A DNA stretch of 49,525 nucleotides from Moniliella sp. 'wahieum' (taxonomy: Eukaryota): the NCBI GenBank assembly GCA_003971905.1, contig RSEE01000097.1, positions 186,001-235,525 on the forward strand, written 5' to 3'. A program made the position numbers and the translations under genes. Numbering within the stretch: position 1 is the stretch's first letter; each line of letters begins with the position of its first letter. The notes below the pieces were generated by a model. The model was not told the DNA's origin, ran no database searches, and saw only the letters and a list, made by a program, of their open reading frames with translations. This document shows, piece after piece, positions 1 through 49,525 of this stretch.

Positions 1-273
1 TGAGATCCTAGCCATGTCCTCCATCCTCACCCACCCCGACGCCGGAGAGGGGTCGGGGTTTTGAGGAACGCCCTTACCCGGTGGGCTGTGACAGATGCGG
101 ATGCGCAGCGCCACCCACTTCCCCCGACAGCACCCGCCTTGTTGTTCTCACGCCGACGGATGCGTGCTTGGAGCTCACCCACCTCCCTCCAATTGGGGTT
201 ACTCTATTGCTACCGTTAATGCATTGCTCTCATTCTCCACCCATCCTAATCCAAGCTCAATCGGTATGGGCAT

Positions 274-723
274 ATGCGCCGCTCCATGCCCCAGTCGAGC
301 GAATTTGGCGCGGCACTGGAAATATGGAAAACCTACACTACATTTCCGCGTGGCTCGGCCGAAACATGTGGGAATAAGGGGATCGATCCCTTTATCCAGA
401 ATGGCGGGATCGAATTGGATTTCGGGACCGAGTCCAAATCCACCCCCTTGCCTACGAAACCCACTCGACCCAGGCAGATTTCGATGCTGGCTCTTGTACG
501 AATACGTTATCTGTATCTCCAGCTCTTCCCGGGACCGTTGCACATCCGTCTTACCAACTGTGGCCACACATCTTGCACATCTTGTTTCGAAGATGGGATT
601 ACCTTGTATGCACGCCAAGGGGACTTCCCAGCTGCACGTGCGTGTCCGACAATCGAGGGCGGTGCTGTGCACAAGGGACGGCATCCTCGCCCAATGAGAT
701 ATGCAGCGACTGCTTCAACATGA
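274..723 (+). pseudogene. Degenerate RING-finger-like coding fragment
   Basis: Across a frameshift it reads EYVICI...TNCGHTSCTSCF...ACPT (about 500-651), which is C3HC4-like spacing with the first and last Cys missing. Boundaries are unknown. Confidence 0.3.
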
Positions 724-1496
724 TGCGATTGAATTTGACGACGACGATGAGGTCGAAGCGGCTGTGTGGATGTGCCCCGGATCGGAGAAAAGCTTAGGCT
801 TATTCCCTTTTCTCCATCATTCACCACATCACATATACCCAACAGATCGCGTTATATCCGTCCTCTGGCCGACAAACCCACCTCTCTGTCACACCTTTGC
901 ACACGAATGGACTATAGACGAACCTTCAGACGCGGATATAGGACGGTCATAGTGTTGTATAGGACCCGCAATGGACTATAACCGACACGATATATCTCCG
1001 TTGAGGGCGATTGCCAGTTTAGAGAAGGTGCATGACTTCACTATGGGGGTGATGATAGCTTCCCCAGACAGATACCATGTGTTTGACGGTGGTACTAGGT
1101 TAGTATCGTGAGTTATATTTGCGCCTGCACTTTCTTTGCGCTCTCTTCATCGACTTCATCTCTCACTGTCTTTGCTATCCTCTCTTCCTCTCCTTTTCCT
1201 GTCCATCTATCTTTTTGAGCCATTGACCACTTTCACCTGCACTCCCGGCATCTTGATCCCACTTAAATGCCAATCTGTCTACTATTTCCTTTCCCCCTTT
1301 TGCGGGTGTGTTCAGTTGTAGAATGGTATGGATGGTGGCTGTGAGAGTAGCAAAACGAGACGGCTATCATGATGCTTGGTCCTGCCTCTGCCTGTTCATC
1401 GCAATTATAGGTTGGCGCCTGAGGTGTTTTGAAAGGTGCAACATCCCCGGCTGCTGTGTATGTACGGGTGAGACTGAGGCAATGGATTGGTGATGC

Positions 1497-2410
1497 ATGA
1501 TGGTCCTCGGCGGAAAGCAGGCGCGGAACGCGGACGCAGCAGTGGCCCTGGCGAATAATAAGGCCATCCCAGGCCATCCCAAGCCACGCCCCCGCCAGAC
1601 AGCGCCGAGGGACCACACCTCAATCCGGACGCTGGCACTGCTCCGGCTGAGCCAATGTCTGTCCCGCGCTTGGGTCTTGGCGTGCGCACCTTGAGCACCG
1701 CGCCTGCCCTCTGTGCTTCTGCCCCTCCCCCGCGTCCGCCCCTTCCTCTGTCTCTGTCTCTTCTTCCCTTCTTCTTCCTCTTCTTCCGCCGCTGCGGCTC
1801 CTGCCCCCACTCCTGCGCCCGGCGGCGACTCGGACCACAGCAAGGCCCATCCCTACACCCTCGCCGAATTCCGTGGCGCCATCGAGCTCGACCACAATGA
1901 CTTCCTATCCCGCCATCCCTTCTGGAGTGGCATGGCAGGTCTGCTGAGGCTGCGCCGAGTCCCCCACTCGTGGTACTACCGCGACTTGCTCCAACGGCTC
2001 GAGGTGAGCCAGATGCAAGCGCGCCTGCGCACCGCCCACCTCGACCGTTTCACCAACAGTTTTGGCGTGTGCGCGGGGACCCAGCAGCCTCGCTGCGCCG
2101 TCAACGCCCAGCCTTGCCCAACTGCCCCAGTCATCGTTCCTGCCACCTCTCCATCCACATCATCTCCTTCCCTCAACCCACTGACCCCGCTGTCGTGGCC
2201 AGCGAGGCACCCCCGTTGCCGAGCAAACACCGACCTAGTACGCTGGATGTGCTCTACCATTCCCGTGTTGGTTCCGAGCCGGAACGCGAGTACAACCGTG
2301 CGCTCTTTTCGCAGCTCCTGCCCACGTTGCGCCTAGCTGGGAATTTGCACGGCTCCAAATGTGGGTCCGGGTTGTGGGTCGGGTTGAGTCTGTTGGGATG
2401 GGGTCCCTAG
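1497..2410 (+). CDS. Hypothetical protein (frameshifted)
   Basis: Consecutive GC3-rich ORFs (1497-1694, 1713-2336, 1970-2410) contain globular-looking segments such as YTLAEFRGAIELDHNDFLSRHPFW and STLDVLYHSRVGSEPEREYNRALFSQLLP. No family recognised. Confidence 0.4.
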
Positions 2411-3104
2411 TGTCCCTTCTTCTCTTGCTTTGTTGCTTTGGCCCCTGCCCCTCTTTTGCATTTGCTCAAAAATCTCATCTAGTATCGTCATCCATTTGTG
2501 TTCCGGTTGGTGGACTGGGGTACTAGTGCCCCTCCGCCGATCCCAGCGTGAGTGAGAGGTTCGGTTAATGCGCTGCGCCATAGTAGGACAAGTCCACGCT
2601 ACATATGTCCCTCACTTGAGAGGAAAGCAAGACTTGTATGGCTACCCACGTCCGATCGAAACCTAAGAAACCGCGCCGAAGAGAGGAAGAGGAAGTGACG
2701 AAACAGGGGGGTCAGTAGGGCCAGTGGATGCGGCCTGTGAGTGCCCTCTGTTCCATGTGTGCCTTGGAAACCGCTGGGTTAAACGCTCCCACCATACCAA
2801 GCATGGGCAGCAACGGTGGTGGTAGTGCTGCCAGGCCTAACAACCAGAATAACCCTCTGGCTATTGGAGTGCGCAGGGCTGATTAACGTTCAACGCCGTG
2901 GCGCTTCCCACAAAATGAAATCAAGTAGGTGCGGGGTATGTGTGTACGTAAAACCCGGTCCTAGCCTGGTTCCACCTGGGCTGCCCGGAAGGCCCACCAA
3001 TTGCCATCCCCATCGCCATTTCCGTCGCGATCGCCACCACATCACCACCGCCACCACACCGCCCCACCACCACCACGTTATTCCAGTCCACATCCACTAC
3101 ACTG

Positions 3105-5709
3105 ATGGGTAGGATGCGCACCTGGCCTGCGCCGCCCCTGGCCAGATTGCGTGTCGGTGCGCGCCGGTTTCACACGAGCCCCATCGGCCGCAGAACGACG
3201 GCCTCCCGGCTCCGGCGCAGCGGCTGTGCCTCTCGGCGTGCGCCTATCCCGACACGCGCGTTCACGCCGTTGGCGGTGCTTCTCACCCTGCCTGGCTCGA
3301 CGAACCCCCTGACACTGACTGGGCCTTTGGAGGCGGCGACAAGAGTCGCTCGGGCCTCGCGATGCTCCAGGTGGCCTCCGCACGCCCGTACCTGCCGGAG
3401 GCACGACTGGCACCGCTTTTAGTCTCTCCCGCCCCGTGTACAGTGTCGATGGCACGAACCTTTGGGAGCAGATGCCCGATTAACTCTTCCACCGCCGCCG
3501 CCGCCGCCGCCGCCGCCACCTCATCCTCATCCTCTGCTACCACCTCAGCCTCTCCCCGCCTCCCGCCCCGGCGGGTGAGACGTTTACTTACTCAGCACCG
3601 ACAAGCAGTGTTCCCGCGTCGCCCTTTGACCCGACCCTGGGTACCGCGCCTAACGCCGTGGCGTTCTCCCGCGCCCATGGAGAGTGAGTCGATTTGTTGG
3701 GCCAGCGACGGGCGCAAAAGCAGCGCGCCTCTGGTTCCTACCAATCTACTGCGCGAGCGCTGGCATCACAGGCTCGGCAGGTACAGGGGCGGTACCCAAT
3801 ATGGGCGCAAGAACCGTATTCGTCACTCTCCAGGGGTGGGTCAACCCGAATCAGCTGCTACTGCCGGTGGCTCTGCCTCTGTCTCTGCTCTGCCACAACG
3901 GACCATGTTTGCTAGTCCCTCGTCCCTTTCAATGCCAACAATTTGGCTTCGCTCGGGTCCGACCCGCCCCTCGAACGCGTGCTGACAGCGGCGGGTCTAG
4001 CTGAGTATGCGGCCAGCCGGACCCCGACGCGGAAACGTACTGCGCTCATCTTCCCTGGCTTAGTGCGTGTTCATCCCCTATTTTATTGGCTTCCCCGTGG
4101 GCCAGAGCGCGTGCTCACTTTAGCTAACTTGCTCTTTTCCTCTTCAGCTCGGATCGCAATACGTTGGCATGGGACGAAACCTGTTCCGGACGTTTGCGCA
4201 AGCGCGCGACGTATGGCAGGCGGCCGAACAGGCGCTGTTTGTCTCCTCTGCTGAACCAGGGGAGCCCTACTGGATATCAGGTAGTGCATTGACAGATTGT
4301 GCCGGATCGCCACTGAGCGAGGAAGAACTCCTGACCGAGCAACAACACCGCCAGCACTTTCTCCGCCACCTCGAGGGCGTAGACGTAACCTACACGGACC
4401 CGGTACGTGACGCTGGTCCGTCTACTGCCCCTTCTGGTCCTGAACCCGTTGAAGGCGGATGGCTGCGCCAACTTGTCTTTGGCGGCGACCAGCTCGCCCT
4501 GACCCGACCTGAAAATGCGGCACCGGCAACGTTGGCATGTACCATGGCCTTTTTCAATGTGCTCCGTACTGCCTTCCCTACCGATTTGGTCGCGGACCAC
4601 ATTGATGTGCTCTGTGGCCATGGAACCGGGACGTATGCTGCGCTCGTGGCGGCTGGCCATGCAAGCTTGACGGACATGGTGCGATTGTTACGTCACCAAG
4701 GCCTGGTCACCGAACAGTGCTGGCACGACGACCCGCTCCTCTTCCCACCCGGCTGCCAGCGGCCGGACACGGACTATGCCAGCTGGGGATTCACCAACGC
4801 CGGCGCGCAGCTGTCTTCAGCTGCGGACGCAGCCGGCTCGGGATCAGGATCGGGATCTAGCTTCCGCCAGTCCCTCATGACGGCGGTGATGATCCGCCCG
4901 GGCCAGCTGCACGCAGCGCTGCTGCGGATCGAAGAACTGCGCACACTGATCCACCTTGGTGCGGCCCCGATCGAGGTGCGCACAGGCACGGGCGAGAGCG
5001 CCGACCAGGGCCGCGAAGCGTTCTTGGATGCCCACGAACTCGTCGAGATCGCCCAGTACAACTCGCACTTCCAAATCGTCTTGTCGGGCACGCGGCGCGC
5101 GGTGGACTACGTGTGCGACGTACTGCAGCGCGAGCGACTGGGTCATCGCGCAGTCAACCTCCCCGTTGCAGGACCGTATGGGACGAGCCTGATGCGCGCG
5201 GCGGACCGGGCGGGTGCAGCCGGCGATCCGGGCGTTGCCGCTGCGCGAGCTGCCGCGTGCGAAGCGGGCAGCGGCGGGGGGGAGCGGATCAGGGGCACCT
5301 GCGCCGCCGTCGGTTGCGCAGCTGGAGCTGGTGAGCGGGTACGATGGCGAGCCGACCAGCTCGGCGCGGGCGGTGCGGTGGGAGATGCAAGGCGGGCTGG
5401 GGCGGCCGGTGCGGTGGCTGGACGCGCTGGATCGGATGCTGGAGCGCGGGGTGGAGCGCTTCATCTGTCTGGGCCCGGGGCGGGCGGTGGGCCACCTGCT
5501 GAGCAAGGAGCTTGCGCATCGCCAGCGCGTCGAGGCGAGCAATGCGCAGCGCGGCCTGGCGGAGGTGCACCGCCTCGGCCGCGCCGTACGACGCGCCGCG
5601 CACACCGGCCCACTACGAGGTGTGGTCCGTCGCGTCGACGGAGGATGTGCGGCAGCTGGGCGGCGTGCTCAGCCGCCTCTCCCACTCGGAGCGCGGCGGG
5701 GCGGCGTAG
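3105..5709 (+). CDS. Mitochondrial malonyl-CoA:ACP transacylase (FabD/MCT1)-fold protein, catalytic residues substituted
   Basis: Presequence-like start MGRMRTWPAPPLARLRVGARRFHTS. RTALIFPGL|LGSQYVGMG spans an intron at 4063-4147 (GTGCGT..GCTAAC..CAG). Further FabD-like motifs: GHGTGTYAALVAAG, IAQYNSHFQIVLSG, LPVAGPYGTSLM, RPVRW, GVERFICLGPGRAV. Several frameshifts. Confidence 0.8.
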
Positions 5710-5730
5710 GCGCGTCGGATGGGAGTGTAC

Positions 5731-5771
5731 TATGACTGCTATGACTGCTATTCCTGCTATTGCTACTGCTG
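5731..5771 (+). repeat. Short degenerate 9-bp tandem repeat (TATGACTGC) in 3' UTR
   Basis: tatgactgc tatgactgc tattcctgc tattgctactgc. Confidence 0.6.
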
Positions 5772-6315
5772 CGGCGGCCACAGCCATCCTCCGACGCAGC
5801 GCAGACAGACGTTGAGCCATGCGCTGTGGGTTGGGGGGCACCAGTGTGCCCGACGGAGGAGTGCCTTGTGGCTTGCGGGGTAAACTAGCCCGGACAGACA
5901 CGATGCATGACGTCATGGGGCTCTGCAGGCATCATGCACCAGTCACACCGTTCGCACGGGCCGATGCAGCCATGTGCAGCAGCATGCAGATCCTGCTGCG
6001 ATCTTGTGCGAGGCACGAGGCAGCAGGCAGCAGGCAGGAGCTAGTCACTAGGCAGGAAATCGTTCTCTCCGCCGCAGAATCTGCGTCATGGGTGCTCGCA
6101 CAGCGCCAGTACCGGCGCCCAGGGACACCCACACTGCCCCCGTGGCGGCTGCGTGTCGTCCATCGGCGATGGGCGAGCAGGGCAGCCATCTCTGACGTCA
6201 TTCGCTCGCGGCTGTGCTGCCGACAGCCAGTCGCCCCCGCGGCCTCAGCGGGCAGTCGCTCAACACTGAACTCTGCCTCTCCGCCACCTCCTCCTCCCCG
6301 ATTCGCCCATCCGCC

Positions 6316-9300
6316 ATGCTGGGCATCTCCAAGTCAGGCGGCATCGATACCGAGCTGCTCGACAACCTCATCCTCGCCGAGCGCAAGCTCGCCAGCACCC
6401 TTTCCCATGCCCATGCCGCCGCCGACGCCAGCTCCCTCGCCACCTCGGCCTGGGCCGCCCCCGAGGGTCCCGCGTCGCAGCACACTGCTGCAGTACTGAC
6501 CGCCGCCCTCCAGGCCTCTTCCTCTGCCCTCGCTTCCTACGCCTCCTCCGTCGGCACCTTTGCCGCCGAGCTCGAGGGCCTCATCACCAAGGAGGCCGCT
6601 GTTGGCGAGGTGGCCCGCGACCGCGACATCCTCGTCTCCCGCATGGTCCGCCTCACCAAGAAAAAGACCAAGCCCGGACACGAGGCGCAGCAACTCCAGA
6701 ACATGGCTGACGTCCAGCACGAGCTCGCTGCCTGCGAGGCCGTCCTTGCGTCCGAGCAGAATGCTCTCTCTCTCGCCCGCCGCCAGCTGCTGACGCAACA
6801 CGCTCACACCCGTCTCACCACCCTTGTCCAGGCCACCTCGGCCTCTCACCAGTCCGCTCTTGACGCCCTGCACCAGCTGGATGGGCTCGACACTGCGGGT
6901 ACGTAGTTGCCTTTTTGCACTCTGTCTTCTGCCACCTACTGACCTCGTTTTTTTTGTTCCAGGCCAACCAACAGAGCAGTCTGCGGAAGCTGCCACTGAG
7001 CAACCATCTATCAAGGAAACCCAGGCGTCCGCCGTGCCAAACACCGAATCTGAACCCAGTGTTGAGCCAACCCCTGCTCTCAGTTCCGCTGTTCCCGCCG
7101 TGCAGGAGACGATTCCCGAGGCCGACGCGGTGGAGCCTGTCCCTGAAGCCGTACTGGATGCCGAGACGCCCACTGATGTGCCTGGTGAAAATGCAGCCGC
7201 TGCTGAGACCACAGTAGAGACCCGGGACCCTACTTCGGCCTCGTATGAGCCTGCTCACGAACCTTCTCCCTATGAAACGGCCGAAATCGGGGTCGTCGCT
7301 CCAACCGCGACCGAACAGACGCCGGTAGACGAGCAGCTGAGCACCCCAGCCGAAGCCGCTCCCGAGTTGGCCACGGAACGTTTGGCCGAGCCTGCTTTCA
7401 TTGCGCCTCCTTCTGGCCTGGGGCAAGAGCAATCGCTCGCGCCTCCTACCACGGCCGAGGAATACATTACTCCGACTGAAGAAGTGGAGGAGCCAGTGGC
7501 GGACGAGTACGAGGGCTACTCTTCCTCCGACCCGGATGCCGAAGCCGAAGCCGAAGTGCATCAAGGCACTTACGCTACCGAGGCCGCCCAGCGCACGGCG
7601 CGATACAATGCCCAGGCGGTCGCCACGCCTCCTCATGGTAAGTATCTGCCTGCGTCGTTGCAGACTGAGGCTCCTAGTGCACCCCGTACGCCCTCGCGCT
7701 CTGCCGTCGCCGCAGTGCAGCCTGCCCCCAACTCACAGCCCATCGAGGTCGGTCCAGATGGTGCACTGGACACGGTGGGCCTTGCAGCGGACGCGGATGT
7801 GGCGCAGCGCTATGTTGCCACACACGATGCTGGCGATGCTGAGGAGGCACCTGCGCTGGAGAGGAAATCGTCCAAATTGGCCAAGCGCCTTTCGCTGCGT
7901 CGGAATGGCAGCAAATCAGGTTCTACCCCGATAAGGCGGCCAAGCGTGCCAGTGGTGGTAGCTTTTTGCACCGCCTCAACTCGGTCCTCTTGACCGACAT
8001 TGCTACTGCAGCAGGCGAAGCAGCCCACGAAGATGGCTCGCCACACGTGAAAGCAGAGAAGAGCGAGGTGGGCGAGGGCAAAGCGAGTGGTCTGCTGCGC
8101 TCCCTTTCGGCTCGCTCGCCCAAACGTCCTTCGAGCGCCCGCCCAACCCTGCCTCAGGGTGTCGTCTTGTCGGACGACGAGGCAGAGGACGCTTCCCGAG
8201 CGCCTCCGCACGAATGGAAGACGCGGATCGATAAGAACGCCGCACGGGCGACCGACGATGGCGGGAGCCAGCGTAACCGCCATTCTATTCTTTCCTCGCG
8301 CCGGTTTGGCGTGGGCAATGGCAGCGACTCGGACGAGGCGTCGGAGGTGGTGGTGCACCACAATGACCCGACCCAAGCGTGGCCCAGCAAGGACGCCATC
8401 TTTGGTGGAGAACGCCCCTTCCTGCAGCAGCCCAGCGATGCGCCCCTCCCGACCCACAAGCGCAAGCCATCCAAGCGCTCTCACCGCTCGGCCCCGCCGC
8501 ACGTGTCGACGGCCGTGCCCGCAGCTGCGTTGGCCCACGGAGAGAGCAGTCCCGCCTCGACGGACCCGCAAACGCCGCCGACGCCAGGCCAGGAGCCACA
8601 CTCCCACCATAGCCCTCTCCCGGCCGGCCCAAAAGACCCCGCTTGCCCCTCACGAAGTCTACGTCCCTGGTGACGCTTCCGACTGGGTGGAAGCAGGAAA
8701 GCACGATTCGCTAGCGACGTCGGGCGTAGGTTCGGTCCCGGAGCCTTCTCGCCCGGGCGCCTCGGTCCGAGGTGGCTCGGTGCGCACCAGCTCGAAACGG
8801 ACCGAGGGCTTGCACGGTACGCATGACGTGTACGTCCCTGGCGATGCGTCCGATTGGGTCCAGGCCGGCAAGCACGATAGTCTGGCTCGTGCCGGCAGTG
8901 GCTCGGTGCGGGGAACGACGGCCAGCCGCAAAAAAGCCCTGAATGGCACGTTGCTGCCCGCCGAAAAGAATGGTCCGTCCAACTGGATCGCTCACCCGCA
9001 AGAGTACTGGACCGCCCAGGACCACGCTGCCCACGCGGGCGTCGTCCCGCGCGGCCAGGGAGACCCCACATCGGAGAGCGCAGCGGCGGCCGAGTGGAAG
9101 CACCACAAGAAACTCTACCGTCGCTCGGTGCGCGACAAGCAGGCGGCGCAAGCGGCAGCGTTGGCGGCCCAGCCACCTCCGGACCCCGTAGTGGAACCCG
9201 AACCGGAACCGGAACCGGTGGCGCCGCCCAAGCAGTACCTCGACCTCGATGCGCTCTACTCGGCGCCCGGTGGCCACTCGCCTCCCCCACCGAAGGTCGA

Positions 9301-10093
9301 GCCGGTTGCTGCGCCGCCCGATGCGTTGGCCGCCGCCGTCGCGGCTCCTCCTGGACTGGCGTTGCCGTACAGCAGCTCTGCCCTGGCCCCGTCTGCCCCT
9401 GCCGCCGCGTTGGCTGCGCCGCCGGGCCCTGTCCTCCCCTCGGCCGAACAGCAAGCCAAGTTGACCAGCGCTGGACTCGGCAACGAGCTGGACGCGCCGA
9501 CCAGCACGGAGACTAAGCCCACGGCTCGGTCGATGCGTACGGTGCGGACCAAGAGCAGCAAAAAGTCTCGTCGCACGGTCGATACCACTGCCACGGCCGG
9601 TTCGGCCCCACGGGAACAGGTACCGGCCACACGTACGAGGCGTTGCTCTACCCCCCTGGCGCTGGCACGGCCCCGACTGACGCGGGCAGTGTGCTGGGTC
9701 TCGTGCCCCACCCGGCCGCCGAGCCAGCACCAACAGGCGTGCCGTTCCAAGTGACCGCACCGGGCTCATCGTTGGCGTCTGGTGCGTACCGCCTGGCGTG
9801 CCCAAGGCGCCGTCGCACAGCGGCGAATGGGCACGCGCGTTTGCTGCCCGCTCACCGCACCCGGCCTTCAAGGGTAAGTCCAACGGTCGGAAGTGGTCGA
9901 CGCGGATTGCGGGCCAGCCCCGGCCGGCTCAGCGCTCGGCTCGCAACGCGTTAGCGACACGGAAGATGAGCCGGACTACCGCCGTGCTCAAGATGAGTAC
10001 GAGACGGCCACGTCGGCCTACCACGCTGCTCGGTCGCCCAAGTCGTCCGACTTGGCTTCGGTCGCATCGCGCATGCTCAATGTGGGGCGCTGA
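6316..10093 (+). CDS. Pil1/Lsp1-like BAR-domain protein with long disordered tail
   Basis: N-terminal helical domain DTELLDNLILAERKL...EVARDRDILVSRMVRLTK...VQHELAACEAVLASEQ resembles basidiomycete Pil1-type BAR proteins. Intron at 6899-6962 (GTACGT..CTGAC..CAG). A Pro/Glu/Ser-rich tail runs through frameshifts to TGA at 10091-10093. Confidence 0.6.
8651..8887 (+). repeat. Two-copy intragenic 22-aa repeat H[ED]VYVPGDASDWV[EQ]AGKHDSLA
   Basis: Copies at 8651-8716 and 8822-8887, with many synonymous differences. Confidence 0.9.
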
Positions 10094-10440
10094 GGTTGCC
10101 TATTTTGAAGAACGCTTCCTTTCCTTGCCCCTTCCTTGATTCTCCCTCCCCCCCTCCTCCCCCTTCCTTCGTCCTTGTGATTCTCCTCTACCATCCTCCC
10201 TGTCAACTACTATCCTCCTTGGCCGTCGTCGGCCTCGCGCCCCTCTTCTCCTCGCTCGTTGCCTGTCTTCCTGTTCTTTTCTGTGTCCTTGTTTTGTTCC
10301 CCTTGTTCTGTTCTATGTCGCCTGCTTGACGTGATTGCTTGCACCCTTTGTGGAGATGGAAGCCCTTTCTCCCGTGTATCTGCCGCTTGATTCCGATTTT
10401 TATTTTGGTAGTTCGCTGCTTGGTTTCGTGTTCTGCAGGC

Positions 10441-13400
10441 CTAATTAGGGACAGAGGGGGACAAAGCGTTGGCGTCGTCAGCGTCAGCGTCGTCATCGTC
10501 GTCCGACACCACGTGGCCATGGGCACGGAGGATGGGTTTGGTGGCAGCACGCTTCATCGTCAGTTCCTCGAGCAACACGAGTAGATCCTCATTTTCTTGC
10601 CGCACCGTCGCCAGCCGATCGGGCGCGGGCTCAGACAGCGCATCCACCTTAGCCTGCAGCGTGGCTACCAGGTGCGTCAAGCGCGCCCTCGGCGCATCCC
10701 CGGCAGGCGGCACCAGCAGCTGGTCCAATGACCAATGCTGGACTTCACTGGCACCTTGTTCCTTAGCTGCCGCTTCTAGCGCCGCCGCACGCCGATCACT
10801 TTGCCGTTGTGCCCGCCCGGCACGGGCATCTGCGCGTGCGGCCTTGCGTGCGCGCTTGGCCATCACCCGTGCGGTCCGCTGCCGTGCGGCAAGCGCCTGA
10901 CGTAGCTCCGCAATCGCCTGCCCGGCATGTTCTTCCGCTTGGTCGTACGCTTGGAGCGCTTCTTGGTGCATTTGCTCCGCCTCGGCGGTTCGGTATCGGT
11001 ACGCACGGTGGCCCGGTCCAGTTTGCCCGTTGCGTCCTTTTGCTGGACAAGGCAGGCGGACAAACTGACACGCTCGATCGCCAGCGAACGCTCCGTCGTT
11101 GCCCACCCAGCGTACGAGCTTCCCATCTCGGCAGGTGCCAGCAACGATGTTTCCGCTGCCACTGTGAGGGAGATCGGTCAGGTAAGGGTTAGTCGTCGTG
11201 TGGCATGCGGGGAAAAGAGGGGAGGGAAGGGGACATACAGTGCGTCTGGTCCAGGAACCGAGTAAATGTGTCCTGCGCAAATAGCGGCATCGCGTCGGCG
11301 TCCTCTTCGCCCGTCGCGTCGGAGGGGGACGGTGAGGTTACGAATGAGCCAAGGCGTCTCGGTCGCAGGGGCGCAGCAGCCAGGAGGGGCTGGAGCGTTG
11401 CGCGACTCAGGCCGTGCGCCGCACGGTCCCACTCGTACACCGCCGCCAAAAGGAACGACGCCAGACCAGCCAGACGCGCCACGCCGGCGGAGCGGCGGTA
11501 GCCTGGGCCGCTGCCGCGGGCGTCACACGAGATCGCCAGGGCAACAGTGCATGCACATTCTCGCTTCTCGCAACACCATCCCCGCTGCTGCGGGCGAGCC
11601 CATACCCACACGAATACAAAAGCGACAAAAGCGCTTCTGCCGTCCTGCCCACCGGCTCGAGACTAGCAGCTTCCGAAAGTGCCCGGTACCGCGCCGACCC
11701 GCGCAAGACAGCGCGTCGCACGCGCTGCAACGACCTGCAATAACGGTTCTCGCGGATCATCGTCATCCTCCTCCTCTTCCTCCTCTAGTTGCTCCAGATT
11801 CTCCCCTGCTCCGGCACCGCCCTCGCCGCCTGGCCCGGCGCTGGGCTTGGTGGAACCAGGCACGACCAAGGGCCGCATACATACTTGCCCATTCAGGTCA
11901 AATGCCACCTCCAGCCGCCTGCTTGGCGCGCGCCACCGACCCTACTGCCTCCACGGCACTCTCTCCTGCTGCAGGGGAGATGAGTGTGGCGAAAGAGAGC
12001 AGCAGCGCTGGCGGCCGCTGCAGATACCGCCCCATCATCCTCGGCTGCCGTCTCACGCGGTGGAGGCCCCACCAACGCACCCAGCAGGGCCCCGCCAGCA
12101 TCTCAGCCTTGGCCCGCTCGGGGGTTATGATGGGCATGGGCAGGGGCGAGCGTGGCGCCGCAGGCGGCGGCACGAGCTCCTCCCCCTTCGAGCCGGTCGG
12201 GTTGGTTTCGACGGTCGCTAGGGGTGGAGGAGCCACCATTTCAATTGGGGGAGGGAGCAAGGCGGAGAGGACAGCGAGCTTGGCGTGGGTGGTGTTGAGC
12301 ATGGTAGCAATCGCCTGGGACGCCGCGGCTCGCAGCGGTCGATCGGCCTTACGAGCAGCGCGGTCCGCCTGCCTCTGCGCCCGTTCGGTCCCTTCCCGAT
12401 CCGCCGCGTCCGCATCTGCCGTCTCGGCCGCGGCCAAGGCCCGGAGCTCAGGAAGTACCTCGGCAAATGTTTTCTCGCCCGCCCACGTTCGCGTCAGCGG
12501 GTCACCGGCCAGCGCCAAATCCGCCAACGCTGCCGGTACGGGGCGTGGTGGCGTCCGCAGTGCTCCCTGGGGGGGGGGCCGGAAGCAAAGGCGAAACAAA
12601 GGTATTGTACAGCGCATCTTCAATGTAAGGTGTGCTCCCACGACCTGTGGTAGCCGCTACGCGCGTATGCTCGTTCGCTACCAACCCACCGATCGTGGTG
12701 AGTGCCACGGCACGAATAGACGCCGGGGCCGTACTGGCACATGCCAAGTTGGCCACACAGGCCACCATCCCACCCGACACAAGCGCTGCCGCGGTCGTGC
12801 CGCTGGGATCGGCGTCGGGCTTGCAGAGTGCCTCGGCAATAGCCAATACCAGTGCAACGTTGTTCTCTTTGCGCTGGGCCAGGCGGGGCGTATCGGGCCA
12901 AGGTTGATAGGCGAACGCATCGAGGCGCAATGGGTCGGTCATTGCCGTCGCGGGAGGGAAGAAGAGCAAGGGGGGAAGAAGGACGATGGCACCCGTTTCG
13001 CGGAAATAGGTACCGTTGCTCGCCGCCGCATCGTCTTGCAGTAAAGCCAAGATGCACGTCAAGGCCAGACGACTTGTTTGCCCGCCCTCCACCCGCCCAG
13101 CACGTGCAATCACATCGAGCAGCGCCTCAAAGGACCCTCCAAAGGCGACCAGCTTGGCTAGCTCGGCTGAGCCAGTAACAAGGTCCGGCAATAGGGCCAG
13201 AACGACAGCACGAATTTGCAGGTCAGGAAGGCCCGGGTGATCAAGGAGTGGATCCAGGTCCTCCTCCTCCTCTGTGGGTGCCGGCGCATCGCCCCCCTGT
13301 GCAATGGCCAAGGTGAGGTGCTCCACCACCCCCACCCACCCGGAGCGGACAAGACATGGGATTGGACCGCGGGGCCGTGGGCACGGAGCATGCGAGCTAG

Positions 13401-14137
13401 GAGGCGCAGGGCAGAGAGACGAGTGTACACGGCGCGTTGCGGGGACAAGAGCGTCAGAAGGGCATGGGTCGTATCAGGGGCATGAGCCAGCGCATCCAGC
13501 ACATACGTCGCCATCGCCTCGTCGGCTGGAGACGGCGTCGCATCGTCGGGATTGGCGGCGGACGGCGGCGCCAGACCTGCATTCGCGGCCGAAGGCGGCG
13601 GAGCGGAAGCAGCCGAGGCAGCGGCAGCTTCGGCAGCCTCGCGTGCCGCTGCTACCGCATAGGTCCGAGCGTCGGCCAGAGCACCAAAAATGTCAGTAAT
13701 CATCTGCGCTGCCTCGTCCTCCGCAATGCTCGGACGATAGCCCCCCGTGTCGGCCGGGCGGGCGTGCAGGAGCGCATGGGCACGAGACGACAGCGCCGAA
13801 GCACGCAGCAGCGCATCGAGGGGGCGCGCGGTGCCCTCGACGACCTGGCGCGGATGGGAATGGAGGGCAGCTTGGATGCCGGCAAGCGGGACGCGCGCGT
13901 CGGCGAGAAGCGAGGCAATCTCCGTGCCCGCCAGGGCAGCTGCCTGCGCGGCCTGATCAGCCTCGGCGGGGGCTAGCGGTGCTGGGGGCGGGCGGACGCG
14001 GGTGGCGAGCTGTGCGAGGTGGGACTCGGCGGGAAGCTCGTCGGCGAGGGCTTGGAGATGGGCGAGCGCGGCCTGGGCGGCCTGGGCGCGGCTGAGGGCG
14101 CCCCACTTGCCCCAACCCACGCGGCGGTGGCGAGCAT
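10441..14137 (-). CDS. USO1: Uso1/p115-like ER-Golgi vesicle tether
   Basis: ARM-like head (YTRLSALRLLARMLRAHGPAVQSHVLSAPGG; AKLVAFGGSFEALLDVIARAGRVEGG; NGTYFRETG), coiled coil, and C-terminal signature QENEDLLVLLEELTMKR...VVSDDDDD. Intron at 11162-11238. Frameshifts present. Confidence 0.8.
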
Positions 14138-14843
14138 GCTAGCTGGCCGGGATGGGGGTCTGGGTGTGCGTGCACGCAGCGTGGCGCCGCGCGGAGCAGC
14201 CCAAGCGCACCAGCACAACCCTACTGCTTGCTTCCACGCCTGGGGGGTTAAATACCCGTGGGAAGCGGTCGCTCTTCCGCCAGTATTAATGCCGCTGTGC
14301 CCATTTGTCCCAACAACTCGCTTCTTGCAAGAAGCAAGAGCTGAGTCCTGCACAGCGAGAGTTGGCAAGCTAATGATACAAGACAGGGCTATATGGGGTC
14401 ACAAAAGGATGAATCGGACAAAGAGTCTTCAGGCCTAGAACAGACCAACTAACGGAACAAGGAAAACGGTTCAAACAAAAGTTCCAAAGAACAAACAACG
14501 CAAAGAAAAAAGGAAACAAGGGAAACGGGGCAGGAAAAAGGACAACGGCGGGAAAGTTCTTCCTCATCAACGAGGAACGAAACGCAAGAGAGGAAACCCT
14601 CGCGAAATATAACAAACCCGTTACAAAAAGTATAGGAAGCTCAACTCGGAGCTCTTCTTGTCCCACATCCACGCCTGCTGCTGTTGGTCGAAGACCTCCT
14701 TTTCTTCCTCCGCGAGACAAACAGATGGGCACCAACAAAGAGAATTGCGCAGGGGACGAAGGCTGGGCCAAAACGACATAAGCTGGACTTAGAGTGTGGT
14801 GTGGTAAACACGTAATCTGGACCGTGGCGAGCAGGCCAGAGAT

Positions 14844-16627
14844 TTACTGTTGACGGTATTCACTGTCGAAGGGCAGTGGGATCGGTAGTTCAAATTGCTC
14901 CATTTTGATGGCATAAGGGTCCACAAACGGGACCGCCAAGTCGTCAAAGTCAGGGTACATGCTCCTGGTACACGTGCGCCCGGGAAAAGCAGAAAGTGTG
15001 GCCCGCGCTTTCTTCCTTGCAATCTCCCATAGCTGCTGTTTGGTGGCGGGCTTGGTGGCGGTCATCTTCAATAGATCTCCCAAATCGGTCCAGTTTCTTT
15101 TAGTGTGTTGGGCTTGGCCAGCTGCAGCAATCCGACGGTTTCTTGCCGTGGACCCGGAACTGGTGGTGCCATGTGCGTCCACTTTGCGAGCAGAACCAGT
15201 GGCACCATCGCCACCGGCTTTACCTTGACCGCCGCGATCCTCGATACCAGCCTTTTTCTTGTATCTAGGCATTTCTTCCTGCATGATATGCAGAAATTGG
15301 TACTTGACAACGGTATCAAAGCACATCGCGGGCTTGCTCCCTGAGGGAGGTAAAACTTTGGTCAAGCTGACCCACTCTCGATAGACAAGCTCGAAGGGTG
15401 TGCATTTCTCATGAAACTTAAGCCAAGGTTAATAAGGGCTTTGGAGAAGCTAGTCCAGCGAGGAAAGGCAGTAACGTACAATTTGAGAAGCGACCTTGTG
15501 ACGCATACCGTCCCAAATAGGCCCCACGCTGTTCCGGAGAACCGATGATATGGTCCTGCGTGGAACTTCATCCACGGCGCTCTGCTGAAACAATGTACTG
15601 TCCTTGATTTTTTGTAGGTCCAGCTCCAAAGTTCGTTGTTGCTGGTAATGGGACTCTTGGGATGGAGGAAAGCCCAGCGGGCAAGAGAATCCGACATAGT
15701 TCTTCACATACATATTAGCTGGATCCTGGATGATAGAGGCAACTCTGTGGAACGTACCTTGTTTTTCGTGAACACCACATCAGGGTAGTTAGGTTGCGCA
15801 CGCATAGCCCGTATGAAGGTGTCCTCATAGGACCTGTACATATCATGCATGTAGACGATGGTGGCGAGAAGAGCTTGGTCCACCGGGCTAATCTTACTCG
15901 GGTCGGTAAGATCTTCCACCCGTGGCAGCGGAATTCCACGATAAGTCTTCACTTCGTGGGCGTTCTCGCGAGCACGCGTCGTTGGACCAGGGGTACTGCA
16001 CCCCGTTTGGCATTTCAGTATCATGATCAAGATGATGGTCTGCCTGGACGGCTGAATCGTCACAGCAAATGTCGTCCGCATCATCCATATCCGATCCAAC
16101 GCTGCAATAGCTGCTGAGGGAAGAGTCGTCGCTTTCCATTGCATCCCATTCCGGAGCCCAACTTTGACTGGGGTCTTGCTCATCAGCCACGCTTTGCGCC
16201 AAACGTTGACCAACAGGAAGATGGGGTTCTTCAGAAGTCTTCTTCCAACCTTTGACATCGTTCGATGGCTGTTGGGGTTCTGAGGAAACCGATTCCCGGG
16301 GTTCCCGCTTAACGGTGATGCCGGCAGCCTCTTGGTGGTCATGACGTGGTGCAGCCTCGCATTTTCGTAAATGCAAGGTGCAATAAAATGGTCCAAAGCC
16401 GGCTGGTAACTCTTCGGCTGCCCACCACAAACGAGGCACTTGTAGGCCCACCTTGACCCGCCGTTCTCGTTTCCGCGGTATGCTTCCATCACTTGCCACA
16501 CTTGGCGCTGCGGTCTGCCCGCCCTCTGGAAACGTTCACGATCGCCGTCTTCCAGCTCCTTGAGGCGTTCTGCAACCTGCTGGGGAAGATGCCTACCGGA
16601 ACGAATCGTACTCCACTGGGTGGGCAT
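14844..16627 (-). CDS. Orphan C2HC zinc-finger protein with acidic tract (possible transposon accessory gene)
   Basis: YKCLVCGGQPKSYQPALDHFIAPC (C-x2-C-x12-H-x4-C), an acidic DDSSLSS..DMDDADD region, and two apparent GTACGT introns near 15700-15757 and 15420-15480. Ends ...PFDSEYRQQ*. Confidence 0.55.
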
Positions 16628-17104
16628 GTTGGATGGAGGTGCAAAAAGTCGACAGCGAGGTAGATGGAAGGAGCGTGCAGCTGTCGCTACAGGTATGGTC
16701 TGCCAGCTTTCACAAGCGCGGAAGAGTCAAACGCGAACCATCAAAACGCGGAACCATGGAAGGGCCAACTCGTAGGCCCACGCGTGAGTCGCGTCCCTCA
16801 ACCGCGTCGAAACGTGTCCCAAAATGGGTACAGAGAAAAAAATGGAGCAAACGCGGCGCGTGGTACTGCGTTACGTAACGCGTCGAGCAGGTCGCGCGCC
16901 TGGGCTCGAAACGTGAAAAGAAATGCCAGGAAATCGGCGGATACACGAGTACTAAAAGATACGTTTTTTGAACCACATCCACTCTCCCTCATCGACCATC
17001 GCTCATTCAGCCTCTATTGCCCTTTCTCCACATCCTTCGTTACACGTTGGTTACCCTGCCTCAGTCCGCTCACCGTGGTCAACCCCAAGCGGCTACACAG
17101 TGAT

Positions 17105-18097
17105 ATGCTTTTGCCGCTGCTTCTTGTAGTTCCACCCCGTCGGCTCCATAGCATATAGTGATAGAGATGCGCGTCCCTGACCAGCTACAGGAGACTACTG
17201 AGGACGCCATACGGGCCCGCATCCCATTCGTGCCATTGTAGCAGCAGAGCAAGAGTGTTCGGGCCGTCGGTCCCGTACAAAATGTTTGAGCGGCTGCTGC
17301 CCGGGCATCCGCCTCAGATGGGAGTCCTGAACCGTCGCTTGTCTCAGCAGTACCAATTCCGTCCTCATCCGACGCGCAGAGACGAGATATCTGCGGTTTC
17401 AGCCCGTGGCGGTCACTATGACCGACTCCAACTCGACGCGAAAACGCATTTGTGGCTGTCCCCGATGAAAACAGGGTGCAACACTTGTCATACTTTGGCT
17501 GATCTCGCTCCCATTGCCAATTTCTTCGTCTCGAGCGTCTCGCACTTTCCCTGCTGCTTCCACTTCGCGCCATGTCCTCTGCTCTTGCTTCTTCCCCACG
17601 GACGATTGCTACACCCCTTTTGGCCTAGTCCCGATTTTCGTCTCCCTTGTCTTAGCCCCGATTCTGTAGTTTCCCTCACCTTAATCCCGACTGTGACAGC
17701 GCTTGTCTTGCTATTTTTCTGCAAATCTCCGTTTCTGCACTTTCCGTCCTCACAGCCAATTCTGACCCTCCCTCAGAGACGTGCTATACTGCTTTTCAGG
17801 AGTACTTCTCTAACTAATCCCGTCCTCATCGATCGTCCTGCGCTCCCTGCTGGTCGCTTACTCTCCTTGTCATGCTGTTAAACAAGATTGCCTCCTGAAG
17901 AGAGCTGGAGAGAGCGGGGACCTGGGGGGGTGTATATAATTTATAGCCACGCAGCGATGGATCACGATCGGACACATGAGGGCCACAGACCTGAGGGCCT
18001 GAACGTCCCGAACAGGCTGAGGATGCCCAGGCTCGATCACGATCAATGGCGCGTGAGCCTGGAGGCTATAGCAGTCTGGACAGCACACTACGGCTGA
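17105..18097 (+). CDS. Hypothetical or degraded ORFs divergent from the zinc-finger gene
   Basis: ORFs 17255-17881 and 17888-18097 separated by a pyrimidine-rich, intron-like stretch. No family recognised. Confidence 0.25.
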
Positions 18098-18714
18098 CTA
18101 CTGTAGTGCCCGAAGAACCAAAGGAAGAGCAAGTGACTAATATTTTTTCGGCAATCGGAAAACTCAAGAGCGCACAGGCGTCATGCAGAGAAATGACAAA
18201 TGGCAAGTGATTAGTGACATGTGAAAAGTGACATGCGAGCGCTAAGCGCTAAGCGCTGATCGCACCGTTTCTTCGGCCTGTACGGCACAGAAGAAGGTTT
18301 GAGGCGTAGGGCACACTCCAAAAGCTGGCTGTATACTTCTCATATCCATCCTATCCTCTTTTGACCAACTCTCGAAGATGAGAAAAAGGCCACCAATGCG
18401 CGAAAAAGGGGATGGGATTGTTTTTCGCGATCATCTCTCGGCCCACACCGTACGCGCGGGCCAGGCGATATACTCCTCTAAGCACCTCCTCTACCCCCTA
18501 CTGGCATTCCCAAAGGGGGATGCAGAGAAGCAGCCAGTTGGCACTTTCAAAGCATGAAGAGCGTGAATCCTTGGGAGCAGTGACTGGCTAGCACACAGAG
18601 AGGAAACCACGGAAGAGTGAGGAGGCGCCCGTTACTACTAGTTACTACAACCCCCCAGTGCAAATCATGCTGCGGCGTGACATTATGGGATCCAGTATCC
18701 ATCTAGCTGGAATT

Positions 18715-21222
18715 TCACAGTTGATCACGAAGGAGTCTTTCGATGTTTACCGCTGCTATGTTGCCAGCCGGAGGACTGAGTCGCCACCAAGTTGGGCAGC
18801 ACCAGGGGGAGAGTCTGGCACAATGTCTTGCAGTCGACCCCGTAACGGAGCGCATGCTCTGAACCACCTTGGTGCCGTTGAGCCGCCGACCCACCGATTC
18901 CATACCCCGCGTGTTGAGTGAATCCAGCCATAGCGCTAACGAATGCCCTTTGTCCAAGTTCGAGTCCGTCAACAATTCAACAGAGGCTTTTAATACTGGG
19001 CCTAAAAAAACCGTATGCATGACGTCAATCGCAAGGCTATGGCCCACCGAGAAACTGGAGACCCCCTGCCACTCGTGGACCGTCAAAAGGGGGTTGAACA
19101 CGTACCACCTTTCTTGAACTCATCCAGCAGCCCACGAACCGAACCTCGGAGACGAAATCGGGGAGTGGCCTCTTTCGCGTTTTGCCGTTAATCGCCCCTG
19201 CCGAGTCCTCCAGGTCCTTTCGGTACTTGAATAGGAGGAAGGAGGCGTCCTTCATATACTTATCGTTCACTCCCGTCTGGCTCGCTCGGTCGTCGACACG
19301 ACCGTCGTTCTGGACGACCATGTTGAGTTGGTGATCAACTTCGCGCCTAGCTTCGACGCTTGAACGTAGATTCCCTTCTGTCTTAATGTCTTCGGCAGTT
19401 AGTCAGTCGCCTTGATGCACACTCAACACAGTACTAGTAGAGCCTCGTACACGCACCAAACAGTCAGTCACGTTCTCCGCCAATGTATATTTGTACCCCA
19501 TTGCCGTCCGCAGTCGCAAAAACGAGACAGCATACGTGAGCAGTCATGCCCATAACTGTTGAAGCCATCTCATTGTTGGAGGCTACGTTTTGTCGCCCTT
19601 GATTATCCGCAGTACGGGCTGTACAAGGATCCATCCCTCTCGGTAGTCGAACCACGGGCAGGGATGAGCTCCTTGTGATACTGCCCGTGTGTATATTTGA
19701 AAAAAGCATTAGTATGCTGCCTTTCCCTACCGGAATCATGGGGTGGCTTCACACTGCAAGCAACTTGGATTATAGGGTAATACGCACTCAAGCTGTTTGA
19801 CCAGCTGCTCATCGTACAACGGGAGGAGAGACTTTCCTTTTTCTGATGCAAACAAGAAAAGGTTCTTTGCCCATCTGGACCCGACCCGTGTCATGTGCAT
19901 GTTGCCCAGAAGCAGGCTGTTAAGAGAGCTTGGCCGATTGGACACATTGTCTGCAAAACCATCGCCCATCCCGCCAGCTGGAGACGGACCATGTCTCGAC
20001 CACGGGACTTGGATCGGAGGGGGTTGACGCCCTTCTCCACTTCCTCCCCGTCCCACGTCCTGTTGTGTCGTATATAGCCAAGGATGCAAGTCAGTAAATC
20101 GGTCAAGAACTTCTCGTAGAGAAAAACAGCAGGAAGATTGACTGATGGTATAGTCGTCGCAGAGGCGCAGCTTTTTGGTCATGTCCACCTGTAAAAGCTA
20201 AAAGGGTCCTGTCCTCTTGCCTGGGAACTTCAGCAGTTTGGTCGTCTCTTCGTCCTGGGCCAGGTCGATCCCGATCCCATGCCACGAGTCGCTGTCGGCG
20301 TCGTGTTTCCACAAGACGGGAAAGATAGGCGCGGTAATACCGAGCAGGTGAACAGGTTCTCCAAGGTACCTAGCCAGATCGCGTGGAGCTTATTGACCAT
20401 CGGCTGAGTCCTTGTGCCGATCAAATTCCATCGTCCCTTGTGTGGCTCTTCACAAAGAACCCGTCCCTGAGGACCTGGACCATCGCCTTGAGCGACCATG
20501 CTGGGCTTGGGATACTGTGACATCTTGGAGCGAATGGACGGGTTCGAGGACATGTATGAGCTGGAAAATGCGGTCGAGCGAAGGACACAGTGTGTACATC
20601 ATATCGTCTCCTGATGTGACAAACTGCTCGTGCTAGCTACTGGCCTCGGTATGTCCACGCCCTCCGGGCGGATGCCTGTCGTACTGACTCGTCTGTGCGC
20701 AGCTGACGGAAGAGTCGACCACGCCTGGTGGCATGGTCTTGCCTGGTATCCTTAGCGTCAAGATATCGGCCATGCCTCCCACAGCGAGTTGAACATCAAC
20801 GACAGGGCGCTTTTCGAGCGGACGGTCGACGGCGACGGTTGCCCCCGCTGGGGCTCGACGGTCACGTACTTGTGTTTTGTCCTTGTCCACCCATGCACTG
20901 ATAACACCTTTGAGCAGGATGACTGGAGATGGCGCTCAAGTGCTGCAACAACGAACCCGGAAGATGCGCAGGCTTGCGCACAGATTGTCCACTGTATGGT
21001 CGCCTGTCTCATTCTCTCTTTTTCAAACGCGATGACGCTCCACCCGCCCGTGCGACCTGGCCCTTGGATCTTGATTACCCTTCGGTCCCTTTTCATCTCG
21101 ATGGTTCCATGATGTTTTCCCTTCGTGATTAAGCGATGAAGGCGATGTCTTTGGCTGCCGCCGGTCTGAGGCTCCCATAACAACCTGCCGTTGCCTTGGC
21201 GCATTTCTCTACTCCTCTCCAT
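18715..21222 (-). pseudogene. Degraded, 3'-truncated CACTA/EnSpm-related (CMC superfamily, Plavaka-like) transposase
   Basis: Collinear motifs: NPSIRSKMSQYPK..LCEEPHKGRW..TQPMV (20553-20390), FADNVSN..NLFLFASEKGKSLLPLYDEQLVKQL, ASNNEMAS, QTGVNDKY, FNPLL..AIDVMHTVFLGPV..LDSLNTRGM..TLPLVLPNL. These match my recollection of the basidiomycete NPLVRPHLHFYPE / DDTSGN / GDNPMQS / NPLL..PVEILHTILLG / LNSLNTDGL transposase family. Confidence 0.7.
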
Positions 21223-21335
21223 GTCTAATCCTGGCAATGCATGCTTTGAAAAGTAATCCACTGCCTGATCTGACAGCATGTGGCAGACTATCCACCACCC
21301 TAGCCAACAGCCTGTCCGCAAGATTGCGACCGTTC

Positions 21336-21437
21336 GGGGATACCTGTGGTGGATAGATGGGGGATATCTGGTAGATAGATGGGGGGTATCTGATGGATAG
21401 ATGGGGGATACCTGGTGGATAGCTGGGGGCAACCTGG
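21336..21437 (+). repeat. About 22-bp tandem minisatellite (GGGGGATACCTGGTGGATAGAT), about 4.5 copies
   Basis: Directly visible imperfect repeats, immediately 5' of the transposase. Confidence 0.85.
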
Positions 21438-22779
21438 GAGCAATCTGTCGGGCAGATTGTCTCGGCCTTGCGACGATCTTGCCGCCAGCGTCCCTTGTCG
21501 CGAAATTGTGGCAACACTGTGGTGATAGTCTGGCGAAAACGACAGTTAATCTTGCGGCAAGGTCCGCGACAACCTTGTAACCGGAAATTTCGATTAGCTA
21601 TGCACTAGGTTATTAGTCACTAACAACAGTCACTTTAGTCATTAGCAGCCCCACAGTCTGACAGATCGAGTGCCCTGTCGGACACCGAAGAGATGCCGAC
21701 ATCAGGATCTGAGATCGGGTGCTATCTGAATCAGAAGACTCGTCTGAGGAGCTGCTCCAGTACTGCTTCCCAGGCTCTGAAAAGCGTGCTGGGAATGGCA
21801 GCTTGTCACATGTCAATGGGCTGTGCCCAAGAAGTGCGGCCCACATCCACGTATCATTCCTTTAGCGTCTTGAGCGCTGAGCGGAGAGGTTAGAATATAG
21901 GAGAACGGCGCATTACCACCCTGCCTCAGACCTCCGGCCTCTCAGGTCTCACCTTGGCCTCAGCCTCAGATCTGAGGCGAGTTGGAAGGATGCAGCAGAA
22001 GCGTGGCTTGGTGGCCACCGTGTTGGAAGGAGACATGATTGCTGGAGTTTAGGATAGTGTGGTGGTGTTGTGGATGCTGGTCCGACGCTGGTTCCTCGCG
22101 TGACGCGGTGCCGCGTGCCGCGTGAGGGTGACGTGAAGTGACTTGGTAAGCTTGGGTCCCGGTGTTAATGATCGAAATCAGTGACGTAGTGGCGCATGAC
22201 GCGTGACGAGTGCTGGTGATGCAAATGCATGATGCGTGACGAACGACATGCATAACCGCATAACGCGTGAGGGTAACGGGTGACTGGGACAGGAACGCAA
22301 CAGGGTACACCGCCCGTGTGCCGCCTGCTGGGTGATGCACGCCAAGCTGCGGCAGGATGGGTGACGGGATCCAATGCCACTGGAGCAGTGCCCGGCAGGG
22401 GGTGGCACAGGCCGAGCACAGCTGAGGCGACGCGCTAAGCGCCAAGCGGTAGCAGCCCAGGCCATCGGCGCAGTACAGCCCGATCGGCGATGTGGGCAGC
22501 AGAGCGGATGGGCGGATGGAATCTGGAGGGCGCAAGTGGATCCAGTCGATGACGCCTGGCACCCGCTGTTGGTACTTGGTACGCAGTGTTGGTGCACCCT
22601 GGCCGGCCGCTGTAAGCCGACTGGGGATGTGGACGGGCGCTGCTGCACCCTGTCTTGCGTCCAGTCTCCCTGTGTCACATGCACTTCTCCATGTCGCATG
22701 TCGGGCCCAGCGATCGACCCCAGCTACAGCAATATCCACTCGCAAGGGTCGTGCCAGGTACTTAGGCCATGGCCCTAGC

Positions 22780-24568
22780 ATGACGCTTCCTCGCTTGCGC
22801 CCTCCGCCTCCGCCTCCGCCTCCCCCTCTTCCTCCCTCCACCTCACTTCGCAAGCCACACGCCGCAAGCCTCCTCCTCGCCCCAGCCCCACACCCGCGCC
22901 CAGCGTAAACCCTTTGGCCATGTGGCTCGCTTCTCTACCTACCATCAGCTGCGCCTCTCCCACCGACCCCGCCAGATCCGCCGCTGCGACTGCCCCCCAC
23001 TCACCCAATGTGTCCCCTACCACCTCTCCATCCCTCTGCCCACGCTCAACAAGTCAACCTACGTCTCCCACCCCACCTTCTCCGCCACGCTCCCCCAGCC
23101 CCTTCGTCTGCTTTGCCCCTGTGGATGACCGACATCCCTCAGGCGCCCTACTCCTCCACCATGCTCCAGCCAGCCCCGACCCCCATCTCTGGACAGGCAC
23201 TCTTTCCTGTGATCACCGTACCCCACGACCCCATGGCCTCCGTGCACGCGCCGCGGCTCTTATGCCTCGCATTCCCCACGGGGCTCCTTGGTGGGTGGCC
23301 GGCTCAACTGGTGCGACATGATCTGCCAAACGTTGGCCGAGGTGCCAGTACCAAGCTAGTCGTCCAAGACCTGTTTCTTTGCATGTGCCACAAACTTTCC
23401 TGAAATATACGAGTGGGCCGTGGGCAAGAATTGGGAGGTGCTCGGAAGCATCTCTCCTTTTCTGAGCGTAGTGTGTGAGACTGACCCATCATCCCTCCTT
23501 TCCTTCCTCTCCCAGGCCAAAGTCAAGAATCGGATCAAATCACCTTGTCCATCAAGGGGCACATTTTCCAAAAGATTCTGCGCCCCCTCTGTGCGGGCAA
23601 GGGGCGTGGTGGGCGTTGCAGCCTGATGCGCTGGAAGAATGGCGGACGGGCAAGAAGGCAGTTGTGATTCGCACCATGCCCGGGCAGCCCGAACGCCGTG
23701 CATCCCGTCCCACACCCACCGTCCAAGCAGCGGGCTCGGGAGGGATGTCTCTCCGTGAGGCCAAGTCTTTGCCTAACATTCATTCCATCTCGCATCAACA
23801 GAGCCGCCTGTGCCCACCCTGGGACTCAATTGGGAACCTGGTGTGGAGTCCCAATTTCCTTTTGGCGTACAACCGCTCCCTCCCTTTGGACCTTCTATGC
23901 CTACATCCTTTGTTCCACAGAGACTCGTGTTTCCCGGAGCGCCCAAGCGTGCAAGTGTGCGTGGCTAAGCCAAGCCCGGCTCCCCATGCACAACATGGCT
24001 CTTGCCCCGTCGCCCCAACTAGAAGGACAGATGTGCCTATCCCCCTCACTCCTTTCCACCCCTGGGTTCGCCCCTTCCTCCCTCTCCCCGCAAATAGAGA
24101 CGTCCACCTTGCCCACACCCGTCGTGCCGCTTCAACACTTGTCTTCTGTACCCGATCTGGCCAACCAAAAGGGGAGGGATATGGTCCCTTTGCCTTCTGA
24201 CTTTCTCCCCTTTGTGCGGATCGGCTTTGGACTTGGATTTGATGAGCTCCGGCTTGCCTGCCCAACTACCGGCCATGGCCTCGCCAGCACTGCCTGCCCC
24301 ATCAGTGCCGGTGTGCAAAGGACAACACATCCCCACCGTCGTTCTTGATGAGCCAACACAGCCCACAGACAACCGTGACGAGTCTAGCTGTTCAGCCTTC
24401 CAGGCGTCTGATTCACCGTACATACACCTTAGCGGTGCCACCCCCCTTCTCTCTGGTGCCAGTCTCGTCCTGCTCTCCCCCGCGCGGTTATTGGACATCC
24501 TGTGCATGCCTATAGACCGAATCCGTTGCCTTTCTTATTCCCCTCCTCCATACGCTCTGCATAAGTAA
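22780..24568 (+). CDS. Forkhead/winged-helix transcription factor (Ustilago Fox1-like); start uncertain
   Basis: After removing an intron at 23438-23515 and correcting 1-nt indels it reads KLVVQDLFLCMCHKLPEIYEWAVGKNWE|AKVKNRIKSTLSIKGHIFQKILRPLCAGKGAWWALQPDA. This corresponds to the forkhead helix 3 and wing (NSIRHNLS..F.K..R..GKG.YW). Confidence 0.75.
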
Positions 24569-25851
24569 CCATGGGATACATTATCCTTTTTCCTGACGTG
24601 CATATGCGCCTTTGTATCTTCCCCCCCTTCTTCCACGCCTATACAACGCTGTACCAGTCTCGGCATGTTTTTCCCGTCCAGTATCACATTCTGCTCCCGA
24701 GACAGTGTGGTGCAGCGCTAGTGCCTAGTGACTTTAGTGTGTTTAATGAATGGCGTGCTACTGTAGTCTTCGCAGGTCTTCGCTCCTTCGTCAGTAACAA
24801 GTAACTTGCGCTGTGGAACTGGAGAATCAACAAATTGAGAATGCGCAAGATGAGAGACCGTGGAAGGGTAGGTAGATGGGAAGTTGCTGTTGGCATAGGC
24901 GGGCGCGCGCGCCATACACGCACAGCATTTTTCAGTCCGACTGATCCGGCGTCGAAGACACATAGATACTACGCGGCTTACGCGTTAGGCAAGGGCCCTT
25001 TTCTGTGTAGATCCAACGCTTTTCAGCCTTCTCAGGCCGAGGCCAGAGTAGGTAGGAGCAGGTATTGGGCCTCTTCCTTCAAGCTCCACCGGCCAGCGTG
25101 CTGATCGCCCTGTTCCACGTGCGCTCCTTTAATTCCTCCACATTCCACAATCTCAGAATGCTCGAGTAGAACTAGAGAACAACGATATAGCCAGTAGAAC
25201 GAGTGTTGAGAATGTAGTGCTCGAAAACCAACACCAGGCGGCCTCGGCCTATCTAGCCCACAGAGTTATCCTGGACGCTACCAGCTACTAGTAACAAGTG
25301 ACTAGCGCCAAATGGAGCACCAGGCGGGTTTCTCTCGAAAGTTTCATAGAGAGGATTGGTGGGGTGCAGCCTGGTGCTGCCGTTGACATTCTCCGCACCA
25401 GACGAGCCAGTCTACCACACTGCCCGTCCGCTGGCTCCGCAGCAAACCACTCCATCACGCGGCACACTGCCCCTCGCCCTTGTTCAACGGCGATCCGTTC
25501 CCTGCCCCCGCGCCTGGAATGCTTGTCGGGCAGCGCGGCGCCACGGCGCCGCTTTCACGACACATGCTTCTTTTCTTCTACTGGCACGCCCGCGCGCGCT
25601 TTTGGGCCTCCGATCTCAACGTCAGCGTTCTCAACGGTGAGTTAACCGCCCTCGAATCTTTTTTGGCCGCAATACAAAAGGATAGCCTTGGCCACTCTTG
25701 TCATCTATCTACCACCTACCACCCTACCACTCACAACCTTCACAACCCCGCTCACCAGCGTCGCTCTTTCTGCTACTGTAGGTCTCTCCCCCCGTCCCGC
25801 CTTCTTGCATCGCCCGCTAACCCCCTTCTTTCTCTTTCGCTTTCATTGCAG

Positions 25852-26699
25852 ATGTCTGCTGCCCCTGTGACTGCCCCCACGACGGAAACCCCTGTTGCCG
25901 CGCAGGCCGACGTCGTCGCTCCTGCCGTTGAGGCGCCTGTGGTTGAGGCCACTCCTGCCCCGCGCTGAGGAGATCAAGGAGCCGGAGAAGCCCGCGGAAG
26001 AGGCTGTGGCTGAGATGAGGCCGAGGCCAAGCCGGCCGAGCCCACTCCGGCTGCCGAGGAGGCCAAGGAGGAGGCCCCCAAGGAGGAAGAAGTTTCCAAG
26101 AAGGAGAAGAAGGTCGAGCCCAAGGCCAAGCGCACCTCTTTCTTCCACCGTCTTTTCGCCCCCCTCTCCTTGAAGAAGAAGACCGAGGCGCCGGCCAAGG
26201 AGGAGGCCAAGCCCGTTGAGGCCCCGGCCACCGCGGAGGCCACGAAGGAGGAGAAGCCCGTTGAAGAGGCCAAGGAGGAGAAGCCGGTCGAGGAGGCTAA
26301 GGAGGAGAAGCCTGTCGAGGAGGCCAAGGAGGAGACGCCTGCTACTGAGGAGGCCAAGGAGGAGGAGAAGCCTGCTGAGACCCCGGCTGAAGACAAGCCT
26401 GCCGAAACCAAGGCCGTCAAGGTCGCGGAGGATGCTAAGGCTGACGCCCCTGCTCCTGCCACGGAGAAGGCCGGCCGTCGCTTGAGCCTCAAGGTCAACA
26501 AGCCGTGCCTCGTTCTTCGGACGCACCAAGAAGGCGCTCGAGGAGGCCGCCGAGAAGCTTGAGCACAAGAAGTCCCCGCCGCGAGGTGGTTGACGAGAAG
26601 ACGGCCAAGCCCGCTGAGAGAGCCGCCGAGGTCACCAACGAGAAGGTGGCTGACGTCGAACAGCCTGCCCCGGCCGCTGCCCCTGCTGCGACGGCTTAA
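25852..26699 (+). CDS. Acidic Ala/Glu/Lys/Pro-rich disordered repeat protein
   Basis: ATG directly follows a 5'-UTR intron acceptor (GCTAAC..GCAG). Strong GAG/AAG/GCC codon bias. Motifs KRTSFFHRLF and AGRRLSLKV. TAA at 26697-26699. Confidence 0.75.
26245..26334 (+). repeat. 27-bp coding tandem repeat (KEEKPVEEA) x3.3
   Basis: AAGGAGGAGAAGCCNGTNGARGAGGCY units start at 26245, 26272 and 26299. Confidence 0.9.
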
Positions 26700-27575
26700 G
26701 CGGCTCACGCTCTTCTTTTTCGTGTGCCTACCGGCATACTGTCGGCCCATTTTTCTGTTCGGTGAGTTTCATCGAACGCCATACCCGCCGACCCCATCGC
26801 CTTGGCAAATTGCCAGGGAGATGTGAACATTCCTGCCACACACTTGTTGTGTGGAAAGATACACCCAGTCGAGCACCGGTCCTTGCTACTTGTGGCAGGA
26901 CTGCTGCAATATTACCCGCCGCCTCTGCGTATCTCGTTGTACTGCAAAGGTCGCTTTCCCTCCCTTGTTTCCCCCCCCTCCCCCCCTTTCGTTTTTCAAC
27001 GACATCTCGTACTCCTCCCGTTTTGGCGTTGTCTTATAGACCTTGACATGTTTGCCATAGATATCTGTTTTAATCCGTGGTCGCCTTGGGGATTCATGAG
27101 CTTGCTCTCAACCTCTAGAAGATGGTTTGCACGGCCTAATGATCCTTGTTTCCCAGCGATATCCTAAGTGCAGTGGTAAAGCGACGAAAGGTGCTGGGTT
27201 GAACGTTGAACGTTGAACACAGACGTGGAAGAGAAGAAGGAGGAATGGCACTATAATAGCAGGGCTGCGAGAGAGCACATGAATACTGGTGCGGTGCCGT
27301 ATGTGTAAGAAGGCCAGAGTGATGTGGAGGTGGCTGTCCCTCGGACCTTGGCCAACAGGCCCATTCCTCCCTATACATGAACGAAACAAGGAACGAAGGA
27401 AGCATCCCAGGAGCGCCAGTCAAAACGGCTCGTTGCGCGGTAGGTGTGGGCAAAAAAATTGCTCTTGGGCTGTGAAACGGCTGCATGTGTTGTACCCCCA
27501 ACTCCGCACAGAAGCGGAATCGATTAAACGACGGCTACTTGCAATTTGGTGGGCCCCGGCCCACTGCCATATCCC

Positions 27576-29460
27576 ATGCCCACTCCCACTACCTCCTCTA
27601 TGGACCCCAGCTCGTCCCGGGGCCAGTCCCCGCCTCCTTGGTATGCACCTACGGAGGATGCGGCGATGGCAGCGTTTGGAAGCACTTTTTTGTCTCTTCT
27701 ACGCCCTCTGCCTTGCCCTTTCTCCCGACCCGCACACGCCGCAGGCCGCCAGCAGCGGCGCGGGGTCGTGGCTCTTGGGCCCGCGTCGAGGGCAAGTAGC
27801 CGGAAGATTCGATGAAAGGGGAGGCGAACGGCGGGATCAAAGAGGCGGCGGATCAGGGGCTGGAATGCGAGGTGGACGAGCAGGTGGACGGCGGGCGGAC
27901 GGGGAGGCTCAAATGGGGGTGGTCGATCAACTGGCCCAGTTCTGGCCCAGGATTTATCTCGCCCCCCGCGATTGGTGTTGCGCGTCCAAGGCGCCAGTAC
28001 CACGACATCCATCAAGCAGACCACCTCGACCTCCTCCTCCTCCCCATAATTCCCATCGCCCGTATCCTCGTGATGACTATGTCCATGCGCCCCGAGGGCG
28101 AAGGGCAGCGCCTAGAGGGAGAGGGCAGCACCGAGGCGGAGGGGCGCAGCCGACCGCGCCCCCTCTTCGAAAAAGCCCCGAATATCTCCCTCCAACGACA
28201 CTTTGGCCAGTCTCGAGGCTGCTGACGCACTCGACTTTCGAGCGTTAGAGTTGGCTGGCTATCCGCGCTCTGTCCTCGCTCAACCCTCCCGCAGTTGCGC
28301 CAGTCCAAAGCGAATGAAGAAGATGTCCAACGGGCCACACGCGAAGCGGCCGGAGATCCAGACCGACAAAGGGATCTGCTTCGTGGCTATCGCAACTTTC
28401 GCGGCGTGTGCTTCCAATGTGCTCGTTTGGAGCGGGATGGATACCCCAAGGAAGTCTGCGATGTCAACCTTTCTGCTCAAGAACGGCCCGGCTCGTACAA
28501 AAAGAAGACGATCGTCGCCGCGATTTTCGCTATGCGCAGCAGCAGGAACATGAACTGTTGGAACAGAAGAAGGCACAGACTCCACCCCCCCTAAGACGCC
28601 TGATCCATCCACAACGCTGGACCAACCGGCCTTGGAACCCAGTGAGGCCAATGAGTTAGAATCCTCACCACTGCCTTCCAGCCCTGGATCAGCTACTGCT
28701 TTGTCTGACAATGGTTCAAGGCGTCCCTCTTTACCCGCCGCATATGGCGGTTCGTTTGAGGCCGAAAGCTCCTGTTCTGAAGTTGAGTGGGTCCGATCCC
28801 CGACACAGAGGATGAGTTGGAACATGTCGACGATGATGTGTGGAGCTTGTCCACCCCTCCTCTTCTCCTGTGGCGTCTGCAAGAACCCGGAAGGATCCCA
28901 GTCCCCTGCCCCGTTCGGGCAAGCGCAAGCGGGTCATCGTCAGCTCTTCCCCGGAACCCGGCGAGGGGAAGGGGGTCCATCCTTCTTGACTTTGCCTCCA
29001 ATGGACTTCTGGATGATGAGCCCCCCAATTTAGGCCCGTCTACGAATTCATCGCAACAGCAGGCATCGCCCCCGTCTGCACTGCCAACATCGACATCTGC
29101 CGTTCCCTTGTCTACCGAGCCTCTTCGACTCATGGCCATTCCGTGGACGCACCATCCTGTTCTCGCCACATCCCCACTGCTCTGCCCCTTCTTCTCCATC
29201 TGTCCCAGTCCCCGAGGGGAGGGTCATCGTGTCCAGTTACCCGAGGCCCCATCCCATCCTATCAGGGTGAAGGAAGAAGGTGGCGGAGCGGAGCTTCTTT
29301 TGCGGGCGTGCAACCGCATTCAACGGATGCTCAAGGCCCAACCTTGAACGAGGGCGGGGAACAGCTACACCTCATGTACCGTGACCCACTTGCACTAGCC
29401 CCATCCTCCTCCTTGGCTGGAACGACGATCAAAGCTGAATTTCAGCCGCACCTCCCCTAA
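27576..29460 (+). CDS. Hypothetical RGG/Pro-rich protein, probably the N-terminal part of the downstream WD40 gene
   Basis: Chain of overlapping plus-strand ORFs with RGG tracts and GYRNFRGVCFQCARLERDGYPKEVC. No evident intergenic gap before 29487. Confidence 0.4.
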
Positions 29461-29486
29461 GGTCCGCTGATCTAGCTCCGGCTCCT

Positions 29487-30789
29487 GTGCTGTGGACTGG
29501 CGCATCTGCACTGGGATCTTCCTCCTCCGTTGGGACGACGATTTCCGCGGACGTTTACGCCCCTCCCCTGAGCTCGGCTGTTCTGCCAACATCCTCGGGC
29601 AGTCCAATTACTTTCCCTCAGTTGGGTGCGGAGCAATCGCCAGCAAGTGTGCCCTACCTGCCCCCCGGAATGACAATGCGTTGTGCCGAGAACTGCATCA
29701 CGTGGCCATTCCGAGTCAACTTTATGACGCCCCTCCAAGCTAGTCCTCACACACGGAGTACAAGTGCGTCGCAATTTGATACACTGGTTGTTGCTAGTCC
29801 TCGGGGCCACTTGGGGTACGTCCGGACCGATAGGTCAGAGCAAGCCACCTTGGCTGACCCTCCTGGCATCAAGACCGAGGGGTTCCAGGTGCACGATTTT
29901 CGCCGCATTACCTCTCGCGCTTCCGTCTTGGTCGCTTCAACTGGAGTTGCAACCGGGACAGAGCAGCCGTTTCAGGCGGCCATCCTGATGTCGGACGGGT
30001 CGGGCGGGCAAGAGGTGGTGTGTCATGTGCTGGAAAATAAACCTCACAATATGGGTGCGACCTGTGTGTCGGGCTTTCCCAAGGGAGCGAAGACGTTGCC
30101 TTTGCCACGGGCGGCTCAGACTCGAGTGTGTACTATTGGGCGTGGGCTTCGACGATGGAACAGGGCTCGCTCAACACAGCGGCGACGACGATGCGGTTGC
30201 ATACGCTGCACCAGGGCCAAGCGCTGCATGCGTTGGAGGTGCTCCCTTCGACCGCGCTGGACAAGGCACGGGACAACAAGACGAGCTGCCGCACCCCAGC
30301 CGCTGTCTCGTGTCGTGCAGCACGGGGGCGAGCGCCAGCCGCGCAGGCCGGCTCGTGGCTGGGACATCCACGCGCACAAGGAGCGCTTTGTCTGGACACT
30401 GTCCGACCGGTACTCGCGCCTGCTACGCACGCCCAAGGTCGATCTCATGCTCGCCACGTGCCTGCGTGCGGACGCGGAGAAGCTCAAGCTGTGGGATGTG
30501 CGGCAGGGCGCGGTGCCGGTGCGCGTGTTCGGGTGGGCGTCGGCGACGACGCCGCGGCGGCTGGCTCGGGGCGCATTCCACCCGGTGCGGACGATGCTGT
30601 ATGCGCAAGGATGCGACGACGGGCGGGTGCGCGTGTACGACCTGCGCAAGCCGGCGGTGGCGGTGCACGATGTGGGCGACCCGCAGTTTGACCGTCCGTT
30701 CGGCGACCTGTTCTGGCAGGACGAGGGCGTGGTGGGCGCCCAGGGCGCCTCGATTGTGTCCTTCTCGGGCTGCTGTAGGCTGGATCTAA
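29487..30789 (+). CDS. WD40-repeat protein (beta-propeller)
   Basis: HNMGATCVS..FATGGSDSSVYYW (across a frameshift), LKLWDVRQG, AFHP..YAQGCDDGRVRVYDLRKP. Confidence 0.75.
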
Positions 30790-31074
30790 TGCATAAAGAG
30801 CAACCTCCCATGGATGCGCATCCGCCTCGCGTGACGCTTGGATGGATATGGGCGTGGGGACCCGAGAGTGTACACCTCAATGGATGCAATGCCCAGGGGC
30901 TGCCGCAGACAGGGCGGCAGTGGCTGTGCTCCACCTGGGCCGCACCGCCCGCCGTGGCCTGTGCGTCGATAAAGTAGTGCATTGCCTATTCTCTGCCTTA
31001 GTATTAGTTTCTGGCTGCAGCTTATAAGAGGGCAGGGGCGCAACTACCCCCGTTCGCCCCTCACCCCCCCCCCA

Positions 31075-33062
31075 ATGAGCCTGTTTGACAAGTTCGAGAG
31101 TGCCAGGGACAAGGCCCAGCAGGCCGCGCAGAAGTACGGCTTTGGGCCGAGCCAGCACGACCACCCTCCCCATCCCCGCCCCACCGCATCGGGCGGCGCT
31201 CTCCAACAGGGCACACAGGCTCTTGGACAGGCCAGCTACGTCTACAGACAGCCACATCCCGGGGTGCCCCCTCCGCCGGGCCCCAGCCACAACCAGGCCC
31301 ATTCCCCACCTTCAGGCCAGCAGCCAGACGTGCCTCCCCCACGCTCCCTCCCTATGCCAGTGGCGGAACCACCAGCTCCTTCCAACTTCCCCACTTGTTG
31401 CGCCAGGGCGTTGCCCAGTTTGACCCGCGCTTGAACGCTAACAGAGCGTTTTTCGTGTACAATGCCGCGCTCAAGGGTGTCGGTCGACTTTGATGCACTT
31501 GACCGCGAGCTCCACAAGCTGGCCCAATCTTCCTACGAATATTCCCAAGACCATCTTGGCTCCCGTCGACTCGATGGCGTGGGCGATGTGGTGTTGGTGG
31601 ACATGCTAGACCGCTTTGCCTACACTTCGGCATTGCAAGGCGATCTGTTTCAGGGCCATGCCAAGAGACTCGAGGAGGCGCGCAAGGAACAAAAACATAT
31701 GTGGCTCGCTGCTCCGACCGAGTCGGACGAGCTGCTGCAGGCTCGTCTTCACCGCATCCGCCTTCATCGGCAACTGAATGAACTTCGTGTCGAGGCGAAC
31801 AAGAAACCCACTTCACCCCAGGCGAAAAAATTCCATGACGTTCAAGTCGAGCTCACCAAACTCGAGGCCGACGCTGGCCCCAAGGAGGTGGAGGCAGCAT
31901 ATGCCAAGGGGCTCTTGTTCGTACCTACTATGAGAAACGAGGGGATGCGCTGGCGCAGCTTGGGGCTCAACTGATCGAGTTGGGGCGGTATGAGAAGCTG
32001 CTCGCCCGCCAAATCCCACAAGCAGCGGACCAGAGCCGGATTTCGGACCCTGTCACGTTCTCCTCTGAGAGCGAGGAGAAGCATGACCGAGACGCCAAAC
32101 CAGCGTGGTCTGGCGCGATCCTCACGAGCGAAATCTTTGCTGCCCTTGATGTTGTTCAGATTGATACCTCCGATTTGCTCAATGTACCTTCTTCCCAGAC
32201 TCCCGCGGCACAAGTTGACAACCAGGCTATCGTCACCACCCTTCCAGCACCGCGGACTTGGTCAAGCCCACAACTATCACTAGCACGGGTCTGAGCCCGC
32301 TCGCGAATAGCGCGGGGAGGGAGGAGAGAGGACGAGCCAAGGATCTGTGCTACCTACCTCGTCTGCCTCTGAACACGGTGCCGGAGGACCGGATGCTCAC
32401 GTCACTTTAGCCCTACTTCCCAATAAATATGCGTTCGAAGCTGATCCTAGTGCGCCAGCGGTGATGCTGCCAACAACGGATCATCCCACCGCCACGGTCG
32501 CCCCCCCGCTTGCGCTCCAACCCGGTGCGCAGGACACTGGGAAACCCGGCTCCAAGGCCAGAGGTGCCTTTTGAAGCGGAGCCTGCGCAGAACAGCATGC
32601 TTTCATCCCCGCCTGCGAAGAGTTCCACGATACCCATGAGCCGATCGAGTGCTCGCCCGCGGAATAGGTGTGGGCCACCCCCGTGCGGCGTGATACGGAG
32701 GAGTATGGCCAGGCAGGCTACAACCCCTTCACTACGAACAACGTGGTACCTCCACCGACGGTGGGGCTGGTCAACCCTTGGGCGAGTATGGGGGAGGAGG
32801 GACAGCAGACGTCGTCGACGTCGATGGACCAACTGTCACCTGCCGCCCCGTTGTCGGCAGCTCCAGCTCCAGCTTCCGCTCCCGCTCCATCAGCACAGGC
32901 GGCCGTAGCTCCGCCATCCGCTACACCCGACCTGGAGACGCTGCGGATCCAGGCTGCGCGCGACGCCAAGGAGAAGGAGGCGCAGCTGACAGGGCGCGCG
33001 CAGCGCAGCAGAACGAGGATGCAGACACGGAAGGCGCACCGCCCCCGCCTTACCACGGATAG
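31075..33062 (+). CDS. Pil1/Lsp1-like (eisosome BAR) protein with NPF and PPPY motifs
   Basis: DVVLVDMLDRFAY..FQGHAKRLEEARK..RIRLHRQL..KKPTSPQAKKFHDVQVELTKLEA..LIELGRYEKLL parallels the Pil1 BAR domain. Tail contains YNPF and NPW and ends GAPPPPYHG*. Confidence 0.65.
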
Positions 33063-33473
33063 GAGGGTGGGGGGGGGCAGCCCCTGGTCCGCTCCAGCCA
33101 GGACGAATTGGATGTTAGAAGAGCCGAGCTGGAGTTGAAATTGAACGCTGGATACGTAATGCGCGGGGTAGGCGGGCGGAATTGGGGCAGGCGCGGCGAT
33201 GCGCCGTTCGAACCGGCGGTGCTGGCGTGCACGGGGCAGCACCAGGCAGCACAGCACACACCCGCAGGACGGTCGATCCAGTTCGCAAACTTGGCGCCTG
33301 TCCGCCGCCGCCGCCGCTCGCTCTCTCCACCTCACCACCTTCGCGCCCCGTCTTGAGGTATGTCCTCCCGTCCCTCCTCTCCCACCACCACCACCACGGC
33401 TGGCACCACGGCCCCCATCCTCACCGCGTCCGATGCTGCTGCCGGTTCTAACCCTGCCTGCTAGACTGCCGCC

Positions 33474-33980
33474 ATGACTGCCGCCGACTTTAACACGGAG
33501 CTCTGCCCTGTCTATGCGCCCTTCTTTGGCGCCATGGGCTGCGCCGCCGCCATCGTTTTCACCTGCTTTGGCGCCTCCTACGGCACGGCCAAGAGCGGTG
33601 TGGGGCTGAGTGCAATGGGTGTCCTGCGCCCCGACCTGCTCATCAAGTCCATCATCCCCGTCATTATGGCCGGTATCGTGGCCATCTACGGCCTGGTGGT
33701 GTCGGTGCTGATCTCGTCGGGCATCAAGTCGCCCATGTCGCTGTATGCTGGCTTTGTTCAGCTGGGCGCTGGCTTGTCCGTCGGGCTCGCTGGTCTGGCC
33801 GCTGGGTTTGCCATTGGCGTCGTGGGCGACGCGGGCGTGCGCGGCACGGCGCAGCAGCCCCGTCTCTTCATTGGTATGGTCCTCATCCTCATTTTCGCCG
33901 AGGTGCTGGGTCTGTACGGCCTGATTGTTGCCCTGATCATGAACACACGTGTGCAGGACGACATTGGCTGCTCCCTCTAA
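33474..33980 (+). CDS. VMA3: V-type ATPase proteolipid subunit c
   Basis: Intact 168-aa [50 protein letters not shown] (proton-carrying Glu). 5'-UTR intron at about 33358-33463. Confidence 0.96.
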
Positions 33981-34467
33981 ATGTTCTAATGCACTCCTGG
34001 GACCCCGCTTGTCTCGCCTCTGCGCTGGGTGGGTAGGGGGGCAGGTAAAACACACCATTTTGTTTCAACCTCGGAGGATCCCAGCCAAATCAATCCATGG
34101 TTGACTTGATGGACACAGCATTGCCTTTTCTTTCAAGGAGGGAACCACCCTGTTCTCGCTTGGGTTTTCCCTCCACCCCCTCGGCCCTTTCCCGTTTGCC
34201 TTTTTGTTTCCGGACCAATTCGGATTGCCCCCCTTGGACACCAGTTGCTCTTGCTTATCGTTGCTTGTAGCAACGCCCAAGCACACCCCGGCACAACTGT
34301 AAGCCTATCATCCCTTTTTCTATGCACAAAACGTGGTTTATCGCCCCCATGCTGCGGACAGGTAGAGCTAGCGTAGTGATATGTGCCTACTGCGCATGAC
34401 GGGTTTCTGAACAAGATAAAAGGGAGCTGAGGTCGGAGAGATGCAAGAATGGATGGATATAGGTCAA

Positions 34468-36186
34468 TCATACAGACATGGCGTCCTCGTCGTCACTCCA
34501 TGCGTCCCCTCCGCCGAGCGGCTCCTCGAGCAGTTCCCCCCGAGCCGTTGAATTGACCAGCTCGCGGCGCACTTCGGGAGAGATACCGTCATGGTACTGG
34601 ACACGGAGCAAATCGATCAGTGCCGTCTTCTGGTCGGGCGTCAAGTCCTGCTTGTAGCGCTGGGCAAATACCAGCAAGCTCTGGTGCCACAGCACGGGCA
34701 TGCGGCGTTCTCCGGTCGAGTACCCATCCACCTTGACTGCTTCAACGCCTTTGCTTGGGTCGGAAAATTTAAGAAAGTGGAAAACGAGCGCATCAACAAC
34801 CTTGTAGGGCAATGCGTACTTCTTGTCGAGCAAGACGCGGATAAAAACGAGGTGGGGCCCTTGTATGGCATCGTAGCTAAATGAAGCAGCGCCGCAGCCG
34901 AGTGGAGCATGGGCACCGATACCTTTTGCAGGACAGAGGAAATGATGGCCGCTTCCTTGAGCGTCACTGTGCCGCTCTCAATCATGGGGAACAAGAACCC
35001 CTTGAAAAAGGCCGAGGGCTTGTAGAGCGCCTTCTTGATCGCATCGTACATCTGTACCGACAGTTTCCCCTTGTCATCAATCTCGTCGCGTACCTTGTCC
35101 AGCAAAACAAGCTCAAAGTACCGTTGCGTCTGGTATGCCTTGAGGTTGCTCACGCAGATCCTCGTCACAGCTAGCGTAGCATGAGGGGTCCACTCTTGTG
35201 GATTGGTAATGTACAAGATTGTCTCCCAGGCAGGCAGGGTGGGAATGATCTTCAATGGCTTAGGAAGCGGGCCGGACTTGTAACGGGAAAGGAGTTGTCC
35301 AACCCTGGGGAGCGACGCGAGTCAGTAGGAGACCAACATATTGGAAGGGGCACAAACGTACTTTGTGTAGACCTCGACCACCTTCGGGGTGATGCCAGGC
35401 GGGAGCTTGTTCTCAGGCCCCGAGGCACCTCCGCCCCCCATCTTCATTGCCTCTTGCTCTTCCAGTTTGGCCATGATATGTCCGCAAGCGTCCGTCCTCC
35501 TGCTGCCGGGGGCTCGTCCCCATCAGGCAGTGCGTCGGCCAAGGCGGCAAACTCACCACCCAATTTGGCACCTGCGCGTTCACGCTTGCGCTCCCCAACA
35601 GGACCTTCCAGCTCTTCAATCAACTCGCGCTGATTGGGGTCCAGTTCGAGCCCACGATAGGTTTCTTCCAGATCCTCGTCGCCCGACTCGGCTTGTCATC
35701 AAGCTCCCCGTCATCGGACGAAATCTCATCGTCGTCAGCCAAGACCACTTGGCGACCAAATCGAACCGTCTTTCCCACTTCCTCATCATCCCTTTGGCGC
35801 AGGTGCATTCGTGCATCCACCCCGAGCCGCTCCGCCTCTTCCTCAGCTTCGATCTCGGCTTGCTGCTCCTGCGCGAGGCGGAGGATGTTGCGGGACAACT
35901 TGGGATCGACAAACGCACCCGCACCCGCATCGGCCGAGCCGTGGACTTGGGCACCCGTGATGTGGCCACCAGGAACGTCGAGGTCCATCTCTGTTTCCTC
36001 GTCGTGCGCGGCGCCCGTCTTGCCCGCTTTGCCCTTGCGGCGGCCGGGGGCACTGACCCGACCGTATTTGTTCCGCAGCTCTTCCTCGCGCAGCTCCTGG
36101 GCGAGGGAGGACTGCTTCTGGGCCTGCTTGTCGAGCGGCTTGAGCGCCGACTTCTTCTTGGGCTTGGACGCAGGCGCACGCGGCAT
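34468..36186 (-). CDS. ENP1: Bystin, pre-40S assembly factor
   Basis: [77 protein letters not shown]. Intron at 35305-35361. Confidence 0.93.
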
Positions 36187-36442
36187 CGTGGTGGCTGGGT
36201 CGGGTGGAGTAACCAGCGCGGTGGGTGCGTAGCACGCCCTTGCACCGCAAGCACTCTACTGGAAAAAAAAAGTTTTTCGGGTTCGGAACTGGAGCAAACA
36301 TTGAAATGCCGTGGGGGCACAGGCAATGTTTCAACTGAAGGCGTTATTTGAGCTGGATCCAGTCGCTCCGTCGGGCCTCGAAAAAATATTTGCTGGGCGT
36401 GCCCTTCTCGCGACACCAGCAACTGCCCTTGCCTGCTAAACG
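36187..36442. promoter_or_regulatory. Bidirectional promoter ENP1/RMT3 with RRPE-like A/T tracts
   Basis: 256 bp between divergent ATGs, containing GAAAAAAAAAGTTTTT (about 36262) and GAAAAAATATTT (about 36380). Confidence 0.55.
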
Positions 36443-38523
36443 ATGGCAGCCGACGCTTCTCTCTCCTGCGGCCGCCTCGCCCACTGCGCCTCCATCTGCG
36501 CCCACCACCGTGCCTCCGGCTTCTTCCGCCTCTGCCTTCGCTCCCGCTCCCGCCGCTGGTCCGTCCCTCGCTTCCGACTCGGACGATTCGGACGGTGACG
36601 ATGACGACACGTGGGACGACTTTGACGACCAGGAGGGCACGGGCCTCTCCTACGCCGAAGGAGCCACCACGGGGCGTCTGGGGGGCTCCGCCAACCACCA
36701 CCTCGCCTTGTTCCTCGACGCTGGTTCGACAGAGCTCAAGACGTTTGCGAGTGCCACCGGGCACTGGACCACGCCTCGGCGCTTGGATGCGACCTGGTCG
36801 CCGTTGTCCAGCGCCTGGATTGGATGCACTGGCTGTCATTCGCCTACTCAACCATTTGCGCCGTGCCCCTGGCAGTGTCAGCCCCCAGCAAGCCGCGGCT
36901 CTGACTGGGAACGAGCCGTACCTATCGGATGACCAGGAGCTGAACCCTGTTCCTGGGTCGGAAAACGATGGTCTACTGCGTGTGTATACCCCCACCCCCG
37001 TTTCCTACGTTAACCCTTGATTTGGGGTACTAAACGCTAACGTGGACCTTCTCTACCAGAAATTGACTTTGACGACCTTCTCGAGGCACGTGCCAACGCG
37101 GGCCAAGCGGATTCGGGCGACATTCATTTGCGCAACCGGGTAGCCGAACTCGAGTCGCAGTTGCAAGCGATCCAAATGTCCTATGCCGACTTGCAAGCGC
37201 GCTCGCTCAAGATACATAGGACTCAAAGCGGATGGGACACCGACAAGGATGCGGCTGGACTGGCGGCGACGCCTGCCAAGCGAGACGACGATACGAATTA
37301 CTTTGATTCGTATGCTGGCAACGACATTCACCAGACCATGCTGAGTGACACGGTGCGTACCCTCACCTACGCCAAGTTATTCTTGCCCCCGAGAATGCGC
37401 ACATCTTCCGCGGCGCCCGCGTGATGGACATTGGTGCCGGAAGCGGGATTTTGAGCATGCTCGCGGCGCGTGCCGGCGCGGCACAAGTGATCGCCGTCGA
37501 TGCAAGCAACATTGCCGTTCGGGCCGAGAAGAACATTCGTGAAAATGGACTGAACCATATCATTCGTGTTGTCCGAGGCAAATCGAAGACTTGGACGAGG
37601 AGCTGGCGCCGTACCGGGGTAAAGTGGACGTGATCATTTCCGAGTGGATGGGGTACTTTTTGCTGTACGAGTGCATGCTGCCTTCGGCCTGCATGCGCGA
37701 GACCTGTACCTGCGCACAAAGCCCAATCCCCAGCGTCCCCTTGCTGGGCCCACCGGGCTGCTCGCTCCGAGCCACCCGCATGACGCTGGCGGCCGTGTCG
37801 GATGCGGAGCTGCTGCACGAGCGGATCAACTTTTGGAACGACGTTACGGGTTCAAGATGAGCGCTATGACCGAGGGCCTGTTTGACGAGGCGTATGTCGA
37901 GACCCTTTCGCCCGAGAGCATCGTGTCGAACGTGGTGGACATCTTTGACCTTCCGCTCGGCATCCTGCCTGCCAAGCAGCCGCGTCTTCCGCAGCCCGTT
38001 CCAGCTGGAGCTGCAGAAGGATGCAACGGTGCACGGGTTCACCTCGTGGTTCGACACGTGGTTCATGACTTCTCACCAGCCCTACCGAGTGGACGACAAG
38101 GGGAGCCGGTGCAGATGAAGGGGGGGCAGGTGCTGGACCTGCCCGCGTGCACGACCAAGCCGGTCGAGGCGTCGGACGTGCCGGGGATTGAGCTGCGCGG
38201 CAACCAGATCGCGCCGGCCCCCACGGCGGAGCAGGAAGAGAAGGACGCCAAGGCGGGGGGGCTGGCAGTGTCGTTTACGACGGGGCCGTACGGCAAGCCG
38301 ACGCACTGGAAGCAGAGTGTGTTCCTGCTCCGGGAGCCGATCGAGGCCAAGCGGGGGGAGCGGATCGTGGGGGACATGATCGTGACGCAGTCGGAGAGCA
38401 ACTCGCGCGAGCTGGATGTGGAGCTGCACTACCTCGTCCAGCCGCCGTCGACGCGGGCACGGCGGGCAAGACGGCGGCAAGCACGTGCAGACGCGGATGG
38501 TGAGTCTGTTCAAGGTGAGGTAG
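36443..38523 (+). CDS. RMT3: Type I protein arginine methyltransferase PRMT3/Rmt3
   Basis: Acidic WDDF N-terminal extension, YFDSYAGNDIHQTMLSDTVRT, VMDIGAGSGILSMLAARAGA, VDVIISEWMGYFLLYE double-E loop, and TTGPYGKPTHWKQ. Intron at 36980-37059. Confidence 0.88.
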
Positions 38524-38773
38524 GCGGCGGTTGAATGAATGCTGTCAGGGACTGGTCGAATAGCGTCGAGTAGTGTGCCCGTGTAACCCAGGCGGAATGC
38601 ATGCCGTGCTCTGTATTCCGCCCGCCATCCATGCCTAGCGTTTAGGTTTAGCTGGGAGCAAACGACAACTGCGCACTTGAACGGTCAACCTTGCGATTGG
38701 GTGGAGGCCTGTCGCGGTGGATGGGCAACATCAGCCAGCCTCCTCCAAGCTGCACCGCCGCCCTGGCCGCTGT

Positions 38774-38880
38774 CTCCACCGCCATCTCCACCCCGCCGCC
38801 TCCACCGCCGCCTCCACCGCCGCTCCACCCCCCGCCTCCACCGCCGCCTCCACCGCCGCCTCCACCGCCGCCTCCACCCC
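38774..38880 (+). repeat. 12-bp tandem repeat (CTCCACCGCCGC)n just upstream of the RanBD gene
   Basis: About 8-9 imperfect copies, directly visible. Confidence 0.85.
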
Positions 38881-38902
38881 CACCCGCTGCTTCCGTTCTG
38901 CC

Positions 38903-40454
38903 ATGAGTGACGCTGCCGCCGCCGAGGCATCCCCACCGCCCGCTTCGCCCGCCTCGCCCGCCTCGCCCCCAAAGACGCAGGCTCACCGTCCGCACCGCCT
39001 TCGACCTCGGCCGCCGCGCCCGCCGATTCCCACCCCCTCAGCCGCAAGCGCGACCGCGAAGTCAGCCTCGAGCCCTCTGCCTTTGTATGCGCCTCCCCAC
39101 CCCCCCACTAATTTGTGCCGGTGCACATGCTGACCTGCTCCTTCCTGTAGCCGCCGCCGGATGCCGTGTCGACGAAGCGCAACAGGCGGCTCGACTCGGA
39201 CTCGGTCTCGGATCGCAGCGCGTCGCCGTCCAAACCCAGTCCTGGCAAGGCAGGCGAGACGAAGGCTTGGCGCCGGGTGTGGGTCAGATCCGGAAGAAGT
39301 GCAAGACCTAGACTGGAAAGAAAAGGAGGGCAAAGGAGATAGCGCGGGCCTGAAGCACCTCTGGAGCCTGCTGCCGCAGCCGCAGCCGCAGATGCCAAGT
39401 CCCCCAATGCAGAGCGACCAAGCCCGCGGAGGAGGCAGACGCAGTGGCCGGTGCAAGCACCCCTCGGAACGCACCTCGGACGCTCCGTCTGCGCCTACAG
39501 ACCCAAGCCTGCGTCCTCTCCCGCACCCAAGTCTACCCAGCCAACATTTGCCTCGTTCACCAGCACAGCAACTCGTCTCCTTTTGTAACGGGTGCGAGCG
39601 GGTCCAAGTCCTGGCTGGCCTCCTCGACACCGACCACGCCCGGTCTGCGTCCCAGTGCGCTGGGGTCTTCGCTCGGGAAGCTGGGAGGCTCTCAGACATC
39701 GCCTGGGGCTGCGTCGACAACCGCCGCGCGTCTCGCCTCGATCGCCCGCCACCTCCAATCCCGTCAAGGGCAAGGCGGCGATGCCAACCACGGCTTCCTT
39801 GGGCTTCGGCTCCTTTGCGGCTGGTGCGGGATTCGGCCATGCCGGGAACGCTTCGCCGTTTAGCTCGGCTGGCTTCGGTGACCAAGAAGGCTGCTGCTAA
39901 ACCAGATGAGACGGCTCCGGCCTCCTTTGTCACCCCGCGCTGGAAGAGTCTGGGCCAAAGTCCAATGTGGCGGATGAGATTGCTAAAGAGGAGGAAGCAA
40001 ACAAGCCCAAGCTGGAGGTCAAGGCGGAGAACTGTATGTGGACGACGCTCCTCCGTTGCGAGTAAGACAGGACTGACACGTGGAACGATTAGTGTGGACA
40101 GGCGAGGAGGACGAGACCAGCGTCTTTTCCAACCGCGCCAAACTCTTCACCGGCGCCGAGAAGGGTGCGTGGCGCGAGCGCGGCACAGGCACGATCCGGG
40201 TCAATGTGCCCAAGGACGCCAAGGATGGGCAGGGCGGTCGTCTGGTGATGCGCGCCGAGGGGGTGCTGCGGGTGATCCTCAATGTCAAGCTCTTTGCCGG
40301 CCTGCGCTGCGAGCTGGCCCAGGACAAGTTTATCAAGCTGCTTGCCTTTGAAGACGGGGAGCTGGTGCACTTTGCGCTCCGCTTCCCCAACCCAGCTGCC
40401 GCCGCCGGGTTCAAGGAGGCTGTGGAGGCGCATGTTCCGGCGCCGACGGCGTGA
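38903..40454 (+). CDS. RanBP1-domain protein with FG motifs (Yrb2/RanBP3-like)
   Basis: KRNR basic motif, LGFGSF/AGFG repeats, TGEEDETSVFSNRAKLF..WRERGTGTIRVN..RLVMRAEGVLRVILN. Introns at about 39085-39150 and 40034-40092. Confidence 0.85.
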
Positions 40455-40669
40455 GTGGCGGGATCGCTTTGTTGCCCCTCGTGCATCCTCCCCTCAAGTG
40501 GCTGCTCCGCTCCCCTCCCCCATCTTCCTGGCCATGGCCACTATCTAGGACACCCATCCATCCACCCACCCACTACACTTGCCCCTCGGGTCCACCCGTG
40601 TCCACGCATGCATTGGGCGTGCGTCCCCATGGGCTAATGGACACCGAGCCCGTTGCTGTCCTGTGCAAT

Positions 40670-43600
40670 CATAAATAGACGCCTTCCAACCCTCCTTCCT
40701 GCCTAGTCCGCCTCCCTGCTGCCGGCCGAGGGGCCTCGGCCAGCTGGCCTGATAGACCTGCACCAGCTGCTCGTAGCCCCGCATAGCATCCAGTTCGCAC
40801 GTCAGCTCATACACCTGCCGTGCCAACCGCTCCCGCTCGGCCTCCGCTTCGCCCTGCTGCACGCGCTCCGCCGCGAGATAGCCAGCGGCGGGGCGTGTGT
40901 GTGCGCGGCGTCGTGCCAGCGCCAGCGGGGACAGCCATGCGCGCTGGCATGCTGCTGTTGCTCCAGCTGCTGTGTTAGCTGCTGCGCCCGCGCCTCAAGT
41001 GCTGCGCGCGGTCGCGGCGGAACTGTACTGGGTCTGGACGGTGGCCAGCGCGTTCTGGGCCGTGGCAAGTTGACGGCGAGGGTGGACCAATTGGAGAGGA
41101 GCGCGACCTCTCGTGCCGCTGCCGCTCGTACTTCTCCACGTCGCCGTCCCAAGAACCAGGGCGGCGGTGAGCTGGCGCACACGCTCAGCTACATGTCGGA
41201 CAAGTGGATCTTGGGCTTGGCCAGCTCATAGTCCCCGCGCAGCTGCTCCTTGTAGCCTCCTCTTGTTGCAGCAGCCGTGCCACCGCGCCTTCTCGGCCCG
41301 CAACGCATTCACTTCCGTGGTCAAATGTGCCTTTTCGCGCTTCCACACCCGCTCGCTGTGCGAGTGACTCGCCTGCCGCTGCGTCTGCGTCGAGTTCCAC
41401 AACTTGTACTCCCGCCCCCTGGCCAATCCGTTCTCGCTCCCGCTGTGCATCCTTCTCCAGCGCAGACACTTGCCAGGTCAACTGCCGCACGCGAACTCAA
41501 GGTTCTGCTGCTCGGCCTCAGTCGCGGCTGCTTGATTTCGCTTGGCATGCACGTGGCCGAGATGGGCGAGATGCTGCTCTTGGAGATAAAGCTCGTACGC
41601 CGTTCGTTGCGCAACAACATGTTTTCTCGCTCCAGCTGCGCTCCGTACCGGCCCGGGAGGCATGGGGAAGATCACCACTGGTATCGCCCGTGTCGCCGGT
41701 GCCCCCCTCCGGACCAAGAGAAGAGGCAGTTTGCTCCTGCGACCGGGCGGACGTACCAGAAGGCATGACGACCGAGTGCCTCAACGGATGCACGCCCCTC
41801 TCTCCTGACAGGCCCCGTTCCGACGAAGCATACGAGTCCCGAAGCGACCGACGGTCTCGCAAATTGCTTCCCACAGAACGGCGTGAAAGGGAGGCAGAGC
41901 GCGAAGCGGCAGGAGAGCCCCCGCGACTAAATGTGCCCATCACCACGGCTGATGCTACGGCGGGCGTGGCTCGCGTCCCAGCCAAAAGAGGCGAATCAGG
42001 TCCCGATAACGAGTCGGGCAGAGACGAGGGGTTGACTTCGGGACTGGGCTTGAGCGGTGTGGCGAGACTGGCGGTTTGACTGACTTCCTTGACCGATGTT
42101 GTGGGTTCGGCAGTAGCGGCGGCTAGCGTGGTCGCGCGGGCCCTGTGCCCCCTCGACCGGGGGGTCGTGGTACAGGCGCAAGGACAAGTGTCCGGCGCGT
42201 CCGACTGTTTGAGACGGGCATGCTGGGCGAGAATATGATGAGCGTCGCGCGGGCTGGGCGAGCCAAGAGCCTGCATGGTAGATACTGAGCTCTTGCGCAC
42301 AGGGACCACAGGCGCTGCGCCCGATGCTGCTGCCGCAACATGGGGCTGCCCGAGTCTCCCAAGGAAGAGAGGCGGGCGTGGATGGCGCAGAAAACGAATG
42401 GGTCCGGCTGGCGGGGGCGGTAGGGGCGAGGGGATGGGAAGGAGCGTCGGCGGCCTCTCAGCCTCCAACCCGCTGCCCCCGCGCGTCGGTGGTCCAGGCT
42501 GAAAGGGCGTATCAATCTCCGCTGCAACACCCTCCCTGCCAGGACCCAAATGGAGGCGCAGCGACTTGGTGGCCACAATGCTGGCGTCGTACCCCCCAGC
42601 GGGCCGTGTCGCTGATTTCTTGCTGAGCGTCGAGCGTGATGAGACTGGGATGGAGCACGTGGCTCTTCAAGATGGGACGGATACGAGCTTGGAGCTGGCG
42701 CTGGTCCATAACATCTGCCCAGGATCCCTTGAAGAGCGTAGGATACCCACTGCTCTCCATGTAGGCAATAGGTTCGCGGAAGAAGCGAACTGTGTTACAG
42801 GGAAAGATACCATACAGAAACGTGAACAGTGGTTGGGCATTCGGTTCGGGCAGGTCCACCCATCGGAACTGGAGGCTGGCGGGGCGATGAGGAGTCAGCA
42901 GTGCACGTTGGGCCGCGCTAACACATGGTAAAAGGCGTGATAACGTACTAACGGGTTCCCACGCGATGCCCGCTTTGAGAGAGGTCCGCTGGCCGATCCG
43001 ATCCATATCCAGGTAATCGACATCAAGCATCTGACGATTCGACTCTTTCCCTAACCCAGACGCTCTTCCCATCCCACGCCCAATGTCCTCCAATCCACAA
43101 TACGGGCCAGGACCGAAAGGAAGGCAGGAAGCCCACCTGCCCCCCCCAGCGCAATCCAATCGGGAATGTGGGGGATGAGCATGGTCAAAACCCGCAGGCC
43201 AACAGTGACGATCGTCTTGGACGTATCCAGCTCAAGGGAGAGCAGTAAATGTTGGGGAAGAAGTGTCCGGGTTATCTGATAGATCAGATTAGGAGCGTAG
43301 CGGAAGAAACGCACCAGCAGCTCCAGTAGACACAAGCGTGCTTCGGCCCGCAAAAATGTATCGGCAACATGGTGGAAAAAAGGGGTTGGAGCGTGTGCCC
43401 AAACTGGAGCACAATCTCACCCAAGTTGTATCGCCATGTGCTTTTGCGCTCTGCCTCTTCGTCGGACGAGTCATAGGCGCCCACAGGGCTCGAGAGCCCG
43501 ACGGGGTCGACATTATCCTCAGAGAAACATGTTCTGCGACAAATAAGTCAATGATGCGCTGGCGAAAGCGCGGGGTCTTGTTCTTTCTGCCATGGGCGGC

Positions 43601-44351
43601 CGGCCCGGTGCGGGGAAGCCGTGCGAGTCGGCTGGGTGGGTGGGACGAGGGCGCGGGCGGACCGGGTACCGGGTCAAGCTTTCCTTCTGCCTGGTTCACG
43701 GGACGGCGCAGGGGCAAGTCATGGCCCTGCTCTAGCGCAGGCGAATGTGGAGTCTCATCAGAAGGGTCAAGAAGGCTGTCGTGGGGTGCAGCACGAGACA
43801 GGATGTCGGCCGAGGCAGATCGGAGTATGCGTTCTTGGGAGCGGCGGCCATAGCAAGCACGGCGAGGGCGCGCGCCTTGGCGCGGTGGCGACGCTGATCT
43901 GGGGCGTGTGGAGGATAGGACGGAGGAGGAGGTCCCACCAATCGTATGCATAGCGCTGGGGATCCAGGATGTTGCGCAGCGCATAGAGAAGCTCAACAAA
44001 GTGCACGCGATGCTCGAGCGAGGCGCGGGCGACATCCTTGACGAACAGACGAAGCAGCTCCTCGCTGAGGGCCTGGGACGTGGCAGCGCGGTAGTCGGGG
44101 CCACGGCCGTGGCGGCCGCATACGTGGTGGTTGTGGCGTCCACCGCATCCTGCAGGTCGTCGATGGCGGCAAGAAGGGCGGGGAAGGGGGTGGCGGGGTC
44201 GGGGCTGGCGAAGACGGTGTGGGTGCGGGTGGCCAGCGCGGCCACCAGCGCGGCGAGCGGCGCGGCAGCGGCGCATCGTCCCGCGCCGCCGACCCGGGCG
44301 CGTCGGCACGGGCGTGGAGGGCGTGGAGCCAATGAACGGCGGGGGCACCAT
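40670..44351 (-). CDS. TSC1: Hamartin
   Basis: DWWDLLLRPIL, LLLSLELDTSKTIVTVGLRVLTMLIPHIP, LFTFLYGIFPCNTVRFFREP, HVLHPSLIT, YELYLQEQHLAHLGHVH, and a C-terminal coiled coil. Ends are approximate because of frameshifts. Confidence 0.88.
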
Positions 44352-44379
44352 CGCGGCTGCCGATGGGGTTGGGCGTGAC

Positions 44380-44417
44380 GGATGCGATGCGATGCGATGG
44401 GCGATGGGCGATGGCGT
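44380..44417 (+). repeat. (GATGC)n/(GATGGGC)n microsatellite in the TSC1 5' region
   Basis: ggatgcgatgcgatgcgatgggcgatgggcgatggcg. Confidence 0.7.
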
Positions 44418-45515
44418 AGGCCGAGGTGATAAACGGCAGCGGGCACGTGACCGGGCCCGGCCGCACCAGGCCGCACCCCGATGAGGTAATGGCCGTGTGC
44501 AGCGCGAGTGCCGAGGAGAATGCACTGGAGGAGGTATGGTGCTGAGGAGAGGTGGGGGTGGAAGACGCAATGAGAAGGACAGGGGCAGCACTGCTCTCGA
44601 GGGCTACCCGCGCCACTACACGCCCCGTACAGTTCATTCCTTGCAATATGCCTTCCTGGAGGGCAAGAATCATATTCTCTCAAGCCTCTGTAGCTCATGT
44701 GCAATGCTCAGCTACTTACTCTCTGGTCTTCTATGTAGGGGGTAGGGGGACATTCTGTCCTCTCGACCGTCTACCGCACTGTCATCATGACGGCCCTCTA
44801 GAGAGCCTCATCGCAGCTTTTGTCCAAGAGAAAAATGCATCGCGACGTGCAGACCGAATAATATATGGAGCAAGGCGGACGTTTTCTTTGTCCAGAATAT
44901 GCCAACAAGTCGGGGGTCGAAATGATATTAGGGGAATTGGCGAGATCATATGCGCAATCATTAATCAAGATCGCAAGAGTAACCAACTGTGTGACCGATG
45001 GAATCGTGGCAAATACGTGCATAATGGGTGGTCTAGTCCCCAATGTTTAGGCGGCAAGGTCCATCAAGTAGCTAGCTATATATATGAAGCTCTAGACGTT
45101 TAAGGCTATGGCTCAAAGCTGATGAGAATGAAGATGATGAGATGATGAGAATGCTTGCCTTCTCGAGTCACTTCAATTTCCAAGACAACAACGGCAGAAA
45201 CTATACACGGTTTGGGGGGCAGGGGGGGGGGGGGCAAGCGAGAAAGAAAGCAAAGCAAAGGGCATATTGAGGAAAAGGTAACGGAGCGGAATGCGTGAGA
45301 CCGAGCAGGGCGATGGAGCATGTTTGCAATGCATATACGTGGCGAAAGGTGGCGGGGCAAGGGACGAAAAAAAGATAGAGGAACGAGCCATAGCAACACG
45401 CCAAAACGGGCGAGTACGAGAACGAATCCAGAAACTGCGTTCGAGTAGCGAAGCCAGTGGACGAGGCAAAGTAGCACGCATGCGAACACGAACCAGCGCA
45501 GACCCGTCACCCTTT

Positions 45516-46730
45516 TCACCAAGGCATCTCCACAAGGATTTCTTGTCAATGTTCTCGTTTGGCCCCTCGTCGCGGGGCAAAACGCTGCCAAAGACACGGT
45601 CCCAGATACGGGTCTGTTTACCGTAGTTGCCCGAGTGCTTCCACCCCCGGCGGTGGTGAATGTCGTGGTCCTCCATAGTAATGTCCATGTCAAGCGGCTG
45701 CAGCAGGAACGGGAACGCCTGGAACGCAGTGAGTAGAGTCGCACGCCCGCGTGTCCGAAAAGCTCAACGACCGTCACCATGGCGTTGCAGAACCACCATT
45801 CATAGAAGTTGGGCCGCAGAACGAGATGGGATACATGGTGAGCCATGTAAGGAATGGAATGCCAACCATGTCAAAGAGTTCCTGCTCATCGTCGGCAAAG
45901 GGTGAGGAGCGTGTTGGGGTGGCGTGAAAGGTGGTGCGTGCGGTGGAATGGCCAAAGCGAGTCCGACTCGTGCATGACCCGGTGGTACCAGTAATAGTAG
46001 AAATCGAGCGTCCACGTGTAGACGGCCATCTGGATAGGCAGCTGCCAGCGAACCGTGGGCTTCGAGTCGGCGTCCCACGTACTCATGACTTCCATAAAGA
46101 CACGTTGGGACCGGTGAGCAGCAGACTGGCAGCAACCTTGCCGCCGAGAGCGTCGGGCACTTCGTCACGCGGCACACTCGAGTCAAAGTACCCATACTTG
46201 GCACCAAGGTCGCGGCACCTCCAGATGACCTGGATGCCCAAGTGGTAGTAGAACAGCATGTAGAAGGGAATAGCGGCCCACTTGTTGATGCCTGCCTGGG
46301 ATACGGAGACTCTTGGTCTTTGTAGAGCACATCGTTGAAAAGGTACGAATGGCGTACTGGATGATGACGGGGGCGCGGCACGGACCATGGCCCAACGCAG
46401 CTGGGTGAGGGGCGAGAGGTAGGGCACGGGGGCCTTGGGATCGACGTACTTGGGCTCGTCCGCTAGAGGCCAAAGGTCAAGCAGCGTCATAACGTGGGCG
46501 GCCCAGTTCTTGGGGGCGTCAGGGTTGGCCCTCCATTCAGACGGAAGGAGGAGTTGCCCATGCTGATCTTGCGCACTTCGGCGATGTTCTCGTCGAGGTC
46601 AGCAGCGCGCATGTAGGCTGGTGTGTCATCGGTGTCGGGTGTGGTGGGGATGGCGGGGCGCGGCGGGGCGCGCAGCGGGAGGATGTGGCTGGCTGATGCC
46701 AGTGGCAGTGGCGGTGGCGGCGGGCGTCAT
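45516..46730 (-). CDS. Fatty acid hydroxylase / sterol desaturase superfamily di-iron membrane enzyme
   Basis: His boxes DFYYYWYHRVMH, FHRTHH, ELFGHAG and EDHDIHHRRGWKHSGNYGKQTRIWDRVFG. Confidence 0.9.
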
Positions 46731-47899
46731 GGTGGTGGCTGGGGTAGCAGGACGCGGGGACTGCGTCTTATAGGATGGGCGAGCGGGCGGGGGGGGGGGA
46801 TGCGCTGGCGCGTGAAACGAACTGGCTGGGGCGACGGACGATGCGAGGCACGGGAGGCAGCAGAGCGGCGTCTGGTGGGGCGAGATGCGAGCAGGGTGGC
46901 GGGTGTTCACTGAAGGGTGATGCGGACGAGCAACTGCGTGTTGAAAGTTGAAAGAGCGTGTGCGCTGCAGCCGGCCGCAGCCCAGCCTGTGCGCTGCCGT
47001 GCGTGGCTTGCGTCGCCGTCTGCAGCGACTGCGTGAAAGAGGAGCTTGAACGTTCAAAATGCCATATTCACGATCCAAGCGTGTGACGCGTATCGAACCG
47101 TGTGGAAGCACCAGCGCAGCTGGGACATTGATCGGGCGTTGCACGTGCAGATGACGTCATGTACGATGCATGTGACGTGTGATGCATGAGGCATGATGCC
47201 AGACATACACCGTGCCCACCAACCGCGGGTGCTTGGTCCCATTCACATGTCACACTAATTGTGCGGAGACGCACGAGTCAGTGGGTCATGGAGGGCAACT
47301 GCCAGGGGGGAGATGGGGTGGTGTGGGGGTGGGGATGACAGGGTGCTTAGTGGGACGGAGATGCCATCCCCGGCCATGTGGAGCTGGGCTGGGGGCACGG
47401 TCATTGCACCGAACCTGGGCGATGGAGGGTACCCGTCGCAGGGTGGATGTTTTTCTTGTTCTGTTTTTGCGCTAACTCGCGCCCTCCATCGCCTGCAATC
47501 GGCAGCCTTACTACTCTCTCACACGCGACGGTCCCCACGTCGAGCCCTCCCAGGCTACACGAATGACTGGGCGGGGCTGAACGAACGCCAAAGATGACAA
47601 GAGGGAGGTAGCTGATGCGACGATCCGAGCACCCCACCTGGCCTTGGGGCGACGACAATGATGGAGTGACCATCGATGCGCCTCATCGATTATCCAGATG
47701 CCTTCTTGAATTGCTGATGGTGAAATGCTCCGACAGAACTCCGCTATCGAGGAGCAATGCGCCTACAGGCGCTTTTATGGTCCCTGGGCCCCCGGCCTCT
47801 CTCCCCTGTCTCGCCGCATGCGTCCCGCCAGGCTCAACCAAGTCAACCTTCAACGCTGCCACCATGCTGGGCAGGACACCAGAGTGAGAATCTGCCCCC

Positions 47900-48660
47900 C
47901 GCTGTACAGTCGAGGCAGCCACGCAGGCGCGAGCCGGAGCGGCGTACCAATCGTCGTGGGGGTGCTGGCTCCAGTTCTGGCTTTGGCATATGCCGCCAAG
48001 GCAACGCTACAGCATTGTAATAGCCAATCTTTCCCTGTCCGTTCCACTATCCCCGTCGCCGCCCACCGCCACACCACACCACACCCACCACGCCCACAGC
48101 TCCATTCATCTCCTCCCTCGTCTTGTCCCTGTCATTCCACTCACCACCATCTCATATGGACCCCGCGTTTCCCGGCGAGGTGGAACCGTCTGCCCACCGA
48201 CGCCTGCGCTCGTCGTGCCCTCCGGTCTTTCTAACGCCCTCTCCACCTTCCAGCTGTACTGAATCCATCGGGACAGGGTGCTGGCGTACTTGTTGCCGAG
48301 CTGGCAGGATCGACACCAACTGCTGATCATTGATCAGAACCTGTCGCAGACTTCTAGCACTCAGATCTACCGGCTTCCTCTGCGCCTCCGAAGCCGGAGA
48401 CCAGCCTAGCGATTGGATTGGACGACGCCCGCCTGTTATGTGGCCTGCCCCAGTTCAGACAGGCCTTCGTATATGGTACTGGCCAGAGCAGGCTGACAGG
48501 TCCCCTCCCCCAAGGCACGATGGAGACCCTCGTCTTGGGGCACCATGCTGCTCGCAAAGTATATTTTCTTTTCTCTCCTCCACCGCTGGCCATCGAGAGT
48601 AGAGGCACAAGAGCGCGGTGCTCCATCTTGGCCTGTCGCAATTCATCCTGCAACTTTTTC
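47900..48660 (+). mobile_element. Highly decayed Ty3/gypsy pol remnant
   Basis: LVVPSGLSNALSTFQLY (about 48205-48259, cf. VMPFGLSNAPSTFQ), followed by RDRVLAYL, LRSTGFLCASE and MWPAP in RT-like order. Confidence 0.45.
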
Positions 48661-48685
48661 TTTCCACCCGGGACGAAAAGTCGGG

Positions 48686-49500
48686 TTAAGGAGGAGAAGA
48701 AAAAGCCAAGACTCTCTTGAGGTCGTCGAAGGCGCTTTGGCCGGAGACTTCTAAGCAAACCGCTGAAGAGTCTTGCAGGTGAGGTCGGATAGGGATGGGA
48801 AATGCGGGCATATTAGGAGCAACTGAAGTGGCGGTAGTAACTGGCAAACGCAGGAACACCTGAACTTGGCTGCTGGTCTTGAGCGTCGGCCATGCCTTGA
48901 TCGCTTCCATCTTAGCCGGATCCATCCCAATCCCCGTGGACGAAACTACGTAGCCCAAATACTTTATCCGGGATGTGTAGAACCGACATTTGTCCGGATT
49001 AAGGTAGAGCCTGGCGCGCTGCAGATCCCACAACACCTCAGCATCATGCTCCTCGTGTGCCTTTTCGTCCGACGAGAAGACCAAGATACCGTCCAGATAT
49101 GCCAGCACCGAGACGTCGAGGAGGTTCCGAAGGAGATCATTCATTACGGCTTGGAAAGTGGCGGACGCGTTACAGAGACCGAACGGCATGACGAGGGATT
49201 CAAAATGACCTTACCTGGGTACCAAAAGCCGTCTCGTACTCATCGCCCTCCTTGGCCGTCAAAAGGTTGTGCGCCCCACGGAGGTCAAGCTTGGTAAAAC
49301 GCGAGTCCCGACAAGCGATCGAGCCAGTCGTTAATCAAGGGGAGGCCATACGATTCTTGATGGTAATTTTGAGTTGAGGGCACGACGATAGTCTACACAA
49401 AGTCGGAGCGAGCCATCCTGCTTCTTAATAAAAGGGACACCCGCCCCAAATGGCCATTTAGACGAGGCCATTTCGTCAATGCCTCAGCCCAGGACACCCA
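48686..49500 (-). mobile_element. Ty3/gypsy LTR-retrotransposon reverse transcriptase fragment (inactive)
   Basis: FIKKQDGSLRLCVDYR, MPFGLCNASATFQAVMN, VLAYLDGILVFS (YxDD changed to YLDG), NPDKCRF..IKYLGYVV..MDPAKMEAIKAWP. Frameshifts present. Confidence 0.92.
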
Positions 49501-49509
49501 TCTCAGGAG

Positions 49510-49525
49510 TTAGGGTTAGGGTTAG
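49510..49525 (+). repeat. Telomeric repeat (TTAGGG)n
   Basis: TTAGGG TTAGGG TTAG at the extreme 3' end, with the G-rich strand pointing outward. Confidence 0.8.

Follow-up and report, generated by a model that had tools for sequence, protein, structure and literature searches.

FabD-fold proteins with and without malonyl transfer

Mitochondrial type II fatty-acid synthesis feeds lipoylation and, via acyl-ACP, the assembly of respiratory complexes and Fe–S clusters, and MCT1/MCAT is its entry step. FabD needs its Ser, His and Arg for the ping-pong reaction that moves malonate from CoA to ACP. Residue roles and numbers are given as in E. coli FabD. The closest described systems are FabD, human MCAT and yeast Mct1 (PF00698), whose family and fold are common to the protein described here, which aligns motif by motif with solved FabDs. 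Of canonical FabD it retains the elbow, the GxxxxM start and the NxNSxxQ and GPG blocks; beyond these it has a long N-terminal extension, predicted to be mostly disordered, two insertions and, at the C-terminus, a strand-helix.

Human MCAT combines the FabD fold with a structural job. It is described as a bona fide assembly factor of the mitoribosomal small subunit with a non-metabolic role, in which, until its departure, rRNA h31 is held and h42 is blocked (PMC9892005). The precedent raised in an earlier note on this DNA, MCAT on small-subunit assembly intermediates, is therefore real for the human protein; the same account describes the ribosomal role for human, and in yeast other proteins occupy that site (PMC9892005). 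Unlike the protein studied here, human MCAT keeps its full active site and its enzymatic role in mitochondrial fatty-acid synthesis. Yeast Rsm22 is described as a methyltransferase-fold assembly factor that has lost SAM binding (PMC9892005). This enzyme fold, kept in mitochondria after loss of its capacity, parallels the outcome that we propose, although the fold is unrelated and the likeness is one of analogy only. An acyltransferase fold that is no longer a malonyl transacylase is found in the Thraustochytrium PUFA synthase, whose AT-like domain is reported to fail to complement an E. coli fabD mutant and to be a thioesterase needing Ser96 and His220 (PMC8003026); the protein described here is without both Ser and His.

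The nearest outgroup in our tree consists of long MCT1-like proteins of Pucciniomycotina (Rhodotorula, Sporobolomyces, Microbotryum, Mixia and rusts). They share with the Ustilaginomycotina clade discussed below the long N-terminal extension, the first insertion and a C-terminal EVxSxAT strand, but they keep Ser and His (GHSSGE[YF], PFHC) and have Ser/Thr in place of Gln11. Most of them (those of the form RL[TI]RLHG) have His at the Arg position, and their loop after RxxG is much shorter.

Gene structure and active-site residues

The window, the whole stretch of 49,525 nucleotides of Moniliella sp. 'wahieum' that was analysed, carries a FabD/MCT1-family gene on the + strand, to which all coordinates below refer. 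The gene spans at least positions 3320–5709. An initial placement at 4030–5500 covered the core and fell short of the full extent, since similarity to relatives begins near 3320 and extends to the stop codon TAG at 5707–5709. In the first 27 kb of the window, ORFs of 110 aa or more match hardly any Pfam family, and the neighbours give no functional context.

The N-terminal extension includes a WAFGGG motif (3320–3337, reading frame 2), within a stretch matched by P0126 and P0134 in tblastn (3311–3355), and the true start codon lies upstream of this motif. In a Tilletiaria relative, the N-terminal region equivalent to the WAFGGG stretch is predicted to be disordered. Kinship of WAFGGG with the WxGG motif of Pucciniomycotina, which would date a second function before the loss of Ser, was considered and rejected: the motifs fail to align, their distances from PGxGSQ differ, and WAFGGG is absent from Malassezia and P0235. 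Further downstream, the halves of a basic motif, AGTGAVPN and YGRKNRIR (3777–3823), occupy frames 0 and 2 and abut at 3800, where a frame change with one base missing is placed; in relatives the motif lies within one frame. The end of the upstream exon (3908–4062) reads FASPSS in frame 2 and then FNANN...TALIFPGL in frame 1, with one base missing at a frame change at 3926–3927; the consensus of relatives here is PSSSFNASS...KKTALIFPGQGSQ.

An intron of 85 nt follows (4063–4147), with a GTGCGT donor, a CTAAC branch site at 4124–4128 and a CAG acceptor, across which homology passes from frame 1 to frame 2. It splits the first motif into ...ALIFPGL and LGSQYVG, and the canonical GT-AG splice yields an equivalent of PGQGSQ that is one residue longer than usual. 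The main coding piece (4148–5212, frame 2) holds the FabD/acyltransferase core from LGSQYVG to ...LMRAADRA, as identified by PF00698, phmmer against PDB chains and tblastn with P0004, an intact relative introduced below. Within it, alignments place a clade-specific insertion after the RxxG helix (PLLFPPGC...YASWGFTNAG..., 4733–4861), with a conserved Cys at 4754–4756. One extra G in a GGG run at 5212–5214 shifts the frame from 2 to 3, so that ...AADRA is followed one base on by VQPAIRA; P0004 reads ...ADDAVQPAIRA here in a single frame. The second coding piece (5214–5570, frame 3; VQPAIRALPL...PVRW...GVERFICLGPGRAVGHLLSKELAHRQR...AEVH) is matched over its whole length by P0004 in tblastn and includes HLLSKEL at 5493–5513. 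One extra base, probably a C at 5570–5571, then changes the frame from 3 to 1 (5568–5578), where P0004 is again continuous. The last coding piece (5578–5709, frame 1; ...YDAPRTPAHYEVWSVASTEDVRQLGGVLSRLS...) ends at the TAG codon and is predicted to form an extra strand and helix with pLDDT above 90.

The 350-aa main piece belongs to PF00698 (35.5 bits against a cutoff of 32.7). In a phmmer search of PDB chains, which returned 23 sequences at E up to 1, the motifs GHSLG, PFHS and RLLRIRG of malonyl-CoA:ACP transacylases align with it residue for residue (3qat, the best match at E 9e-15; 3ptw; 2cuy). At the position of the nucleophile Ser, GHSxG reads GHGTG, with a Gly codon (GGA, 4622–4624; within ...LCGHGTGTYAAL... 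of the translation of 4148–5197). The general-base His of PFHS is likewise replaced by Gly in PYGT (GGG, 5180–5182; within ...LPVAGPYGTSLM...), and the malonate-binding Arg of RLLRIRG by Gln in RLLRHQG (CAA, 4697–4699; ...RLLRHQGL...). The Gln of xNAQPA is Ala in ENAAPA (GCA, 4520–4522), that of QxxxPVxW is Gly in GGLGRPVRW (GGG, 5394–5396, frame 3), and that of PGQGSQ is Leu in the motif split by the intron (PGL, then LGSQ).

Codons and alignment to the solved transacylases thus bear out the earlier note in its reading that Ser, His, Arg and three Gln are replaced, by Gly, Gly, Gln, Leu, Ala and Gly. None of the residues that identify an active malonyl-CoA:ACP transacylase (EC 2.3.1.39), namely Ser, His, Arg and the pocket/oxyanion Gln, is found in the window gene. 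At the level of the predicted protein, the absence of the canonical Ser-His-Arg-Gln machinery is confirmed.

An independent relative carries the same changes. P0004 is an intact protein of 502 aa from another data source, with 78% identity to the window protein (BLASTP, 350-residue main piece); 274/331, 79/106 and 39/42 aligned residues match in the three main pieces, the last of these being the C-terminal one. Its N-terminus is a read-through of the stretch equivalent to the intron at 4063–4147. P0004 shares GHGTG, PYGT, RHQG, ENAAPA and the change to Leu, and has Ala for the last Gln (QxxxPVxW).

Residue pattern and orthology in the Ustilaginomycotina clade

The window protein has all the markers of a Ser-less clade of Ustilaginomycotina sequences: Gly at the Ser position, a PxG[C/S]...Y.TW.F.NA loop and a HLLSKEL...[YF]EVWS C-terminus. 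Named genera in the clade include Ustilago, Sporisorium, Pseudozyma, Moesziomyces, Tilletia, Tilletiaria, Exobasidium, Ceraceosorus, Violaceomyces, Parajaminaea and Sympodiomycopsis, along with Malassezia, which has nine named entries. At the nucleophile position, 69 of the 72 clade sequences have Gly, and all 62 sequences outside, the Pucciniomycotina sister group included, have Ser. We found no paper reporting this loss in the Ustilaginomycotina MCT1-like clade in open-access full text and bioRxiv, and its clade-wide scope, as read from the alignment, appears to be a new result.

The other catalytic positions behave differently. His is kept in 68/72 clade sequences and 62/62 others, Arg in 68/72 clade sequences, and Gln11 in 64 of the 65 clade sequences that have a residue there; these three are kept by most clade members and lost in the window lineage and a few others. 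The Gln of xNAQPA is present in 62/62 non-clade and 46/72 clade sequences. From this pattern, the Ser loss would be clade-wide, and the losses of His, Arg, Gln11 and Gln63 would be particular to the window lineage together with a few others. Because most of the clade keeps His, Arg and Gln11, pseudoenzyme is a safe term for no more than the window lineage and a few other sequences (P0235, P0236). The long retention of these residues after the loss of Ser argues that the pocket of most clade members still does something.

In the tree, the clade (69 rows) has SH-aLRT support of 100, as does the pair of window protein and P0004, which is grouped with Tilletiaria anomala and P0235 at 98; long branches may be misplaced in this tree, which comes from a quick search and has SH-aLRT as its only measure of support. 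By this one gene, the source organism falls within Ustilaginomycotina, next to Tilletiaria anomala. The path from the Tilletiaria/window node is 1.57 to the window protein versus 0.41 to Tilletiaria. The Ser-less clade as a whole is sister to the Ser-bearing Pucciniomycotina group. Among the matches listed, each named clade species has one entry, except for duplicates in Tilletia horrida and Kalmanozyma brasiliensis. Approximately single copies per named species and a sister position to Pucciniomycotina are the pattern expected of orthologs, and on these sequence data the window gene is more likely the ortholog of its lineage than a private paralog.

The protein was originally described as a catalytically dead paralog. 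The dead-site FabD-fold protein stands; a lineage-private paralog is not what it looks like, given one entry per named species and a Ser position that is already Gly in 69/72. The paralog reading, in which a canonical Ser-His FabD/MCT1 elsewhere in the genome supplies malonyl-ACP and the window gene is a duplicate freed for another role, is unlikely in our view. Ustilaginomycotina would still need lipoate, and hence malonyl-ACP, and a divergent second copy could be hidden. No Ser-bearing Ustilaginomycotina copy appears among the matches listed in two word-prefiltered protein searches (best 120 each), which is weak evidence, as known Agaricomycotina and Ascomycota MCT1 proteins are likewise missing among those matches. 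Several observations nevertheless speak against such a duplicate. Named Ustilaginomycotina species occur once each in the clade, bar the two duplicates given above, and the clade is sister to a single Ser-bearing Pucciniomycotina group; the outgroup-side search has no Ustilaginomycotina among its best 120 matches listed. In an exhaustive HMMER scan, the next-best Ser-bearing eukaryotic sequences among the best 150 matches listed resemble proteins of Mucoromycota/Zoopagomycota rather than of basidiomycetes, and tblastn with four canonical queries finds no second FabD-like region within the window.

Constraint on the fold and other readings

We assign a probability of roughly 0.65 to the reading that the window gene is the long FabD/MCT1 copy of the Ustilaginomycotina clade, with a stripped active site, kept as a non-catalytic binding protein. 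The clade has 46 invariant positions in common with canonical FabD, of which 42 are kept in the window protein; Gln11, Arg117, His201 and one Leu, now Met, are lost. The loss is concentrated in the three catalytic residues relative to the other 43 positions (one-sided Fisher p = 2.6e-4). The window protein also keeps 48 of 55 clade-specific invariants. Differences between the window protein and P0004 fall on 6 of 100 invariant, 23 of 172 intermediate and 36 of 144 variable columns, i.e. 6% of invariant versus 25% of variable columns (Fisher p = 1e-4, invariant versus variable), and four of the six invariant ones come from the N-terminus of P0004 that reads through the intron. This protein-level column test, as distinct from a codon-based dN/dS, agrees with the suggestion of selection and indicates purifying selection since the split of the window gene and P0004.

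The structural scaffold likewise appears intact, as had been proposed from the motifs. An AF2 model of P0004, which is about 80% identical to the window protein and stands in for it here, was built from 134 aligned sequences and has pLDDT 88.7 and pTM 0.91. Around GHGTG it places a strand (164–167) and then a helix (171–179), the strand-turn-helix elbow, and the insertion loop after RxxG has pLDDT 80–95. Foldseek target-normalised TM values of this model are 0.84–0.91 to bacterial FabD structures (6u0j_A 0.91, 1mla 0.90), 0.81 to human MCAT (2c2n) and 0.78 to MCAT in a mitoribosomal small-subunit assembly intermediate (8csp_8), a match that any FabD would give. The gene would thus encode a conserved non-catalytic FabD-fold protein.

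Constraint also bears on whether the gene is a pseudogene decaying in the window genome, with real frame changes and lost expression, which we consider improbable. At least four frame changes occur between 3300 and 5709, about 2.4 kb, and only one clear frame change is documented in another gene of the window. The four that are localised are single-base events, however, and three of them (~3926, 5212–5214, ~5570) lie in short same-base runs. The corrected frames contain no stop codon, every piece is 75–93% identical to P0004 (79/106 to 39/42 aligned residues), and the differences from P0004 avoid invariant columns. The other affected gene, Bystin, belongs to an essential family and is also split: Pfam profile positions 48–233 lie in one frame and 195–290 in another, and the two abut at base 34848, next to runs of A5 and G4. 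That Bystin has a like defect points to the assembly as the source, and indel errors of the assembly are the most probable origin of the frame changes in the window copy; the indel rate is gauged from Bystin, one clear other case, and the FabD-like gene. Splits in PRMT, Hamartin and fatty-acid hydroxylase genes were set aside as further cases, as introns are equally possible there.

A reading that we regard as quite improbable is that the protein is still an enzyme, in which a Cys or Ser of the PxG[C/S] loop near the cleft replaces Ser92, or transfer is direct, and the window protein keeps a related activity. The loop column, absent in canonical FabD, holds Cys in 63, Ser in 7 and Ala in 2 of the 72 clade sequences, and the exchange of Cys for Ser is of the nucleophile type. 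The loop is confidently modelled and enters at the linker between the subdomains, immediately ahead of the conserved QMS strand; most of the clade keeps His, Arg and Gln11; and in P0235 and P0236 the loss of His goes with that of the Cys, which is replaced by Ala and Ser. Against this, P0123 has Ala in the loop yet keeps His, and in the window protein and P0004 the Cys persists although His, Arg and both Gln are gone, which leaves them with neither a base nor a carboxylate clamp nor an oxyanion partner. Nor does the residue after the Gly provide a conserved substitute nucleophile: it is Ser in 61 and Thr in 6 clade sequences, and the Leu, Ala, Gln or Met found in four clade members rules out the Ser/Thr of GHG[ST]G as a general shifted nucleophile.

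Finally, the chance is negligible that an ordinary MCT1 gene owes the odd residues to errors of base calling or assembly: as the earlier note held, indel errors are clearly present in the gene (~3800, ~3926, 5212–5214, ~5570) and the Ser and His codons are of another kind, needing two and three substitutions to be restored, and this reading is refuted by P0004, from another source, with the same residues, and by Gly at the Ser position in 69 further relatives.

The alignment and the tree show the following course. The nucleophile Ser of GHSxG changed to Gly in the ancestor from which all copies of the gene in the subphylum descend. On a strongly accelerated branch, the window lineage then also lost the His that serves as general base, the Arg that binds malonate and the Gln residues of the pocket. 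Purifying selection set in again afterwards, and the fold, the loop specific to the clade and the strand-helix at the C-terminus have stayed intact. Stripped of Ser, His and Arg, the protein would, by established FabD chemistry, be unable to carry out the ping-pong reaction. Under the preferred reading it may act as a binding protein and not as a catalyst, presumably in mitochondria, via the preserved cleft and clade-specific surfaces. Our best guess, by analogy only, has it bind a large mitochondrial assembly, either ACP or, like human MCAT, the small subunit of the mitoribosome. We know of no fungal counterpart of the ribosomal role of MCAT.

A wider possibility is tentative, and on balance we doubt it. 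The whole of Ustilaginomycotina, including Ustilago maydis and Malassezia, may be without a Ser-His malonyl-CoA:ACP transacylase that serves the mitochondrial synthesis of fatty acids and lipoate, most members having a relocated loop Cys/Ser nucleophile or a bypass route to malonyl-ACP. The window lineage would then be a natural separation-of-function allele, in which a second, essential, non-catalytic scaffold job, e.g. in mitoribosome or ACP-dependent assembly, outlasted catalysis.

If the only homologue in the subphylum lacks the nucleophile, there would be an unrecognised alternative mechanism, another source of malonyl-ACP, or a second function. For Malassezia, which lack cytosolic FAS (PMC5603697) and whose mitochondrial fatty-acid synthesis is described as unclear (PMC12416284), a Ser-less MCT1-like protein bears on how much fatty-acid chemistry remains. 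The three options could be tested in Ustilago maydis and yeast, and the fully stripped version in the window would be the cleanest natural test of a non-catalytic role of the FabD fold, an idea raised by human MCAT on the mitoribosome.

The FabD-like gene and its active-site positions

At approximately 3320–5709 on the + strand, the window carries a gene for a long protein of the FabD/MCT1 (malonyl-CoA:ACP transacylase) family. Its best-defined part comprises the end of an upstream exon (3928–4062, +, ending ...TALIFPGL), an 85-nt intron (4063–4147, +, with a GTGCGT donor, CTAAC at 4124–4128 and a CAG acceptor) and the start of the core coding sequence directly after it at 4148 (+); the TAG stop lies at 5707–5709 (+). 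At 35.5 bits, the 350-residue main piece scores above the Pfam gathering cutoff for PF00698 (32.7), and a PDB sequence search aligned it to transacylases of solved structure (3qat, E 9e-15). The N-terminal extension includes a poly-Ala/Ser low-complexity run (...AAAAAAAATSSSSSATTS..., ~3480–3560, +) in the same frame as WAFGGG, where antisense frames are open too.

In FabD (E. coli numbering), Ser92 is the nucleophile, His201 the base and Arg117 the carboxylate clamp, and Gln11, Gln63 and Gln250 line the pocket. In the window gene, Gly occupies the positions of the nucleophile Ser (GHGTG; GGA, 4622–4624, +) and the His (PYGT; GGG, 5180–5182, +), and Gln that of the Arg (RLLRHQG; CAA, 4697–4699, +); in PDB alignments these motifs face GHSLG, PFHS and RLLRIRG. 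The first Gln of PGQGSQ is Leu, and two further Gln positions are Ala (ENAAPA; GCA, 4520–4522, +) and Gly (GGLGRPVRW; GGG, 5394–5396, +). Each active-site residue named in the earlier note was confirmed in the window sequence and its translation. An intact relative from a different data source (P0004, 502 aa) has identical residues at these sites within a single open frame, showing that the changes are real and not errors. It is 78% identical to the main piece (BLASTP) and matches 274/331, 79/106 and 39/42 aligned residues of the window's three main pieces.

The coding frame shifts at four points where an intron cannot be placed. One base is missing at ~3800 (+, between AGTGAVPN and YGRKNRIR, with two- and three-base runs nearby) and at 3926–3927 (+, between FASPSS and FNANN), and one is extra in the GGG run at 5212–5214 (+) and at ~5570 (+). 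All four are single-base changes, and the last three lie in short same-base runs. A fifth change, between 3337 and 3777 (+), could be an intron. In the same window, a Bystin gene (ENP1-type, 40S biogenesis; 34471–35321, −) is split over two frames, covering Pfam profile positions 48–233 and 195–290, that meet at base 34848 beside A5 and G4 runs. A single-base indel in this conserved housekeeping gene points to indel errors in the assembly; introns could account for the remaining split genes of the window. Because the changes in the FabD-like gene are single-base, because the alignment to P0004 carries on without loss on both sides of them, and because Bystin is broken in the same way, we read them as assembly errors, with Bystin as the one clear control gene.

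Five neighboring genes were recognized: a V-ATPase/ATP-synthase subunit c (33465–33977, +), an arginine methyltransferase (PRMT; 37349–38531, +), a RanBP1-domain protein (40077–40451, +), a hamartin-like protein (42515–43416, −) and a fatty-acid hydroxylase family protein (45176–46164, −). None of these five has an obvious link to mtFAS. Near the window end, a reverse-transcriptase domain (PF00078, E 3e-19; 48689–49210, −) is probably a retrotransposon fragment. A Pfam scan of 100 ORFs of at least 110 aa in window positions 1–27000, leaving out those over the FabD-like gene (3916–5931), gave a single match at E ≤1e-5, a weak Uso1_p115_C (10444–11337, −). So few matches are odd for a gene-dense fungal genome; possible causes are broken frames, introns and genes specific to the lineage.

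Loss of the catalytic serine across Ustilaginomycotina

Relatives were gathered with the window protein as query and then with a profile of its clade, the Ustilaginomycotina FabD/MCT1-like sequences. They come from Ustilago, Sporisorium, Pseudozyma, Moesziomyces, Kalmanozyma, Melanopsichium, Testicularia, Thecaphora, Violaceomyces, Tilletiaria, Exobasidium, Ceraceosorus, Tilletia, Parajaminaea, Sympodiomycopsis and Malassezia, which together represent the subphylum. Residues were counted in an alignment of 134 rows (72 clade, 62 others), in which P0004 stands in for the window protein. The nucleophile is Ser in 62/62 non-clade rows; in the clade it is Gly in 69, Ser in one (P0169), Asp in one (P0171) and a gap in one. 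The His is present in all 62 non-clade rows and in 68/72 clade rows, the exceptions being P0004 (Gly), the Malassezia-type P0166 (Asn), P0235 (Phe), which groups with Tilletiaria anomala, and a further member, P0236 (Tyr). Arg is likewise retained in 68/72; among the exceptions, P0004 and P0179 have Gln and P0235 has Tyr. Of the 65 clade rows with a residue at Gln11, 64 retain the Gln, and Gln63 is present in 46/72; Gln250 is substituted clade-wide, mostly by Ala. The same break appeared when the clade profile was run exhaustively with HMMER over 1.84 billion representatives: ~17 from the clade scored above 290 bits and, among the matches listed, only Ser-bearing sequences came below them.

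Judged from these alignments, the loss of Ser is old and subphylum-wide, and that of the remaining catalytic residues is limited to the window lineage and a small number of others; independent erosion of the pocket is seen in several lineages (P0166, P0235, P0236 and P0179). A literature search of open-access full text and bioRxiv turned up no mention of the absent Ser, either for Ustilaginomycotina or for Malassezia, and the loss is apparently unreported so far.

Individual sequences vary further. The Malassezia-type P0169 has Ser back at the nucleophile site (GHSSG) and adjoins the near-identical P0167 (GHGSG), and P0171 reads GHDSG; these residues may reflect reversion, polymorphism or error. 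P0166 represents a cluster of 116 member sequences (PYNT at the His), and P0179 is from Ceraceosorus. In the Tilletia orthologs (P0181–P0184; 958–977 aa, with large extra insertions), the elbow motif is one residue longer (GHGTSG).

The nearest Ser-bearing group (GHSSGE[YF]) is from Pucciniomycotina (Rhodotorula, Sporobolomyces, Microbotryum, Mixia, Phakopsora, Melampsora and Atractiella). In a quick 77-row IQ-TREE tree, the clade (SH-aLRT 100, stem 1.89) is sister to this group, the pattern that orthologs would give. The Pucciniomycotina proteins (P0243, P0245–P0247, P0249, P0255, P0257 and P0370–P0421) have the Ser and His, but almost all of them show FPG[S/T]GSQ, with Gln11 replaced, and RL[T/I]RLHG, with His at the malonate-binding Arg position; the sister group is therefore atypical as well, and its proteins may not be ordinary malonyl transferases. 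Among the matches listed in the HMMER scan, the eukaryotic sequences with Ser that rank next look like Mucoromycota and Zoopagomycota proteins. Coemansia models (P0013, P0210–P0212 and P0216) have a normal GHSVG MCT1 fused to Methyltransf_8 (PF05148), and may be gene-model fusions of neighboring genes.

Among the matches listed, each named species has one relative, except for duplicate entries in Tilletia horrida and Kalmanozyma brasiliensis (two each). No second FabD-like region was found within the window, and no Ustilaginomycotina protein was among the 120 matches listed in the Pucciniomycotina-group search, where candidates were pre-selected by shared words. This evidence speaks against a recent dead duplicate. 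A distant second copy of FabD/MCT1 may exist elsewhere in the genome: the clade-profile search used the same pre-selection, and Agaricomycotina and Ascomycota MCT1 are likewise missing among the matches listed, so a divergent copy could be missed. The earlier note had proposed a catalytically dead paralog kept for a structural role such as acyl-ACP sensing or mitoribosome assembly. That interpretation is half right. Its dead site and retained scaffold stand; its paralog private to one lineage is not borne out, given the clade-wide loss of Ser, the single copy per named species listed and the sister placement to Pucciniomycotina, and neither is an established role.

Constraint and fold

The window protein was compared with 66 other clade members (P0004 and P0235 left out). 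Of the 46 positions with at least 95% invariance in the clade that canonical FabD shares, it retains 42; Gln11, Arg117 and His201 are gone, and one Leu has become Met (p = 2.6e-4 for the three catalytic residues versus the other 43). It also keeps 48/55 clade-specific invariants, with mostly conservative losses. Differences from P0004 fall at 6/100 invariant, 23/172 intermediate and 36/144 variable columns (p = 1e-4), and four of the six invariant-column differences are N-terminal intron read-through in P0004. The scarcity of differences at invariant columns indicates that substitutions since the two split have avoided important sites; this evidence of selection is at the protein level. In the quick tree, both join Tilletiaria anomala and P0235 at a node with SH-aLRT 98, from which the path is 1.57 to the window protein versus 0.41 to Tilletiaria, and the tips are short (window 0.07, P0004 0.19). 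These lengths suggest a burst of change that included the pocket, then conservation again.

An AlphaFold2 model of P0004 (134 aligned sequences; pLDDT 88.7, pTM 0.91) retains the strand-turn-helix at GHGTG and has a confident inserted loop (pLDDT blocks 80–95) and an additional C-terminal strand and helix. Foldseek target-normalized TM scores are 0.84–0.91 to FabD structures, 0.81 to human MCAT and 0.78 to MCAT within a mitoribosomal assembly intermediate. Together with the retained invariants, the model and its matches bear out the preserved scaffold. The Tilletiaria ortholog, in which His and Arg are still present, has an equally confident core, and its first ~255 N-terminal residues are almost wholly disordered except for one helix. 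By a crude rule (≥3 basic and ≤1 acidic among the first 30 residues), 37/56 full-length clade N-termini are compatible in composition with mitochondrial targeting, which is no proof of it.

Proposed function

The window protein keeps the FabD fold, under constraint, and lacks the residues for covalent malonyl transfer. Since the FabD mechanism requires those residues, ping-pong transacylation would be impossible for the window protein, and we infer that it acts through binding. In the rest of the clade, His, Arg and Gln11 have long been kept without Ser, which suggests that the pocket there still binds something or catalyzes differently. A candidate alternative in most members is the Cys or Ser of a clade-specific loop (Cys 63, Ser 7 and Ala 2 of 72), which joins the chain at the inter-subdomain linker, beside the cleft. 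The window lineage has lost the pocket and kept this loop, the HLLSKEL helix and the YEVWS strand, so the role of these elements does not depend on the pocket.

Human MCAT shows that the FabD fold can act in assembling the mitoribosomal small subunit, and yeast Rsm22 that a dead enzyme fold can do a job of this kind (PMC9892005); for the window protein these are analogies and not evidence. Malassezia genomes are described as being without FAS genes in one study (PMC5603697), and a 2025 paper calls it unclear whether Malassezia adapted mtFAS (PMC12416284). The observation in the earlier note is real and stronger than it was stated: the window protein appears to be a FabD-fold pseudoenzyme inside a subphylum-wide loss of the catalytic Ser.
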